Shown here in pieces: positions 1 through 64,000 of a stretch of DNA of 64,000 nucleotides (within the stretch, counting starts at the first letter, position 1; every line of letters begins with the position of its first letter). The notes beneath the pieces were generated by a model that saw only the letters and a list, made by a program, of their open reading frames with translations, was not told the origin of the DNA and did no database searches. The translations under genes and the position numbers were made by a program. Origin of the DNA: an uncultured Pseudomonadota bacterium (GTDB taxonomy: Bacteria; Myxococcota_A; Polyangia; Fen-1088); the NCBI GenBank assembly GCA_963779495.1, contig CAVZYM010000004.1, positions 25,497 through 89,496 of the forward strand, given 5' to 3'.

Positions 1-222
1 CTTCCAGGCGGCGTCCAGGATCGATCGGCGCATCGCGGTCTGCGCGTCGGCGGCGCTCTCGCGCGTGGCCGGCGTACCGGGCGCGAACGGCGGCGGTTCG
101 ATGTTCCCGGGCGGTGGAGGTGTGACCTCGACAGTCGCGGGCGTGGAGGTCGGCGTCGGCGGGGTCGAGGCGCAGCCCGCACCGGCGGCTGCGCCGACCA
201 GCAGCGCCAGCGCCAGCGTCAC
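1..222 (-). CDS. Putative lipoprotein, N-terminal part only (runs off left edge); in frame with the upstream oxidoreductase
   Basis: Manual translation from GTG at 222: VTLALALLVGAAAGAGC-ASTPPTPTSTPATVEVTPPPPGNIEPPPF...; hydrophobic stretch, lipobox-like GAGC, Pro/Thr-rich linker. Not in the ORF track because no stop lies in the window. Confidence 0.45.
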   Translation of the reverse strand, partial: MTLALALLVGAAAGAGCASTPPTPTSTPATVEVTPPPPGNIEPPPFAPGTPATRESAADAQTAMRRSILDAAWK

Positions 223-1518
223 GGCCAGCGCCCGGCCAGCGGCGGCGCCCGCGCGCGCGGCGGCCGCGGGCCCGCGGTAGCCGGTGACGTCGCCGCAGGC
301 GAACACTCCCGGGGCGGCGGTGGCGAACCGGTCGTCGACGACCGCCGCGAAGCCGCCGCCCGCCGCGTCGAACGCGACCGCGACGCCGTGCTGGCGCGGC
401 AGCTCGGAGGCGGGGGCGGGGAGGGCGGCGACCGCAATCAGCGCGCCGGGGACGGTCCGCGCCGCGCCGTCGGCGGTGCGCACATCGATGCCGCGCAGCT
501 TCTGCTGGCCCCGCGAACCGACGATCGTCTCGCGCGCGACGTCGATGCGCTCGACCTCGACACCCGCGTCGGTGAGCGCGCGGGCCAGGACCGCTCCGGT
601 CGGCGCCGCGTCGAGGATCACCACCCGGCCGCGCGGCGGCACCGGTCGCACGCCCCAGTGGAAAGCCAGCCGCCCGCAGCCACGCGCGGCGATCACCCCC
701 GGGCGATCGTTGTCGGCGAAGGGGAGGTTCTGGTCGTAGCTGCCGGTCGCATAGAGGGTCCGGCGGGCACGGACCCGCGCAAGGCCGTTCGGCGTCGCCA
801 CCGCGAGCAGCCCGCGGCCGCCGTCGGCGCCGACATCCTCGGGGTAGTAGGCGATCGCGGTCGCGCCTCCGATCAGCTGGGCACCGGCCGCGCGCGCGGC
901 GTCCGCCAGCGCGGCCGCCTGCGCCGTGCCGCCGGGCTCGGCGAGCAACGACCCGCCCGGCGTGGCCTGCTCGTCGAACAGCATCACGCGCGCGTTCGGG
1001 GCCGCTTCGATGACGGTGCGCGCGGCGGTGAGCCCGGCCGGCCCGCCGCCGACGATGCAGACGTCGATGACCAGGTCTTCGATCGTCGCGGCGTCGTCGG
1101 GCTCGGCGTCGGGGAGCGTGCCCGACCCCCCCATCTCGCGCACCACCTTCAGGAACATCGCGTTGCCGGCGCGGCTGCCGGTCATCATCGTGTGGTGGTC
1201 CATCCCCTCCGGGAACAGCCAGTCGGCGGCGGCCAGCAAATCGACGTCGGCGCTGGGGAAGGCGTTCTGGCGCGCGCAGGTCAGACCCTCGCGCGCCGGT
1301 GTCACGCAGCTGCGCTGGTTGGGGCGCCCGTCGATGCGCAGGTAACAGGAGGCGCAGTGGCCGTCGAGGCAGAAGAGGCCGCGTGGCCGGTGGTACTTCG
1401 ACGAGCGGGCCAGCGTCCGGACCCCCGCCGCGTACAGCGCGACCGCGACCGGCTCACCCGCGAACGCCGGGACCGGCTCCCCTTCGAAGGTGACAGTGAC
1501 GGTCTCTCTCGGTACCAC
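219..1518 (-). CDS. 2Fe-2S (Fer2_4) + FAD-dependent oxidoreductase, sarcosine oxidase alpha / HcnAB-like; 3' end uncertain
   Basis: Manual translation: VTVTFEGEPVPAFAGEPVAVALYAAGVRTLARSSKYHRPRGLFCLDGHCASCYLRIDGRPNQRSC (Cys cluster), DVCIVGGGPAGLTAA (Rossmann), LYATGSYD, GVFACGDVTG. Upstream in-frame stop at 1563-1561; start is GTG 1518 or 1551. Confidence 0.8.
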
Positions 1519-1644
1519 ACCCGCGAACGGTTCCCTGGGGCTCGGCTTCACCAGGGGAATCTAACCTACCGGGGCCCTGGTTGGTCCCTGGGGAGGACCC
1601 GCGTGTCCCCTGCTCACCGTCGAGGATCTGGTATAGAGGCGCCG

Positions 1645-2940
1645 ATGAGGTCGGCTCCGTTCCGCGCCGCGCTCGGCGCCGCCGTCGCGGTGGCGCTGAC
1701 GGCCGGCGCCGCCGTTGCGCAGCCGGCGCCGCCCGCCGCCACGGATCCTGCGATCACTTTGGGCGAAGCGGTCAAGCGGGCGCTCGAGCACAACCCGACG
1801 GTCGCGGTCGCGGTCGCGGAGATCGATCGTGCCGAGGCGCTGATCAAGCAGGCGCGCGCCGGCTGGTACCCGATCTTGACCGGCAACGGAGCGGTCACGC
1901 GGCTCGACGCCGATCGGATCAGCAACGGCAACATCGTGGCCCCGGAGGCGCAGGTGACCGCCAACCTGCAGCTCACGATCCCGATCATCGCCGCGCCGGC
2001 CTGGGCCGCCACGCGGCGGGCCGAGAGCGGCAAGCGGATCGCCGACGCGAGCGCGGCCGACGTGCGCCGCCAGATCGCGCAGGCGACCGCGCGCACCTAC
2101 CTGATCGTGATGGCGCAGCACCGCGTGGTGGCGGCGGTCGAGACCGCGCGGGTCAACGCCAAGGATCACTACGACTACGCCCACACCCGTTTCGTGGGCG
2201 GGATCGGGCGCGCGATCGACGAGGTGCGGTCCCAGCAGGATCTGGCCACCGTCGAACGGCAGTACCAGGACGCGCTCGTCGGGCTGGCGCGGGCGCGCGA
2301 GGCGCTGGGGATCCTGGTGGCCGCGCCTGGCGCCCTGGACGTGGCGGGCGACGCCGAGCTCGGGCCGGTGCCGTCGCTGGCCGACGCGCTGGCCGACGCG
2401 CAGGTACGTCGAACCGACGTCGTGCTGACGAACGCGCGGGCCGCCTCGGCGCGGCGGGTGGCCAAGGACACCTGGGCCTTCTACGCCCCCTACCTGTCGG
2501 CGATCGGACAGCCGTTCGTCGCCGATCCGCCGACGGCGCTGGTGCCGAAGCGCGGGTGGCAGGCGCAGCTGATGCTGACGCTGCCGATCTACGACGGCGG
2601 CCTGCGCAGCGGTATCGGGCGCGAGCGGGACGCGCTGGTCGTCGAGGCTCAGGCGAATGTCGAGGCGGCGGTGCGGCAGGCCCGGGCCGACGTGCGCGTC
2701 GGCTTCGAGGCGATGTTGCGCGCCGACCAGGGGCTGGCCGCGGCGCGCGAGGCCGCCCGGCTGGCCCACAAGGCCTACGATCTGGCGGTGACCGCCTACC
2801 GCGGCGGCACCAGCACGAACATCGAGGTGCTCGACGCCGCCCACGCCGCCCGCGACTCCGACATCGCCGTCGCGCAGGCCGAGGACCAGTCGCGCCAGAC
2901 CCGGCTCGACCTGTTGGTCGCCAGCGGGCGGTTCCCCTAG
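1645..2940 (+). CDS. TolC-family outer membrane efflux protein
   Basis: C-terminal part of ORF 388..2940 from ATG 1645: signal peptide, ITLGEAVKRALEHNP, ARAGWYP, LTLPIYDGG, YRGGTSTNIEVLDA motifs. The ORF portion before 1645 is antisense to the oxidoreductase. Confidence 0.85.
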   Translation: MRSAPFRAALGAAVAVALTAGAAVAQPAPPAATDPAITLGEAVKRALEHNPTVAVAVAEIDRAEALIKQARAGWYPILTGNGAVTRLDADRISNGNIVAPEAQVTANLQLTIPIIAAPAWAATRRAESGKRIADASAADVRRQIAQATARTYLIVMAQHRVVAAVETARVNAKDHYDYAHTRFVGGIGRAIDEVRSQQDLATVERQYQDALVGLARAREALGILVAAPGALDVAGDAELGPVPSLADALADAQVRRTDVVLTNARAASARRVAKDTWAFYAPYLSAIGQPFVADPPTALVPKRGWQAQLMLTLPIYDGGLRSGIGRERDALVVEAQANVEAAVRQARADVRVGFEAMLRADQGLAAAREAARLAHKAYDLAVTAYRGGTSTNIEVLDAAHAARDSDIAVAQAEDQSRQTRLDLLVASGRFP

Positions 2941-3632
2941 GGTGGTTTCGGCCGCTCGCCAAAAATCGCGGTGCCCACCCGGACGATGGTCGCCCCTTCG
3001 GCGATGGCGATCTCGAAGTCGTCGCTCATCCCCATCGACAGCTCGCGCAGGTCGACGCGGGGACGCGGGCGGGCCGCCTCGCGCGCGCGCAGCGCGCGCA
3101 GCGCCGCGAAGTGCGGGCGGGGATCCTCGTCGAAAGGGGGGATCAGCATCAGCCCCAGGCAGCGGGCCTGCGTGGCGGTCGCGAACGCGTCGAGCAGCGC
3201 GGGCAGCGCGTCGGGGGAGACGCCGCGCTTCTGCGCCTCGCCCGCCACGTTGACCTGGACCAGGCAGTCCTGGGGCACGCCGCGGCCGTCGATTGCAGCC
3301 AGCAGGGCTGGGGAATCGACCGAATGGATGAGCGCGGCCTGACCAACGACGTACTTGACCTTGTTGCTCTGCAGCGGTCCGACGAAGTGCCATTCGGGCG
3401 CCGGGGCGTCGGCCGACAGGGCCGCGCGCTTGTCGCGCAGTTCCTGCGCGTAGTTCTCGCCGAAGGCGAGCTGCCCCGCGGCCCGCGCCGCGCGGACGTC
3501 GTCGGGGGGCATCTTCTTGCTGATCGCGAGCAGCCGGACCGAGCCGGCCGGACGGCCGGCGGCGCGCTCGGCCTCGGCGACCCGGGCCCGCACCCGCGCG
3601 AGGCCGTCGGCGATCGCCGCGGCGCGGGTCAT
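2937..3632 (-). CDS. yggS: PLP homeostasis protein YggS/PROSC
   Basis: [59 protein letters not shown]; start ATG 3632. Confidence 0.95.
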
Positions 3633-4282
3633 TCGCCCGTCGCGTCGCCGAAGGCCGGCCGCGGATAGCGCGGCAGCGCCTCCAGCGCCTGCAGATCGGC
3701 GAGCAGCTCGGCGACCGGCAGCCCGATCACGTTCGTGTGGGAGCCGCGCAGCTCGCTGATGAAGGCGCCCGCGATCCCCTGGACCGCGTAGCCGCCAGCC
3801 TTGCCGCGCCATTCGCCGCAGGCCAGGTAGGCGTCGAGCTCGGCGGCCCGCAGAGCGCGGACCGCCACCACCGTCGTGACCGCGCGCTCGGCGGCACGCT
3901 CCCCGTGGCGGATCTTGTAAGCCGTCGTCACCTCGTGCCGCCGGCCGGCGATGAGGGTCAGCATCGCGCGCGCGTCGTCCTCGTCGCGCGGCTTGCCCAG
4001 GATGCGGTCGTCGACGATCACCGTGGTGTCTGCCCCGACGACCGGCGGCGTGGCGTCTTCACCCCGAGCGCCGGCCAGGCGATCGGCGATCAGATCGCAC
4101 TTGGCGGCGGCGATGCGGCGGACGTAGTCGGCCGGGCGCTCGCCGGGGCGGGGCGTCTCGTCGACGTCGGCGGGCAGCACCTGCAGCGCCAGCCCCATAC
4201 GCTCGAGCAGCTCGCGCCGCCGCGGCGACGCGGACGCCAGTATCAGATCGACGAGATCGGCGAGATCGGGCGCAGCCGTCAT
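3629..4282 (-). CDS. maf: Maf family nucleotide pyrophosphatase
   Basis: LILASASPRRRELL, GADTTV, ILGKP, GKAGGYAVQG, GSHTNVIGLP; start ATG 4282. Confidence 0.93.
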   Translation of the reverse strand: MTAAPDLADLVDLILASASPRRRELLERMGLALQVLPADVDETPRPGERPADYVRRIAAAKCDLIADRLAGARGEDATPPVVGADTTVIVDDRILGKPRDEDDARAMLTLIAGRRHEVTTAYKIRHGERAAERAVTTVVAVRALRAAELDAYLACGEWRGKAGGYAVQGIAGAFISELRGSHTNVIGLPVAELLADLQALEALPRYPRPAFGDATGE

Positions 4283-4334
4283 CGGCGGGCTTTTACCATG
4301 CAACGCGGAACCCCGACCTCCGACAACGGCCGCC

Positions 4335-5564
4335 ATGCCACACCGATCGGCGCCGCGCGCCTGCTTTGCTGCTGCCGGCCCCGTCGTTGTCGCGGCGCTG
4401 GCGCTCGCCTGCGCGCCACCCGCCACCGACCTCACGCGGCCCCCCGGAGACCCCATGATGATGGCGACGGGCAGCCCTGCGGCCGGCGGGTCGCTGATGG
4501 ATCCGATGGCAGGGGCGATCGACGTCCCCGCGAACCTGGCCGCCGTGATCGTCCGCTTCGCAGGCCCGGTCGTCTGGGGGAACGACCTCGGGATTCGGGT
4601 CTGCGACGGCGCCGCTGGACCTGTCGCCTCGTCGCCGCCCGCGGAGGTGCCGTGCGACGGCGGCCGCTGCTACCGGACCGACCTCGGCGGCCCGCTCCCG
4701 CCGGGCGTCACCTGTCCGGTCGCGATCGGTGACGGGATCACGGACGCCGGGGGCCGGCCGATCGCCGCCGGCGTCATCGGCGTGTTCGACACCGCGGCCG
4801 CGCGGGACGAGGTGCCGCCGGCGCTCGCCGGGGTCACGGTCGACGTCGCCGGACCCTGCCTGACCGTCGCCTTCGTGACCGACGAGCCGGCGACCGGGAC
4901 GGTGGTGATTCGGGCGGGGGAGGCCGAGGTCGAGACGCCGGCCGGTGTCGGGGCGACGGCGTTCTCGGTCTCGATCCCGGTGGCGACGCTGCCGGCCGAG
5001 AGCGCCGCGACGGTCACCATCACCGCCGTCGATCGCGCCGGCAACGTCGCGGCCTCGTCGCCGGTGCCCTTCCAGACCCCGCCGGCGCTACCGCGGATCG
5101 CGATCACCGAGGTGGTGGCCAACGCGGCCGGGCCGGAGCCCGGGCAGGAGTACGTCGAGCTGCGTAACCTCGGCGAGGTGGCCGTCGATCTGGCCGGGCT
5201 GCGCCTCGAGGACGCCAAGGGCGCCGACGAGCTGCCTGCCGAGACGCTGCCGCCCGGGGGCTACGCGCTGGTCGTCCCCTCGGGTTATGACCCGGCGCAG
5301 GGGCAGGATCCGGCGCCCCGCCCGGGGACCGGCCTGGTGCGGGTCGACACGCGCCTCGGCGCCGACGGGCTCAGCAACGGCGGGGAGCGGGTGCGCTTGA
5401 TGCTGGGCGAGGCGGTTGTATCGAGCTACGGGGGATTCGTCGACGTGTCGGCGAGCAGCTGGGCGGGTAAGGGTGTCCACCGATTGGTCCAGACCGCCTG
5501 CGATCGCCCGGATACCTGGAATCGCACGCCGCTGGACGCGACACCGGGAGCGGGACCGCCCTGA
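4335..5564 (+). CDS. Lipoprotein with Ig-like domains and C-terminal lamin-tail domain
   Basis: Signal ending ALALAC; beta-rich middle; IAITEVVANAAGPEPGQEYVELRN and LSNGGERVRL are typical of lamin-tail domains. Confidence 0.7.
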   Translation: MPHRSAPRACFAAAGPVVVAALALACAPPATDLTRPPGDPMMMATGSPAAGGSLMDPMAGAIDVPANLAAVIVRFAGPVVWGNDLGIRVCDGAAGPVASSPPAEVPCDGGRCYRTDLGGPLPPGVTCPVAIGDGITDAGGRPIAAGVIGVFDTAAARDEVPPALAGVTVDVAGPCLTVAFVTDEPATGTVVIRAGEAEVETPAGVGATAFSVSIPVATLPAESAATVTITAVDRAGNVAASSPVPFQTPPALPRIAITEVVANAAGPEPGQEYVELRNLGEVAVDLAGLRLEDAKGADELPAETLPPGGYALVVPSGYDPAQGQDPAPRPGTGLVRVDTRLGADGLSNGGERVRLMLGEAVVSSYGGFVDVSASSWAGKGVHRLVQTACDRPDTWNRTPLDATPGAGPP

Positions 5565-5583
5565 ACTGTGGTAGAAAAAATCC

Positions 5584-6333
5584 ATGTCCGGGCACAACCG
5601 GTGGACGAAGATCAAGCACAAGAAAGAGGCTTCGGACTCGAAGCGCTCGAAGGTATGGACGAAGGTCATCAAGGAGCTGACCATCTCGGCGCGGCTCGGC
5701 GGAGGTGACATAGGCGGCAACCCGCGGCTGCGCTCGGCGGTAGAGAAGGCGCGCAACGCGAACATGCCGAACGACACCATCGATCGGGCGATCAAGAAGG
5801 GGACCGGCGATCTTGAAGGGGTCGTCTACGAAGAGTTCAACTACGAGATCTTCGGCCCGGGCGGAACCGCGGTGCTGGTCGAGATCATGACCGACAACCG
5901 CAACCGGACCGCCGGCGAGGTTCGCAGCGTGATCACCCGCCACGGTGGCAACCTGGGCGCGTCCGGCTCGGTCGGCTACATGTTCAAGAAGCAGGGGCTG
6001 GTGGTCTTCGACAAGACCGCGGTCGACGAGGACAAGCTGACCGAGCAAGCGATCGAGCTCGGGGCCGACGACATCCGCAACGAGGGGGACTCGTTGGTGG
6101 TGGTCACCGAGCCCAAGGAGTTCGAGCGGATCCGCGAGGGGTTGAAGAAGGCGGGGATGCCGGACCCGGTCAACGCCGAGGTGACGATGGTCCCGCAGAC
6201 CACCGTCAAGCTGACCGGCAAGGAGGCCGAGTCGGCGGTCAAGCTGGTGCACGCGCTCGAGGACAACGACGACGTGCAGAACGTCTACTCGAACATGGAC
6301 GTCGACGACTCAGTTCTGGAGAGCGTCGGCTAG
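5584..6333 (+). CDS. yebC: YebC/PmpR family regulator
   Basis: MSGHNRWTKIKHKK, NPRLRSAV, GPGGTAVLVEIMTDNRNRT, DDVQNVYSN; canonical position before ruvC. Confidence 0.96.
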   Translation: MSGHNRWTKIKHKKEASDSKRSKVWTKVIKELTISARLGGGDIGGNPRLRSAVEKARNANMPNDTIDRAIKKGTGDLEGVVYEEFNYEIFGPGGTAVLVEIMTDNRNRTAGEVRSVITRHGGNLGASGSVGYMFKKQGLVVFDKTAVDEDKLTEQAIELGADDIRNEGDSLVVVTEPKEFERIREGLKKAGMPDPVNAEVTMVPQTTVKLTGKEAESAVKLVHALEDNDDVQNVYSNMDVDDSVLESVG

Positions 6334-6363
6334 GCGGGCGATAATCGCGCGGCAAGCAGATCG

Positions 6364-6904
6364 ATGATGCCGCGCACGTCCCCAGCCGCCGAGAAGAGAG
6401 CGTCCGCATCGCCCGCCCGGTCGTTTCGAATCCTGGGCATTGACCCTGGGACCGTGCGCCTCGGCTACGGGGTGATCGAATGCCGGGGCGCCGCGCAGGT
6501 GAGCTACGTCGAGTGCGGCGTGATCGCGGCCGCGGCGCGCGACGCGCGTTCGGTCCGGCTCGCCGAGATCGGTCGCGGGCTGCGCGAGGTTCTGGCCGAG
6601 GTGCGTCCCGACGCCGTGGCGATGGAGGACGCCTTCTTCGGCGACAACGTGCAGTCGACGCTGGCGCTGGGCGAGGCGCGCGGGGTGGCGATGTTCGTCG
6701 CCGCCGAGCAAGGACTGGAGGTCGCCGGCTATGCCGCCCGCGACCGTCAAGCAGGCCGTTGTCGGCCATGGGCGCGCGACGAAGGAGCAGGTCGGGTTCC
6801 TGGTGCGGGCGCTGCTGTCGCTGCGCCGTACGCCGTCGCCCGACGCGGCCGACGCGCTGGCGATCGCCATCTGCCATGCGCGCCGCCGCGGCGTGGGCGT
6901 GTGA
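6364..6904 (+). CDS. ruvC: Holliday junction resolvase RuvC with one apparent +1 frameshift near 6733
   Basis: [24 protein letters not shown]; after removing one base the frame reads [47 protein letters not shown] to TGA at 6902-6904. Confidence 0.92.
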
Positions 6905-6923
6905 GCGTGGATCGGATGACCGA

Positions 6924-7544
6924 ATGATCGCGTTTCTGCGCGGCATCCTGATGGACAACGACGGCGAGGCGGCCGTCGTCGACGTCGCCGGCGTCGGCTA
7001 CCAGGTCCTGGTCAGTGCCACGACCGCAGCCGCGCTGCCTTCGCCCGGCCCGGAGGCGGAGGTCCGTCTCTACGTCCACACGCACTTCGTGGCGGACGAG
7101 CCCCTTCGTCTTTACGGGTTCGCGTCCACGGCGGAGCGCGCGCTGTTTCAGACCCTGATCGGCGTGCAAGGGGTGGGGCCGCGGGTGGCGCTGGCGATCC
7201 TGGCCGGCATCGAGACCGGCGAGCTGGTGAGGGCGATCGCGACCGGGAACGTCGCGCGCCTCACGGAGGTCAAGGGCGTCGGCAAGAAGACCGCCGAGCG
7301 GCTGGCCCTGGAGCTGCGCGAGAAGATCCTGACCGTCCCGACGGGCAAGGGGGCGTCGGCCGCGGTCGCCGGCCCGCCGCCGGCGAACGGTGTGCCGCGC
7401 GGTCCGCTGGGCGAGGTCCATGGCGCGTTGGTCACGCTCGGCTACAAGCCGGGCGAGTTCGAGTCGCTGATGGACGACATGGACGCCGGGCGGCCCCCCG
7501 CCGATCTGATTCGCGAGGCGCTCTCCGCCCTGCGCAGGAAATAG
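6924..7544 (+). CDS. ruvA: Holliday junction branch migration protein RuvA
   Basis: [60 protein letters not shown]. Confidence 0.96.
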
Positions 7545-7546
7545 CG

Positions 7547-8620
7547 ATGGCGCGCAACAAACACGACGACGGCGAACCCGAGGTCACGCCCCCCGCCCGG
7601 GCCGTCTCCCCCGAGCCGAGCGGGGCCGGGCTCGATCGCGACGACGACGCGGCCCTGCGCCCCCGCAGCTTCGACGAGTTCGTCGGGCAGCGGAAGATCG
7701 CCGACAACCTGGCCGTCTACGTCAAGGCGGCGCGCAAGCGCGGCGACGCCCTCGATCACGTGCTGCTCTCCGGCCCGCCCGGCCTGGGCAAGACCACGCT
7801 CGCCTATCTGCTCGCCCGCGAGATGGGGACCGAGGTGCGGGTGACGTCGGGGCCCGCGCTCGAGCGCAAGGGCGATCTGGCGGGGCTGCTCACCTCCCTG
7901 GGGCGAGGCGACGTGCTGTTCATCGACGAGATCCACCGCCTGCAGCCGGTGATCGAGGAGAGCCTCTACCCGGCGATGGAGGACTTTCGCATCGAGCTGA
8001 TGACCGGGACCGGAGCCGGCGCGCGGGCCATCACCCTGCCGATCGAGCGGTTCACGCTGGTCGGGGCGACCACCCGGACCGGGCAGCTCGGCTCGCCGCT
8101 GCTCGATCGCTTCGGCATTCGCGAGTCGTTCGCCTTCTACTCGGCCGACGAGCTCACAGCCATCGTCCAGCGGTCGGCGCGCCTGCTCGGGATCGGCATC
8201 GACGACGCGGGGGCCGAGGAGATCGGTCGCCGCGCCCGGGGCACCCCGCGCATCGCCAACCGCCTGTTGCGGCGGGTCCGCGACTTCGCCGACGTCAGCG
8301 GCGACGGTCGCGTCACCCGCGCGGTCGCCGAGTACGCGCTGGGGCGGCTGGAGGTCGATGCCGCGGGGCTCGACGCCGGCGACCGGCGGATCCTGACCAC
8401 GATCGTCAAGCGGTTCGACGGCGGCCCGGTCGGGATCGAGTCGCTGGCGGCGTCGCTGGCCGAGGATCGCGACACGCTCGAGTTCGTCTACGAGCCCTAT
8501 CTCATCCAGGAGGGGTTCCTGATCCGCACGCCCCGCGGGCGGCAGGCGACCCGCCTCGCCTACGATCACCTGGGGCTGCCGCCGCCGGCGCGGCCGGGCG
8601 GGCAGGGGACGCTCTTCTGA
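7547..8620 (+). CDS. ruvB: Holliday junction branch migration helicase RuvB
   Basis: [71 protein letters not shown]. Confidence 0.98.
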
Positions 8621-8749
8621 GCCGCGAGGCTCGCCTCCGTGCTGACGGTGCCGCGTCGGTGAGCCGCGTTCGCAGCCGCGCCGTGCGCTTGCGCCGGTGG
8701 TGCGTTCGGGGGAGACTGCCGCCCGTTTCTTAATTCCATAAAACTGGCT

Positions 8750-10363
8750 TTGGTTCCGACGATGGGTAACGCGCTTGAACGACTTCACGCCATAGCGGAA
8801 CAGGTTCGCGCCCGACGGTGGGCGCTCTGGCTGCTCTTGGCGTTTCCGCCCCTCGCGATGATGGCCCTGTTCATCGTGACCGGGATTCGGGGCGTCGACT
8901 TCGGCTACCACTGGGACGAGGTCGATTGGCAGATCCGGCCGGTGCGCGACATGGTCTCGAGCGGGCTGCTGATCCCCCGCGCCGCGATCTATCCGACGTT
9001 CTGCAAGTGGCTCACCTTCTCGACCACGCTGCCGGCCGCGCTGCTGGCGCTGCTGCGCGGGCGCGATCCGCGGGGGGTCCAGAACGCGATGCTGGCGGTG
9101 CTGGATGGCAAGAACATCCTGCTGACGGTTCGCATCCTCTACGTCGTCGTCAGCGCGTTCGCGATCCTCTGGGTCTACGCGGCCGCCCTGGTCCTGCGGC
9201 GCCGCTGGTGGGAGGCGCTGATCGCGGCCGCCGGGGTCGGGCTGACCTGGGAGTACGCGTACCACGCCCGCTGGGTCGCGACCGACTCCATCCTGGTGCA
9301 GTTCACCGCGTTGCTGCTGCTGATGCTGGCGCTGCATCACCGGACCGGGAAGCGCGGCTGGCTCTACGCCGCGGCGGTCGCCGCCGGGCTCTGCACCGGG
9401 ACGAAGTACCCCGGCGTGATCGGGTTGGTGCCGGTGCTGATCGCGGGGGCGCTCTCCTCGCCCGGTCGCGGCGTCTGGCGCCACCTGGGGCAGGCCGCGC
9501 TGCTGTGCGGGATCGCGTTCGCGACCTACCTCATCACCACCCCCTCGACCGTCTTCGATCCCTTCACGTTCGTCGAGCAGTACAAATGGATCGCGCGCCA
9601 GTACCGCGACGGGCACGCCGGCCACGCCGTCAAGGGCGCGGGCGAGCACTGGAGGATCGTGCTCGCGTACTTCTCGCTCGCCTACTTCTCGCCCTACCGG
9701 GCCGTCGCGCTGGTGATGTTCGTCGCCATGTTGGCGGGGGGCGTCGTCTGGGCCCGCAGCGATCGCCGGTGGGCCGCCGTGGTGATCAGCTTCCCGGTCG
9801 TGTTCCTGCTGTTCTTCTGCTTCAAGTTCAAGGACGTGATCGCCCGGAACTACCTGCTCATCGGACCGTTCTTCGCGCTGCTGGCCGCCCGCGGGATAGG
9901 CGAGCTCGTCGAGCGGCTCGGCCGCCGGTGGGCGCAGGCGACGGTGGGCGCGGCGCTGGTCGGCGCCATGGTCGTGCAGGCGCTGTTCCTCGTGCGCGCG
10001 GCCGAGAGCATCCGGCACTTCGATCCCAAGGTCTACGTGACGTCGGCGATCGTCTACGTCACCAAGCATCCCCGCACGCGGTTCCGGCTCTCGCCGAAGG
10101 TGCTGTCGCTCGCGGGCGAACAGAGCCTGAAGATTCCGAAAAACGTCACCCAGGGGCCCGAGGCGCAGGAGGTCGTCCTCTTCGCGGAGGCGGAGGGTCC
10201 CGACTCCTGGAACTGGAGGACCAACGATCCCTGGTTGACCCGGGCGGTGTTCGGGCCGCTCGAGATGAACTTCGACTGGTACTCGGGCTGGATGGGTAAA
10301 GATCGCGTCGTCGTGATGACCAAGGCGAAGGCGCTCTCGACAGGGGTGACGCTTGCCAAGTGA
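8750..10363 (+). CDS. Multi-pass GT-C fold glycosyltransferase (ArnT/PMT-like)
   Basis: About 11-13 hydrophobic segments, YHWDE luminal loop, ATD, GLCTGTKYPG motif, RNYLL; soluble C-terminal domain. Confidence 0.7.
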   Translation: MVPTMGNALERLHAIAEQVRARRWALWLLLAFPPLAMMALFIVTGIRGVDFGYHWDEVDWQIRPVRDMVSSGLLIPRAAIYPTFCKWLTFSTTLPAALLALLRGRDPRGVQNAMLAVLDGKNILLTVRILYVVVSAFAILWVYAAALVLRRRWWEALIAAAGVGLTWEYAYHARWVATDSILVQFTALLLLMLALHHRTGKRGWLYAAAVAAGLCTGTKYPGVIGLVPVLIAGALSSPGRGVWRHLGQAALLCGIAFATYLITTPSTVFDPFTFVEQYKWIARQYRDGHAGHAVKGAGEHWRIVLAYFSLAYFSPYRAVALVMFVAMLAGGVVWARSDRRWAAVVISFPVVFLLFFCFKFKDVIARNYLLIGPFFALLAARGIGELVERLGRRWAQATVGAALVGAMVVQALFLVRAAESIRHFDPKVYVTSAIVYVTKHPRTRFRLSPKVLSLAGEQSLKIPKNVTQGPEAQEVVLFAEAEGPDSWNWRTNDPWLTRAVFGPLEMNFDWYSGWMGKDRVVVMTKAKALSTGVTLAK

Positions 10364-11321
10364 AACGGTCTGGCTGGTCTCGCCGGTCTACTTCGACGTC
10401 GAGTCGTACCTGCGCCTGCGCGACAACGTGCGCGCCGCGCTGGCGCCCAGCGGCGTCGTGCTGAAGTTCGTGGCGATCGACGACACGGCCGGCGCTGACC
10501 TCGCCGTACGGAGCCTGGAGACGATGCCCGACCAGCGGGTGATCACGCCGCCGTTCTCGCTGGGCCACCAGCGCGGGTTGGTGTTCGGTCTGCGGCAGCT
10601 GTCGGCGGACATCGACGAGCGGGACATGGTCGTGACCCTCGACGCCGACGGCGAGGACCAACCCGAGGACCTGCCGCGGTTGCTGGCCCCCCTCGGCGAA
10701 GCCGACGCCTCACTGCGCACGGTCGCCGTCGCCGCCCGCACCCGGCGCCGGGAGACGCTGCCATTCAAGGTCCTGTACTTCTTCTTCAAGAACTTCTTCC
10801 GCCTGCTGACCGGGACGATCATCCAGTCGGGGAACTACGCCGCCTATCGTGGCTGGCTGACCCGCAACGTGCTGTTTCATCCGCACTTCGACCTCGCCTA
10901 TTCCTCCAGCCTGCTGAGCCTCGGCCTCAACATCCGCCGCGTCCCGTGCGAGCGCGGGCGCCGCTACGCCGGCGTGTCCAAGATGACCTACGTGAAGCTG
11001 ATCCAGCACGGCCTGCGCATGCTGATGCCGTTCGCCGATCGGATCGCCACCCGGGGGCTGGTGATCTTCTCGATGCTGTGCGGGCTGGGGATCGTCGGCG
11101 CGACGCTGCTGCTGGCGCTCAAGCTGTCGGGGCGGGTCGATTCGCCCGGGTGGGCCTTCTATGCCATCTGCACCGGCACGCTGCTGTGCGCGCTGGCGGC
11201 GGTCTGCATGGTGATCGTCTTCGCGCTGTTCGTGCAGGCGCAGAGCCTGTCGCTGGCCCGGCTGGACAGCTCGTCCCGCGACGGCGAGCTCGACCGCCCG
11301 CGCGCCGCCTCGGCCCGCTGA
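10353..11321 (+). CDS. GT2 family glycosyltransferase (GtrB/DPM synthase-like) with two C-terminal TM helices
   Basis: VSPVYFD, IDDTAG, LGHQRGLVFGL, VTLDADGEDQPEDLPRL, RRYAGVSKM; two terminal hydrophobic helices. Confidence 0.8.
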   Translation: MPSETVWLVSPVYFDVESYLRLRDNVRAALAPSGVVLKFVAIDDTAGADLAVRSLETMPDQRVITPPFSLGHQRGLVFGLRQLSADIDERDMVVTLDADGEDQPEDLPRLLAPLGEADASLRTVAVAARTRRRETLPFKVLYFFFKNFFRLLTGTIIQSGNYAAYRGWLTRNVLFHPHFDLAYSSSLLSLGLNIRRVPCERGRRYAGVSKMTYVKLIQHGLRMLMPFADRIATRGLVIFSMLCGLGIVGATLLLALKLSGRVDSPGWAFYAICTGTLLCALAAVCMVIVFALFVQAQSLSLARLDSSSRDGELDRPRAASAR

Positions 11322-11326
11322 CGCGA

Positions 11327-11408
11327 ATCGTGTTGGGGGAGGACGAGCTCTGCTCGTCCGAGCCCGTCGCGGGAGGTTCGGAACCCGTCCGCGGGTTCTG
11401 AAGTCGAA
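11327..11408 (+). repeat. Two-hairpin intergenic repeat, copy 1 (diverged)
   Basis: ATCGTGTTGGGGGAG-GACGAGC tct GCTCGTCC-GAGCCCGTCGCGGGAGG..CGGAACCC gtccgc GGGTTCTGA..TCGA; aligns with the copies at 21512, 32237 and 56725. Confidence 0.8.
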
Positions 11409-11410
11409 GC

Positions 11411-12307
<897 letters not shown>

Positions 12308-12322
12308 GACGCAGCCGAGAGT

Positions 12323-12934
12323 TTACTCGCTGGGAGCGGCCGGCGCAGGCGCAGCCGCAGGTGCGGCTCCTTCGGCCGGCGCTTCGGTCTTGGGGGCACG
12401 CTTGCGCTTGCGCGGCGCGGCGGGCGTCTCGGTCGCTCCGGCCCCTTCAGCCGGTTTTGCGGCCGGCTTTGCGGTCTCGCCCTTCGTCTCCCCCTTCGTG
12501 GCCTTGGTTGGCTTGGTGTCGGCCGGGGCAGGCGTGGTCGTGCCGCCGGGCGCCGCTGCCGGCGCCCCTGCGGGGGCCTCGGGCGGCTTGGCCTGGGGCG
12601 TCTGTGCCTTCTCGAGCTCGGTCTTGAGCTTGGCGGCGCGCTCCTCGTCGGCCTTCTTTTCGGTCGCCTTCTTCTCCGCCAGGCGCTGCAGGCGCTTGGA
12701 GTCCTGCTGGCTCGAGTAGTGGGCGAGGCCGAGCGAGGTGAGGAGGAAGATGACCGCGGTGATCGACGTCAGTCGGGTCAGGAAGTTTCCCGCGCCCGAG
12801 GAGCCGAATACCGTCTGACTGCCCCCGCCACCGAAGGCGATCCCCATGCCGCCGCCCTTACCGGCCTGCAGCAGCACGACCAGGATCAGGAACAGACAGA
12901 CCGCAATGTGAACAATCGTAAGGAATGTGATCAT
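12323..12934 (-). CDS. secG: Preprotein translocase SecG with long Ala/Pro/Lys-rich C-terminal tail
   Basis: LVVLLQAGKGGGMGIAFGGGGSQTVFGSSGAGNFLTRLT; position after tpiA. Confidence 0.9.
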   Translation of the reverse strand: MITFLTIVHIAVCLFLILVVLLQAGKGGGMGIAFGGGGSQTVFGSSGAGNFLTRLTSITAVIFLLTSLGLAHYSSQQDSKRLQRLAEKKATEKKADEERAAKLKTELEKAQTPQAKPPEAPAGAPAAAPGGTTTPAPADTKPTKATKGETKGETAKPAAKPAEGAGATETPAAPRKRKRAPKTEAPAEGAAPAAAPAPAAPSE

Positions 12935-13710
12935 GACGTCGAATCCGACTTTCTACCTGCTTGCACGAGGCGGACGAAAGTTTCTGCCACCAGCGACGCG
13001 CCGCCGACCAATCCGCCGTCGACGTCTTCCTCCGCCATCAGAGCGCGGACGTTGTCAGGTTTCATGCTTCCGCCGTAGAGGATACGCAACCGGGGCGCAA
13101 CCGCGGCAGCCCGCGCGGCGATCCGGGTGCGAATGAAACGATGCACCTCCTGCGCCTGGGCCGGGGTGGCGTTTCGCCCGGTCCCGATGGCCCATACCGG
13201 CTCGTAGGCGATCACCACCTTCTCGAGATCCGCATCGGTCATCTCGGCCACCGCGGCGTCGATCTGCGCCTGGATCCGCCCGAGGGTCTCGCCCGCGTCG
13301 CGCTCGGCCAACGTCTCGCCGACGCAGATGATCGGGGTGAGGCCGGCGCGCAGCGCGGCGCGCGCCTTCAGGTTGACCGCCGCGTCCAGCTCGCCGAACA
13401 GCTGCCGCCGCTCCGAGTGGCCGAGGATGACGTAGCGGCACCCGGCGTCGACGAGCTGCGCGGGGGCGACTTCACCCGTGAAGGCACCCTTGTCCTCCCA
13501 GAAGCAGTCCTGGGCCGCCAGCGCGACCGGACCGTCCTCGAGTCGCTTGGCGACGGCGTGCAGGGCGGTGAAGCTCGGCGCCACCGCGACGTCGACGTCG
13601 CGCCAGGTGGCGACGCCGTTACGCACCTCCGCCGCCAGCGTCAACGACTCGCTGATCGAGCCGTTCAGCTTCCAGTTACCGCAGAAAAGTGGGCGTCGTG
13701 CGCCAGACAT
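12931..13710 (-). CDS. tpiA: Triosephosphate isomerase
   Basis: [54 protein letters not shown]; start ATG 13710. Confidence 0.97.
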
Positions 13711-13747
13711 TCCATCAACCTTTCGTTCTACTTCGCGACCTTCGCGA

Positions 13748-14932
13748 TCAACTTTCGAGAGCGGCCAGGCCGGGGAGCTTCTTCCCCTCGAGGAACTCGA
13801 GCGACGCGCCACCGCCGGTCGAGATATGGGTGATCTTGTCGGCGACTCCGCTCTTGCGCACCGCCGCGACCGAGTCGCCACCGCCGACGACCGACAGCGC
13901 ACCCGGCGCGCCGGCGACGGCGTTGGCCACCGCCAGAGTCCCGGCCGCGAACGGCGGTGACTCGAACACGCCCATCGGGCCGTTCCAGAAGATCGTCTTG
14001 GCGCGGGCGATCGTGTCGGCGAAGCCGCGCGCCGTCTCCGGGCCGATGTCGAGCGCCGCCAGATCCTCGGGCACCGCGTTGCCGGGCACCACCTTGCCCG
14101 ATTCGGACCTGATGCCGGCGGCCGCCACCACGTCGCGCGGCAGCAGGATGTCGACGTTCTTCAGCTCGGCTGCCTTCAGAAACGAACGGGCGAGGGCGAG
14201 CTTGTCCTCCTCGATCAGCGACCGTCCGAGCTTGCCGCCCTTGGCCTTGAGGAAGGTGTTCGCCATCGCACCACCGATCAGGAGCTGATCGACGCGGTCG
14301 AGCAGGTTCTCGAGGACCGCAAGCTTGTCGGAGACCTTCGCGCCGCCGATGATTGCCACGAACGGCCGAGCGACCTCGCCGAGGAGCTGCCCGAGGAATT
14401 TCACCTCGCGCTCCATCAGGAGCCCCATCCCCTTGTGGGTGACGAACTTCGCGATGCCGGCGGTCGACGCGTGCGCACGGTGCGCAGTGCCGAACGCATC
14501 GTTCACGTAGACATCCGCATAGCTGGCCAGGGCCCGCGCGAAACCCTCGTCGTTCGCCTCCTCGGCGGGGGAGAAACGCAGGTTCTCGAGCAGCGCGACG
14601 GCACCCGCGTGCAGATCGTTGACGACCTTTCGGGCTCCGTCACCGACCGGCTCGTCGGTCAGGGCCACGTCGGCGCCGAGCAGCTCGGCGAGCCGCGCCG
14701 CGACCGGTTCCAGCGTGAACTGCTTGTCGGGCTTGCCGTTGGGGCGACCGAGGTGCGACGCGAGCACGACGCGGGCACCGCGTTCGATCGCCGACTGGAT
14801 GGTCGGCAGGCTTTCGCGGATCCGGGTGTCGTCGGAGACGGCACCCGTCGGCGTCAACGGAACGTTGAAGTCCACCCGGATGAAGACGCGCCGGCCGGAG
14901 ACGTCCAGGTCGTTGAAGGAGTTGATCGCCAT
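13748..14932 (-). CDS. pgk: Phosphoglycerate kinase
   Basis: RVFIRVDFNVP, SHLGRP, LLENLRF, VNDAFGTAHRAHAS, IGGAKVSDK, IFWNGPMGVFE, HISTGGGASLEFLEG; start ATG 14932. Confidence 0.97.
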   Translation of the reverse strand: MAINSFNDLDVSGRRVFIRVDFNVPLTPTGAVSDDTRIRESLPTIQSAIERGARVVLASHLGRPNGKPDKQFTLEPVAARLAELLGADVALTDEPVGDGARKVVNDLHAGAVALLENLRFSPAEEANDEGFARALASYADVYVNDAFGTAHRAHASTAGIAKFVTHKGMGLLMEREVKFLGQLLGEVARPFVAIIGGAKVSDKLAVLENLLDRVDQLLIGGAMANTFLKAKGGKLGRSLIEEDKLALARSFLKAAELKNVDILLPRDVVAAAGIRSESGKVVPGNAVPEDLAALDIGPETARGFADTIARAKTIFWNGPMGVFESPPFAAGTLAVANAVAGAPGALSVVGGGDSVAAVRKSGVADKITHISTGGGASLEFLEGKKLPGLAALES

Positions 14933-14980
14933 TTTCGCTCGCCCCTCGAAACGCCCCGGGCGCTTGGGAAAAACGCGGAC

Positions 14981-15010
14981 AAAAAAAAGCGCGCCCGGGT
15001 CGGGGCGCGC
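14981..15010 (-). terminator. Intrinsic terminator-like hairpin about 50 nt upstream of pgk
   Basis: Minus strand GCGCGCCC-CGACCC-GGGCGCGC followed by TTTTTTTT. Confidence 0.7.
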
Positions 15011-15044
15011 GGAAGAATGCTTTAAGAGAGGCGCGATTGCTAGC

Positions 15045-15082
15045 AAAAAACCCGTCGCCGGCTTGCGCACGCGCGACGGGTT
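15045..15082 (-). terminator. Intrinsic terminator after the 73-aa ORF
   Basis: Minus strand AACCCGTCGC...GCGACGGGTT continuing into a T-tract, 17 nt after the stop at 15099. Confidence 0.65.
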
Positions 15083-15098
15083 GGGATGAAACGAAAGG

Positions 15099-15320
15099 CT
15101 AGTCCAGGGGACCGAGATCAGTGGTGACGAGGCTGATGATCTCGGTTGCGAGCGACACGATCTGCTTCGGCTCGTAGCCGTTCTCGCGGAGCTCCTTGTA
15201 GATCGACTTGGACAGGATCTGAAGCGCCTTTTCTCGGTTCGGATCAACGGACCGAATGGCCGGGGTGGGACTCGCTGACTTGGCAGAAATCGGTGACGTT
15301 TGGGTTGCGGCGTGAGCCAT
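15099..15320 (-). CDS. Small hypothetical protein (73 aa)
   Basis: Strong RBS GGAGGAGG before ATG 15320; helical C-terminus NREKALQILSKSIYKELRENGYEPKQIVSLATEIISLVTTDL; flanked by its own promoter and terminator. Confidence 0.75.
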   Translation of the reverse strand: MAHAATQTSPISAKSASPTPAIRSVDPNREKALQILSKSIYKELRENGYEPKQIVSLATEIISLVTTDLGPLD

Positions 15321-15355
15321 GTAGAACCCTCCTCCCAGAAGGTCGGCGCGTTCTT

Positions 15356-15372
15356 TAGCACGGGATGTGCCA
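15356..15372 (-). promoter_or_regulatory. Sigma54 (-24/-12) promoter
   Basis: Minus strand TGGCAC-ATCCC-GTGCT matches TGGCAC-N5-TTGCW at one mismatch with exact GG-N10-GC spacing, about 35 nt before the 73-aa ORF start. Confidence 0.7.
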
Positions 15373-15387
15373 GCTGGCGTGGCCATA

Positions 15388-15400
15388 TAACTCATTGAAA
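15388..15400 (-). promoter_or_regulatory. IHF-like binding site upstream of the sigma54 promoter
   Basis: Minus strand TTTCAATGAGTTA versus consensus WATCAANNNNTTR (1 mismatch), in an AT-rich island. Confidence 0.5.
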
Positions 15401-15646
15401 TCACGGTTAACTGTTTAGAAACAATCGGAGCAACCGCGAAGTGATCTACGCACCTGCGGAGCGGGCGGAACGCGCTGCGGAGCGGGACGCTGCGTGTTTT
15501 CCCGTCGATAAACTGTCGCATGGGTGTCACGGCCGAGAAAACCGCCCGACGCGCGCCCGCCGTCGAGGTGCGAAACCGGCTTTGCAGGTGCCGGACCTGA
15601 TCCGTTGTCGAATCAGGCTGCTAGACTATCTGGCGCGAGGTTCACC

Positions 15647-16696
15647 GTGGATAAAGAGCTCTCGGTCGAGGTCGCGTACCTGATCAATGGCGCCGTCGCG
15701 TCGGAGCGCCGGTTGTCGCGTAGGGGTGAGTGGCGTGCGGGTGCTTCCGCGTTCCTGTCGGTCGCGGCGCTCGCCTCGGCGGCCGCAGCGGCGGTCGCCT
15801 TGGCGCTGCTCGCGGCCCACCGCATCGTCTATGGCCCGGCCTATCTGGCCGTGTGGCTCGTCGTCGGGCTCGGGGCGGCGACGCTGGCGGCCCGCCGGGC
15901 GGTGCGCCGCGCGCGCAGCTTTCGCGTCGGGGCGGCCATCGACGACGATGCGTTCTCTGCGGTGGCGCTGCCGCTGGTCCGGGGTACGCCTGCCGGCTAC
16001 CGTTTGACGCTGGCGCCCGGATTCACGGGACGCATCGAAGGGGGACGCGCGCCGCTGCCGGTCGAGGCCCTCGCGCGCGAGGGGGTCAAGGAGGTCGCTC
16101 TGCCGGCGGGCACCCGTGCGGAGCTGCACCTCGGCGCGGCGACGTTTGCGATCCGGGTGTTGCCCGATGCCGGAGCGACGCCTGCGCTTCCGCAGGGGGT
16201 CGTGCGTCGCCTGGCGCGGTCGGCGCTCTTGCCGATGGAGCTGGCAGCGCTGGCCAGCGTCCTGTGCGCCGTGCCGGTCGGGGCGCAGCTCAGCGAGTCC
16301 GATATGAAGTCGGCCATCCCTGCGCATTCCACGCCCTGGGAGATCGAGAAGCTGCTTCGCGCGGAGGCCCAGACGCAGGCGCGGTCGCTTCACCAGTGCT
16401 TCGACGTCCTGCCGATCTCTTGCCAGCGTTCGGGCTACGTCGGGATCGGGTTGTCGCTGTCTCGCGAGGGCGAGATCAGGTCGCACTGGATCGCGCGGTC
16501 CACCTTCGGGGCCGACTGCCCGGTCAATCAGTGCATGTCCGACGTGATCGGAAACTGGTACTTCGAGCCGCTTCCCGAGTCGATGAAGGTGATCCTTCCG
16601 GTGCAGGTGTTGCGCACCGACAGACCGCTGCCGTTCGGTCCGGCGCGCGCCGCGGCGGACGTGGAGCGGAACCGGCTGCGCGTGGGAGTCGATTGA
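15647..16696 (+). CDS. Membrane protein with AgmX/PglI-type (TonB-C-like) C-terminal domain
   Basis: Likely start GTG 15647; TM helices; C-terminus LHQCFD...GYVGIGLSLSREGEIRSHWIARSTFGADCPVNQCMSDVIGNWYFEP. Confidence 0.55.
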   Translation: MDKELSVEVAYLINGAVASERRLSRRGEWRAGASAFLSVAALASAAAAAVALALLAAHRIVYGPAYLAVWLVVGLGAATLAARRAVRRARSFRVGAAIDDDAFSAVALPLVRGTPAGYRLTLAPGFTGRIEGGRAPLPVEALAREGVKEVALPAGTRAELHLGAATFAIRVLPDAGATPALPQGVVRRLARSALLPMELAALASVLCAVPVGAQLSESDMKSAIPAHSTPWEIEKLLRAEAQTQARSLHQCFDVLPISCQRSGYVGIGLSLSREGEIRSHWIARSTFGADCPVNQCMSDVIGNWYFEPLPESMKVILPVQVLRTDRPLPFGPARAAADVERNRLRVGVD

Positions 16697-17001
16697 GCGA
16701 CGCCAACGACCCGGACGCGCGCCGGCGCGCCATCGAGCTCCTCGAAGCCAACCACCAGTTCCCGGGCGACTTCTCGCTGTCGGTGATCGCGCGCAATGAC
16801 GAGGCGGTCACGGCGGCCGTCCTGGCGGCGGCGAGCGTCGGTTCCGAGAAGCCATTCGAGGCCGACGCCCACGAGCGGAAGCCGTCCGCTGGTGGCAAGT
16901 ACGTCAGCCACCGCCTGATCGTGTTCGTGCCGACGGCGGACGCCGTGCTGGATCTCTACGCGCGCCTGCGGGCGGTCGACGGCGTCATCACCGCGCTGTA
17001 G
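16693..17001 (+). CDS. DUF493/YbeD-like ACT-fold protein
   Basis: TTG start overlapping the upstream stop; ELLEANHQFPGDF, SAGGKYVS, LYARLRAVDGV. Confidence 0.75.
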   Translation: MSDANDPDARRRAIELLEANHQFPGDFSLSVIARNDEAVTAAVLAAASVGSEKPFEADAHERKPSAGGKYVSHRLIVFVPTADAVLDLYARLRAVDGVITAL

Positions 17002-17048
17002 CCGCTCCCGCGCGAAGCGCGGGTGTGCGGCTATTCGAGAGATGCGCG

Positions 17049-18695
17049 CTAGGCTAGCTCGTCGCGCCAGCGACGTGAGCGCGCGACGTCGGCCTCGTAG
17101 TCCGCGACGGCCTGGGTGCGGCGCTGGTCGTCCCATCCGAGCTCGTCGGCCAGGATGGCGGCCGTGCGCGCGGCCGCGCCGAGCCCCTGGTCGCGGGCGT
17201 CGCGGTAGAGCGGGACACGGCGGGTCAGCACGTCGGCGAGCGAGCGGGCGTGCTCGCGGCGGACGGCCTGGACGACCTCGGCCCAGACATAAGGCAACTC
17301 GGGGTCGATCCGGTGCGCGAGCCCGGGGGCGGCGTCGAGCAGCCCCAACGGCTCGGTGACGCGGGCACCGTAGGCGTGGGCCAATCGGTCGGTCACGTCG
17401 GCGTCGAGCCCGCGCGCGGCGAGCTCGGTCGGCGGCGGTCCTCCCCCGGGCAGCGCCCTCGTGGCGGTCGTGCAGGGGGTGGTCGGACGTTCGAAGCCGG
17501 CCGCAGCGAGGGCGCCGAGCGCGACGTCGACGGTCGCCTCGCCCATCCGCCGCAACGTCGTCAGCTTGCCGCCTGCCACGACGATGACGCCGTCGGGCTC
17601 GCGGACGATGTCGTGCTCCCGCGACGTCTCCGATGGGGTGTGGGCCGACGTCGCGAGGAGCGGTCGCAACGCTGCGAAGGTGGACAGCACGTCGCCGGGC
17701 CCGAGGCGCAGCGGCGGAAAGGCGTGGTTGGCGGCCTCCAGCAAATACCTGACGTCACCGCCGCGGGCGCGGATGTCGTCGTCGAGCCGCGGCGGCTGAT
17801 CCCCGATCTGGTCGGTGTCGGTCGTGCCGATGATCGTGCGGGGTCCGCAAGGGAGGGCGAAGAACAGCCGGTTGTCGCGCGGCGAGCGAAGCACCAGCGC
17901 GCGTCCGCCGTGGGGCACGCGCGCAGCGTCGAAGACCACGTGCACCCCCAGGGTCGGGCGAAGGCGGTGGCGGTGGCCGGGCAGGAAACTATCGGTGAAG
18001 GGCCCGGTCGCGCTCACGACCAGGGAGGCGTCGACGTCGATACGGGCGCCCGTCTCACGATCGCTGAGCGTCGCGCCGCGAACCCGCCCGCGCCGATCGC
18101 GCCTCAGCGCCCCGGCGGCGACGTGGTTGGCGACCGTCGCGCCCGCGAGCTCCGCGTCCAGGACGTGCTCGAGGACCAGCCGCGCGTCGTCGGTCTGGCA
18201 GTCGACGTACGCCTCCGCGCCCGCGAGCCCCGCGCTGCGCAGGGTGGGAACCAGTCGATGGAGCTGGCGCGGATCGAGGTGCCGCCGCCGGGCCGGCGGC
18301 CGCCAGAGCGCCAGCGCGTTGTAGAGCGCGATGCCGATGCCCAGGGTCGCGAGGCCAGGGCGTTCCCCCACGTATCCCGGGAACAGGAACTCGATCGGCC
18401 GGCAGAGGTGCGGCGCGATGCGCATCAGGTTGCGCCGCTCGGTCAGCCCCTCGAACACGAGCTTGAGGTCCCCGTACTGCAGGTAGCGCAGCCCCCCGTG
18501 GATCAACTTCGACGACCCGCTGGAGGTGGCTCCGGCGAAGTCGCCCGCGTCGACGAGCGCGACCTCCAAGCCGCGCAAGGCGGCATCGCGCGCGGCGGCG
18601 GCGCCGGTGGCCCCGCCGCCGACGATCAACAGATCGAAGTGGCGGTCACCCAGCCGGGCGAGCGTCTCCGCCCGGCGCGCGCCGACCGCCGTCAT
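17049..18695 (-). CDS. glpD: FAD-dependent glycerol-3-phosphate dehydrogenase
   Basis: DLLIVGGGATG, DFAGATSSGSSKLIHGGLRYL, DDARL, IIGTTDTD, AALRPL, AGGKLTTLRRMGE; start ATG 18695. Confidence 0.92.
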   Translation of the reverse strand: MTAVGARRAETLARLGDRHFDLLIVGGGATGAAAARDAALRGLEVALVDAGDFAGATSSGSSKLIHGGLRYLQYGDLKLVFEGLTERRNLMRIAPHLCRPIEFLFPGYVGERPGLATLGIGIALYNALALWRPPARRRHLDPRQLHRLVPTLRSAGLAGAEAYVDCQTDDARLVLEHVLDAELAGATVANHVAAGALRRDRRGRVRGATLSDRETGARIDVDASLVVSATGPFTDSFLPGHRHRLRPTLGVHVVFDAARVPHGGRALVLRSPRDNRLFFALPCGPRTIIGTTDTDQIGDQPPRLDDDIRARGGDVRYLLEAANHAFPPLRLGPGDVLSTFAALRPLLATSAHTPSETSREHDIVREPDGVIVVAGGKLTTLRRMGEATVDVALGALAAAGFERPTTPCTTATRALPGGGPPPTELAARGLDADVTDRLAHAYGARVTEPLGLLDAAPGLAHRIDPELPYVWAEVVQAVRREHARSLADVLTRRVPLYRDARDQGLGAAARTAAILADELGWDDQRRTQAVADYEADVARSRRWRDELA

Positions 18696-20485
18696 TCCTT
18701 GAGGGCGATGTGCAGCTCGTCGAGCTGACGCCGCGCAACCGGGCCGGGGGCCTCGGTCAGCAGATCGGTCCCCTTCTGCGTCTTCGGGAACGCGATCACG
18801 TCGCGCAGCGAGTCGGCGCCACACAGGAGCATCGCCAGGCGGTCGAGGCCGGCGGCGATCCCGCCGTGGGGAGGCGGACCGAACTTGAACGCCTCCAGCA
18901 GGAAGCCGAACTTCGTTTTCGCATCCTCGTCGCTGAGACCGAGGGCGCGAAACACCCGCGCTTGCACGTCGGGACGATGGATCCGGATCGACCCGCCGGC
19001 GATCTCGTTGCCGTTCAGCACCAGATCGTAGGCGCGCGCGCGGACCGATCCGGGATCGCTCTCCAGCCGCTCGAGGTCGGCCGGGTTGGGCAATGTGAAG
19101 GGATGGTGCGCGGCGACCAGGTGTCCGTCGTCGGCGGTCTCGAACAGCGGGAAGTCGACGACCCAGCAGAACCGCCAGCCCCCCTTCGGGATCAGATCGA
19201 GCTTGCCGGCCAGGTGCAGGCGCAGACCGCCCAGCACCGCGTTGACCAGCTTCTTGGTCCCGAATTGCAGGAAGAGAAGGTCGCCGTCGCCGAGCCCGGC
19301 CGCCTCGTTGATCGCGCGGCGCAGGTCGTCCGTCATCGTCTTCATCGGGCTCTGCGCCCAGGTGCCGTCGGCGCCGATCCGCGCCCGCGCCAGTCCGCGC
19401 GCGCCGAACCCCTTGGCGAACTCCTCCAGCTTGTCGAGATCCGCGCGCGAAAGCGACTTGGCCTGCGCCGCCGGCAGCCGCCAGCCCTTCACGATCCCGC
19501 CGGGGGTCTTCACCGCCGACTGCAGGAGGCCGACGCCTCCGCCGTCGTGGCGGGTGACGACCTCGGTGAGATCGATGAGCGGGAGGTCGAAGCGCAGGTC
19601 GGGCTTGTCGGAGCCGTACTTCTCCATCGCCTCGGCGTAGGTCAGCCGCTGGAAGGGGCGGGGGATGTCGATCCCGAGGACGTCCTTCCAGAGCGCCACC
19701 ATCAGCCCCTCGACGATGTCCTGAACGTCCTCCTCGGTGACGAAGCTCATCTCCAGATCGATCTGGGTGAACTCGGGCTGGCGATCGAGGCGCAGGTCCT
19801 CGTCGCGGAAGCAGCGCACGATCTGGAAGTAGCGGTCCATCCCGGCGACCATGAACAGCTGCTTGAAGATCTGCGGCGATTCGGCGAGCGCGTAGAACTG
19901 GCCGGCGTTCTGCCGCGACGGCACCAGGAAGTTACGGGCGCCCCCCGGCGTGTACTTCACCATGAACGGGGTCTCGATCTCGGCGAAGCCGTTACCGGCC
20001 AGGTGACGGCGCGCCGTCTGATAGATCGTGGAGCGCACCAGGAAGTTCTTCTGCAGGGCCGGCCGCCGCAGGTCCAGGTAGCGGTGCTTGAGCCGTACGG
20101 TCTCGTTGGAATCGTCGTCGGCGCTGAGCTCGAACGGGGGCGTCTCCGAGACCGAGAAGATCGTCAGGTCGTCGGCCGCGATCTCGACGTCGCCGGTTCC
20201 GAGCTTGGGGTTCTTGTGGCCGCCGCGCTCGCGGACGACGCCGGCGATGCCGATGCAGTACTCGCGCCGCAGCTCACTCGAGCGGGCGTGGGCGTCGGCG
20301 CCGGCCTCGGGCTCGAAGACCACCTGGGTGATGCCGCCGCGATCGCGCAGATCGATGAACACGCAGCCGCCGTGATCGCGGCGGGCATGAACCCAGCCGA
20401 AGAGCACGACGCGCTTGCCGGCGTCGCCGGCGCGGAGCGCGCCGCAGTCGTGAGTGCGTTTCAGGTCGGTCATGAACTCGGGCAT
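18692..20485 (-). CDS. aspS: Aspartate--tRNA ligase
   Basis: KRTHDCGALR, FIDLRDRGG, RLKHRYLDLRR, TPGGARNFLVPSR, YFQIVRCFRDEDLRLDRQPEFTQIDLEMSF, PPHGGIAAGLDRL, IAFPKT. Confidence 0.98.
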   Translation of the reverse strand: MPEFMTDLKRTHDCGALRAGDAGKRVVLFGWVHARRDHGGCVFIDLRDRGGITQVVFEPEAGADAHARSSELRREYCIGIAGVVRERGGHKNPKLGTGDVEIAADDLTIFSVSETPPFELSADDDSNETVRLKHRYLDLRRPALQKNFLVRSTIYQTARRHLAGNGFAEIETPFMVKYTPGGARNFLVPSRQNAGQFYALAESPQIFKQLFMVAGMDRYFQIVRCFRDEDLRLDRQPEFTQIDLEMSFVTEEDVQDIVEGLMVALWKDVLGIDIPRPFQRLTYAEAMEKYGSDKPDLRFDLPLIDLTEVVTRHDGGGVGLLQSAVKTPGGIVKGWRLPAAQAKSLSRADLDKLEEFAKGFGARGLARARIGADGTWAQSPMKTMTDDLRRAINEAAGLGDGDLLFLQFGTKKLVNAVLGGLRLHLAGKLDLIPKGGWRFCWVVDFPLFETADDGHLVAAHHPFTLPNPADLERLESDPGSVRARAYDLVLNGNEIAGGSIRIHRPDVQARVFRALGLSDEDAKTKFGFLLEAFKFGPPPHGGIAAGLDRLAMLLCGADSLRDVIAFPKTQKGTDLLTEAPGPVARRQLDELHIALKE

Positions 20486-20545
20486 GGCCGGGAACTGTAG
20501 CTGCTACCTTCTCCGCGCGCGAGTTCGTGTTAGCTTGACGAGGAA

Positions 20546-21505
20546 ATGCGCTTGCGCGTCCTGTACCACGGCAACTGCTTCGATGGTTGCAGCTCCGCGG
20601 GGGTGTTCGGACGCTTCTATCGCGAGCGCGTTGCCAAGGGGCCCGTCGACATCGTCTATCGCCCGCTGGAACACCGGGGAGATCCCCAACCGTTCGCGGC
20701 CGACTGCTTCGATGGTGACGAGAACGCCTGCGTCGACTTTCGCTACTCGCAGGATCCCCGGCTCAGCTGGTGGTTCGACCACCACGCCTCGGCGTTCCAG
20801 CTGGCGGGGGACGAGGACCACTTCCGCGCCGACGCCACCGGGCGGAAGTTCTACGACCCGGCGGCCAAGAGCTGCACCAAGTTCCTGGCCAGCACGGTCG
20901 CCGCGAAGTTCGGCTTCGACCTGGAACCGCTCGCGGAGCTGATCGAGTGGGCGGAGATCATCGATGGCGCGCTGTTCCCCGACGCGCGCATGGCCGTCGA
21001 GCTCAAGGAACCGGCGCTCCGGTTGATGACCTTCATCGAGAACAACCGTGATCCGGCCCTGGCGGATCGCTTCATCGGCGACCTGGTCAGCCGGCCACTG
21101 GGGGAGATCGCCGCGGATGCGTACGTCACCACCGCGCTGACCCCACTTCTGGTGCAGCACGAACGCAACATCGAGACGATCCGAGGGGCGGCGAAGCTGG
21201 AGAACGGTGTCGTCTTCTCCGACCTCGCGGATCGAGAGACGACCGCCTTCAACAAGTTCATCTCCTACTACCTCTTCCCCGAGGCCCGCTACTCGGTCGT
21301 CGTCAGCGTCGCCGCGCGCGCCAAGATCTCGATCGGCTCGAATCCCTGGTCGAAGGTGCCGCGCTCGCACGAGATCAACAAGATCTGCGAGCGTTACGGC
21401 GGCGGTGGCCACCCGGTCGTCGGCGCGATCTCGATGCCGAAGAGCGAGCTGCCGCGCGTGCGTCAGATCGCGCGCGACATCGTCGCCGAACTTTCGACGG
21501 GCTGA
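20546..21505 (+). CDS. DHH/DHHA1 family phosphoesterase
   Basis: YHGNCFDG, CVDF, WFDHH (DHH motif), GGGGHPVVG (DHHA1). Confidence 0.8.
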   Translation: MRLRVLYHGNCFDGCSSAGVFGRFYRERVAKGPVDIVYRPLEHRGDPQPFAADCFDGDENACVDFRYSQDPRLSWWFDHHASAFQLAGDEDHFRADATGRKFYDPAAKSCTKFLASTVAAKFGFDLEPLAELIEWAEIIDGALFPDARMAVELKEPALRLMTFIENNRDPALADRFIGDLVSRPLGEIAADAYVTTALTPLLVQHERNIETIRGAAKLENGVVFSDLADRETTAFNKFISYYLFPEARYSVVVSVAARAKISIGSNPWSKVPRSHEINKICERYGGGGHPVVGAISMPKSELPRVRQIARDIVAELSTG

Positions 21506-21511
21506 AGCAGC

Positions 21512-21590
21512 CGCGTCGGGGGAGCGCGGGCTTCGCCCGCGCGAGCCCATCGCGGGAGGCGCGGAACCCTGTCAGGGTTCCGATTCGATC
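21512..21590 (+). repeat. Two-hairpin intergenic repeat, copy 2
   Basis: CGCGTCGGGGGA-GCGCGGGC ttc GCCCGCGC-GAGCCCATCGCGGGAGGCGC-GGAACCC tgtca GGGTTCC-GATTCGATC. Confidence 0.9.
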
Positions 21591-21591
21591 G

Positions 21592-24189
21592 TCAGCGGCG
21601 AACCGGCCGCGTGCTGCGGGGGCGGCGGCTGACGGGGCGGGGGCGCTTCGGTCGGGGCGCGCCACCGGCGGGCGGCTTCGAGGCGGGAGCGTTGAGGCGG
21701 GTTTCGACCCGCTCGATCCGTTCGCGCAATTTCTCGTTCTCGCCGCGCAGCCGCGCGACCTCGTCGTGCAGCTGGCGCACCTCGTCGGCGGGGCGGGTCC
21801 CCGTCTCGATGTCGCGGATGGCGTCGTTCATCCGCCGCCGGGTCCGGCCGTCGAGCTCGCCGGCGAGCGCGCCGCGAATCGAGGGGATCGCCTCGGGCGC
21901 GCCCAGCCGCGCCAGCGACGCGGCGGCCTCGCCCCGGACCCGGAAGTCGCGATCGCGCAGCCGCGGTTCGATGAGCTCGCGCGCGGCCCGCGCCATCCCC
22001 GTGCCATAGGCCAGCTCGGCCAGCGCCGCGACGACGGCGCGCCGGGCGAACCAGGGGGCGGCCGGCCGCCAGGCGTCGCGCACGAGCGCGAGTCCTCGCT
22101 CGTCGCCGCAGCGCCCCAGCCCCTCGATGGCGCGGCTGCGGATCACGTCCTGGAACGAGGGGCGGTCGATCAGCCCCGGCAGCACGGCCAGCGCCAGCGG
22201 CGAGCGCGTCCGCCCCAACGCCAGCGCCGTCTCGGCCTCGACGAAGTAGCTCGGGTCGCCCCGCCGCAGGCGTTCGGCCAGGGCCCGGGCCGCCTCCTCG
22301 TCGCCGACCATCTCTCCCAGCGCGGCGGCCACGGCGCGGCGCACGCGCGGGTGGCGATCGTCGAGGGTCGCGAGCAGCTGGTCGCGGGCGTCGTCGCGGC
22401 GCGACTGCCCCAGGGCCCGCGCCGCGGCCGCGCGCACGCCCCAGTGGCGATCGTCGCGCAGCGCCGTGGCCAGCGCCGCCACCGCGTCCGGATCGGGGCG
22501 GTCGGCGAGGGCGCGCGCCGCCGCGACACGATCGATCGCCAGCCGTCCGGCCGCGAGCTGGCGGCGCCAGAGCGCGCGGCTCTTGTCGAGCTTGATCGTC
22601 TTGAGCACGACGTCGCCCGGATCGAAGATCACCTGCGCCGGGCGGGCCGGCAGCTTGAACTCGAAGCCGTGGTTGGCCTCGGTCACCGTCACGCGCTCGT
22701 CCTGTTCGCTCCCGTCGAGCTCGAAGCGAACCAGCGTCGAGAACTTGAACGGCGGCGCGTCGGGGCCGATCGCCTGCTTCTGCGCCAGGCGCAGCGTCCC
22801 CAGCTTGCGGTCATCGTCCCAGCTCCAGGCCCCTTCGAGCTCGGGGTGCCCGGGACGGGCGATCCAGCGGTCGAACATCTCGTCGACGGCGCGCCCGGTC
22901 GTCTCCTCGATGGCGCGGGCCAGATCGCGGGTCTCGACCGAACCGCGGGCGTTCGTGCGGGCGTAGTGGCCGAGGGCGCGCCAGAACGCCGCGTCTCCCA
23001 GCTCGTGGCGGAGCATGTGCAGAACGCGCCCGCCTTTCTCGTACAGATGGGAGTCGAACAGGTGGATCGGCTCCTCGTACTGCCGGCAGACCACCGGTCG
23101 CTGGTAGCGTCCCGCCTCGGCGAGGTAGCTGTCGCTGTCGACCAGCAGCTCGATGTCGGCCTCGTCGCGCCCCTTGGCGTGCTCCCGCCAGATGTACTCG
23201 AAGTAGGTGGCGAAGCCCTCGTTCAGCCAGGCCTCGGACCACTCGCGGCAGGTGAGCAGATCGCCCCACCACTGGTGGGCCAGCTCGTGCGAGACCAGCC
23301 CGTCGACGTCGTGATCCAGCGCGGCGCGCTCGTCGAGCAGCACCAGATCGGTCAGCGTCGTCGCCGAGGTGTTCTCCATTCCCCCGAAGATGAACTCGGG
23401 GACCGCGATCTGGCTGTAGCGCGGGTGGGGGTAGGGGACGCCGATCCGCTCCGAGAAGAAGTCGATCATCTCGGGCGTGCGCCCGAAGCTGCGGCGGGCG
23501 TCGGCCTCCCGCCCCGGGGTGACGTAGTAGTAGACGTCGACGCCGGTGCGCGGCGCCTTGTCGGCGACCTCGACGAACGGGCCGGCGACCAGCGTCACCA
23601 GATAGGCGGGATGGGGAAAGTCGAGCACGTAGTGCCAGCGGACCCGCCCGTCGGGGAGCTCGGTGCGATCGCGGAGCACGCCGTTCGAGAGCACGAAGTT
23701 TCCCGCGGGCGCGGTGCAGATGACCTCGGTGGTGAACTTCTCGACCGGGCGATCGAAGCAGGGCCAGTAGTAGCGGGAGTCGTCGTCCTGCCCCTGCGAC
23801 CAGCAGAGCGGCGGGCGCTGGGGATGGTCGGCGTCGGGCCCGACGAAGTAGAGGCCGCGGCGGGGCTGGCAGGCGTAGCGAACCGTCACCACCAGCGTCG
23901 CTCCGGCGGCCGCCGGTTCGGGGCAGACCACCCGCAGGTGCTCGCCGTCGTCGGTGTCGAACGCCGCCGGGCGGCCGTTGACGGCGACGCTCGCTATCTC
24001 GAGCTCGACGGCGTCGAAGCTGATGGAAGAGACGCCGTCGCGCCGCGCCGTCACCGTCAGGGTGGCGGTTCCGGCCAGCCGTTTGCGGGCCAGATCCAGC
24101 TCCCATTCCAGGCGGACCTGTTCGAGGTGGACCGGACGATCGGCGAGGAAATTCGTTCGCGTTCCGGGAGGGGCAAAAGGACGTGGCAT
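21592..24189 (-). CDS. pepN: M1 family aminopeptidase with C-terminal HEAT-like repeats and coiled coil
   Basis: GGMEN, HELAHQWWGD...WLNEGFATY, YEKGG; repeated WGVRAAAARALG / RVRRAVAAALG helices. Confidence 0.9.
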   Translation of the reverse strand: MPRPFAPPGTRTNFLADRPVHLEQVRLEWELDLARKRLAGTATLTVTARRDGVSSISFDAVELEIASVAVNGRPAAFDTDDGEHLRVVCPEPAAAGATLVVTVRYACQPRRGLYFVGPDADHPQRPPLCWSQGQDDDSRYYWPCFDRPVEKFTTEVICTAPAGNFVLSNGVLRDRTELPDGRVRWHYVLDFPHPAYLVTLVAGPFVEVADKAPRTGVDVYYYVTPGREADARRSFGRTPEMIDFFSERIGVPYPHPRYSQIAVPEFIFGGMENTSATTLTDLVLLDERAALDHDVDGLVSHELAHQWWGDLLTCREWSEAWLNEGFATYFEYIWREHAKGRDEADIELLVDSDSYLAEAGRYQRPVVCRQYEEPIHLFDSHLYEKGGRVLHMLRHELGDAAFWRALGHYARTNARGSVETRDLARAIEETTGRAVDEMFDRWIARPGHPELEGAWSWDDDRKLGTLRLAQKQAIGPDAPPFKFSTLVRFELDGSEQDERVTVTEANHGFEFKLPARPAQVIFDPGDVVLKTIKLDKSRALWRRQLAAGRLAIDRVAAARALADRPDPDAVAALATALRDDRHWGVRAAAARALGQSRRDDARDQLLATLDDRHPRVRRAVAAALGEMVGDEEAARALAERLRRGDPSYFVEAETALALGRTRSPLALAVLPGLIDRPSFQDVIRSRAIEGLGRCGDERGLALVRDAWRPAAPWFARRAVVAALAELAYGTGMARAARELIEPRLRDRDFRVRGEAAASLARLGAPEAIPSIRGALAGELDGRTRRRMNDAIRDIETGTRPADEVRQLHDEVARLRGENEKLRERIERVETRLNAPASKPPAGGAPRPKRPRPVSRRPRSTRPVRR

Positions 24190-24223
24190 GCGCGACGAGG
24201 AAGGCACGTTATCATGCGGACCG

Positions 24224-24688
24224 ATGAACGCGCGTGAACCGGTGCAGCGTCGCCATTTCGTCGCAGGGGCGACGCCGGCGGAGGTCTATGCGGTCGTGAC
24301 CGATTTCGTCGAGTACCCGCGACTTTTTCCCGAGTTCGTGGCGACCCGGGTGGTCAGCACCACCGGCAACGTCGCCCGGGTCGAGTTCAAGGCGCAGATC
24401 GTGATGGCGGTGCGCTACGTCCTCGATCTGCGCTGCGAGCCCGAGATGCTGACCGTCGACTGGACCTTCGTGGAGGGAGAGATCGTCGTCGCCTCCACGG
24501 GCGGGTGGCGCTTCAGCGCCGAGGGGGGCGGCACGACCGTCGAGTACCGGGCGATGATCGACGTGCGGGCCCCGGTCCCCGGCTTCATCCTGCGCAAGGT
24601 GACCGACGGCCTGGTGGCGGCGTCGATCCCAAGTATGTTCCGGGCGATCGAGGGCGAGGTCCGCCGCCGTCAGCCCCGGCAGACGTAG
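24224..24688 (+). CDS. SRPBCC/polyketide cyclase-like protein
   Basis: [28 protein letters not shown] pattern of the START/SRPBCC fold. Confidence 0.75.
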
Positions 24689-25254
24689 CGGCTGTCGCGG
24701 GCGTAGAACCGCAGCTTGCGGGCGGCCCAGTCCCCGGCGTAGGCGACGCCGATGCGCGGCGAGATCGCCCGCCGCGGCGCCGGCGTCCCGTCGTCGGCCA
24801 CGAAGAAGTCGCCGCCGCTGCAGAGATCGCGCCCCTTGTCGCGCAACGTGATCGCCAGCGCGGCGCACAGCTTGCCGGGGCCGGTCAGCGGTTTCCCCTC
24901 CGCTGGGAACCCGTCCAGCGGCGCGGCCGCGCGGATCAGGACCGCGCCGGCGACCCCGTCGGTCTCGGTCACGAAGTTCATGCAGTGGTGCATGCCGTAG
25001 ACCAGGTAGACGTAGAGGAATCCCGGCGGCCCGAACATGATCGCCGCGCGCGGCGTGGGTCCGCGGCGCGCGTGCGAGGCGGCGTCCCGCTCTCCCAGAT
25101 ACGCTTCGACCTCGACGATCCGCGCCAGAACCACGCGACCGGACGGCGTCCGTCTCACGAGCACCTTGCCGATCAGCTCGCGCGCGACGGTCGCCGTCGG
25201 GCGGGCGTAGAACGCGCGCGGCAGCGGCGTGAGGGCGGCGCTCGCGTCAGTCAC
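24670..25254 (-). CDS. mpg: DNA-3-methyladenine glycosylase (MPG/AAG type)
   Basis: [58 protein letters not shown]. Confidence 0.93.
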
Positions 25255-25975
25255 CGAGCAGCAACCGCTGGCGCGCGAGCCCGTCGAGCAGCCGCCCGAC
25301 CCGACCGTCGCTCTCCAGCGCGGCGAGCATCCCGGTCGCCGCGCGCCGGTAGCCGTCGCGATCGAGCTCGCCGCTCACCAGCTTGTAACGCAGGAACAGG
25401 AAGGCGGTCTGCGCGACGTCGGAGAGGCAGTAGTGCCGGAGCGCATCGAGCTGCCCGGCATGATAGAGCCCCTCGACCTGGCTGCCGTCCACGCCATCCT
25501 TGCCAGGAAGGCCGATGAGGCGGGCGGCGCCGTCGAGCGACGTCATCTTCGCCGCCCCGTAATCGGCGAGCACGTCGCAGAGATCGATGTGCCCCTCCTC
25601 CGTGAAGCGATAGCGATAGCCCTCGCCCCGGTAGTACCAGCGGAAGTCGAGCCCGAACCGGAGCGCGCGCAGCGCCAGGACCGGGAGGTCGAACCCGCGC
25701 CCGTTCCAGGTGACGACGTGCGGCCGCCACTTGCTCATGAATTCCGCAAAGTCGGACATCATCCCGGCCTCGTCCTTCCCCTCGCCGAAGGTGCCGATCC
25801 GCTTCACGGCCAACGCTTCGTCCAGCCACATCACGCCGATGACAATCGGGCGACAGGCGTACAAAGGAGGGAACGGGCGCTCCACGCCGTTTGTGGGGTC
25901 AGGTGGGGTGAACAGCTCCCGGTCCGGGATCGTTTCGATGTCGAGGACAAGGTAGGTGGATTCACTACTTGGCAT
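25247..25975 (-). CDS. PolB-like 3'-5' exonuclease (standalone DEDD)
   Basis: [10 protein letters not shown] (ExoI), [13 protein letters not shown] (ExoII), [15 protein letters not shown] (ExoIII). Confidence 0.85.
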
Positions 25976-26014
25976 TACTTGATTCTATATAGGTGTGCTG
26001 CATCTACTTGATTC
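25966..26014. promoter_or_regulatory. Direct repeats in a divergent promoter region
   Basis: TACTTGATTC at 25976-25985 and 26005-26014, plus TACTTGGCAT at 25966-25975, in an AT-rich gap. Confidence 0.45.
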
Positions 26015-26069
26015 CCCCATCGAACACGATGGAGTATCGAGCTGCCTTTTTTGAACTAGGAGAACGACC

Positions 26070-28703
26070 ATGTTTTCAGCCCCCGTTCGAGCCTATACCT
26101 TGTTCGCGGCCGTGTGTCTCATCGTTGCCGGCGCGGGATGCGCGGGAACGAAAGGAAGGCCGGCCACAGGCGGCGGCGGCAACAGCGGCAGTCACGTGAG
26201 TGGCGTGGGCGGTTTCTTCGTTCCCCTCGACGGCGGGCTTCCCCCTTTCGACGCGGGCAGCATCCTCCGCCCCGACGGCGCCGACGCGGCCTGTGGCGAC
26301 GGAGTTCTCCAGTCGGAATTCCTGGAGACCTGCGACGACGGTAACAAAATCGCGGACGACGGGTGCGATCCGCTGTGTCAGAAATCCGACCTCTTCGACT
26401 GTCCGACGCCCGGTCAGGCCTGCATCAAGACCGCGAAGTGCGGCAACGGCATCCTGACCTCGGACGAGCAGTGCGACGACAACAACCTGACGGGCGGCGA
26501 TGGCTGCAGCGCGACCTGCCAGGTCGAAATGGGCTTCGAGTGCCGCGTCCCGGGCCGCAAGTGCGTTCCGACCTGCGGCGACGGGATAATCAAGGGCGGC
26601 GAGAAGTGCGATGACACGAACACCGCCAGCGACGACGGCTGCTCCGCCAACTGCTTGATCGAGCCGGGCGCCAGCTGCCCGACCGCGGGTCAGAAGTGCA
26701 TCGTCGCCGTCTGCGGCAACGGCACCAAGGAGTCGAGCGAGGGCTGCGACTGCGGCACCGATCCCACGAAGCTGCCGAGCGGCTGCCCGGGACCGAACGG
26801 TCTGTTCTTCGGTGACGGCACCGGCTGCTCGAAGACCTGCACCAAGGAGCCCAAGTGCCGCGACGGCGTCACCACGCGCGCCTGCGACACCACCTGCGGC
26901 AACGGCAACAAGGAGACGGGCGAGGACTGCGACGACGGCAACCTCGACAACGGCGACGGCTGCAGCAGCACCTGCAAGGTCGAGGGGGGCTTCACCTGCG
27001 GCGATAGCCCCAAGGACGACACGGAAGACTGCACGATGGGCGGCGGGAAGTGCCTGAAGCTGCCGATCATCTACCGCGACTTCAAGAACGAGAGCGTCAG
27101 CGGCGGTCACCCCGACTTCTTCTACCTGGGCGCGACCATCACGGGCGGGCCCAGCATCACCGGCGTCCAGGGGCAGGCGGGCGCGACCGCCTACAGCCGG
27201 CGCTACTGCGTCTCCAACTCGGGCGGTCCGGCCAAGAAGAACGACTCGGTCGGACGCTGCTGGGATCTCGCGGCCGCGGGGCTGGACGCGAAGGGCAAGC
27301 CGCAGTTCAACACCAGCCGCAACGGCGGCGGCAACAACGCCTTCCTGTGCGACTGCCAGTTCATCGACTGGAGCCACGACGGCAACGGCGGCCACGTCAC
27401 CGGCGCGACCGCCGCGATGAGCCCGACCATCGGCCTGACCTACACCGACGGCGCCAGCGGTCACCCGATGTACCGCGGCCCGGCGCCGATCGTGAAGGAC
27501 GCGACCAGCTTCGGTCAGTGGTTCGTCGACGGAACCTTCACGAACAGCACGCACTCGGTCGGGACGCTGGAGCTGGTCCAGCTGGCCGGTAACCAGTTCC
27601 AGTTCACCAGCCAGCCGCACGCGGTCTACGCGGGCTTCTTCCCGGTCGACCCGCCCGGCCAGTTCCCGATCGGGGGCAGCCAGGCGGGGCCGGGCGCCAT
27701 TACGACAATGCCGGGGTCGAACGAGAAGTTGCTTTGCAACCTGTGGCCCTACTGGATTCCGACGGCGTTCCCGGCGTGCAAGGGGGATCAGTACCTGTTC
27801 CCGCCCAGCATCTCGACGCCGCTCACCGGCATGTGGGTGACCGGGATCCAGGGCTGGTACCACAACTTCTGGTACACCACCGAGGCGCGCTATCTGTTCA
27901 CGTTCACGGGTGATCCCTTCGCGTTGCAGTTCTACGGCGACGACGATCTCTTCATCTTCATCAACGGCAAGCTCGCCGTCGACCTGGGCGGCGTCCACCA
28001 GCGGCTCCCCGGCAAGGTGTCGGTCGGCGCCGACGGCAAGGCGACGATCGTCGAGGGCGGCTCGGTCGACACGGCCGGCGCCATCAATCCGTGCCCGACG
28101 GCCGACCCGGTCACGGCGCTGATCCCGAACACGCTGTCGAACGTCGACGGTAACGGCCACAGCAACTGCACCAACAACACCTGCGACTGCCGCAACCGTG
28201 CGAACGTCGACCTCGGCCTGAAGGTGGGCAGCACCTACGAGATCGCGGTGTTTCACGCCGACCGTCACCCGACCGAGTCGAACTACCAGCTGACGTTGAG
28301 CGGGTTCAAGACCAACCAGTCGAACTGCGCGGCCCGCTGCGGCGACGGCGTCGCCACCGGCGCCGAGGAGTGCGACTGCGGCGACGGCACGACGACCCCG
28401 CCCGCCGAGTGCCTGGGGCACAGCAACGACGGCTCGTACGGCGGCTGCAGCGCCGAGTGCAAGTACGGTTCGTACTGCGGCGACGGCACGCTCGACGCCG
28501 CGGCCGGCGAGGAGTGCGACCTCGGAACGAAGAAGAACACCGGCGGGTACGGCGAAATGGGCTGCACGCAGGGCTGCAAGCGCACGCACTACTGCGGCGA
28601 CGGCCGGTCCGATCCGGGCGAGGCCTGCGACCTGGGCGAGGCCAACAGCGACGATCCGAACATGTCGGCTTGCAACAAGTCTTGCGAGCTGAACATCATC
28701 TAG
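26070..28703 (+). CDS. Fibro-slime (PA14-like) domain lipoprotein with Myxococcus-type Cys-rich (DUF4215) repeats
   Basis: Signal with GAGC lipobox; repeats CGDG/CGNG...E.CDD.N...DGC; IIYRDFK..GGHPDF, HNFWYTTEARY, FYGDDDLFIFINGKLAVDLGGVH, YEIAVFHADRH. Confidence 0.88.
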   Translation: MFSAPVRAYTLFAAVCLIVAGAGCAGTKGRPATGGGGNSGSHVSGVGGFFVPLDGGLPPFDAGSILRPDGADAACGDGVLQSEFLETCDDGNKIADDGCDPLCQKSDLFDCPTPGQACIKTAKCGNGILTSDEQCDDNNLTGGDGCSATCQVEMGFECRVPGRKCVPTCGDGIIKGGEKCDDTNTASDDGCSANCLIEPGASCPTAGQKCIVAVCGNGTKESSEGCDCGTDPTKLPSGCPGPNGLFFGDGTGCSKTCTKEPKCRDGVTTRACDTTCGNGNKETGEDCDDGNLDNGDGCSSTCKVEGGFTCGDSPKDDTEDCTMGGGKCLKLPIIYRDFKNESVSGGHPDFFYLGATITGGPSITGVQGQAGATAYSRRYCVSNSGGPAKKNDSVGRCWDLAAAGLDAKGKPQFNTSRNGGGNNAFLCDCQFIDWSHDGNGGHVTGATAAMSPTIGLTYTDGASGHPMYRGPAPIVKDATSFGQWFVDGTFTNSTHSVGTLELVQLAGNQFQFTSQPHAVYAGFFPVDPPGQFPIGGSQAGPGAITTMPGSNEKLLCNLWPYWIPTAFPACKGDQYLFPPSISTPLTGMWVTGIQGWYHNFWYTTEARYLFTFTGDPFALQFYGDDDLFIFINGKLAVDLGGVHQRLPGKVSVGADGKATIVEGGSVDTAGAINPCPTADPVTALIPNTLSNVDGNGHSNCTNNTCDCRNRANVDLGLKVGSTYEIAVFHADRHPTESNYQLTLSGFKTNQSNCAARCGDGVATGAEECDCGDGTTTPPAECLGHSNDGSYGGCSAECKYGSYCGDGTLDAAAGEECDLGTKKNTGGYGEMGCTQGCKRTHYCGDGRSDPGEACDLGEANSDDPNMSACNKSCELNII

Positions 28704-28726
28704 TTCGAACGTTCCGCTGACGACGG

Positions 28727-28774
28727 GGGCTCAGACCTCGCGCGCAAGCGCAGGGTCTGGGCCCTTTGTCGTTT
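28727..28774 (+). terminator. Hairpin terminator after the fibro-slime gene
   Basis: GGGCTCAGACC...GGTCTGGGCCC followed by TTTGTCGTTT. Confidence 0.55.
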
Positions 28775-28828
28775 CTCTCTCGCGTCCCGCCGTCGTGGCC
28801 GGGGCCGCCTGTGTTAGAAACGTCGGCG

Positions 28829-29065
28829 ATGCTTCGCAGGCGGCTCCTGGCTCTCCTTGGCCTCGCGCTGGGCCTCGCGTTTGCGGGCGCCGGCTGCGCG
28901 CACAAGCCACCGGTCGCGCCGTGGCAGCGCGAGTACCTCTCGAAGCGGGCGTTGCGGTTCGACGGTGACATCCAGGAGGATCGGTTCCGGCAACACCTGT
29001 TCGGCGCACGGGAGGGCGCCGACCTCGGCTACGGTCAGCCCGGCGGGGGCTGCGGCTGCAATTGA
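28829..29065 (+). CDS. DUF4266 small lipoprotein
   Basis: Lipobox GAGC; VAPWQREYLSKRAL, REGADLGYGQPGGGCGCN terminus. Confidence 0.85.
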   Translation: MLRRRLLALLGLALGLAFAGAGCAHKPPVAPWQREYLSKRALRFDGDIQEDRFRQHLFGAREGADLGYGQPGGGCGCN

Positions 29066-30186
29066 AACGCCCCGGTGCCTGCGCCGCCGCGGCCATCGCG
29101 GCGGGCCTGCTGAGCGCCGCCGGCAGCGCGCGCGCCGACGACTACGTCGTCATCCGCGGCGCCTACTACCGCGAGGCCTCGACGCGCGTCATCCAGCCGA
29201 TGATGGAGGTCGAGCGTGACTCGGCGAGCGGGCTCGACGTCGGCGCCCACTTTCTGGTCGACACGATCACCTCGGCGTCCGTCGCCGCCGGCACCGCCGT
29301 CGACAACGTGTTCACCGAGGTGCGCAACGAGGCCGGCCTCATGGTGCGCAAGCGCTGGTCGCGCGACGACGTCGTGGTCGGTTATCGCTACAGCGCCGAA
29401 TCGGACTACTGGTCGCACGGCCTCGGCGCCTCCGGGGGGCACCGCTTCTGGGGTGACACCGCGACGGTGCGGTTCTCGCTGGGCTTCAACTTCGACACGC
29501 TGACGTCGCGCGGCCGGGTGCCGGCCTGCGCCCTGGCGATCTCGCTGACGACGACCTCCTGTCCGCTCAACGTCTTTTTCATGGGCGGGTCGTACACCCA
29601 GGTGCTGTCGCCCGTCGCGCTCGCGCAGGTGACCGCCGAGTTCGCCTATCTCGACGGGTTTCAGGGCAATCTCTACCGCAGCGCGCCCCCGTTCACGGCC
29701 GAGATGCTGCCCGAGCAGCGGCTGCGCAGCGCCATCGCGCCGCGGATCGCCTACTACGTGCCGCAGAGCGGAACGGGGCTGCAGCTCTACTATCGCTACT
29801 ACTGGGACAGCTACCCCGGGGGCGAGGGCAATCCTTGGGCGCTCCGGGCCCACACGATCGAGGCGCGCATCTTCCAGCAGGTGAACCGCGACCTGGAGAT
29901 CCGGGTCAGCTACCGGCAGCACTTCCAGAACCATGCCCAGTTCTGGTGCGACGGCCTGGCCCGCCCCTGCACCCCGCCGTTCTACAGCGCCGATCCCAAG
30001 CTGGGGCCGGTCCACACGGAGTACCCGGAGCTGAAGGTCATCTGGGAGACCGAGGCGCTGCGTGACGTCGAGTTTTTGCGCTGGTTCGCCGGCGGAAGCC
30101 TCGAGGTCTCGTACGGCTACTACATGCAGAACAACAACTTCGGCAACGCCCACGTGCTTCAGATGGGCTACCGGATGCCATACTAG
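29062..30186 (+). CDS. DUF3570 putative outer-membrane beta-barrel
   Basis: Signal peptide; VDTITSASV, EVRNE, YSAESDY, YYRYYWD, AHTIEAR; overlaps the DUF4266 stop, the usual pairing. Confidence 0.8.
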   Translation: MKRPGACAAAAIAAGLLSAAGSARADDYVVIRGAYYREASTRVIQPMMEVERDSASGLDVGAHFLVDTITSASVAAGTAVDNVFTEVRNEAGLMVRKRWSRDDVVVGYRYSAESDYWSHGLGASGGHRFWGDTATVRFSLGFNFDTLTSRGRVPACALAISLTTTSCPLNVFFMGGSYTQVLSPVALAQVTAEFAYLDGFQGNLYRSAPPFTAEMLPEQRLRSAIAPRIAYYVPQSGTGLQLYYRYYWDSYPGGEGNPWALRAHTIEARIFQQVNRDLEIRVSYRQHFQNHAQFWCDGLARPCTPPFYSADPKLGPVHTEYPELKVIWETEALRDVEFLRWFAGGSLEVSYGYYMQNNNFGNAHVLQMGYRMPY

Positions 30187-30191
30187 AGACC

Positions 30192-30536
30192 GTGGCTGAT
30201 CATACCGCCGTCGCGTCGTCGCCGTTGACGCTGCGCCAGGTTCGCGCCGCCCAGCTGCGGGTGCGGGCGACCCGGCACGCCATCGTGCAGGCGCTGCTGG
30301 CGTCGGTCTTCCTGATCGGCGCGCTGGCCCACGCCCGGGCGCCCGAGCGCCACGCCCAGGGGAGCCTGGTCTGGATGTCGGCGCTGCTGGTGATGTCGAC
30401 GTTCGACGTCGCGGTCGGGCTGCGCACGCTGGTGCGGCTGCGGCTGCGCCGCCAGATGGCCTGGGTCTGGATGGCGGGGGCGGCCGCCTGGGGGCTGCTG
30501 TCGACGGCGCTGCTCGGTTTCCTGGTGCGTGGCTGA
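30192..30536 (+). CDS. Small membrane protein, about 3 TM, unknown function
   Basis: Hydrophobic segments; tightly coupled between DUF3570 and the SDR gene. Confidence 0.6.
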   Translation: MADHTAVASSPLTLRQVRAAQLRVRATRHAIVQALLASVFLIGALAHARAPERHAQGSLVWMSALLVMSTFDVAVGLRTLVRLRLRRQMAWVWMAGAAAWGLLSTALLGFLVRG

Positions 30537-31425
30537 CATGGACCAGCCGTCGATCCTCGTCACCGGGAGCTCGACGGGGGTCGGGCGCGCCGTCGCCGAG
30601 CGGTTCGCGGCCCGCGGCTGGCGGGTGTTCGCCAGCATGCGCAACCAGGAGCGGGGAGGGGACCTGCGCGCGCGCGCCGCGGGCGAGGGCTGGCGGCTCA
30701 GCACCCCCGCGCTCGACGTGACGCGCGACGATTCGGTCGCGAGCGCCGTCGAAGGAATCCTGCGCGAGACCGGCGGGCGGCTGGATGTGCTGGTCAACAA
30801 CGCCGGCTACTTCGCCTACGGTCCGCTCGAGCGCACCTCGCCCGACGAGCTGCGCGCGCAGCTCGAGACCAACGTCGTCGGCGTGCAACGGGTGACGCGC
30901 GCGGTGTTGCCCGCGATGCGGGCCCGGCGGGCCGGGACGGTCGTCACCTTGGGGTCCGTCTCGGGACGGGTCGCGGTGCCGATGTGCGGCCCCTACAACG
31001 CCTCGAAGTGGGCGCTGGAGGGGATGATCGAGGCCTGGCGGCTGGAGCTGATCCCGTTCGGAATCCGGATGGCGCTGGTCGAGCCGGGACCCTACCGCAC
31101 CGAGCTCCACACCAACGAACGTCTGGCGGCCGCCGCCGGCGGCGCCGACGACGACTACGCCGAGATACTGGAGAGCTACCGCCGGCAGGCGGCTCGGGTC
31201 CCCCGCGCCGCAGATCTGACGCCGCTGGTCGACACCATCGAGCGGGCGGCTACCGCGGCGGATCCGCGGCTGCGCTGGCCGATCGGGCCCACGTCGTTCT
31301 CCGGCGGGCGCTTGCGGGCTTTCGTGCCCGATCGGCTCTACGAATGGCTCATGCGGCTGGCGTTCCCGATCCGCCGCCGGGCGCTCCCCGAACCCGGCAG
31401 CACCGGCGGGCGCTTGCCGCTATAA
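30529..31425 (+). CDS. Short-chain dehydrogenase/reductase
   Basis: ILVTGSSTGVG, LDVT, VLVNNAG, YNASKWALEG (YxxxK), VEPG. Confidence 0.92.
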   Translation: MADMDQPSILVTGSSTGVGRAVAERFAARGWRVFASMRNQERGGDLRARAAGEGWRLSTPALDVTRDDSVASAVEGILRETGGRLDVLVNNAGYFAYGPLERTSPDELRAQLETNVVGVQRVTRAVLPAMRARRAGTVVTLGSVSGRVAVPMCGPYNASKWALEGMIEAWRLELIPFGIRMALVEPGPYRTELHTNERLAAAAGGADDDYAEILESYRRQAARVPRAADLTPLVDTIERAATAADPRLRWPIGPTSFSGGRLRAFVPDRLYEWLMRLAFPIRRRALPEPGSTGGRLPL

Positions 31426-31435
31426 TCCAAGGGTC

Positions 31436-32236
31436 GTGTCCGCCGACAAGCTCACGCGCAAGCAGGTCGACTTCGTCTTGCGCCGGGCGGCCGAGATCGA
31501 CACCCAGCCCACGGCGGCCACCGAAAGGGCGAGCGGCGAGGCGCTGTCGGTCGGCGAGCTGGTCCGGTTGGGCGAGGAGGCCGGCCTGCGGCGCGAGGCG
31601 GTCGACCAGGCGCTGACCGAGATGCGGCGGGGCGTTCCGCTGGAGCCGGAGGACGAGCACGGCGCCCTGACCCGCACGCTGGGGGCCGGCCAGGTGGTCG
31701 TGAGCCGCGTCGTCGCCGCGCCCATCGATACGGTGCGCCGGGCCGTCGACCGCTTCCTGCGCGAGCAGCTGATGACGGTGCGCCGGCATCACGGCGACCG
31801 GGTCGAGTGGGAGCGGGCCCAGGGGATCTGGCCCGGGCTGGTGCGCTCGCTCGATTTCTCTCGCCGCTACGCCTTCTCGCTGGTGACCCGGGTCGAGACG
31901 ATCCTGACCCGCGAGGGGCCGGACGACGCCGAGACCGCGGTGACGTTCAACATCGACCTCAGCGAGATGCGCCGCGAGCGCTTCGGCCAGATGGGCATGC
32001 GCGCCGCGCTCGCCTTCGCCCTCCTGGGCCTCGGCGGCGCGGCGATGGTCCCGGGCTTCGGCGTCTACGACATCGTCGCGCTGGCGGGCGGGGGCGTGGC
32101 CGCCGGCGGCATCTTCGCGCTCGAGCGCAAACGCTACCTCGAGAGCCGCGGCCGCGTCGCGCTCGCCCCCGAGCGCTTCCTCGATCTCCTCACCCTCCGC
32201 GTCGGCCGCAACGCGCGCCCAGACGAAGAACCGTAG
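31436..32236 (+). CDS. Hypothetical protein with C-terminal TM hairpin
   Basis: GTG start; N-terminus VLRRAAEID...LSVGELVRLGEEAGL; two hydrophobic helices near the C-terminus. Confidence 0.65.
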   Translation: MSADKLTRKQVDFVLRRAAEIDTQPTAATERASGEALSVGELVRLGEEAGLRREAVDQALTEMRRGVPLEPEDEHGALTRTLGAGQVVVSRVVAAPIDTVRRAVDRFLREQLMTVRRHHGDRVEWERAQGIWPGLVRSLDFSRRYAFSLVTRVETILTREGPDDAETAVTFNIDLSEMRRERFGQMGMRAALAFALLGLGGAAMVPGFGVYDIVALAGGGVAAGGIFALERKRYLESRGRVALAPERFLDLLTLRVGRNARPDEEP

Positions 32237-32276
32237 CGCGGTGGCGCGGGACCCTCTGAGGGTCGCGAACGAGATC
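32237..32276 (+). repeat. Two-hairpin intergenic repeat, copy 3 (3' half only)
   Basis: CGCGGTGGCGC-GGGACCC tctga GGGTCGC-GAACGAGATCG. Confidence 0.65.
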
Positions 32277-32278
32277 GT

Positions 32279-33784
32279 CTAGAACGACGGCGTCGCGAGG
32301 CCGTCTTCGTCGACGGGGTTCCGGCGCCGGCCGACGCTGTGGCCGCTGCCCTTGCTCGAGCGGGACTTCTTGTCGGCGACGGGCTGCGGCGGTGGGGCGG
32401 GGAGCTTGTCGAGCGAGACGTGGAACGTCCGGTCGCTGTGCGCGTCGACCACCAGCGTCAGGTCGTGGAATCCGGGCAGCCGGTACACGTACGCCAGCGC
32501 TTCGCCCTTGCCGCTGTCCTTGGGGAGCTGGACCTCGACGGGGACGACGCCCAGGTCCTTGTTGTCCTTCTTCGTGAACAGGTGGGCGCCGGGCGGATTG
32601 GACTCGAACCGGATCGTGACCGTCTTCTTGACTGGCGCCGCGGGCGGCGGCGCGACGACCGCCGCCGGTGGCGGCGCGCACGGGCTTGACCTCGGGCGGG
32701 GGCGCCGGCTTCGACGTCAGCAGAAAGGCGGCGACCGCCGCGACCGCGAGGCCGCCGCCGATGCCGACGAACAGCTTCGTCTTGCTCTTCGGCGCGTCGA
32801 AGCCTTCGTCGATCTCCGAGCTCGCGGACGACAGCGTCGTCGCGGCGCGGGCGCGAGACCGCCTGCGTCGACGTGGCGCTCGGCATCCGGCGCATGCCGG
32901 TGCCCCCCGCGGAGGCCGGCGTCGCGAGCTTGACCTCGCCGACCAACGCCTTGCGGAGGTCCTCCATGTTCGGGAACCGCGCGTCGGGATCCTTGGCCAG
33001 CGACTTCATGATCGCCGCCGCCATGTACGGGGGCGTGTTCGGGGCGAATTCGGTGACCTGAGGCGGGTCCTCGAGCATGTGCTTGGCGAACAGCTCGCCG
33101 ACACCCTCGGCGTTGAACGGCGGCCGGCCGGCGACCATCTCGAACAGCATCACGCCCAGCGAGTAGATGTCGGTGCGGTGATCGAGCACGCCCGCGCCCT
33201 TGCACTGCTCGGGCGACATGTAGAGCGGCGTCCCCATCAGCGAGCCGGTGCGGGTCTTGACCGACTGCGAGCCGTCGGGCGACGGCGAGGATCTTCGCGA
33301 CGCCGAAGTCGAGAATCTTCACCAGCAGCGAACCGTCCGCCTTGGTGCAGAGCTGGACGTTGTGGGGCTTCAGATCGCGGTGGACGATCCCCTTCGTGTG
33401 GGCCGCGGCGAGCGCCCGGCACATCTGGCCGCCGATCGCCTCGACCCGCGTCACGTCCATCTGCCCGCGGGCGGTCGCCTCGTTGAGCGATTCGCCGGTC
33501 AGGTACTCCATGATGAAGTACGGCTGGCCGTCGGCGGTCTGGCCGAAGTCCAGGATCTCGACGATGTTCTCGTGCGCGATCATGTGAATCGCGCGGGCCT
33601 CGTTGAAGAAGCGGGCGACGATGTCGGGATCGCGCGCCAGCACGGCGTGCAGCAGCTTGATCGCGACCTTGCGGCCGATGACGGGGTGTTGCGCCAGATA
33701 GACGACGCCCATCCCCCCCTCGCCCAGTTGGCTCGTGACCCGGTAATTCCCGATCGTCTGATTGATTAAACTGGCGGACGCCAC
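32279..33784 (-). CDS. Membrane Ser/Thr protein kinase with PEGA-like extracellular domain; three apparent frameshifts (~33285, ~32860, ~32675)
   Basis: LGEGGMGVVY, VAIKLL, HRDLKPHN, KILDFGVAK, then in the next frame GTPLYMSPEQ, DIYSLGVM; TM LFVGIGGGLAVAAVAAFLL; VTIRFESNPPGA. Confidence 0.88.
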
Positions 33785-33857
33785 GGTGTGCCCCTCTAGG
33801 CTAGACGTTGCGGGGCGACAAATCTAAAAGATCTTCGCCCCACACCTACCGACACAG

Positions 33858-35043
33858 CTAGAAGTCGAATTCTGCAATTATTCCTCCGGTAGACGCGGAG
33901 GCGGTAGGGAAAAGGCGTAACCCGTGATTGGAGGCGCTCTTGGTGCCCTCCGGCGCCAGGTAGCCCTTGTAGAGCAGCACGCCGCTCGCGATGGCGAACG
34001 CGCCTGTGAATCCTACAAACACCCACTGCAAGAGCTGGTCGCGGTTGCCGGTCGAGGTGAGGCTCGCGGAGCGCTGCGCTCTCCTCCTGGTTGAGCGTCA
34101 TGTTTTTCGGCGTGCCGTTGCCGTCGCAATAGCCTGTGCTCGAGCCGCAGGGAAACCGCCGGTAGGCGTCGAGCTGGTTGTTTATGTCTTTGACGTCCAG
34201 ACCGAATTTCAGGGCGAGACCGGCTGAGGCGACCGTCCCGACGACGGCGATCCAGAAACCGGTGCGGGTCACGGTGTGCTCGTCTTGGTCCGGCGGCTCA
34301 TCGCCGCTACCCGACGACGAGGTCGGGCGAGGCTTCGGTACCTCGACCGAGACGGGGCTCAGCGTCAGGTTGAGGGGCAAGCTCTGCCCGGCGGCCAGCG
34401 TGAACTCCTGCTTGGTCGTCGTGTAGCCGCTCTTCTCGACCGCCACCTCGTGGCGCCCCGGAGCGACGTCGGCGACGACGACCGGCTCGCCGCCCGTCGT
34501 CCCCACGCGCGTTCCGTCGAGGCTCACGGCCGCTCCCGACAGGTTCGAACGGACGCGGATGGCACCGCCACCCTTGCCGCTCAGCTTCGCGAGCCAGGCG
34601 GGCGCGACCGCGCGCAGCGCGCTCGGGTCGGCGCGGGTCTTGGCCAGGGCGTCGGCGGTGAAGCTCTCGATGACCCCGCGGTTGACGTCGAGGAGCTTCA
34701 ACGTCACCAGGTAGTCGCTGCCGGACAGCTTCACGTTCCCGAAGATCAGCTTGGCGGCACCCAGCGTCTTGCCCGCCTGGGACATGCAGCCTGGGGCCTC
34801 GTCGGGGCAGGCGAACACCAGCTTCACCTCGACCAGGTCCTTGCCCTGCAGGAGCTGATAGCCCTTGGTCCCCGCCACCCGCTGCCGCAGCGCGTCCGTA
34901 ATCGCCGAAGCCACGGCGTCCGGGGCGCCATCCAGGGCCTCGAGCCCCAGCACGACGGTCGGAAGCGGCTCGTCCGCGGCCCGGGCCGGTCCCGCGAGCA
35001 CGTTGATTAGAAGCAGGGCGGGCAAGCACAGCCGCGACAGCAT
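33858..35043 (-). CDS. Secreted/membrane PEGA-domain protein; apparent frameshift near 34080
   Basis: Signal peptide; IRVRSNLSGAAVSLDGTRVGTT...PGRHEVAVEKSGY (PEGA); the corrected frame ends GGIIAEFDF-stop at 33860-33858. Confidence 0.75.
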
Positions 35044-35145
35044 GCGGCCGCCATTCTTTCTGCATGCTTAGCGCCTGTCAATGACGCCGGCCGCGCTTGG
35101 CCCTGGAATTTCGGGGGGCCAGCACGCGTGCTAGCGTGACGGTGG

Positions 35146-36780
35146 ATGCAGCTCGGCGTCTTCGGCAAGAAGGTCCTGCTCGCGCTGGTGGCGCTGCTGC
35201 TGGTGTTCGCAGGCAACGCCACGTTCACGCTGCTGTCGATCCACCGCGCCCGGAAAGGGGTTGCGGCCAACGAGGCCTATCTGGAGCTACAGGGGGCCGT
35301 GGACGCAGCCTGGAAGGCCCTCAACGACTTCGTTCCCGCGCTGGGGCGTGGGACGGCCGCCCGGCTGGATCCCAACCTGCCGCTCGCCCTGCGCATGGGG
35401 CGCAAGCAGCTGGACGACGCGCTGGGCGCGATTGATCGTTACCTCGAGAAGGAGCCGAGCTCGTCGCGGCGGCCGGACTTCGAGGCCAAGCGCAGGCAGA
35501 TCACCGTGCTGGCCGCGCAGCTGGACCAGCTGTCGGGCGAGCTGGGGGCGGCTGCCGTCGCGACCGATCCGAAGGCGCGGCCGGAGTTCGAGAGTCACTT
35601 CGCGAACCTGACCCACAGCCTGTCGCGCATGCGCCGCCCACTGCGCGGCGAGAGCGGTCAGATCGCACAGCGGTTGTCCGACGAGGAGGAGACGGCCCTC
35701 TCGATGGCGATCGCGCTCGGCGCCGCGGGGTTGGCGGTGGCCGGGATAGCTTTCATCTTCACGCTCCGGACGCTGCGCCCCCTGACGGTGCTGCGGGCGC
35801 GGGCCCGGCAGGTCGGGGGCGGCGACTACGCGCAGCGGACCGGCGTGACGTCCAAGGACGAGATCGGCGACCTGGCGCGCGAGCTGGACGCGATGGCCGC
35901 GGCGATCCAGGAGCGCGAGCAGCGGTTGATTCGCTCGGAGCGGCTCGCCACCGTCGGCCGGATGGCGGCGCAGATCGCCCACGAGGTCCGCAACCCGCTG
36001 TCGTCGATCGGCCTCAACGCTGAACTGCTGGGCGACGAGGTGGAGGGTAGAGGGGACGAGCCGCGCCGGCTGGTCGCCTCCATCATCAGCGAGGTCGATC
36101 GCCTGACCGAGATCACCGAAACCTACCTGCGCTTCGCGCGGTTGCCGCGACCGAAGCTCGAACGCGAGGACCTGGCGGTGGTGGTCGCGTCGGTGGTCGA
36201 TCTGGCGCGCGGTGAGCTGGCGCAGTCCCGGATCACCCTCGCCGTCGACGTCGCGCCGGGGCTGCCCGAGGTGGCCGCCGACGAGGCGCAGCTGCGGCAG
36301 GCGCTGATCAACCTGGTGCGCAACGCCCGCGAGGCGATGGCGGACGTGGCGCGGGGGCAGGGCGGGGGGCAGGCGCCGCGGAGCGAAGGCGACGGCCCGA
36401 TCGGGCGTCTCTCCATCGTGGTGCGGGCGGCGGCCGGACGGGTGATGGTCAGCGTCGGTGATTCGGGGCCGGGGATCGGCGCCGACGATCTGGCCAAGAT
36501 CTTCGACCCGTTCTTCTCGACCAAGAAGCAGGGGACGGGGCTCGGTCTGGCGCTCGTGCAGCAGATCGTGATCGATCACGGCGGGCAGATCGAGGTCGAC
36601 AGCGCCCCCGGCGCGGGGACGACCTTCACGATGACCTTCCCGGCGCTGGCGGAGCTGTTGCCCTCACTTGCCGCCGGCGGCGGCGCGGTGAGCAGCGGCC
36701 CGCTGGCGGTCGCCGAGGCCGTCGTAGACGGTCGCGAGCGACAGGTGGATCGCGCCGGCATCGTGGGGATGAAAGGCTAG
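35146..36780 (+). CDS. HAMP-domain sensor histidine kinase (orphan)
   Basis: TM, HAMP (RPLTVL...DEIGDLARELDAM), AHEVRNPL, QALINLVRNAREA, DSGPGI, FDPFFSTK, GTGLGLA. Confidence 0.93.
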   Translation: MQLGVFGKKVLLALVALLLVFAGNATFTLLSIHRARKGVAANEAYLELQGAVDAAWKALNDFVPALGRGTAARLDPNLPLALRMGRKQLDDALGAIDRYLEKEPSSSRRPDFEAKRRQITVLAAQLDQLSGELGAAAVATDPKARPEFESHFANLTHSLSRMRRPLRGESGQIAQRLSDEEETALSMAIALGAAGLAVAGIAFIFTLRTLRPLTVLRARARQVGGGDYAQRTGVTSKDEIGDLARELDAMAAAIQEREQRLIRSERLATVGRMAAQIAHEVRNPLSSIGLNAELLGDEVEGRGDEPRRLVASIISEVDRLTEITETYLRFARLPRPKLEREDLAVVVASVVDLARGELAQSRITLAVDVAPGLPEVAADEAQLRQALINLVRNAREAMADVARGQGGGQAPRSEGDGPIGRLSIVVRAAAGRVMVSVGDSGPGIGADDLAKIFDPFFSTKKQGTGLGLALVQQIVIDHGGQIEVDSAPGAGTTFTMTFPALAELLPSLAAGGGAVSSGPLAVAEAVVDGRERQVDRAGIVGMKG

Positions 36781-39315
36781 CGAGCGCTCCAACGCGGCCG
36801 CGCCCGCGCCAGGCTTGCCGGTCGCGATCAGCGCCCGCCCCAGCGCGCCGTGCAGATCCGGATCGGCCGGGTCGATGAAGATCGCTATCGGCCCCAGCTC
36901 GACGACCCGGGCGGAGCGGCCGGCCCGCGCCTCCCCCAGCACCACCTCCTTCGCCACCGCGTCGGTCTGGGGCTCGAGGCGCAGCGCCATCCCCAGCTCG
37001 GTCAGCCGGTCGCTGGTCCGCTGCTGCTTGCCGAGGAGCTCGGCGAGCAGCGCGTGAGGCTCGACGCGGGTCGGGTCGAAGGTGACGGCCTTGTTCAGGT
37101 GAGCCTCGGCGGCGGCGGCGCGCTGGCGGTGGATCTCGGCCAGCGCAAGCCGTACCCGGAGGTCGTAGCCGTCGTGGGGCGGGACCAGGGTCAGGATCCC
37201 TTCGAAGGCCGCGACGGCGGCCGCCGCGTCGCGCTTCGCGAGCGCGATCTCACCGCTCAGAAACAGGGTGTCGGCTTGATCGTCAGGAGAGGGTTTCGCA
37301 GCTGCCCGGGCGCGCGCGAGCGCCTGACTGGCGCCTTCGAGGTCGGTGCGCGCCAGCGCGGCAACACCGGCCCGCGCCTGTTCGCGGACCGGCGACGCGG
37401 GCGGCCCCCCGCGCGGCAGCGGCTTGAGCAGCTGCGCCGGCAGGTACTGACCGCGGTAGCGCGCGAAGCGCTGGTCGAGCTCGTCGCGAAAGGTCTGCTC
37501 CAGCTCGGCGATCGGCATCCCCGCGAGCCGCTCCAGCACCGCGGTCTCACGCTCGCCGCGACCGAACGCGGCCAGCGCGTCGCGCAGCGCCCGGAACCCG
37601 AACCGGCGTTCGAGGAAGTCGACCGCCACCGCCGACAGGGCGTAGGCGCGGGCGGCGTCGTCGCCGGTGCGCACGTTGATGAACGCGTTCGACAGCGTCG
37701 ACAGCCCCGGCAGGTCGCCGCGCAGCTCGGCCCCGTAAAGGGCGATGTCGTCGTGTCGGGTCCACTCGGGGCGGGCGCGCATCGTCTCGACCTCGGACAG
37801 CCCCTCCGTGAACCAGCGTGGGACGCGCGAGCGCGACAGCTCGATCGCGAACACGTGCGCCAGCTCGTGCGCCAGCACCATCCCCCAGTTGAACGCCCGG
37901 TTGGTGGGCGACTGCGAGGTGATGATGCGGCCGAAGCAGACGCCGGCCACGCCGATGCCGGGGAGCCCGACCGTGCGGACCGCGAACGCGCGCGCGTCGC
38001 CGTAGAGCTCGAAGGTGATGGGGCCGCGCGGTTCGAAGCCGTAGCGGGTCACGTAGTCGCGGTAGCGCTCCTCGAGAAAGGGGGCCACGACCTCGGTGAT
38101 CGCGGCGCGGGCGGCGGGCAGCACGCGAAAACGCAGGTGAGCGCTCGCGACGATCGTGTAGCTGGGGATCACCTTCTCGTAGAGGTTCAGGAGGTTGTAG
38201 GTGCGGACGTCGTAGGGATCGCGCTTCCAGGCGCGCCGGAGAGTGTCCAGCCCCGCCTCCTCGTCGCCGAGGCGCAGCAGCGTGGCGGCCAGCACCGCGA
38301 GGCAGTCGGCGTGGTCGGGATCGGCGGCAGCGCCCGCCTCGGCGACCACGCGCGCGTCGTCGTAGCGGCGGTGGCGGGTCAGCGCTTCGGCGACGTAGGC
38401 GAAGAAGCTGCCGTCGTTCGGGTGGACCGCCAGCGCCTGCTCGCGGGCCCGCGCGTAGCCGTCCCGGTCGTCGCGCAGCAGCGCCGCCACCGCGGCCAGC
38501 CGGGCGGCGCCGGGATCGCGCGGGTTGGTGCGCCGGATCGCGGCGATGTCCTCCTGGGCGGCGCGCCAGTCCTCGGCGTCGATCGCCAGCTGGCCCCGCA
38601 GCGCCAGGGCGCCTGCGTGGGCCGGGTTGACTGCCAGCGCGCGCGCGATCTCGTCGCGCGCGGTGGCGCCGTCGTAGCGATCGACGATCGCGACCCGCGC
38701 CAGCCCGACGTGGGCGTCGGGGTTGTCGGCGTCGACCGTGACCGCGTCGCGGAAGCAGGCCTCGGCGTCGGCGCCGTTGTGCTTCTCGAGCAGCACGTCG
38801 CCCCAGTCGAGGTTGGCGGCGGCCGCGCGCCGATCGGCCTTGACCGCGTCGCGAAGGACGTCGTTGGCGTCCTTCCAGTTGCCGTCGAGGCGGACCGCGG
38901 TGGCGATCGCGATCAGCTCGGCGGGGCGGCTGCGGGCCACCTTGCCGCCGTTCCAGTCGTCGTAGCTGGCGGTCAAGAGCGGCGTGAGCGCGGCGTGATC
39001 CCCGGTCAGCTCCAGAAGGCGCATCAGCGCGTCGCGCACCGGTAGATCCTCCGGATGGGCAGCAGCCGCGGCCTCCAGGCGGCGGCGCGCCTCGGGGTAG
39101 AGCCCGAGCGCCACCTCCGCCTGGGCGCCGGCGACCACCGCCGCGAGATCACCGGGCGCGCGCTGCAGCCGCGCCCGGGCGATCCGGCGCGCCTCCTCGT
39201 AACGCCCCACGCGCAGCGCTTGCGCCGCCGCCTGGCTGGTCGCGACCGTCGATGCGTCGGCGGGCGCCGCCAGCGCCAGCGTGAGCACCGCGAGCGTCGC
39301 GATTCGGGTCGTCAT
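36664..39315 (-). CDS. Secreted TPR-repeat protein with gluzincin (peptidase MA-like) domain
   Basis: Signal peptide; many TPR-like helices; LAHELAHVF...PRWFTEGLSE. Confidence 0.8.
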   Translation of the reverse strand: MTTRIATLAVLTLALAAPADASTVATSQAAAQALRVGRYEEARRIARARLQRAPGDLAAVVAGAQAEVALGLYPEARRRLEAAAAAHPEDLPVRDALMRLLELTGDHAALTPLLTASYDDWNGGKVARSRPAELIAIATAVRLDGNWKDANDVLRDAVKADRRAAAANLDWGDVLLEKHNGADAEACFRDAVTVDADNPDAHVGLARVAIVDRYDGATARDEIARALAVNPAHAGALALRGQLAIDAEDWRAAQEDIAAIRRTNPRDPGAARLAAVAALLRDDRDGYARAREQALAVHPNDGSFFAYVAEALTRHRRYDDARVVAEAGAAADPDHADCLAVLAATLLRLGDEEAGLDTLRRAWKRDPYDVRTYNLLNLYEKVIPSYTIVASAHLRFRVLPAARAAITEVVAPFLEERYRDYVTRYGFEPRGPITFELYGDARAFAVRTVGLPGIGVAGVCFGRIITSQSPTNRAFNWGMVLAHELAHVFAIELSRSRVPRWFTEGLSEVETMRARPEWTRHDDIALYGAELRGDLPGLSTLSNAFINVRTGDDAARAYALSAVAVDFLERRFGFRALRDALAAFGRGERETAVLERLAGMPIAELEQTFRDELDQRFARYRGQYLPAQLLKPLPRGGPPASPVREQARAGVAALARTDLEGASQALARARAAAKPSPDDQADTLFLSGEIALAKRDAAAAVAAFEGILTLVPPHDGYDLRVRLALAEIHRQRAAAAEAHLNKAVTFDPTRVEPHALLAELLGKQQRTSDRLTELGMALRLEPQTDAVAKEVVLGEARAGRSARVVELGPIAIFIDPADPDLHGALGRALIATGKPGAGAAALERSLAFHPHDAGAIHLSLATVYDGLGDRQRAAAHRAAAGGK

Positions 39316-39364
39316 CGTATCGCCATGGTACGATCACCCCGGACCACGACGGAGGCCCATCGAT

Positions 39365-39877
39365 ATGGCGACCGAGACGGAGGAGACGGCGAAGCGGACC
39401 GAGCTGGGCCCCGAGGTGTTCGACGACTACGACGCCTTCCTCAAGCAGGCGATCCGCGACTACTACGACAGCGGATGGAAGAACCGCCGGGGGAACTTCA
39501 TCGCGCTGGTGATCGCGTCGGGGCAGGTGATGTCGATGGCCGCCGACTCGGTCCGGGACGGCAGCGGCTTCAAGAAGGCGGCGCTGGGGGCCGCCGGGGT
39601 GGTGGCGCTGCGTCTCGGCCTCCGCTACGCGCTGGGCGGCCCGCTCGGGATCATCCTGACCGGCGCCGCGGCGGTGTCGCTCGCCGGCTACCTGATCAAG
39701 CATCAGAAGGAGATCACGGGAAAGGTCGGGACCTTCCGGACGTTGATCGCGGAGACCCGCACCCGGTTCGAGGAGGCCCAGGGGGGCTACCGCGCCGGCC
39801 GCTACGACGCCGCCAGCCGCAACCTGATGGTCGACGGTCTCCTCAAGCGCTTCCTCGACGAGATCGACGCCGTTTAG
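39365..39877 (+). CDS. Hypothetical protein with Gly/Ala-rich hydrophobic hairpin and coiled coil
   Basis: ATG 39365; DDYDAFLKQAIRDYY, AALGAAGVVALRLGLRYALGGPLGIILTGAAAVSL. Confidence 0.7.
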   Translation: MATETEETAKRTELGPEVFDDYDAFLKQAIRDYYDSGWKNRRGNFIALVIASGQVMSMAADSVRDGSGFKKAALGAAGVVALRLGLRYALGGPLGIILTGAAAVSLAGYLIKHQKEITGKVGTFRTLIAETRTRFEEAQGGYRAGRYDAASRNLMVDGLLKRFLDEIDAV

Positions 39878-39889
39878 CCGGCGTGGCTC

Positions 39890-40040
39890 TGAGTCTCTTC
39901 CGGCGACGGTAGCGTCAGAGCGAGCAACGCGAGCGAGTCCAAGCACCGGGAGGCGCGGCTCAGCCGCGCCGGTCGCGACGACCCACTCCGGGGAGGGCCC
40001 GCGGGAGGGGCGAAGCCCCTTCCGCGCGCGCGAAGCGCGT
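39890..40040. repeat. Palindrome-rich REP-like intergenic element between convergent genes
   Basis: Hairpins GGCGCGGCT-C-AGCCGCGCC, GGAGGGGC-GAA-GCCCCTTCC and CGCGC-GAA-GCGCG within 150 bp. Confidence 0.5.
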
Positions 40041-40041
40041 C

Positions 40042-40866
40042 TTAGCTCAACATCAGCGACTTGAGGCCGCCGATCGGGAAGCGGACGAGCAGGCTGGAGC
40101 GGAGGACGTTCTCGATCTTTCCGCGACCGTACTCCGGGTGGACGATGATCTCGCCCGCCTTGTAGCGTTCCTTCGGATCGAAGTACCTGACGACCGCGGC
40201 GGCCGCGTTCACCTCTTCGCCCAGCGCGCGCAGCTCGGCTGCCTTGCGCTTCGCCTCGGGATCGGAGAGCCGCGGCCGGTCGTCGACCTCGGTGGTGGTC
40301 GCGGCGGCGCTGGCTGCCGGGCGCCGGGTCGGGGTGGTGCGGTGGGTGTGGCGCGAACCGCAGACCTGGCAAAGGACCTGCTTCGGGTCGTCCCCCACCA
40401 TCGCGATGATGCTGTGGGTGGTCATCTCGGCGCACCGCCCGCACCAGGAGTCGATGTCGGCGCCGACCTTCACCTTGGTGCTCGGCGCCGCGCGCTCCGA
40501 GTTGGTCCACGACACGCCGGTGATCCGCCGCGCGCCTGGCGCGCTGGCGCCGGCGACCCGATCGGGCGTGCTCTCGGTGTTGGCCGCGGGGACCTTCGGC
40601 AGCAGCGACGCCATCCGCTTGATGTCGACCACGCGGCGGCCGATCAGGCGTTCCACCTTCATCTGCTCGGCGGGCGAGATCGACTGCAGCAACGCGCGGT
40701 AGCGCAGCGACAGCCGCTCCACCCCGGCGTGCGCCGCCGCGACGACGTCGCGTTCGTCGGAACGCTCCTGCGCCTGATGCACTTGCAGTGCGACGTCGCG
40801 CACCTCGTTTGTGAGCTCGTCCAGGGAGGGGGTGTCCTCAGCGTCCACGGCCGGTCTATTTCGCAC
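40042..40866 (-). CDS. Hypothetical protein: helical N-terminus, C4 zinc ribbon, C-terminal Tudor/SH3-like domain
   Basis: CGRC...CQVC Cys pairs; YKAGEIIVHPEYGRGKIENV. Confidence 0.7.
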   Translation of the reverse strand: MRNRPAVDAEDTPSLDELTNEVRDVALQVHQAQERSDERDVVAAAHAGVERLSLRYRALLQSISPAEQMKVERLIGRRVVDIKRMASLLPKVPAANTESTPDRVAGASAPGARRITGVSWTNSERAAPSTKVKVGADIDSWCGRCAEMTTHSIIAMVGDDPKQVLCQVCGSRHTHRTTPTRRPAASAAATTTEVDDRPRLSDPEAKRKAAELRALGEEVNAAAAVVRYFDPKERYKAGEIIVHPEYGRGKIENVLRSSLLVRFPIGGLKSLMLS

Positions 40867-40957
40867 GCCCGCTCACCGGCTGCAATGGGGTCGATGAGCG
40901 GATGTTTGCCGGCCGCCCATTTCCCCCGGTCGTGCTCCTTGGTACTGTCCGCCTCGG

Positions 40958-43054
40958 ATGATGCGTACGCGCCTAGCCGCCCCCCTCGCCGTCGTCGCAT
41001 TCGCCGCAGGATTCGGGGCCTCACCCGCGTTCGGCCAGGTGGGGCCAGGCCCCGACGACGAGCCGTTACCCCCGGTTTTGATGCCGCCGCCGGGGACGAC
41101 GCCGTCGGCGCCGTCGACCCCCGCGCCGCCGCCAGGACCGGTCCTGACCGTTCCGGGCGGCCCCGGGCCGGCCGTTCAGCCCGACCCGGCGCCGAGCCCG
41201 CCTGACCCCGCCGCCGGGTTCCTGCCGTCGCTCGAGGGGCCAATCGGCCTCTATCGCATCTCGACGGCCGAGGTCGGCCCGGCGCAGCACCTCCGGTTCG
41301 CGCTCCATGGGCGGTTCCTCCGCGCCTCGGACTTTCTGATCGAGAACGACACGAACACCCGCCTCGACGGGGCGTTCACGTTCGGCTTCACGCCCCACGA
41401 GTCGATCGAGCTCTTCGGCGCCATCCTGAACTCCAGCAACCGCAACGTACGTCCCGGGGAGCCCGTGGAGTACGACCGGCGCGATCCCGAGCTGATCAAG
41501 TCGTTCGGCGATCTGGTGCTGGGTGGCAAGGGCGTCCTGCCGGTGGCCCGCGGGTTCACTGCCGGCGCCGAGCTGGGGCTCCGCTTCCTGTCGTCGATCT
41601 CGGATCTCTCGTTCTCGCCGAGCTCGACCTCGCTCTGGATCGGGCCGGTCGCCACCGCGGATCTGCGCACGCTGGCGCGGATTCCGCTCCGGGTCCACGT
41701 GAACGCGAACTTCTACCTCGACAACTCGTCGAACCTTTACGACTTCTCCGGGACGACCCTTCAGACCCAAGAGGCGGCCATGTTCGCCTACGGGATCGTC
41801 GGCAGCCGGTTGCGGTTCGGGTTGGGTGCCGACGCCCCGCTGGAGAACCTGCAGATTCCGCTGCGCCCGTTCGCCGAGTACCACGCCGAGATCATCACCG
41901 CGTCGAAGGACCCGAGGTTCACCGCGCTGGGCGGGCAAACGAATCGCGACCAGCACTGGATGACGCTGGGGTTGCGGGCGCGCGTCTTCCACGGCCTGAC
42001 CCTGGACGCGGGTGTGGACATCGGCTTGCGGTCGGTCGGGTTCGAGTACGGCACGCCGATCCCGCCCTGGGCGGTGATCTTCGGCGCCAGCTACCCGCTG
42101 GATCTCGAGGCGCTGAGCCGGCCGGTCGTCGTGACCAGGACCGTCGAGACGGCGTCACCGTCGACGACCGGCACCGTCATGGGTCTGATCAAGGCGACCG
42201 ACGGCAAGCCGGTCGGTGACGCGGTGGTGGCGTTCGGGACGCGGCCGCACAGCCGGGTGGTGACCGACGCCGACGGCAGCTTTCAGAGCGGTCCGCTCGC
42301 CCCCGGGCCCATCGAGGTCGTGGTCTCGGCGGCGGGCTTCGAGGCGGGCAAGACCACCGCCGTGGTGGTGGTCGGGGCGCCGGTCAGCGTCCAGATGGCC
42401 CTGGCGCGCAAGGTGGTGACCGGGAACGTCCGCGGCAAGGTCACGGACCGCGGCGGCCGGGGCGTGGGCGCCACGCTGCGCTTCAGCGGCGCGGCGACCT
42501 TCGAGGCGCACGCCGACGCCACGGGGGCCTTCTCGGCGGCGCTGCCCGTGGGGCCCTACCGGGTGGTGGTCGAGGCGCCGGGGTTCCCCAACCGGGAGCT
42601 CCCGCTCGATATCGTCGCGGGGCAGGACCGGCAGCTGGAGGTGTCGCTGCGGCCCGGGAACCCGGACGTCATCCTGACGCCCGACAGCGTGGTGCTGAAG
42701 ATTCCGATCAAGTTCCGGCCCGGCGCCCCCAAGCTGGATAACACCGCCAAGGCCGAGCTCGAGGGGGTGGCCGACCTGCTGCTCGACCACCCCGAGGTGA
42801 AGACGCTGCGCATCGAGGCGCACTGGAACGGGTCGGGGCCGGGCGGCGCCAAGAAGAAGAAGGGGAACGCGGACGCCGCCAAGAAGCTGACTGTCCGCCA
42901 GGCCAACGTCGTCCGGGATTACCTCATAGCCAAGGGGGCGCCGACCTCCCGCGTCGAGGCGGTCGGGCATGGCAGCGACGTCCCGCTGGTACCGAACCTG
43001 GGCCCCGCCAGCCAGGTCAAGAACCGCCGCATCGACCTCGTCGTCGTGCAGTAA
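40958..43054 (+). CDS. Outer-membrane protein: beta-barrel, two carboxypeptidase-regulatory-like domains, OmpA-like C-terminus
   Basis: Signal peptide, Pro-rich linker, alternating beta strands, DGKPVGDAVV / VTDADGSF repeats, NRRIDLVV terminus. Confidence 0.8.
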   Translation: MMRTRLAAPLAVVAFAAGFGASPAFGQVGPGPDDEPLPPVLMPPPGTTPSAPSTPAPPPGPVLTVPGGPGPAVQPDPAPSPPDPAAGFLPSLEGPIGLYRISTAEVGPAQHLRFALHGRFLRASDFLIENDTNTRLDGAFTFGFTPHESIELFGAILNSSNRNVRPGEPVEYDRRDPELIKSFGDLVLGGKGVLPVARGFTAGAELGLRFLSSISDLSFSPSSTSLWIGPVATADLRTLARIPLRVHVNANFYLDNSSNLYDFSGTTLQTQEAAMFAYGIVGSRLRFGLGADAPLENLQIPLRPFAEYHAEIITASKDPRFTALGGQTNRDQHWMTLGLRARVFHGLTLDAGVDIGLRSVGFEYGTPIPPWAVIFGASYPLDLEALSRPVVVTRTVETASPSTTGTVMGLIKATDGKPVGDAVVAFGTRPHSRVVTDADGSFQSGPLAPGPIEVVVSAAGFEAGKTTAVVVVGAPVSVQMALARKVVTGNVRGKVTDRGGRGVGATLRFSGAATFEAHADATGAFSAALPVGPYRVVVEAPGFPNRELPLDIVAGQDRQLEVSLRPGNPDVILTPDSVVLKIPIKFRPGAPKLDNTAKAELEGVADLLLDHPEVKTLRIEAHWNGSGPGGAKKKKGNADAAKKLTVRQANVVRDYLIAKGAPTSRVEAVGHGSDVPLVPNLGPASQVKNRRIDLVVVQ

Positions 43055-43130
43055 GCCGCCCAAAGCGGCCCAGCCCCTCCGGCGAAGAGGGGGGCGGGCG
43101 GAACCGGGGGGAGGTGGTTATAATGACGGT

Positions 43131-43913
43131 ATGCCGTCGAGGTTGTCCGTCGGAGTCAAGGTCCTCGGAGCGCGGTTGGGCGAGATCGGCTTCGAGCGCA
43201 CCCGGCGCGCCATCGCCGGGCTCGCCCTGAGCCTGTTCATCAGCCTGTACCTGGCGGTGGCGTTGAACGCGCCCAACGGGCTCGGACCCATGTTCGCGGG
43301 GCTGGCGTTCTGTTACGGCGTCGCCTTCTGCGCAGTCGTCGCCGAGTGGTTCTGGGGGCGCTGGTTCGCGACCGGCCTGGGCTACACGGGGACCTTTCTA
43401 GGTCTGGTGGCGCTCATACAGCTGGGCTGGACGCCGATCTTCGGGATCTACATGGGACTGCACATGCTGGTCATCGTCTCCCTCATGGGGAACAAGATGG
43501 CGGCCCGCTATGACATGCAGGAGGCCTGGCGGACCCGCTACGGGATGGACGATCTGGGGGTCGCCCGGCTGCGCAAGACCGTGACGCGCGCGGCGGCCTC
43601 GCTCCCGGGCGTGATCGTCTGGGCGCTCGGGCCGCGGGAAGAGGCGGCGGGGCTGGCGCTGGCCGGAGCGGTGGCGGCCTTGGCGCTGGCGTCGCTGGGC
43701 CTGCGCGGGGTCGTCAAGATGCGAAGCTGGGGGCTGGTCGCGCTGGCGGGCGCGGCCGTCGCCGTGCCGGTGACCATGCTGGGCGAGGGCGGTTTCGGGC
43801 TCTCGGCCGTGACCGAGAGCGCGGTGCTGCCGACGCTGGTGACCGCTCTGCTCGCCGCGGCGGTGATTCCGTTCGCGCGGCCGGCCGTCCGTTTCCTCAC
43901 CCGCCGCGTCTGA
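43131..43913 (+). CDS. Hypothetical multi-pass membrane protein
   Basis: About 7 hydrophobic segments; ATG 43131 preceded by TATAAT at 43119-43124. Confidence 0.7.
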   Translation: MPSRLSVGVKVLGARLGEIGFERTRRAIAGLALSLFISLYLAVALNAPNGLGPMFAGLAFCYGVAFCAVVAEWFWGRWFATGLGYTGTFLGLVALIQLGWTPIFGIYMGLHMLVIVSLMGNKMAARYDMQEAWRTRYGMDDLGVARLRKTVTRAAASLPGVIVWALGPREEAAGLALAGAVAALALASLGLRGVVKMRSWGLVALAGAAVAVPVTMLGEGGFGLSAVTESAVLPTLVTALLAAAVIPFARPAVRFLTRRV

Positions 43914-43997
43914 GTCTCCCGCGCCCGTCCGAGGCCGCAGGCACGCCGGCCTGACCGGTCGGCCGCGCGGCGCAGGCCAACGAGCTCGGCCGTCCCC

Positions 43998-46483
<2,486 letters not shown>

Positions 46484-46644
46484 CGCGGGGCGGTGTTTAA
46501 ACCAAACCCCTTGAGATGTAAAGATGACCGCCCCGGTCTACGAGCGGCCCCTATCCGGAATTCTCCGGGGATAGAGGCCCCTCCGACGGGCGGCCACCTC
46601 TCAAAAGTGGCTGCCTGGTTCCGCGCTCCGCCGCGGCGGCGGCG

Positions 46645-47215
46645 TCAGTCGCCCTTGGCTTTGAGGACCAGCAGGCGGTAGTTCGCGTAACCGGCCTGGC
46701 CGCAGGAGTAGATGATCTCGGTCAGCAACCGGTAGGGCGTGGTTTGATCGGCCACGACCATCAGCTGCGCTTCGAACTTCTGCCCGGTCAGCTCGGCGAC
46801 CTTCTTCTCGCGCTTGGCGTGCTTGTCGAGAATCTCGACCAGCGGCGTGATGAAGTAGCCGTTCTCGCCGTCGCGCTTGACCGCCGGGTCGACGCTCGCC
46901 GTTGTTGATCGGGGCGACGGCGTCACCTTCCACCAGGAGGACCTTCTTGGTGACGGTGACGGTGACGGCCAGCTTGGGCTTGAGCTCGCTGAACGACTTG
47001 GGGACCTGCAGGTTCTGGTCGAAGGTGATGGTCGACGTCGAGGACGAGAACGACTTCAGCAAGAAGACCAGGATGATGGTCATCATGTCCATCATCGGGG
47101 TGATGTTCAGGTCCTTGATGATCTCGGGCTCGGCCAGCTTGCGCGCGAACGAGCGGATGGCCTTCTTGCCCTCGAGCCGCGAGATCACATTCGGATTCTC
47201 GGAGCCGGCGCTCAT
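46645..47215 (-). CDS. ExbD/TolR family protein, AglS-like; frameshift near 46905
   Basis: DLNITPMMDMMTIILVFLLK; corrected frame continues VDPAVKRDGENGYFI...VADQTTPYRLLTEIIYSCGQAGY. Confidence 0.85.
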
Positions 47216-47748
47216 CAGAGGATCCCCGCCGCAGAACGCGACGTCGGGGAACAGGATCTTCCCGTCCTCGCCCGACGCGCATGGCGTCCAACGTCGCCAC
47301 CACGATGTCGTAGGGGATGTTGGCGTCCGCGTTGAAGTTCGCCTTGGTCTCTTCCGCGTTGTCGGGAGCGCTCTTGATCTCCACGCAGCTTGACCGTCAG
47401 CCCCTTGTAGTCGTACTGCCCGTTCGGCAGCTTCGCGATCAGGGGGAGGACACCGCCCGAGGCCGCCACCGTGAAGCCGGTGGCGCCGACCGAGACGGTC
47501 AGGTTGAGCGGCAGCTTCTCCGAGGAGGGGTGTCTTCAGCGGCCGCGCCCCCGCCCGAGATCGTCGGGACGCGAGACGTTGACGTTGCCGAGCGCGACCT
47601 GATTCACCACCGAGGCGAGGAGGAAGATGATGATGTTGGTGACGATGTCCATGTAGGGGACGAGGTTCAGCTCGCCTGCCTCTTCCTCGATCTCCTCGAC
47701 GTGGTCGCGCATCCGGCGCGTCGCCGCGCGGACCTGGCTTCTCGTCAT
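47215..47748 (-). CDS. ExbD/TolR family protein, AglQ-like; about 5 frameshifts
   Basis: GELNLVPYMDIVTNIIIFLL; later pieces LPLNLTVSV, YDYKGLT, NADANIPYDIVVATLDAMR, ILFPDV. Confidence 0.8.
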
Positions 47749-47785
47749 GGTGCGGTCGGACCTTTCAATTCCACGCTGTGGGTCG

Positions 47786-48443
47786 TTAGGGCCGCTGGTT
47801 GCCGGTTAGGCCTTGGCGCCCTGAGGAAGACTCGGCGAGCAGGTTCTCGAGCTTGAGCGCGAAGCCTTCGAGATCGCCGACCTGCTTCTTCGAGGCCGAC
47901 GACAGGAAGGCGTGGGCGATGATGCAGGTAGACGGCGATACCGAGGCCCATGGCGGTGTTGTTGAGCGCCTCGGAGATACCTTTGGCGAGCAGGGCGGAC
48001 CGCTCTTCGGGCTTGGCGGCCGCGACGGCGCCGAATGCCCGGATGAGGCCGATAACCGTACCGAGCAGACCGACGAGGGTCGCGATGTTCGCGATCGACC
48101 AGAGGATCTGGACGCGCTTCTTCAAAATCGGGGTCACGTCGACCAGCGTCTCTTCGATCGCCTGGGCGATGGCGATCTCGCCGCGGTGGACACGCTGCAG
48201 GCCGGCGCGGGCCACCTGGGCAACGGGGGCCTCGGTGGCCGAGCAGAGCTTGACCGCGCGGTCGATGTTGTTCGCGAGCACCAGCTTGCGGATCTGCTCC
48301 AGGAATGCCTTCGCGTTCACCGAGCCTTTGCCGAGGAAGAAGATCGAGCGGTCAATGATGATCGCCAAGGTGATGATGGACACCACCAAGTTGATGTACA
48401 TCAGCGTACCGCCTTCTTCTAGGAATCGGGCGAGTCCTTGCAT
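47786..48443 (-). CDS. MotA/TolQ/ExbB proton channel, AglR-like; frameshift near 47931
   Basis: IANIATLVGLLGTVIGLIRAF, GISEALNNTAMGLGIAV; the corrected frame ends ...GLTGNQRP-TAA at 47788-47786. Confidence 0.9.
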
Positions 48444-48545
48444 CTCTGTGTCTCCTCGCGCGCGCTCGGCGCCGCAATCGATCGCTGGTTTGGGCTGGGG
48501 TTTAAGACGGGTGTAGTGACGGAAAATTAAGTTACTGCGGCCGGT

Positions 48546-48573
48546 ATCTTATCGGTATGGCCGGGGGTGTCAA
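48546..48573 (-). promoter_or_regulatory. Sigma70-type promoter of the motA/exbD/exbD operon
   Basis: Minus strand TTGACA-N16-TAAGAT about 100 nt upstream of ATG 48443, overlapped by ATACC repeats. Confidence 0.65.
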
Positions 48574-48591
48574 GGTATCGGTATCGCTCGC

Positions 48592-49548
48592 TTACGTGGT
48601 CTTTGGCGTGGTCGGCGACATCCCTTGGGGGTCCGGTTCGATGTGGATGATTACGTCGGATACCTCGGGAAACTTTACCTTCAAAGCGCGCTCAATCTCC
48701 TCTGCCAGGCAATGAGCGTCCCCGGTCGTGGTTGCCGCCGGCACCACCATGTGGAGGTCGAGCTCGACCGCGCTGCGAACGCCGCGCGATCGGATCCGGT
48801 GAACGTCGCTGACGCCCTGGACCGATCGGGCGACCGCTGCGACCTGGGTCGGGTCGAGGATGGCGGCGTCGAGGAGCACCGGGACGTTCTCGCGGAAGAC
48901 GTCCCAGGCGACGTGGGCAACCAGGGCGACGACCAGCAGGGTGGCCACCGCGTCCCCCCAGACGAAGCCCGCTCGCACCGCCACGAAGGACGCCACGACG
49001 GCCGCCGACGCGTAGAGGTCGGACTGGGTGTGGCGGGCATCGGCGTGCAGGAGCGCGCTCCCCAGCTCGTGCGCCTTGCGGTGCTCGTAACGGCTCACGA
49101 ACAGGCTGACGGCCATCGTGCCGAGGACGATGGCGAACCCCGGCCAGCCGACGCGCGGCGCCGGTCGCGCCCAGATCAGCGCGTGCACCGCCGCCGACGC
49201 GAGCTCGAACAGGCTGACGACGATCAGAGCCCCGATCCCGACGGCGGCCAGGATCTCGATCTTGTTGCGGCCGTAGGGGTGGCGCTCGTCGGCAGGCGCG
49301 GCCGCCCATCGCAGGCCGAGCAGCGCCAGGACGTTGGACGACGCGTCGAGGATCGAGTGCAGCGAGTCGGTTCCCAGCGTCAGCGAGCCGGAGACGTAGC
49401 CGTATCCGGCCTTGGCCAGCGCCACGACGGCGTTCAGCCAGAGCGTGATCCAGAAGACCCGCCGCACTTGCCGGCGCCGATCGGCCGCGGCTCGCAGCGC
49501 CTCCGCCGCCGCGGGGCCGTGGCCGCAGGCGTCGGTGGGCGCGGTCAT
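48592..49548 (-). CDS. Cation diffusion facilitator (FieF-like) transporter
   Basis: DSLHSILD, HPYGRNKIE, LHADARHTQSDL, HRIRSRG, DLHMVV, DVIIHIEP. Confidence 0.9.
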   Translation of the reverse strand: MTAPTDACGHGPAAAEALRAAADRRRQVRRVFWITLWLNAVVALAKAGYGYVSGSLTLGTDSLHSILDASSNVLALLGLRWAAAPADERHPYGRNKIEILAAVGIGALIVVSLFELASAAVHALIWARPAPRVGWPGFAIVLGTMAVSLFVSRYEHRKAHELGSALLHADARHTQSDLYASAAVVASFVAVRAGFVWGDAVATLLVVALVAHVAWDVFRENVPVLLDAAILDPTQVAAVARSVQGVSDVHRIRSRGVRSAVELDLHMVVPAATTTGDAHCLAEEIERALKVKFPEVSDVIIHIEPDPQGMSPTTPKTT

Positions 49549-51101
49549 TTTTGTTCGGGGACCGGATCGCCGTCGAGGTCCCTCACCTCGACAGGCGCCA
49601 GCTTGGCGAGCGGATCGGCGAGCGTCTTCTTGTCGCCCACCACGACGATCGTGAGGTGGGTGGGATCGATGAACTTGCGCGCCACGCGGCGGACGTCGTC
49701 CTTGGTCACCGCGGCGACCTTGCGGGTGTAGTCGGTGACGTAGCTGTCGGGCAGGCCGAACACCGCCAGCTCGGCCAGCTGGGCGGCGACGTTGGCCCGG
49801 GTCGCGAAGCGGGCGGGGAACGACTTGACGATCTGGTCCTTGGCGCGCGACAGCTCGACGTCGGTCACGTCGGCGTCACGCATCCCCGAAATCTCCTTCA
49901 GGATCTCCGCGACCGAATCGGCGCTGTGGGGAGCCACGAACTCGCCACCCGCCGAGAACGGGCCGGGGGTCTTGCGACTGTCGAACGTCGAGCGGGCGCC
50001 ATAGGTCCATCCCTGCTTCTCGCGCAGGTTCAGATCGAGCCGGTAGAACCCCCCGCCCAGGATCAGGTTCATGACGGTGACCGGAAAGTAGTCCGGGTTG
50101 GTGCGCTCGATGCCGACGAGACCGACCCGGATCGACGACTGCGGCGCCTCGGCCTTGTCGATCAGGAAGACCCGGGTCGCGGCGGCCGCTCCCGCGGGAG
50201 GGGGGAGGCGCTTGGCGGGGACCCGCTTGGCCTTCCACTTGCCGAACGCAACCTCCAGCTTGGCCCGCAACGCCGCCACGGTCGTGTCGCCGGCAACGAT
50301 CAGGGCGGCGTTGTTGGGGCGGTAGTTGGCGTCGAAGAAGGCACGCAGATCGGCCGGGGTCAGCTGCTTGATCGAAGACTCGGCCCCGGTCATCGGCCAG
50401 CCGTACGGGTGCTTCGCGCCGAAGAGCAGGCGGGTGTAGGCGAGGTTGGCCACCGTCGGAGGCGAGTCCTTGCGCCGTCCGATCGCTGTCAGCAGGTTGT
50501 CGCGGACGCGCGTGAATTCCTTTTCGTCGAAGGTCGGGTTCTGGACGACGTCGGCGAACACCGCCAGGGCCGGGTCGAGGTTGCGGGCCAGCGTCGACAT
50601 GCTGACGTTGGAGGCGTCCCAGGTGCTGCCGGTCGACAGCGTCGCGCCGAGCACGGCCATCTCGTCGGCGATCCCCAGCGCGGTTCGGGTCTTGGTCCCC
50701 TCGTCCAGCATGTTGGCGGTCAGATCCGCCAGCCCGGCCCGGTCGGCCGGGTTCGCGGCGCCGCCGGTCTTGATCATCAGGTTGAAGTCGATGAGCGGAA
50801 GATCGTGGAATTCGACCAGGAAGACGTCGAGCCCGTTCTTCAGCTTGAAGCGCTGCCAGCGCGGCGGCGTGAACGTCGGCTCGGGACCGGCGGTCGGGGG
50901 CTGCTGACGGAACGGGGCATCGGGCGTCTCGCGGACGGCCGGCCCGGAGGCGGGCGCCGGCCCCGGGGTGGCCGGCGGCGGCGCCGCGGGCGCGCTGGCC
51001 CCGGCGGGAGGGGCGGCGGTCGCGGCGCCCGGGGGCGGCGCCGAGGCGCAGCCGAGGGCCCAGGCGCAGGAGAGGGCGACGGTCAGGAGCCGGCGGGTCA
51101 T
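49545..51101 (-). CDS. M16 family peptidase-like subunit (probably non-catalytic), lipoprotein
   Basis: LGC lipobox; GLADLTANMLDEGT (no HxxEH), HPYG, LNLREKQGWTYGARS. Confidence 0.85.
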   Translation of the reverse strand: MTRRLLTVALSCAWALGCASAPPPGAATAAPPAGASAPAAPPPATPGPAPASGPAVRETPDAPFRQQPPTAGPEPTFTPPRWQRFKLKNGLDVFLVEFHDLPLIDFNLMIKTGGAANPADRAGLADLTANMLDEGTKTRTALGIADEMAVLGATLSTGSTWDASNVSMSTLARNLDPALAVFADVVQNPTFDEKEFTRVRDNLLTAIGRRKDSPPTVANLAYTRLLFGAKHPYGWPMTGAESSIKQLTPADLRAFFDANYRPNNAALIVAGDTTVAALRAKLEVAFGKWKAKRVPAKRLPPPAGAAAATRVFLIDKAEAPQSSIRVGLVGIERTNPDYFPVTVMNLILGGGFYRLDLNLREKQGWTYGARSTFDSRKTPGPFSAGGEFVAPHSADSVAEILKEISGMRDADVTDVELSRAKDQIVKSFPARFATRANVAAQLAELAVFGLPDSYVTDYTRKVAAVTKDDVRRVARKFIDPTHLTIVVVGDKKTLADPLAKLAPVEVRDLDGDPVPEQK

Positions 51102-52501
51102 GGCTTCACCCGTCCCATGATGGGGGCTTCGGGGTTGGGTTGCACGGTTACGACCACCCGTCCGTCGGGGCGCAGGTACTGCTGCGCGGTTGCCAGGATC
51201 GCGGCCGCGTCGACGGCGCGGTAACGGCGCAGGTCCTCGGTCAGGAACCCCGGATCGCCCAGGAACAGGTTGTAGTGCTGAAGGCGCTCGACGCGGGGGA
51301 GCAGCCCCTCGAGGCTCCGCACCGTGTCCGATTCGATCTGGTTCTTCGCCCGGGCCAGCTCCGCGCCGTCGACCGGTTTGGTCCGCACGGCCGCGATCTC
51401 CTGGTCGATGACGCCCAGAATCTCGTCCAGGGTGTGCCCGGGCATCGGCGACACCATGATCTCGAAGTCGCTCGCCAGGAGCTGGCTCTGCTGCGAGGCG
51501 GTCACCGACTGGGCGATCTTGAGCTCGTAGACCAGTCGCTTGTAGAGGCGCGAGGACTTGCCGCCGCCCAGGACGTTCGCCAGCAGATCGAGCTCGCGGT
51601 CGCCGGGGGTGAAGTTCGCGGGCGACGGGTAGGCCACGTAGAGCTGGGGCTGCTGGATCTTCGCCTCCATCGCGATCCGCTTGGGCGCCGCCAGCCGCAC
51701 CGGCACCGAGGGCATCCGGGGGACCGGGCCGCCGGCCGGGATCGGACCAAAATACTGCTCGACCAGTGCCTTCGTCTTGGCCCGATCGATGTCGCCGGCA
51801 ATCGTCAAGGTGGCGTTGTTGGGGACGTAGAAGGTCCGGAAGAACCCTTTGACGTCGTCGAGCGACGCCGCGCTCAGATCGGTCATCGAGCCGATCACCT
51901 CGTGATAGTAGGGGTGGGCAGGGGGGTAGAGCGCCTCGAGCAGAACCTTGGAGACGAGGCCCGCCGGGCGGTTCTCCGTCCGCTGGCGGCGCTCGTTCTT
52001 GACGACGTCTCGCTGGTTGTCGAGCGTCTCCTTGAAGGCCTGACGCTCGAGGAGGAACCCCATGCGCTCGCTCTCGAGCCAGAGCGCCAGCTCGAGCTGA
52101 TTCGACGGGACCACTTCGAAGTAGTTGGTTCGATCGTGCGACGTCGAGCCGTTGACGTTGGAGGCGCCGGCCTTCTGCAGGAGCTCGAAGTGCTTGTCCT
52201 CGGGGACATGCTTGGTCCCCTGGAACATCACGTGCTCGAACAGGTGGGCGAAGCCCGTCTTCCCCGGCTTCTCGTCGCGCGAGCCGACCTTGTACCAGAC
52301 GTCGACCACGACCTCCGGCATGCGGCGGTCCTCCAGGAGGATCACCTCGAGCCCGTTCGGGAGCAGGTACTTCTCGAAGGGGATCTGGGGGAGATCGGGG
52401 GCGCCGGGCGTCGTCGCCGGCGGGGGCGGCGACGGCGGCGACGGGGGGGCAGGGGGGAGGGGGGCGACGGCCAGCATCGCCAGCGCGAGGGGAGCGAGCA
52501 T
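51098..52501 (-). CDS. M16 family zinc protease (catalytic)
   Basis: WYKVGSRDE, GFAHLFEHVMFQG (HxxEH), NGSTSHDRTNY, VVKNERR, FYVPNNA. Confidence 0.92.
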   Translation of the reverse strand: MLAPLALAMLAVAPLPPAPPSPPSPPPPATTPGAPDLPQIPFEKYLLPNGLEVILLEDRRMPEVVVDVWYKVGSRDEKPGKTGFAHLFEHVMFQGTKHVPEDKHFELLQKAGASNVNGSTSHDRTNYFEVVPSNQLELALWLESERMGFLLERQAFKETLDNQRDVVKNERRQRTENRPAGLVSKVLLEALYPPAHPYYHEVIGSMTDLSAASLDDVKGFFRTFYVPNNATLTIAGDIDRAKTKALVEQYFGPIPAGGPVPRMPSVPVRLAAPKRIAMEAKIQQPQLYVAYPSPANFTPGDRELDLLANVLGGGKSSRLYKRLVYELKIAQSVTASQQSQLLASDFEIMVSPMPGHTLDEILGVIDQEIAAVRTKPVDGAELARAKNQIESDTVRSLEGLLPRVERLQHYNLFLGDPGFLTEDLRRYRAVDAAAILATAQQYLRPDGRVVVTVQPNPEAPIMGRVKP

Positions 52502-52525
52502 GGCGGAATCCTTACATCAGATTCC

Positions 52526-53398
52526 TCACTGCGCGAGGTAGAGGATCCCCAGGACGGTGGCGGCGTAGAGAAAGAGGTTCGCGACGAAGGGGACGTCGTG
52601 CAACATCGCGTCGGTGGGGCTCTCGTCGGTGTGGCGACCCACGATGCGGATGAACCTGTAGACCGCGAACGCGACGAACGGGACCGTGAGCACCAGCCGT
52701 CCCGTCCCGAACACCTCGCCCGCGTGCTGCGAGCGGGTGTAGGCGAGGTAGGTGATGACGGTGGCGACGCCGAACACGACCAGCAGCAGCGACAGCACAC
52801 GAGGGTTGTAGTCGCTCAGCACCGCGCGGTGCTCGTGCCCGGTCGCTCCGCCACGTTTCAGCTCGTGGGCGCGCTTGCCGAAGGCCAGCAGCGCCGACAG
52901 CACCAGGGTGCAGAGCAGCAGCCAGCGCGACGGCGGGACCGGCACGGCGAACGCTCCCGCGAGCACCCTCAGCACGAACCCGAGGCAGATGCAGCCGACG
53001 TCGACGAAGGCGATCTTCTTCAGCCAGAGCGAATAGGCGACGTTGAGCCCGAGATAGCCGAGCGCCACGGCGACGAAGGGGGCCCCCAGCGCCCCGGCGA
53101 TCAGGAAGGCGCCCACGGTCAGCGTGGCCGCGAGGGCCTGGGCGGCCCGCACCGGCAGCGCGCCCGAGGCGATCGGGCGCAGGCGCTTGAGGGGGTGGGC
53201 CCGATCCTTCTCGATGTCGACCAGATCGTTCAGCTGGTAGACCGCGCTCGACAGGAGGCAGAAGCTGGCGAACGCGGCGGCGGTGTGCAGATCGGCCTGC
53301 AGATCCCCGGCCCGGCGCGCGAATACGACCGGCGCGGCGACGAACAGGTTCTTCACCCACTGGTGCGGGCGCACCGATTTCAGGATCGCGGTCAGCAT
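52526..53398 (-). CDS. UbiA family, decaprenyl-phosphate phosphoribosyltransferase-like
   Basis: RPHQWVKNLFV, YQLNDLVDIEKDRAHPLKRLRPIASG, AYSLWLK, KRAHEL. Confidence 0.88.
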   Translation of the reverse strand: MLTAILKSVRPHQWVKNLFVAAPVVFARRAGDLQADLHTAAAFASFCLLSSAVYQLNDLVDIEKDRAHPLKRLRPIASGALPVRAAQALAATLTVGAFLIAGALGAPFVAVALGYLGLNVAYSLWLKKIAFVDVGCICLGFVLRVLAGAFAVPVPPSRWLLLCTLVLSALLAFGKRAHELKRGGATGHEHRAVLSDYNPRVLSLLLVVFGVATVITYLAYTRSQHAGEVFGTGRLVLTVPFVAFAVYRFIRIVGRHTDESPTDAMLHDVPFVANLFLYAATVLGILYLAQ

Positions 53399-53455
53399 CG
53401 CTCTGGCGTCGCTATCGGTGACGTGATTATCTGGAAGAAATCCTTCTGGTCAACG

Positions 53456-54073
53456 ATGCCCACGCCGACGCAGCCGTCCACTGCTTCCGTCGTCAGCGAC
53501 GAAGAACTGGTCGCGCGCGCGCGCGCCAAGGACTTCGCGGCCTTCGAGCAGCTGCTCGACCGGTACGAGGACAAGATTTTTCGGCTGGCCTTTCGGTTCG
53601 TCCGCAACGAGACCGACGCGAAGGAGGTCTTGCAGGACACCTTCCTCACAATCTGGCGCAAGCTCGATACGTTCAAGGGCGATTCTCAGTTTTCGAGCTG
53701 GCTCTACCGCGTTGCGGCCAACACCGCACTGATGCGCCTGCGGGCGCAGCGGCGTCACCCGGAGGTCTCCACCGAAGAGCTGCCGATCGGTTTCCTGGAC
53801 AGCTACGGTCAGATGCCTCCGGCTGGCGAGAACTGGGCCAAGCGCCCCGACGATGAGCTGCAGTCGGGCGAGCTGCGCAGCCACATCCAGTCCGCCGTCG
53901 ACACCCTGCCCGAGATCTACCGGACCGTATTCCTGCTGCGAGACGTCGAGGGGATGTCGACCGAGGAGACGGCTGAGGTGCTGCAAATCTCCGTGCCGAC
54001 GGTGAAGACGCGGCTTCACCGCGCGCGGCTCGCACTGCGCGACAGGATAACGACCTACTTCGAGAAGAAGTAG
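53456..54073 (+). CDS. ECF sigma-70 family factor
   Basis: SDEELV, AFEQLLDRY, DAKEVLQDTFL, FSSWLYRVAAN, FLLRDVEGMSTEETAEVLQISVPTVKTRLHRAR. Confidence 0.93.
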   Translation: MPTPTQPSTASVVSDEELVARARAKDFAAFEQLLDRYEDKIFRLAFRFVRNETDAKEVLQDTFLTIWRKLDTFKGDSQFSSWLYRVAANTALMRLRAQRRHPEVSTEELPIGFLDSYGQMPPAGENWAKRPDDELQSGELRSHIQSAVDTLPEIYRTVFLLRDVEGMSTEETAEVLQISVPTVKTRLHRARLALRDRITTYFEKK

Positions 54074-54096
54074 CCCCTGGCGTCGCGCGCCGGCTG

Positions 54097-54300
54097 CTAG
54101 GGCGCGATCACGAGGCTGACCTGCCACCGCGCCAGCTCGGGGCGGACGACGGCGGCCTCTTCGGTGTCGCCGGCGACCAGGGTCTCGATGCGGGCGATCA
54201 GCGCCCGCGCGGCGGCATCGGCGCCGGCGGGTCGCTCGGCCAGCAGGCGGCGCAGCTCGTGGCGAATTCGGACCATCTCTCGCGTCTCCGCGTAGTCCAT
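54097..54300 (-). CDS. Small hypothetical protein (67 aa)
   Basis: GGAGG-type RBS before ATG 54300; helical sequence MDYAETREMVRIRHELRRLL...ELARWQVSL. Confidence 0.55.
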   Translation of the reverse strand: MDYAETREMVRIRHELRRLLAERPAGADAAARALIARIETLVAGDTEEAAVVRPELARWQVSLVIAP

Positions 54301-54424
54301 GCAGCATCCTCCAACGTTTTCCACGGTAGACGGCGTGCGCGGCCGGTCAAATTTTTCGAGCCGTTTTTTGATGATCGCCGGCGATTTTCTCGCCGGGGCG
54401 GGGCCTGCTAGATTGCCGGCGAAC

Positions 54425-55492
54425 ATGTTGCGCCCGACCGACGACCTCCGCATCGAGCAGATCCGCCCCCTCATCCCGCCCGCGATCCTGATGGAGAACC
54501 TGCCGCTCAGCGAGCGGGCCTCCACCACCGTCGCCGAGAGCCGCGACGCGCTCACGCAGATCCTCCGTCGTCAGGACGATCGCCTGGTCGTCGTGGTCGG
54601 CCCCTGCTCGATCCACGACGTCGAGGCGGCCAAGGAGTACGGCAAGGGGCTGCACGCGCTGGCGGGCGAGCTCGACGACGCGCTCTTCATCGTCATGCGG
54701 GTCTACTTCGAGAAGCCCCGGACCACGGTCGGGTGGAAGGGGCTCATCAACGACCCCCACCTCGACGGCACGTTCAAGGTCAACGAGGGGCTGGGGCTGG
54801 CGCGCGGCCTCCTCCGCGATTTGGCCGAGATGGGCCTCCCGGCGGGCTGCGAGTTCCTGGACACCATCACCCCCCAGTACATCGCCGACCTGGTCAGCTG
54901 GGGCGCGATCGGCGCGCGGACGACGGAGAGTCAGGTCCACCGCGAGCTGGCCTCGGGGCTGTCGGTTCCGGTCGGATTCAAGAATGGCACCGACGGCAAC
55001 ACGCAGATTGCGATCGACGCCATCCAGGCGGCGAGCTACCCCCACCAGTTCCTGTCGGTCACCAAGCAGGGGATCTCCGCGATCGTCGCCACCCGCGGCA
55101 ACCCGGACTGCCACCTCATCCTGCGCGGAGGGAGCGGCGAGCCGAACTACGACGCCCCGTCGGTGGCGAAGGCGGTCGCCGCGCTGGAGAAGGCGAAGCT
55201 GCCGCCGCGGCTGATGGTCGACTGCAGCCACGGCAACAGCCGGAAGGACCACGCCCGGCAGCCGGTGGTGGTCCGCGACATCGCCGAGCAGATCACCGGC
55301 AAAGGGGGCGGGCGCTCGATCGTCGGGATCATGCTGGAGAGCCACCTCGTCGGTGGTCGCCAGGACGCGAAGCCGGGTAAGAAGCTGACCTACGGTCAGA
55401 GCATCACCGACGCCTGTCTGGGCTGGACCGACACGATTCCGACGCTGAAGCTACTGGCCGACGCTGTCCGCGAGCGCCGGAAAAAGCAGTAG
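54425..55492 (+). CDS. aroG: 3-deoxy-7-phosphoheptulonate synthase, class I-alpha (AroF/G/H type)
   Basis: VVGPCSIHD, MRVYFEKPRTTVGWKGLINDP, IGARTTESQVHRELASGLS, GFKNGTDG, DCSHGNS, YGQSITDAC. The paralog assignment (F/G/H) cannot be determined by eye. Confidence 0.93.
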   Translation: MLRPTDDLRIEQIRPLIPPAILMENLPLSERASTTVAESRDALTQILRRQDDRLVVVVGPCSIHDVEAAKEYGKGLHALAGELDDALFIVMRVYFEKPRTTVGWKGLINDPHLDGTFKVNEGLGLARGLLRDLAEMGLPAGCEFLDTITPQYIADLVSWGAIGARTTESQVHRELASGLSVPVGFKNGTDGNTQIAIDAIQAASYPHQFLSVTKQGISAIVATRGNPDCHLILRGGSGEPNYDAPSVAKAVAALEKAKLPPRLMVDCSHGNSRKDHARQPVVVRDIAEQITGKGGGRSIVGIMLESHLVGGRQDAKPGKKLTYGQSITDACLGWTDTIPTLKLLADAVRERRKKQ

Positions 55493-55554
55493 CGCGCTCT
55501 GATCAGTTTTTTGGCGTTCTTATCGCCTCGTGGTTCGATGGCCATGGAGAGCCC

Positions 55555-55794
55555 ATGGATATTCGGACCATCTACTTGCCGTCGGGAGGGCTGGCTGAGA
55601 CGCACGGCGGGGTCGTGCGTCTCACGACCCCCAGCGCCGGGGCGCTGTCGGCGCACCGGGTGACTCGCCAGGAGATCCAGGACGCGACCGTCGCCGAGGC
55701 CGAGGCCGCGGTGGGGCGCCGCCTGGTCACCGGGCTGTGGTGGTTGACCACGGCGGGCGCCAAGACGACCGCCGTCCCGCTCGTCGAAGCGTAA
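55555..55794 (+). CDS. Small hypothetical protein (79 aa)
   Basis: GGAG RBS; fills the gap between DAHP synthase and purU. Confidence 0.5.
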   Translation: MDIRTIYLPSGGLAETHGGVVRLTTPSAGALSAHRVTRQEIQDATVAEAEAAVGRRLVTGLWWLTTAGAKTTAVPLVEA

Positions 55795-55831
55795 CGCGCA
55801 CACCGCTTCACCCGCGGCGCCTCGCCGGTCT

Positions 55832-56719
<888 letters not shown>

Positions 56720-56724
56720 CGCCG

Positions 56725-56808
56725 ATCGCGTCGGGGGAGCGCGAGCTTTTTGCTTGCGCGAGCCCATCGCGGGGGGCGCGGGACCCTTTCAGGGTCCCGA
56801 ACTCGATC
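56725..56808 (+). repeat. Two-hairpin intergenic repeat, copy 4
   Basis: ATCGCGTCGGGGGA-GCGCGAGC ttttt GCTTGCGC-GAGCCCATCGCGGGGGGCGC-GGGACCC tttca GGGTCCC-GAACTCGATC. Confidence 0.9.
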
Positions 56809-57259
56809 AAATCGTCAACCACCGGATCTCGCCGAAGCCGGCGATGAGGCGGGCCTCCTCGATGTCGAAGCGCCAGAGCGTGAAGTCGCCGAGCGCGAAG
56901 TAGTCGGCGGCCCGGGGCCAGCGCGCGAGGTAGCGGGCGCGCGCGTCGTCGACGTCGACGGCGGCGACCGGGCGCACCTGCCCCAGCAGCGAGACCCGGG
57001 CGCCGGCCTGCGGATCGGCCGCCGCTGAACGATCGCCGACGAACAGCCCGGCCCGCGGATCGGCGACCAGGTTGCGCGTGTGGGCGGCGAGGCGCGACAG
57101 CAGCAGCAGCGGCGCCCCGTCCGCCGACAGCGCGTAGGGGGTGACCGAGCCGTAGGGATAGCCCGGGCGATGGACCGAGATCGTCGACAGCACGCCGATC
57201 GTCTCGGCGGCCAGCAGGGCGCGGGCGGCATCGGTCGGTTCGGGAGCTCGTTCGGGCAT
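56807..57259 (-). CDS. Pyridoxamine 5'-phosphate oxidase-like / HugZ-type FMN-split-barrel protein
   Basis: GVLSTIS, GYPYGSVTPY, LSRLAAHTRNL..DPR, GFGEIRW. Confidence 0.85.
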   Translation of the reverse strand: MPERAPEPTDAARALLAAETIGVLSTISVHRPGYPYGSVTPYALSADGAPLLLLSRLAAHTRNLVADPRAGLFVGDRSAAADPQAGARVSLLGQVRPVAAVDVDDARARYLARWPRAADYFALGDFTLWRFDIEEARLIAGFGEIRWLTI

Positions 57260-57302
57260 CGCAGCCCCGAGTCTATCCAAGAAAGTCTATTAACATTCGA
57301 CC

Positions 57303-58049
57303 GTGCCCCCCGACCTGATCGTCCTGCCGTCGCCCGACGCGGCCTGCCTGCGCGCGGCGGAGATCGTGACCGAGACCCTCCGCGCGAAGCCCGACGCGGT
57401 GTTGGCGCTCCCCGCCGGCAACACGCCCGGCGCAGTGTACGCGGAGCTGGTGCGGCGACACCGGGCCGGCGGGCTGTCGTTCGCGCGCGCGACGGCGTTC
57501 ACCCTCGACGAGTACGTCGGGCTCGCGGCCGATCACGCGGCGAGCTTTCGCCGCTTCGTGGAGGCCGAACTCTGCCGGCAGGTCGATCTACCGGCCGCGC
57601 GCCTGCACGCCCCCGACGGAAAGGCGTCCGACCTGGCGGGCGAGTGCGCGCGCTACGAGCGGGCGATCACCGACGCCGGCGGGCTCGAGCTCGCGTTGCT
57701 CGGCATCGGCGTCAACGGTCACGTCGCGTTCAACGAGCCGCCCGCGCCGTTCGCCTCGCGCACACGGCTGGTGGCGCTCACCCCCGAGACGCGCGCCGCG
57801 GCGACCGCCGCGTTCGGCGCGACCCCGGTCCCCACGGCCGCGCTGACCATGGGGATCGCGACCATCCTCGACGCGCGCCGCTGCGTGCTGCTGGCCTTCG
57901 GGGCAGGCAAGGCCGAGGCGATCGCCCGCATGCTCTCCGCCCCCCCGTCGCCCGACTGCCCCGCGTCGGCCCTGCAACAGCACCCGAACGCGACCGTCAT
58001 CGTCGACCAGGCGGCGGCTTCCCGCTTGACTCCCCCGACCCGTTGGTAG
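57303..58049 (+). CDS. nagB: Glucosamine-6-phosphate deaminase
   Basis: LALPAGNTP, FTLDEYVGL, LLGIGVNGHVAFNEP, ALTMGIATI, LLAFGAGKA, SALQQH. Confidence 0.92.
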   Translation: MPPDLIVLPSPDAACLRAAEIVTETLRAKPDAVLALPAGNTPGAVYAELVRRHRAGGLSFARATAFTLDEYVGLAADHAASFRRFVEAELCRQVDLPAARLHAPDGKASDLAGECARYERAITDAGGLELALLGIGVNGHVAFNEPPAPFASRTRLVALTPETRAAATAAFGATPVPTAALTMGIATILDARRCVLLAFGAGKAEAIARMLSAPPSPDCPASALQQHPNATVIVDQAAASRLTPPTRW

Positions 58050-58087
58050 TTGATGCGAGCGTCTCTGTATCTCTGAAAATCCAATAG

Positions 58088-58284
58088 CGCCTTCGGTGCC
58101 CATAAGGGGCATAACAGGGAAGCCGGAAGTCGGGCGAAAGCACGACCAGCCGGCGCGGTCCCGCCACTGTGTGTGGAGGCCGTCCTCGCGAACCCACTCG
58201 ACGAAATCGTCGGGGAAGGGGAGGACGGCCGCGCAACGACGAGAGTCGCGACGCGCTCCACGAGCCAGGAGACCTACCGAAGGC
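58088..58284 (+). ncRNA. Cobalamin riboswitch
   Basis: GGTGCCC..GGGGC ATAACAGGGAAGCCGG, GCGGTCCCGCCACTGT, GGGAAG, AGCCAGGAGACCTACCGA; P1 GCCTTCGGT/ACCGAAGGC; lies upstream of B12 uptake genes. Confidence 0.95.
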
Positions 58285-58344
58285 CGAAGCTTTCTTCTCC
58301 GCGCGGACGGAGATCGGCCCCGGCCCCCAACTTGGTCGCTGGTC

Positions 58345-58377
58345 AGCCCTTCGTCCCCGCGGAACGAGGGGTTTTTT
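58345..58377 (+). terminator. Riboswitch expression-platform hairpin (terminator that also covers the RBS)
   Basis: AGCCCTTCGT...ACGAGGGGTT followed by a T-tract; GAGGGG in the 3' stem is the likely SD of the TTG start at 58376. Confidence 0.7.
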
Positions 58378-59470
58378 GATCGCCACCGTCACCACCCACA
58401 ATCCGACCGCCGCCGACCGCGCCGCCGCCCGACGCGGCGCCCGCGCGCGGGTGGCGCTCGGATACGTGCTGGTGCTGGGCGCGGCGGCGGGGACGCTGGC
58501 GCTGGCGCTGCTGATCGGGCCCGCCGACGTCAGCCTCCAGTCGGTGCTGCAGGCGCTCGCCCGCCGCTTTCACGGGGCGGCCGGGCCGCTCCCCTGGCAG
58601 GACGTCGTCGTCTGGAGCGTGCGGCTCCCCCGGGCCCTGGTCGGCTTCGTCGTCGGTGGTGGCCTGGCGATCGCGGGCGCGGCGCTGCAGGGGCTGTTTC
58701 GCAACCCGCTGGCCGAGCCGGGCGTGCTGGGCATCTCGTCGGGGGCATCGCTCGGCGCGGTGCTGGCGATCTACTTCCACGTCGCCGGTCGCTTCGTCTG
58801 GATGCTTCCGGTTTGCGCCTTCGCGGGCGCGGCGGCCGACGCGATCCTGGTGTTCGCGATCGCGTCGCGGCGGGGGCGCGGGCGGCTGTTCACGGGGACG
58901 CTGCTGCTCGTCGGCGTGGCGATCATGGCGCTGAACACGTCGCTGACGACGTTCGTGCTGTCGGTGTCGCTGTCGAGCTACGACGTGGGCCGCCAGGTCG
59001 TCTACTGGCTGCTGGGCGGGCTCGAAGGGCGGACCTGGGACCACCTGCTGCTGGGGGCGCCGCCCATCCTGCTCGCCGCGATCGTGGTCGCGGCGCACGG
59101 CCGCGAGCTGGACGCGCTGATGCTGGGCGAGCTGGGGGCGCAGTCGGTCGGCATCGACGTGCCGCGCGTGCGGCTGCGGCTGTTGCTGGCGACGGCGGTG
59201 CTGGTGGGGGCGGCGATCGCCGTCGCCGGTCCGATCGGCTTCGTCGGTCTGCTGGTGCCGCACGTGATCCGGCTGGCGGTAGGTTCGGCGCACCGGGCGC
59301 TGCTGCCGCTGGCGTTCATCGGCGGCGGTGTCTTCCTGGTGATCGCCGACGTCGTCGCCCGGACTCTGCTGGTCGGGACCGAGATCCCCGTCGGCGTCGT
59401 GACGGCGACGGTCGGGGCGCCGGTCTTCCTGTTTCTCCTGGTGCGCAGGCGGGTCGAGGTGACGGCGTGA
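58376..59470 (+). CDS. btuC: FecCD/BtuC family ABC permease
   Basis: VRLPRALVG, LQGLFRNPLAEPGVLGISSGASLGA, LDALMLGE, GPIGFVGLLVPH, EIPVGVVTA; symbol inferred from riboswitch context. Confidence 0.88.
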   Translation: MIATVTTHNPTAADRAAARRGARARVALGYVLVLGAAAGTLALALLIGPADVSLQSVLQALARRFHGAAGPLPWQDVVVWSVRLPRALVGFVVGGGLAIAGAALQGLFRNPLAEPGVLGISSGASLGAVLAIYFHVAGRFVWMLPVCAFAGAAADAILVFAIASRRGRGRLFTGTLLLVGVAIMALNTSLTTFVLSVSLSSYDVGRQVVYWLLGGLEGRTWDHLLLGAPPILLAAIVVAAHGRELDALMLGELGAQSVGIDVPRVRLRLLLATAVLVGAAIAVAGPIGFVGLLVPHVIRLAVGSAHRALLPLAFIGGGVFLVIADVVARTLLVGTEIPVGVVTATVGAPVFLFLLVRRRVEVTA

Positions 59471-60270
59471 GCGCGCTGCTCGAGGTCGCGGGCGTCAGCT
59501 TCGGCTACGGCCGGCGCAGCGTGTTTCGTGACGTGTCGTTCGCCGTCAACCCCGGCGAGCTGGTCGCGCTCTGCGGGCCGAACGGCGCCGGCAAGTCGAC
59601 GCTGCTGCGGCTCATGCTGGGGCTGCACGCGCCGTCGGCGGGGACGGTGGCGCTGGCGGGCACGCCGGTCACCGCGCTCAGCCGGCGGGAGATCGCGCGC
59701 CGCGCGGCCCTCCTGCCCCAGGACGTGCCGGTCGACGTGCCGCTCACCGTGCGCGAGGCGGTGGCGCTGGGGCGGCTGCCGCACCTGGCCCGTTTTCAGC
59801 CCGAGTCGGAGGCCGACATCGCGGCGGTCGATCGCGCGCTGGCGGCCACCGACGCGACCTCCTTCGCCCAGCGCCCGGTCGACGAGCTGTCGGGCGGCGA
59901 GCGCCACCGCGTCCACCTGGCCCGGGCGCTGGCCCAGGAGGCGCCGCTCCTGCTGCTCGACGAGCCGATCGCGGGGCTCGATCTCGCCCACCAGCTGCAG
60001 GCGCTGGATCTGCTGCGGGCCACGGTCGCCGACGGTCGCGCGGCGGTGGTGGCGCTGCACGACCTGTCGCTGGCGGCCCGCAGCTGCCACCGCATGCTGC
60101 TGCTGGCCGACGGCGGGCTGCGCGCCGACGCCGCACCCGGCGCGGTGCTGACCGTCGACAACCTGGCGCGCTACTTCGGCGTCGACGCCGAGGTGCGTCT
60201 CGACGGCGCGGGGCGGCCGCTGGTGGTGCCGCTCGCGGCGCGGGCGGCGCGCGCGGAGGGCGACGCATGA
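59467..60270 (+). CDS. btuD: ABC transporter ATP-binding subunit (BtuD/FecE-like)
   Basis: GPNGAGKST, LSGGERHR, LLLDEP, LHDL; GTG start overlaps the permease stop. Confidence 0.9.
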   Translation: MSALLEVAGVSFGYGRRSVFRDVSFAVNPGELVALCGPNGAGKSTLLRLMLGLHAPSAGTVALAGTPVTALSRREIARRAALLPQDVPVDVPLTVREAVALGRLPHLARFQPESEADIAAVDRALAATDATSFAQRPVDELSGGERHRVHLARALAQEAPLLLLDEPIAGLDLAHQLQALDLLRATVADGRAAVVALHDLSLAARSCHRMLLLADGGLRADAAPGAVLTVDNLARYFGVDAEVRLDGAGRPLVVPLAARAARAEGDA

Positions 60271-62325
60271 TGGCCGTGCTGGCGATTGGCGCGATGCTGG
60301 CGGGCACGTCGGTCCCGCCCTCCGACGACGACGCGCCCGAAGCGGTGCCCGTGGCGACGGCGATACCGTCGTCGCCCGCGGGCGCAAGTGGCCCCACCGA
60401 GACGGTTGTCGTTGGCAGGAAGGATCCCGACGCCCTCCGCGAGGACCGCACCAGCGCCGGGTCGGTCGTGCGTCCGGCCGCCAGCCCGCGCGCCTTCGAC
60501 GACCTCGGGCAGATCCTGCTCGAGGTGCCGGGCGTGATCACCACCCGCACCGGCTCGCTGGGATCGTACGCCACGATCTCGCTGCGCGGCTCCAGCCCCG
60601 ACGAGGTGCGCATCTACCTGGACGGCGTGCCGCTCAACGGAGCCTCCGGGGGGGCCGTCGACGTCTCGGCGCTGCCCCTCGGCGACGTCGAGCGGGTCGA
60701 GGTCTACCGCGGCACCTCGCCGCTCGCGTTCGGCGAATCGGCGCTGGGCGGGATCGTGTCGATCACGACGCGCACGCCCGGGGCGCCGCGGCTGGACATG
60801 CGCGGCGGCGTCGCCTCGTTCGGGACCCGGTACGCCGACCTCACCGGCGGCGGGCAGGTGGGGCGGCTGAAGCTCTACGCCGGCGTGCACGGTCTGTCGG
60901 CCCGCGGCGACTACGGCTATCGCAACGACAACGGCACCGCGGCGAACCCCGGCGACGACGTCTACATGGCCCGGCAGAACAACGATCTGCGGGAGGCGAG
61001 CGGCGTGTTGCGCGCGGCGCTGGACCTGCCGGGGCGACGGAGCCTGAACCTCGGCGGCATCGGCTTCGGGCGCGAGCAGGGGCTCACCGGGCGGGGGGCC
61101 AACCCGACGGTGTGGGCCCGGTTCGCGACCAGCCGCGGGCTCGGCTACCTCCGCTACCAGTCGCGCGACGATCTCGGCCCCGGCGGGGAGCTCACCGCGC
61201 AGGTCTACGCCTCGGACCAGCGCGATCGCATCCGCGATCCCGAGGGCGAGCTCGGCGTCGGCGGGCCGCACCAGTCGCGCGAGGTCAGCCAGGCGCTGGG
61301 GACGACGGTGAATGGCAGCCGGCCGCTCACCGACTGGCTGCGCGTTGCGGCGGTCCTCGAGGCGCGGCGGGAGACCTTCCAGTCCTCCGACGCCGTCGAC
61401 ACGGTCCCGGTCGGGATTCCGGCGCGGCGCTCGACCGGCGTCGCGGGGACAGAGCTGGACGTCTACGCGCGCCAGCTGAACCTCGATGTCATCGCGTCGG
61501 CGCGGCTCGAGCTGGTGAACGACGTCGTGACCCAGGGCGCGACGGTCGATCCGGCGACGACCCACCGCCTGCCGGTGGTGCGGGCCGGCTTGGTGCGCCC
61601 GCTGGGAGCGCACGCGACGCTGAAGGCGAACCTGGGCCGCTACGCCCGGATGCCGACGTTCATCGAGTTCTACGGCAACGGCACCGGCCGGCTGGTCGGC
61701 AATGCGGATCTCCTCCCCGAGCGCGGCACCAACGGCGACGTCGCGCTCTGGATCGATCGCGAGCGGGTGACCAGCCGGACCGCGGTCTTCGGCGCGATGG
61801 TCGACGATCTCGATCCGCTGGCAGGCGTCGTCGTGGGGGCAGGCGCGGGCCGACAACCTGGCGCGGGCCAGAACCTGGGGCGTCGAGCAGGAGCTGCGGC
61901 TGGCGCTGGGGCGTCACGTCCGCACCGTCGCGCAGCTCACCTACCTGCAGGCCATCGACCAGAGCGACAACGCCGCGAGCCGGGGGCACCAGCTTCCGCT
62001 GCATCCGCGTCTCACCGGTTACCTTCGCCCGGAGCTGGTTGCGGTGCCGTTGCCGGGGGGGATGACTCTGGCCAGCTACGTGGACGTGGCCGTTCGCAGC
62101 GAGACCTACGCCGACAACGTCTACCTGCTGAAGCTGGGGCCGCGCGCCCTCATCGGCTGTGGTCTCACGGTGGCGGCGCCCCGGACGGGCCTCCGCTTCA
62201 CCGCGAGCGTCGCGAATCTCACCGACGATCGGCGCACCGACTTCGTCGACTGGGCGCTGCCCGGTCGGGCGCTGTTCGCGACCCTCGCCTACACCCCGTT
62301 TTTCGATCAGCGATTCGGACCATGA
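60267..62325 (+). CDS. btuB: TonB-dependent receptor (BtuB-like); apparent +1 frameshift near 61812
   Basis: Manual translation: plug ISLRGSSPDEVRIYLDGVPLN..GGAVDVSALPLGDVERVEVYRG...LGGIVSITTR; barrel strands; corrected frame ends VANLTDDRRTDFVDWALPGRALF...RFGP-TGA 62325. Confidence 0.9.
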
Positions 62326-62348
62326 CGGCAAACAAGGAGCGACGACGA

Positions 62349-64000
62349 ATGCGTTTTTCTCGTTTATTTCACTTTGGTTCTGGCTTGGGCCTCTGCGCGA
62401 CGGTGGCCCTGGCGGGCTGCGGGGGCTCGAACGACGATAGCGGTGCCGGCGGTAGCGGCGGCACCGTGGCAGGTTCGGGTGGAGGCGGCGGAGTCGGGGC
62501 CGGCGGCGCTGCCGGTACCGGTGTGGCGGGCAGTGACGGCGGGGCCGGTACCGGCGGCGCGGCAGCCGGGGTGGGCGGCGGCGCGCCGGTCGGTGGCAGC
62601 GGCGGTGCGGCCAGCGGTGGGAGAGGCGGCGCGCCGGTCGGTGGCAGCGGCGGCGCTCCGGTCGGCGGCAGCGGCGGCGGCGCGGGCGGCGCGCCTGTCG
62701 GCGGCAGCGGCGGCGGAGCGGTCGGTGGCGCGGGCGGCGCGCCTGTCGGTGGCAGCGGCGGCGGGGCGGTCAGCGGCGCGGGCGGCGGAGCGGTCGGTGG
62801 CGCGGGCGGCGGAGCGGTCGGTGGCGCGGGCGGCGCGCCTGTCGGTGGCAGCGGCGGCGGTCCGGTGGGAGGCAGCGGCGGCGCGGCGATCGTGCTGGCG
62901 GCGCCGCCGCCGGTCGGGTTCGCGGTCGTGAACAGCGACTTCTCCTCGACCAGCATCTCGCTGCTCAACAACAGCGGCGGCCTCGCGCACGCCGACTGCG
63001 TCCACTCGTCGACCTCCGGCGGCTCGAGCACCATCTCGAGCGATGTGACGCTCCCCTCGCAGCCGCAGCGCGGAAACCAGCTGGTGCTCATCGACCGCGG
63101 CAACGGCGCGCTCACCTTCCTCAATCCGACGACCTGCGAGATCGATCGGCAGTTCTCGGTGAAGGGCGGGCTCACCTTCCCGAACCCGCACGACGTCGTC
63201 ATTCTCGGCAACACGAAGGCCTACGTGACGCGCTACGAGCGCAACGCGGGCGTGACGCTGGGTGACGACCTCTACATCATCGATCCCGCGACCGGCGCGT
63301 CGGCGGGGCGGATCGATCTCAGCAGCTACGCCGCCCCGGTCTCGGGGAAGACGATCCAGGCCCGTCCCGATCGCGCGGTGCTCGCGAACGGTAAGGTGAT
63401 GGTGACGTTGAACAGCACGACGCCGTCGTACCCCTACACCTACGCGGAAGGGCGGCTGGTGGTCGTCGATCCCGCCACCGACACCGCCATCCAGAACTTG
63501 GCGCTGACGGGCCTCAAGAACTGCGAGGGGCTCGACTACCTGCCGGCGGCGAAGGTGGTGCTGGTCTCTTGCGCCGGCACGTTCAACTCGCCCGACCAGG
63601 CCCTGGAGTCGGGGATCGCGGTGGTCGACGTCGCGACGACGCCGATCAAGCTGAAACAGATCATCTCGGGGCAGGCGTTCGGCGCCGGTCCGGTGACCTT
63701 CCTCTGGGTGCTGGGCGCCCCGACGGCGACGCGGCCGAACCGCGCCTTCACCGCGACGTTCGGCTCGTTCGCCACGGCGACGTCGCCTGCGGCGCCGGAT
63801 CTGATCCAGATGTTCGACTTCGTCAGCGGCGCGACGACGTCGATCGCCTCGTCGACGGCGTTCGCTCTGGGCCGGCCCGCGGTGGGAAGCGGACGGTTGC
63901 TGATACCCGACGCGAAGGCGTCGCAGCCGCGCATCCACGTCTACGACATCACCGGCACGCCGACCGAGACCAGCGCGTTCGAGCCGGACCCGATCAACCA
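62349..64000 (+). CDS. Surface lipoprotein with about 150-aa Gly-rich linker and probable beta-propeller domain (runs off right edge)
   Basis: RBS AAGGAG; MRFSRLFHFGSGLGLCATVALAG-C lipobox; (GGAPVGGSG)n; then NPHDVVILGNTKAYVTRY, LYIIDPATG..AGRIDL, LVVVDPATD, IAVVDV blade-like motifs. Confidence 0.8.
   Translation, partial: MRFSRLFHFGSGLGLCATVALAGCGGSNDDSGAGGSGGTVAGSGGGGGVGAGGAAGTGVAGSDGGAGTGGAAAGVGGGAPVGGSGGAASGGRGGAPVGGSGGAPVGGSGGGAGGAPVGGSGGGAVGGAGGAPVGGSGGGAVSGAGGGAVGGAGGGAVGGAGGAPVGGSGGGPVGGSGGAAIVLAAPPPVGFAVVNSDFSSTSISLLNNSGGLAHADCVHSSTSGGSSTISSDVTLPSQPQRGNQLVLIDRGNGALTFLNPTTCEIDRQFSVKGGLTFPNPHDVVILGNTKAYVTRYERNAGVTLGDDLYIIDPATGASAGRIDLSSYAAPVSGKTIQARPDRAVLANGKVMVTLNSTTPSYPYTYAEGRLVVVDPATDTAIQNLALTGLKNCEGLDYLPAAKVVLVSCAGTFNSPDQALESGIAVVDVATTPIKLKQIISGQAFGAGPVTFLWVLGAPTATRPNRAFTATFGSFATATSPAAPDLIQMFDFVSGATTSIASSTAFALGRPAVGSGRLLIPDAKASQPRIHVYDITGTPTETSAFEPDPIN
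62440..62895 (+). repeat. Imperfect coding tandem repeats (GGAPVGGSGG / GGAVGGAGG)
   Basis: Recurrent GGCGGCGCGCC(G/T)GTCGG(T/C)GGCAGCGGC and GGCGGAGCGGTCGGTGGCGCG units. Confidence 0.85.

Follow-up and report, generated by a model that had tools for sequence, protein, structure and literature searches.

The question raised by this locus is what role a lipid-anchored protein plays in a B12-riboswitch uptake operon of a Myxococcota-type bacterium, where its gene lies immediately 3' of that of a BtuB-type receptor. BtuG and lipoprotein-capped receptors have been stated to be exclusive to Bacteroidetes (PMC6143338, PMC10404256, 10.1101/2023.03.17.533168), and BtuG, the surface B12 catcher of Bacteroides, is known in the literature from Bacteroidota only. 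The DNA analyzed here is a stretch of 64,000 nucleotides, hereafter the window, at whose 3' end the operon is located.

The operon consists of one riboswitch followed by five translationally coupled genes on the + strand, which encode a btuC-like protein, a btuD-like protein, the BtuB-like receptor, the lipoprotein and a btuF-like protein. The cobalamin riboswitch aptamer (58077-58295, + strand) was detected with the Rfam covariance model RF00174 over the complete model (positions 1-189), and its score of 89.4 bits (cmscan, E 2.7e-21) was above the gathering score of 31.5 bits. It also aligned closely with the riboswitches found at the same position in relatives. A hairpin read directly from the sequence, CCCUUCGU...ACGAGGGG followed by U6 (58346-58381, + strand), is a candidate expression platform, which we treat as putative because it was absent from the output of a simple terminator scan. 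When 58296-58385 was folded alone, the minimum-energy structure favored a competing long hairpin over this one, as would be expected of an anti-terminator alternative. High intracellular B12 would shut off the entire five-gene operon through the riboswitch, probably via the hairpin and U-tract 3' of the aptamer.

All four gene junctions are 4-nt NTGA overlaps. The first gene (58376-59470, + strand), whose start is either TTG 58376 or GTG 58451, encodes an ABC permease of the FecCD family (Pfam FecCD, 3.2e-87; GC3 frame plot), and its top NCBIfam matches were BtuC models, under the equivalog cut-off. The ATPase gene (59467-60270, + strand; Pfam ABC_tran, 9.8e-34) begins with a GTG that overlaps the permease stop (GTGA), and its top NCBIfam match was a corrinoid ABC transporter ATPase (2.6e-83, under the cut-off). 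The receptor ATG overlaps the ATPase stop (ATGA), the lipoprotein ATG overlaps the receptor stop (ATGA), and the start of the btuF-like gene overlaps the lipoprotein stop codon (TTGA). The riboswitch-led order of permease, ATPase, TonB receptor and lipoprotein given in the original prediction was therefore present as described, as examined with Rfam, Pfam and NCBIfam. Its statement that no BtuF appears before the window edge was literally true, but a Peripla_BP_2 gene (Pfam; 64028-65011, + strand) begins at 64028, just past that edge, so that the absence of BtuF from the window is an edge effect. The riboswitch, BtuB-like receptor, BtuC, BtuD and BtuF-like parts of the E. coli BtuB-BtuFCD system are all found in this operon, whereas in E. 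coli there is no partner lipoprotein and the genes lie apart, not in one coupled five-gene operon.

The lipoprotein gene (62322-64031, + strand) ends 31 nt past the window with a TGA stop at 64029-64031, and its upstream start is common to the relative P0007. As read from the sequence, the signal peptide and lipobox (62322-62420, + strand; MTANKERRRMRFSRLFHFGSGLGLCATVALAG-C) end in LAGC (...VALAG-C), with the lipid Cys at residue 33. They are followed by a Gly-rich disordered tether of 162 aa made of GGAPVGGS-type units (62421-62903, + strand), recognized by composition and tandem repeats, and by an all-beta domain. A lipobox, about 150 aa of Gly/Ser/Ala repeats and propeller-like blades had been described, and all three were confirmed. 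A Met start together with a lipobox-like motif was present in 178 of 267 aligned family proteins, the remainder being mostly fragments. The residues known to retain lipoproteins in the inner membrane when placed after the lipid Cys are Asp in E. coli and Lys in M. xanthus. This residue is Gly in the window protein, which, judged from the sequence, is not a known retention residue; in the family, it is mostly S, G or A, with Asp in ~10% and Lys/Arg in ~1% of cases.

The tether (G 0.51, A 0.19, S 0.09) is encoded by tandem repeats with a period of 24/48 nt in up to 13.8 copies, and both its length and its repeat units differ among close relatives. The linker ranges from about 10 to 189 aa across the family, with a median of 36, and long Gly-rich tethers were carried by 28 of the 365 putative lipoproteins of this genome. 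These data do not support the proposal that the long tether is a B12-specific, extended-reach adaptation and point to a generic lipoprotein habit of this lineage. The linker of BtuG2, on the other hand, is short, held by BtuB loops, and works as a hinge (PMC10404256); a 162-aa tether would make the window protein a loosely tethered catcher, and not a tightly hinged lid.

The domain of 375 aa behind the tether (62904-64000, running on to the TGA at 64029-64031; + strand) was modeled with AF2 as a seven-bladed beta-propeller with 28 strands (pLDDT 95.5, pTM 0.94). In a Foldseek search of this model against 350,542 PDB chains, ranks 1-16 were all BtuG1/2/3 or 3DSM (E 9e-11 to 4e-10), with TM scores by query of 0.60-0.66; those by target were 0.67-0.74 for the BtuG-only chains. 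A YVTN propeller (1e-8) and AztD (1.5e-8) came next. The BtuG proteins compared were BtuG1/2/3 of Bacteroides thetaiotaomicron (PDB 3DSM, 8BAI, 8BMY, 8BMZ, 8BN0, 8OKV and 8PTD; complexes 8BMX, 8BLW and 8P97). An independent model of L078, a 30%-identical relative (pLDDT 95.3), gave BtuG chains at ranks 1-13 (E 5.5e-14 to 1.7e-12), with the first non-BtuG match at E 3.5e-10. The expected propeller fold was thus recovered in two models, with seven blades and with BtuG itself as the best PDB match. Note that the TM scores of both models against BtuG (0.60-0.68 by query, up to 0.76 by target) indicate a moderate similarity of predicted structures, and that seven-bladed propellers are a common fold.

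Sequence searches did not place the protein in the BtuG family. The 375-aa domain had no match in Pfam, NCBIfam or PDB sequences, and it did not match PF16819 (DUF5074, the Pfam family of BtuG) at E up to 10. DUF5074 was the commonest weak Pfam match among relatives (31/72), all sub-threshold with a best E of 2.6e-4; the two relatives that were inspected scored ~13 bits against a gathering score of 27.2 bits, in inconsistent registers. A six-frame PF16819 search of the genome did not recover the lipoprotein gene and returned two unrelated weak matches, the best with 19.2 bits. When the broad family profile A3 was compared with PDB sequences, the best match was YncE (E 7.8e-4), and nine BtuG-family sequences matched weakly (E 0.04-0.08 for six of them and near 0.6 for the other three); these matches shared one register, those of the BtuG family at profile positions 169-246. 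Within the family, four Cys are conserved, two of which are invariant in every alignment, and loop motifs such as LPSQPQ are strongly conserved. Invariant positions include D97 and D122, and R110 shows no or almost no variation.

The window protein resembles BtuG in being a lipoprotein with a seven-bladed propeller, as predicted by the model, and in the position of its gene directly 3' of a BtuB-type receptor gene in an uptake locus under a B12 riboswitch. It differs from BtuG in sequence (12-15% identity, below the Pfam threshold), in the size of the domain (375 aa vs about 320-340), in the four conserved Cys of its family, in its long tether and in its host. Among other propellers, XusB (DUF4374) is likewise a lipoprotein, paired with the non-SusC TonB-dependent receptor XusA of Bacteroides, but its fold match (E 3e-9 to 1.7e-7) was clearly poorer than that of BtuG, it binds (xeno)siderophores, and it has no link to B12 riboswitches. 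YncE of E. coli and archaeal YVTN propellers (PDB 3VGZ, 1L0Q) share the blade type, including the KAYVTRY motif, and yncE adjoins the gene for the TonB-dependent receptor YncD. However, YncE is soluble and periplasmic, carries no lipid anchor, has no established link to B12, and gave a weaker fold match (E ~2e-7).

Of the 251 genomes of the phylum, 74 carry the family, whose genomic context was surveyed at 79 species-level loci. A BtuB-like receptor gene lies directly upstream of the lipoprotein gene at 58/64 loci, and a B12 riboswitch lies upstream on the same strand at 54/61, in agreement with the predicted synteny. Exceptions are L007 (permease-ATPase-lipoprotein-binder, without receptor), L006 (lipoprotein without any other operon genes nearby), L057 of Corallococcus (no riboswitch) and two loci in which the riboswitch directly precedes the lipoprotein gene with no receptor gene in between. 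The commonest layout, seen at 38 of the 54 riboswitch-led loci, is riboswitch-receptor-lipoprotein alone, with no adjacent ABC or binder gene, and the conserved partner of the lipoprotein is therefore the receptor. Because the propeller is predicted to fold like BtuG and is linked to receptor and riboswitch, the lipoprotein is most likely a corrinoid-capturing receptor partner. Specifically, we consider it probable, with moderate confidence, that it is an outer-membrane propeller that captures corrinoids and hands them over to the receptor. The lipid-anchored propeller would face the cell exterior, capture corrinoids together with the co-transcribed BtuB-like TonB-dependent receptor, dock on this receptor and pass the corrinoid to it, and BtuF and BtuCD would then complete import. 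The original proposal of a BtuG analogue is thus partly supported, in its predicted fold and in receptor and riboswitch linkage, but not in its explanation of the tether.

Alternatively, the lipid anchor could sit in the inner membrane or in the periplasmic leaflet of the outer membrane, so that the tethered propeller would face the periplasm and shuttle corrinoid from the receptor exit to BtuF. The model for such a chaperone is AztD of the AztABCD system, a propeller encoded in a transporter operon that hands periplasmic zinc to the binding protein AztC. AztD was among the fold matches of the window protein, the lipoprotein gene sits between the receptor and btuF genes and overlaps both, the L007 arrangement lacks the receptor, and a long flexible tether would suit the crossing of the periplasm. 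Furthermore, this lineage has no established route by which lipoproteins reach the cell surface, which counts against the surface reading. However, AztD was a far poorer match than BtuG (TM 0.48, rmsd 9.8 A for the window model, which is not a close structural match) and was not among the top 50 matches of the L078 model. AztD is not a lipoprotein and has an ABC binding protein as its conserved partner; in the window family, this place is taken by an outer-membrane receptor, which in the commonest layout has no adjacent ABC or binder gene. E. coli-type systems also do not need such a shuttle. We regard the periplasmic chaperone as unlikely, although it is the best-placed alternative to the corrinoid-capturing receptor partner.

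The tight adjacency to the receptor gene would also be seen if the protein were a co-regulated receptor subunit that does not bind B12, with a structural, assembly or shielding function such as a BamB-like scaffold or a cap against phages or bacteriocins, and BamB propellers did occur among the weaker fold matches. We judge this improbable, since ligand-binding lids led the fold ranking with a margin of two to three orders of magnitude in E-value (BtuG, with XusB lower), the conserved loop motifs and four Cys are features seen more typically in binding sites than in scaffolds, and at the two loci mentioned above no receptor gene separates riboswitch and lipoprotein gene. An enzyme that acts on corrinoids or their carriers, e.g., by freeing B12 from proteins or remodeling corrinoids at the envelope before uptake, is very improbable: the weak Pfam likeness to glutamine cyclotransferase (28/72 members), the lactonase and dehydrogenase propellers among the lower fold matches and the conserved D97, D122 and R110 would fit it, but every enzyme match was sub-threshold and confined to single blades, no enzyme came near BtuG in the fold ranking, and no catalytic motif was recognized in Pfam, NCBIfam or PDB sequence searches.

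The receptor gene is split in this assembly, which counts against the corrinoid-capturing reading. Its first part, comprising the plug and most of the barrel (60267-61808, + strand; Pfam Plug, 5.3e-18), is separated from the last part (61809-62325, + strand) by an insertion of 1 nt, a G between GACGATCTC and ATCCGCTGG, which shifts the reading to the +1 frame. The receptor matched TIGR01779 (TonB-B12) in the plug region only, at 2.3e-19 and 69.4 bits, which is not at equivalog level for the BtuB models (TIGR01779/NF007926; cut-off 599.7). The best PDB sequence match of the intact 692-aa orthologue of L086 was E. coli BtuB (3.8e-17), followed by the BtuBs of B. thetaiotaomicron; by this match and by context, the receptor is classified as BtuB-like. 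The ORF 60267-63998 does not correspond to a single gene; because of the frameshift near 61808, it fuses the first part of the receptor, an out-of-frame read-through and the lipoprotein. At ~61800, GC3 switches frame without loss of the coding signal, and the alignment to intact relatives (...FGAMVDDL / IRWQ...ARADN...GVEQELR) runs on across the shift. The frameshift is probably an assembly indel error, since rpoB of the same genome is also split. A decaying operon, in which the split is real and leaves the lipoprotein of this organism without its receptor, would account for the insertion and for the public gene call, a fused ORF of 1254 aa (P0124), but it merits very little credence. Neither the coding signal (GC3 0.94-0.96) nor the similarity to relatives weakens on either side of the shift. 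In the same genome (5 contigs, 6.2 Mb, estimated completeness 68%), domain 6 of the essential rpoB is broken into four frames, the rpoC open frame has just 978 aa, and nrdA is also split. The sister assemblies L085 and L068 have the same kind of gene fragmentation, and the L086 contig with the intact receptor comes from a different (JGI) source.

The genome lacks the corrin-synthesis marker CbiC and encodes at least three B12-binding domains, a gene content that fits dependence on scavenging. Its only other B12 riboswitch lies upstream of class I ribonucleotide reductase.

The source assembly, in which the window occupies C4:25497-89496, comprises 6.23 Mb in 5 contigs with 70% GC, and five genes were resolved from the very long open reading frames of the GC-rich locus by a GC3 frame plot combined with Pfam and NCBIfam scans. 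They are led by a single, complete cobalamin riboswitch aptamer on the forward strand (58077-58295; Rfam score 89.4 bits, threshold 31.5). A hairpin with U6 behind it is inferred 3' of the aptamer (58346-58381), and a longer alternative hairpin competes with it, so that the region appears to have the usual layout of a transcriptional off-switch; a sigma-70 promoter scan upstream of the riboswitch gave no match. The genes, all on the forward strand, encode a permease of the FecCD/BtuC type (about 58376-59470), an ABC ATPase (59467-60270) for which NCBIfam gave 'corrinoid ABC transporter ATPase' as the top match, a Plug-containing TonB-dependent receptor (60267-62325), the lipoprotein (62322-64031) and a Peripla_BP_2 (BtuF-like) binding protein (64028-65011, or 6029-7012 in L001 numbering). 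The last of these was found by reading beyond the window edge and corrects the original prediction, which had noted, rightly, no BtuF-like binder before that edge; the riboswitch, permease, ATPase, receptor and lipobox lipoprotein with Gly-rich repeats that it described were all confirmed by Rfam, Pfam/NCBIfam and the sequence. The TTG start of the BtuF-like gene overlaps the lipoprotein stop codon, and all four gene junctions overlap by 4 nt (GTGA, ATGA, ATGA and TTGA), indicating that the five genes form one translationally coupled operon. The N-terminus of the BtuF-like protein (GRGRRWALGALVAG) resembles a twin-arginine signal. The operon is closed by a convergent gene of the cellulase/cellobiohydrolase family GH6 on the reverse strand (65141-66481 in window numbering; L001 7141-8481), and this neighbor of a B12 operon fits a saprotrophic lifestyle.

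The lipoprotein is 569 aa long from its ATGA-overlapping start, or 560 aa from the second Met, and consists of a signal peptide with the lipobox LAG-C, a 162-aa tether and a 375-aa globular domain. The domain had zero matches in Pfam, NCBIfam and PDB sequences. A word-indexed search returned 441 homologous proteins, all labelled 'hypothetical', and when cluster representatives were searched exhaustively with HMMER, at least 805 clusters matched with E no higher than 0.001. Strongly conserved motifs of the family include LPSQPQ and KAYVTRY, and four Cys are conserved, which fits an extracytoplasmic location. The LPSQPQ loop, D64, D97, Y107, D122, D189 and D299 are invariant in the family, as is, or very nearly, R110. 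AlphaFold2, run with a 72-sequence alignment, predicted an all-beta domain of 28 strands (pLDDT 95.5, pTM 0.94), which we read as seven four-stranded blades, probably closed by a 2+2 'velcro' joining the termini.

The model was compared with 350,542 PDB chains by Foldseek. Ranks 1-16 were occupied by 3DSM and by structures of BtuG1, BtuG2 and BtuG3, whether by themselves, cobalamin-bound or complexed with BtuB. The BtuG-family matches had E values of 9e-11 to 4e-10, TM scores of 0.60-0.66 by query and 11-14% identity, and BtuG-only chains reached 0.67-0.74 by target; the next matches were a YVTN propeller (1e-8), AztD (1.5e-8, TM 0.48), XusB (5e-8) and YncE (2e-7). As a replicate, we modelled the 30% identical relative at locus L078, with an alignment built solely from genome loci. 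This model had a pLDDT of 95.3 and placed BtuG chains at ranks 1-13 (5.5e-14 to 1.7e-12), followed by the next match at 3.5e-10. Since both models were closest to BtuG, the likeness characterizes the family and does not depend on a single model, and the propeller foreseen in the original prediction, for which BtuG and YncE had been named as comparisons, was recovered twice.

Sequence comparison placed the protein less closely. The window lipoprotein had no match to PF16819/DUF5074, the Pfam family of BtuG. DUF5074 was the commonest sub-threshold Pfam match among the relatives (31/72, best E 2.6e-4), in inconsistent registers such as would be expected from single-blade matching, and weak Pfam matches to glutamine cyclotransferase, NHL and BamB were taken to reflect the likeness of single blades and rejected as evidence of membership. 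A profile of 93 cluster representatives matched E. coli YncE at 7.8e-4 and nine BtuG-family PDB sequences in one register, six of them at E 0.04-0.08 and three near 0.6. In our reading, the lipoprotein belongs to the YncE/YVTN-type propeller superfamily with the BtuGs as its nearest solved neighbors and, judged by sequence, falls outside the BtuG family in its Pfam definition. The lipoprotein family would either be very anciently related to BtuG among the YncE/YVTN propellers or have been recruited by convergence to the position that BtuG occupies.

Genomic context was characterized at 79 loci obtained by scanning one genome per species, with tblastn using the window proteins, nhmmer and Rfam covariance scans. 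The loci are labelled as Polyangia, Myxococcales, Myxococcota, Kofleriaceae, Polyangiaceae or the older 'delta/proteobacterium', with one named strain. Note that divergent riboswitches, for example at L039 and L066, were missed by nhmmer run on a local riboswitch alignment and were re-scanned with the Rfam covariance models. A related receptor lies immediately upstream on the same strand at 58 of the 64 loci with enough upstream sequence, and 54 of the 61 assessable loci, relatives only 30% identical among them, have a cobalamin riboswitch upstream in the same orientation. The synteny of btuB and lipoprotein under B12 riboswitches is therefore conserved, and because these relatives carry only one to three cobalamin riboswitches per genome, the linkage is not a by-product of riboswitch abundance. 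The best PDB match of an intact orthologous receptor was E. coli BtuB (3.8e-17), with the B. thetaiotaomicron BtuBs a few ranks lower. Riboswitch, receptor and lipoprotein alone form the commonest layout (38 loci); the five-gene layout of the window occurs at 7 loci, and at 2 the riboswitch immediately precedes the lipoprotein. Five loci (L050, L057, L061, L076 and L080) have no riboswitch. Second family copies without receptor or riboswitch were found at L006 (same genome as L043) and at L007 (same genome as L022), the latter in the order permease, ATPase, lipoprotein and binder, which suggests that these paralogues differ in partners or regulation.

The only locus from a named species is L057 of Corallococcus llansteffanensis CA051B (NZ_RAWB01000295.1, 5645-8894), a receptor-lipoprotein pair whose lipoprotein has 39% identity to the window protein, with no cobalamin riboswitch found within 7.8 kb upstream; this strain could serve for experiments. 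When the phylum was sampled evenly, the family was present at E up to 1e-10 in 74 of 251 genomes (about 29%) and in 48 of the 178 genera. Genomes of other classes in the phylum matched the family profile with E down to 7.5e-84, as against a best of 5.5e-66 in the class of this genome; either the operon has passed between lineages or this assembly, with its many errors, is misplaced at class level.

We consider it fairly probable that the protein is an outer-membrane lipoprotein whose propeller would capture corrinoids and deliver them to the co-transcribed BtuB-like receptor, with B12 repressing the whole operon through the riboswitch. Its lipid anchor, operon membership and riboswitch control, its fold and its conserved pairing with the receptor are shown; the propeller would bind its ligand facing outward and may dock on the receptor. 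The original prediction of a BtuG analogue is thus upheld as far as computation goes, by the fold and by the linkage to receptor and riboswitch. An AztD-like shuttle facing the periplasm and acting between the receptor and BtuF is the main rival; the lipoprotein gene adjoins btuF, and locus L007 also speaks for it, but receptor-only layouts dominate and the fold match to AztD was poor, and we regard a shuttle as unlikely. We give very little credence to a purely structural or shielding partner of the receptor that binds nothing, and scarcely any to an envelope enzyme acting on corrinoids.

It is likewise most improbable that the operon is genuinely decaying, a reading that concerns the interrupted receptor gene. 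The open frame at 60267-63998 is not a single gene; it fuses receptor and lipoprotein. The receptor runs in frame 0 to ...FGAMVDDL, continues in the +1 frame from IRWQ through ARADNLARARTWGVEQELRL and stops at 62325, and an extra G stands between GACGATCTC and ATCCGCTGG (window 61780-61840). The intact receptors of relatives (692-696 aa) are uninterrupted across this point. We consider the frameshift to be an assembly error and not the mark of a pseudogene, because coding signal and similarity are undiminished on either side of it, domain 6 of the essential rpoB is spread over four frames within 1.7 kb (contig C5:2599184-2600885 of this assembly), the open frame of rpoC extends over just 978 aa, nrdA behind the other B12 riboswitch of this genome is also split (L087 5272-7811), and estimated completeness is only 68% even though there are just five contigs. 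Gene fragmentation of the same kind occurs in the sister assemblies L085 and L068, and a contig from a different (JGI) source, L086, carries the entire operon intact. Programmed frameshifting was considered and rejected, since the site (GATCTCGATCC) is non-slippery, the relatives use one frame and rpoB is broken too. Gene calls in this assembly, including the public 1254-aa fused product P0124, need care in view of its many single-base indels.

The 162-aa tether is 51% Gly, 19% Ala and 9% Ser, and is encoded by degenerate tandem repeats of 24/48 nt. Across the family, the linker joining the lipid Cys to the propeller measures about 10-189 aa (median 36), which places the window protein in roughly the top 5%; about ten sampled relatives have linkers of 140-190 aa. 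The tethers of close relatives differ in repeat unit and length, indicating that tether length evolves quickly through repeat gain and loss. As background, 365 candidate lipoproteins of this genome were collected by signal peptide and lipobox pattern. Tethers rich in Gly, Ser, Ala, Pro and Thr reached at least 50 aa in 42 of them and at least 100 aa in 28, where they begin directly after the lipobox, for example at C3:689548 (forward), C3:785070 (reverse) and C5:299291 (reverse). The long floppy tether is a lineage-wide lipoprotein design and a general trait of this organism, and both the family range and this background argue against the original prediction of extended reach as an adaptation specific to B12. 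Fully stretched, the tether could span tens of nanometres. In BtuG2, a short linker pinned by BtuB loops serves as the hinge of a lid (PMC10404256), whereas the long tether here is mechanically different.

The residues after the lipid Cys were also compared. Asp stands at +3 in 45% and Asp or Glu at +4 in 32% of the family, whose members are related, as against 8-12% in the 365 background candidates; a typical family start is C-S-D-D-P-R, and the window protein has C-G-G-S-N-D-D-S (62421-62445). This enrichment is reminiscent of the acidic signal for lipoprotein export in Bacteroidota; we know of no such signal in this phylum and, the members being related, keep the likeness as an observation only.

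This genome holds one copy of the lipoprotein and two cobalamin riboswitches. The second, on the reverse strand at C3:300060-300265 (read as L087), is followed by the large subunit of a class I, B12-independent ribonucleotide reductase and then by two Cys-rich DUF4215 repeat proteins. A B12 riboswitch ahead of a B12-independent ribonucleotide reductase is classic in organisms that also use B12. When the genome was searched in six frames, at least three B12-binding domains scored above threshold, and no CbiC, a marker of corrin-ring synthesis, was found. Allowing for the imperfect assembly, this gene content fits a B12 user that would be obliged to scavenge.

BtuG homologues were found by BLASTP exclusively in Bacteroidetes by Wexler et al. 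2018 (PMC6143338), and both they and lipoprotein-capped TonB-dependent transporters in general are stated to be exclusive to that group (PMC6143338; PMC10404256; 10.1101/2023.03.17.533168); Price and Arkin reported receptor-lid proximity to be conserved almost only in Bacteroidota (10.1101/2023.03.17.533168). In the papers covered by our full-text searches, none described a protein of this kind from beyond Bacteroidota. We propose tentatively, at rather less than even confidence, that B12 capture by a lipoprotein is not confined to Bacteroidota, and that a large unnamed family with the BtuG fold performs this capture beside BtuB-like receptors across Myxococcota. If so, Myxococcota would be able to place lipoproteins on the cell surface, and one must ask by what route, if any, they are exported there; in the long-tether subclade the catcher would be a flexible fishing line and not a hinged lid. 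A riboswitch-controlled lipoprotein of this fold in soil Myxococcota would extend the capped-receptor principle to another phylum and bear on corrinoid competition in soil. BtuG2 is already in use for stripping corrinoids from soil extracts (10.1101/2024.02.12.580003), and the modelled family may offer another scaffold, unrelated to it in sequence, that binds B12 very tightly and would be useful as a reagent.

In addition, five loci (L018, L022, L023, L043 and L047) have a second, convergent cobalamin riboswitch on the opposite strand, about 3-5 kb downstream of the lipoprotein. At L022 (10777-13983) it heads two proteins without Pfam matches, P0271 and P0272. P0271 is a lipoprotein with a GGAGGQ tether of roughly 90 aa, and P0272, which may also be a lipoprotein, combines a Cys-rich region with a C-terminal domain in which FAVFENSF...VEVSSDG occurs; the two are candidates for further B12-regulated envelope proteins.
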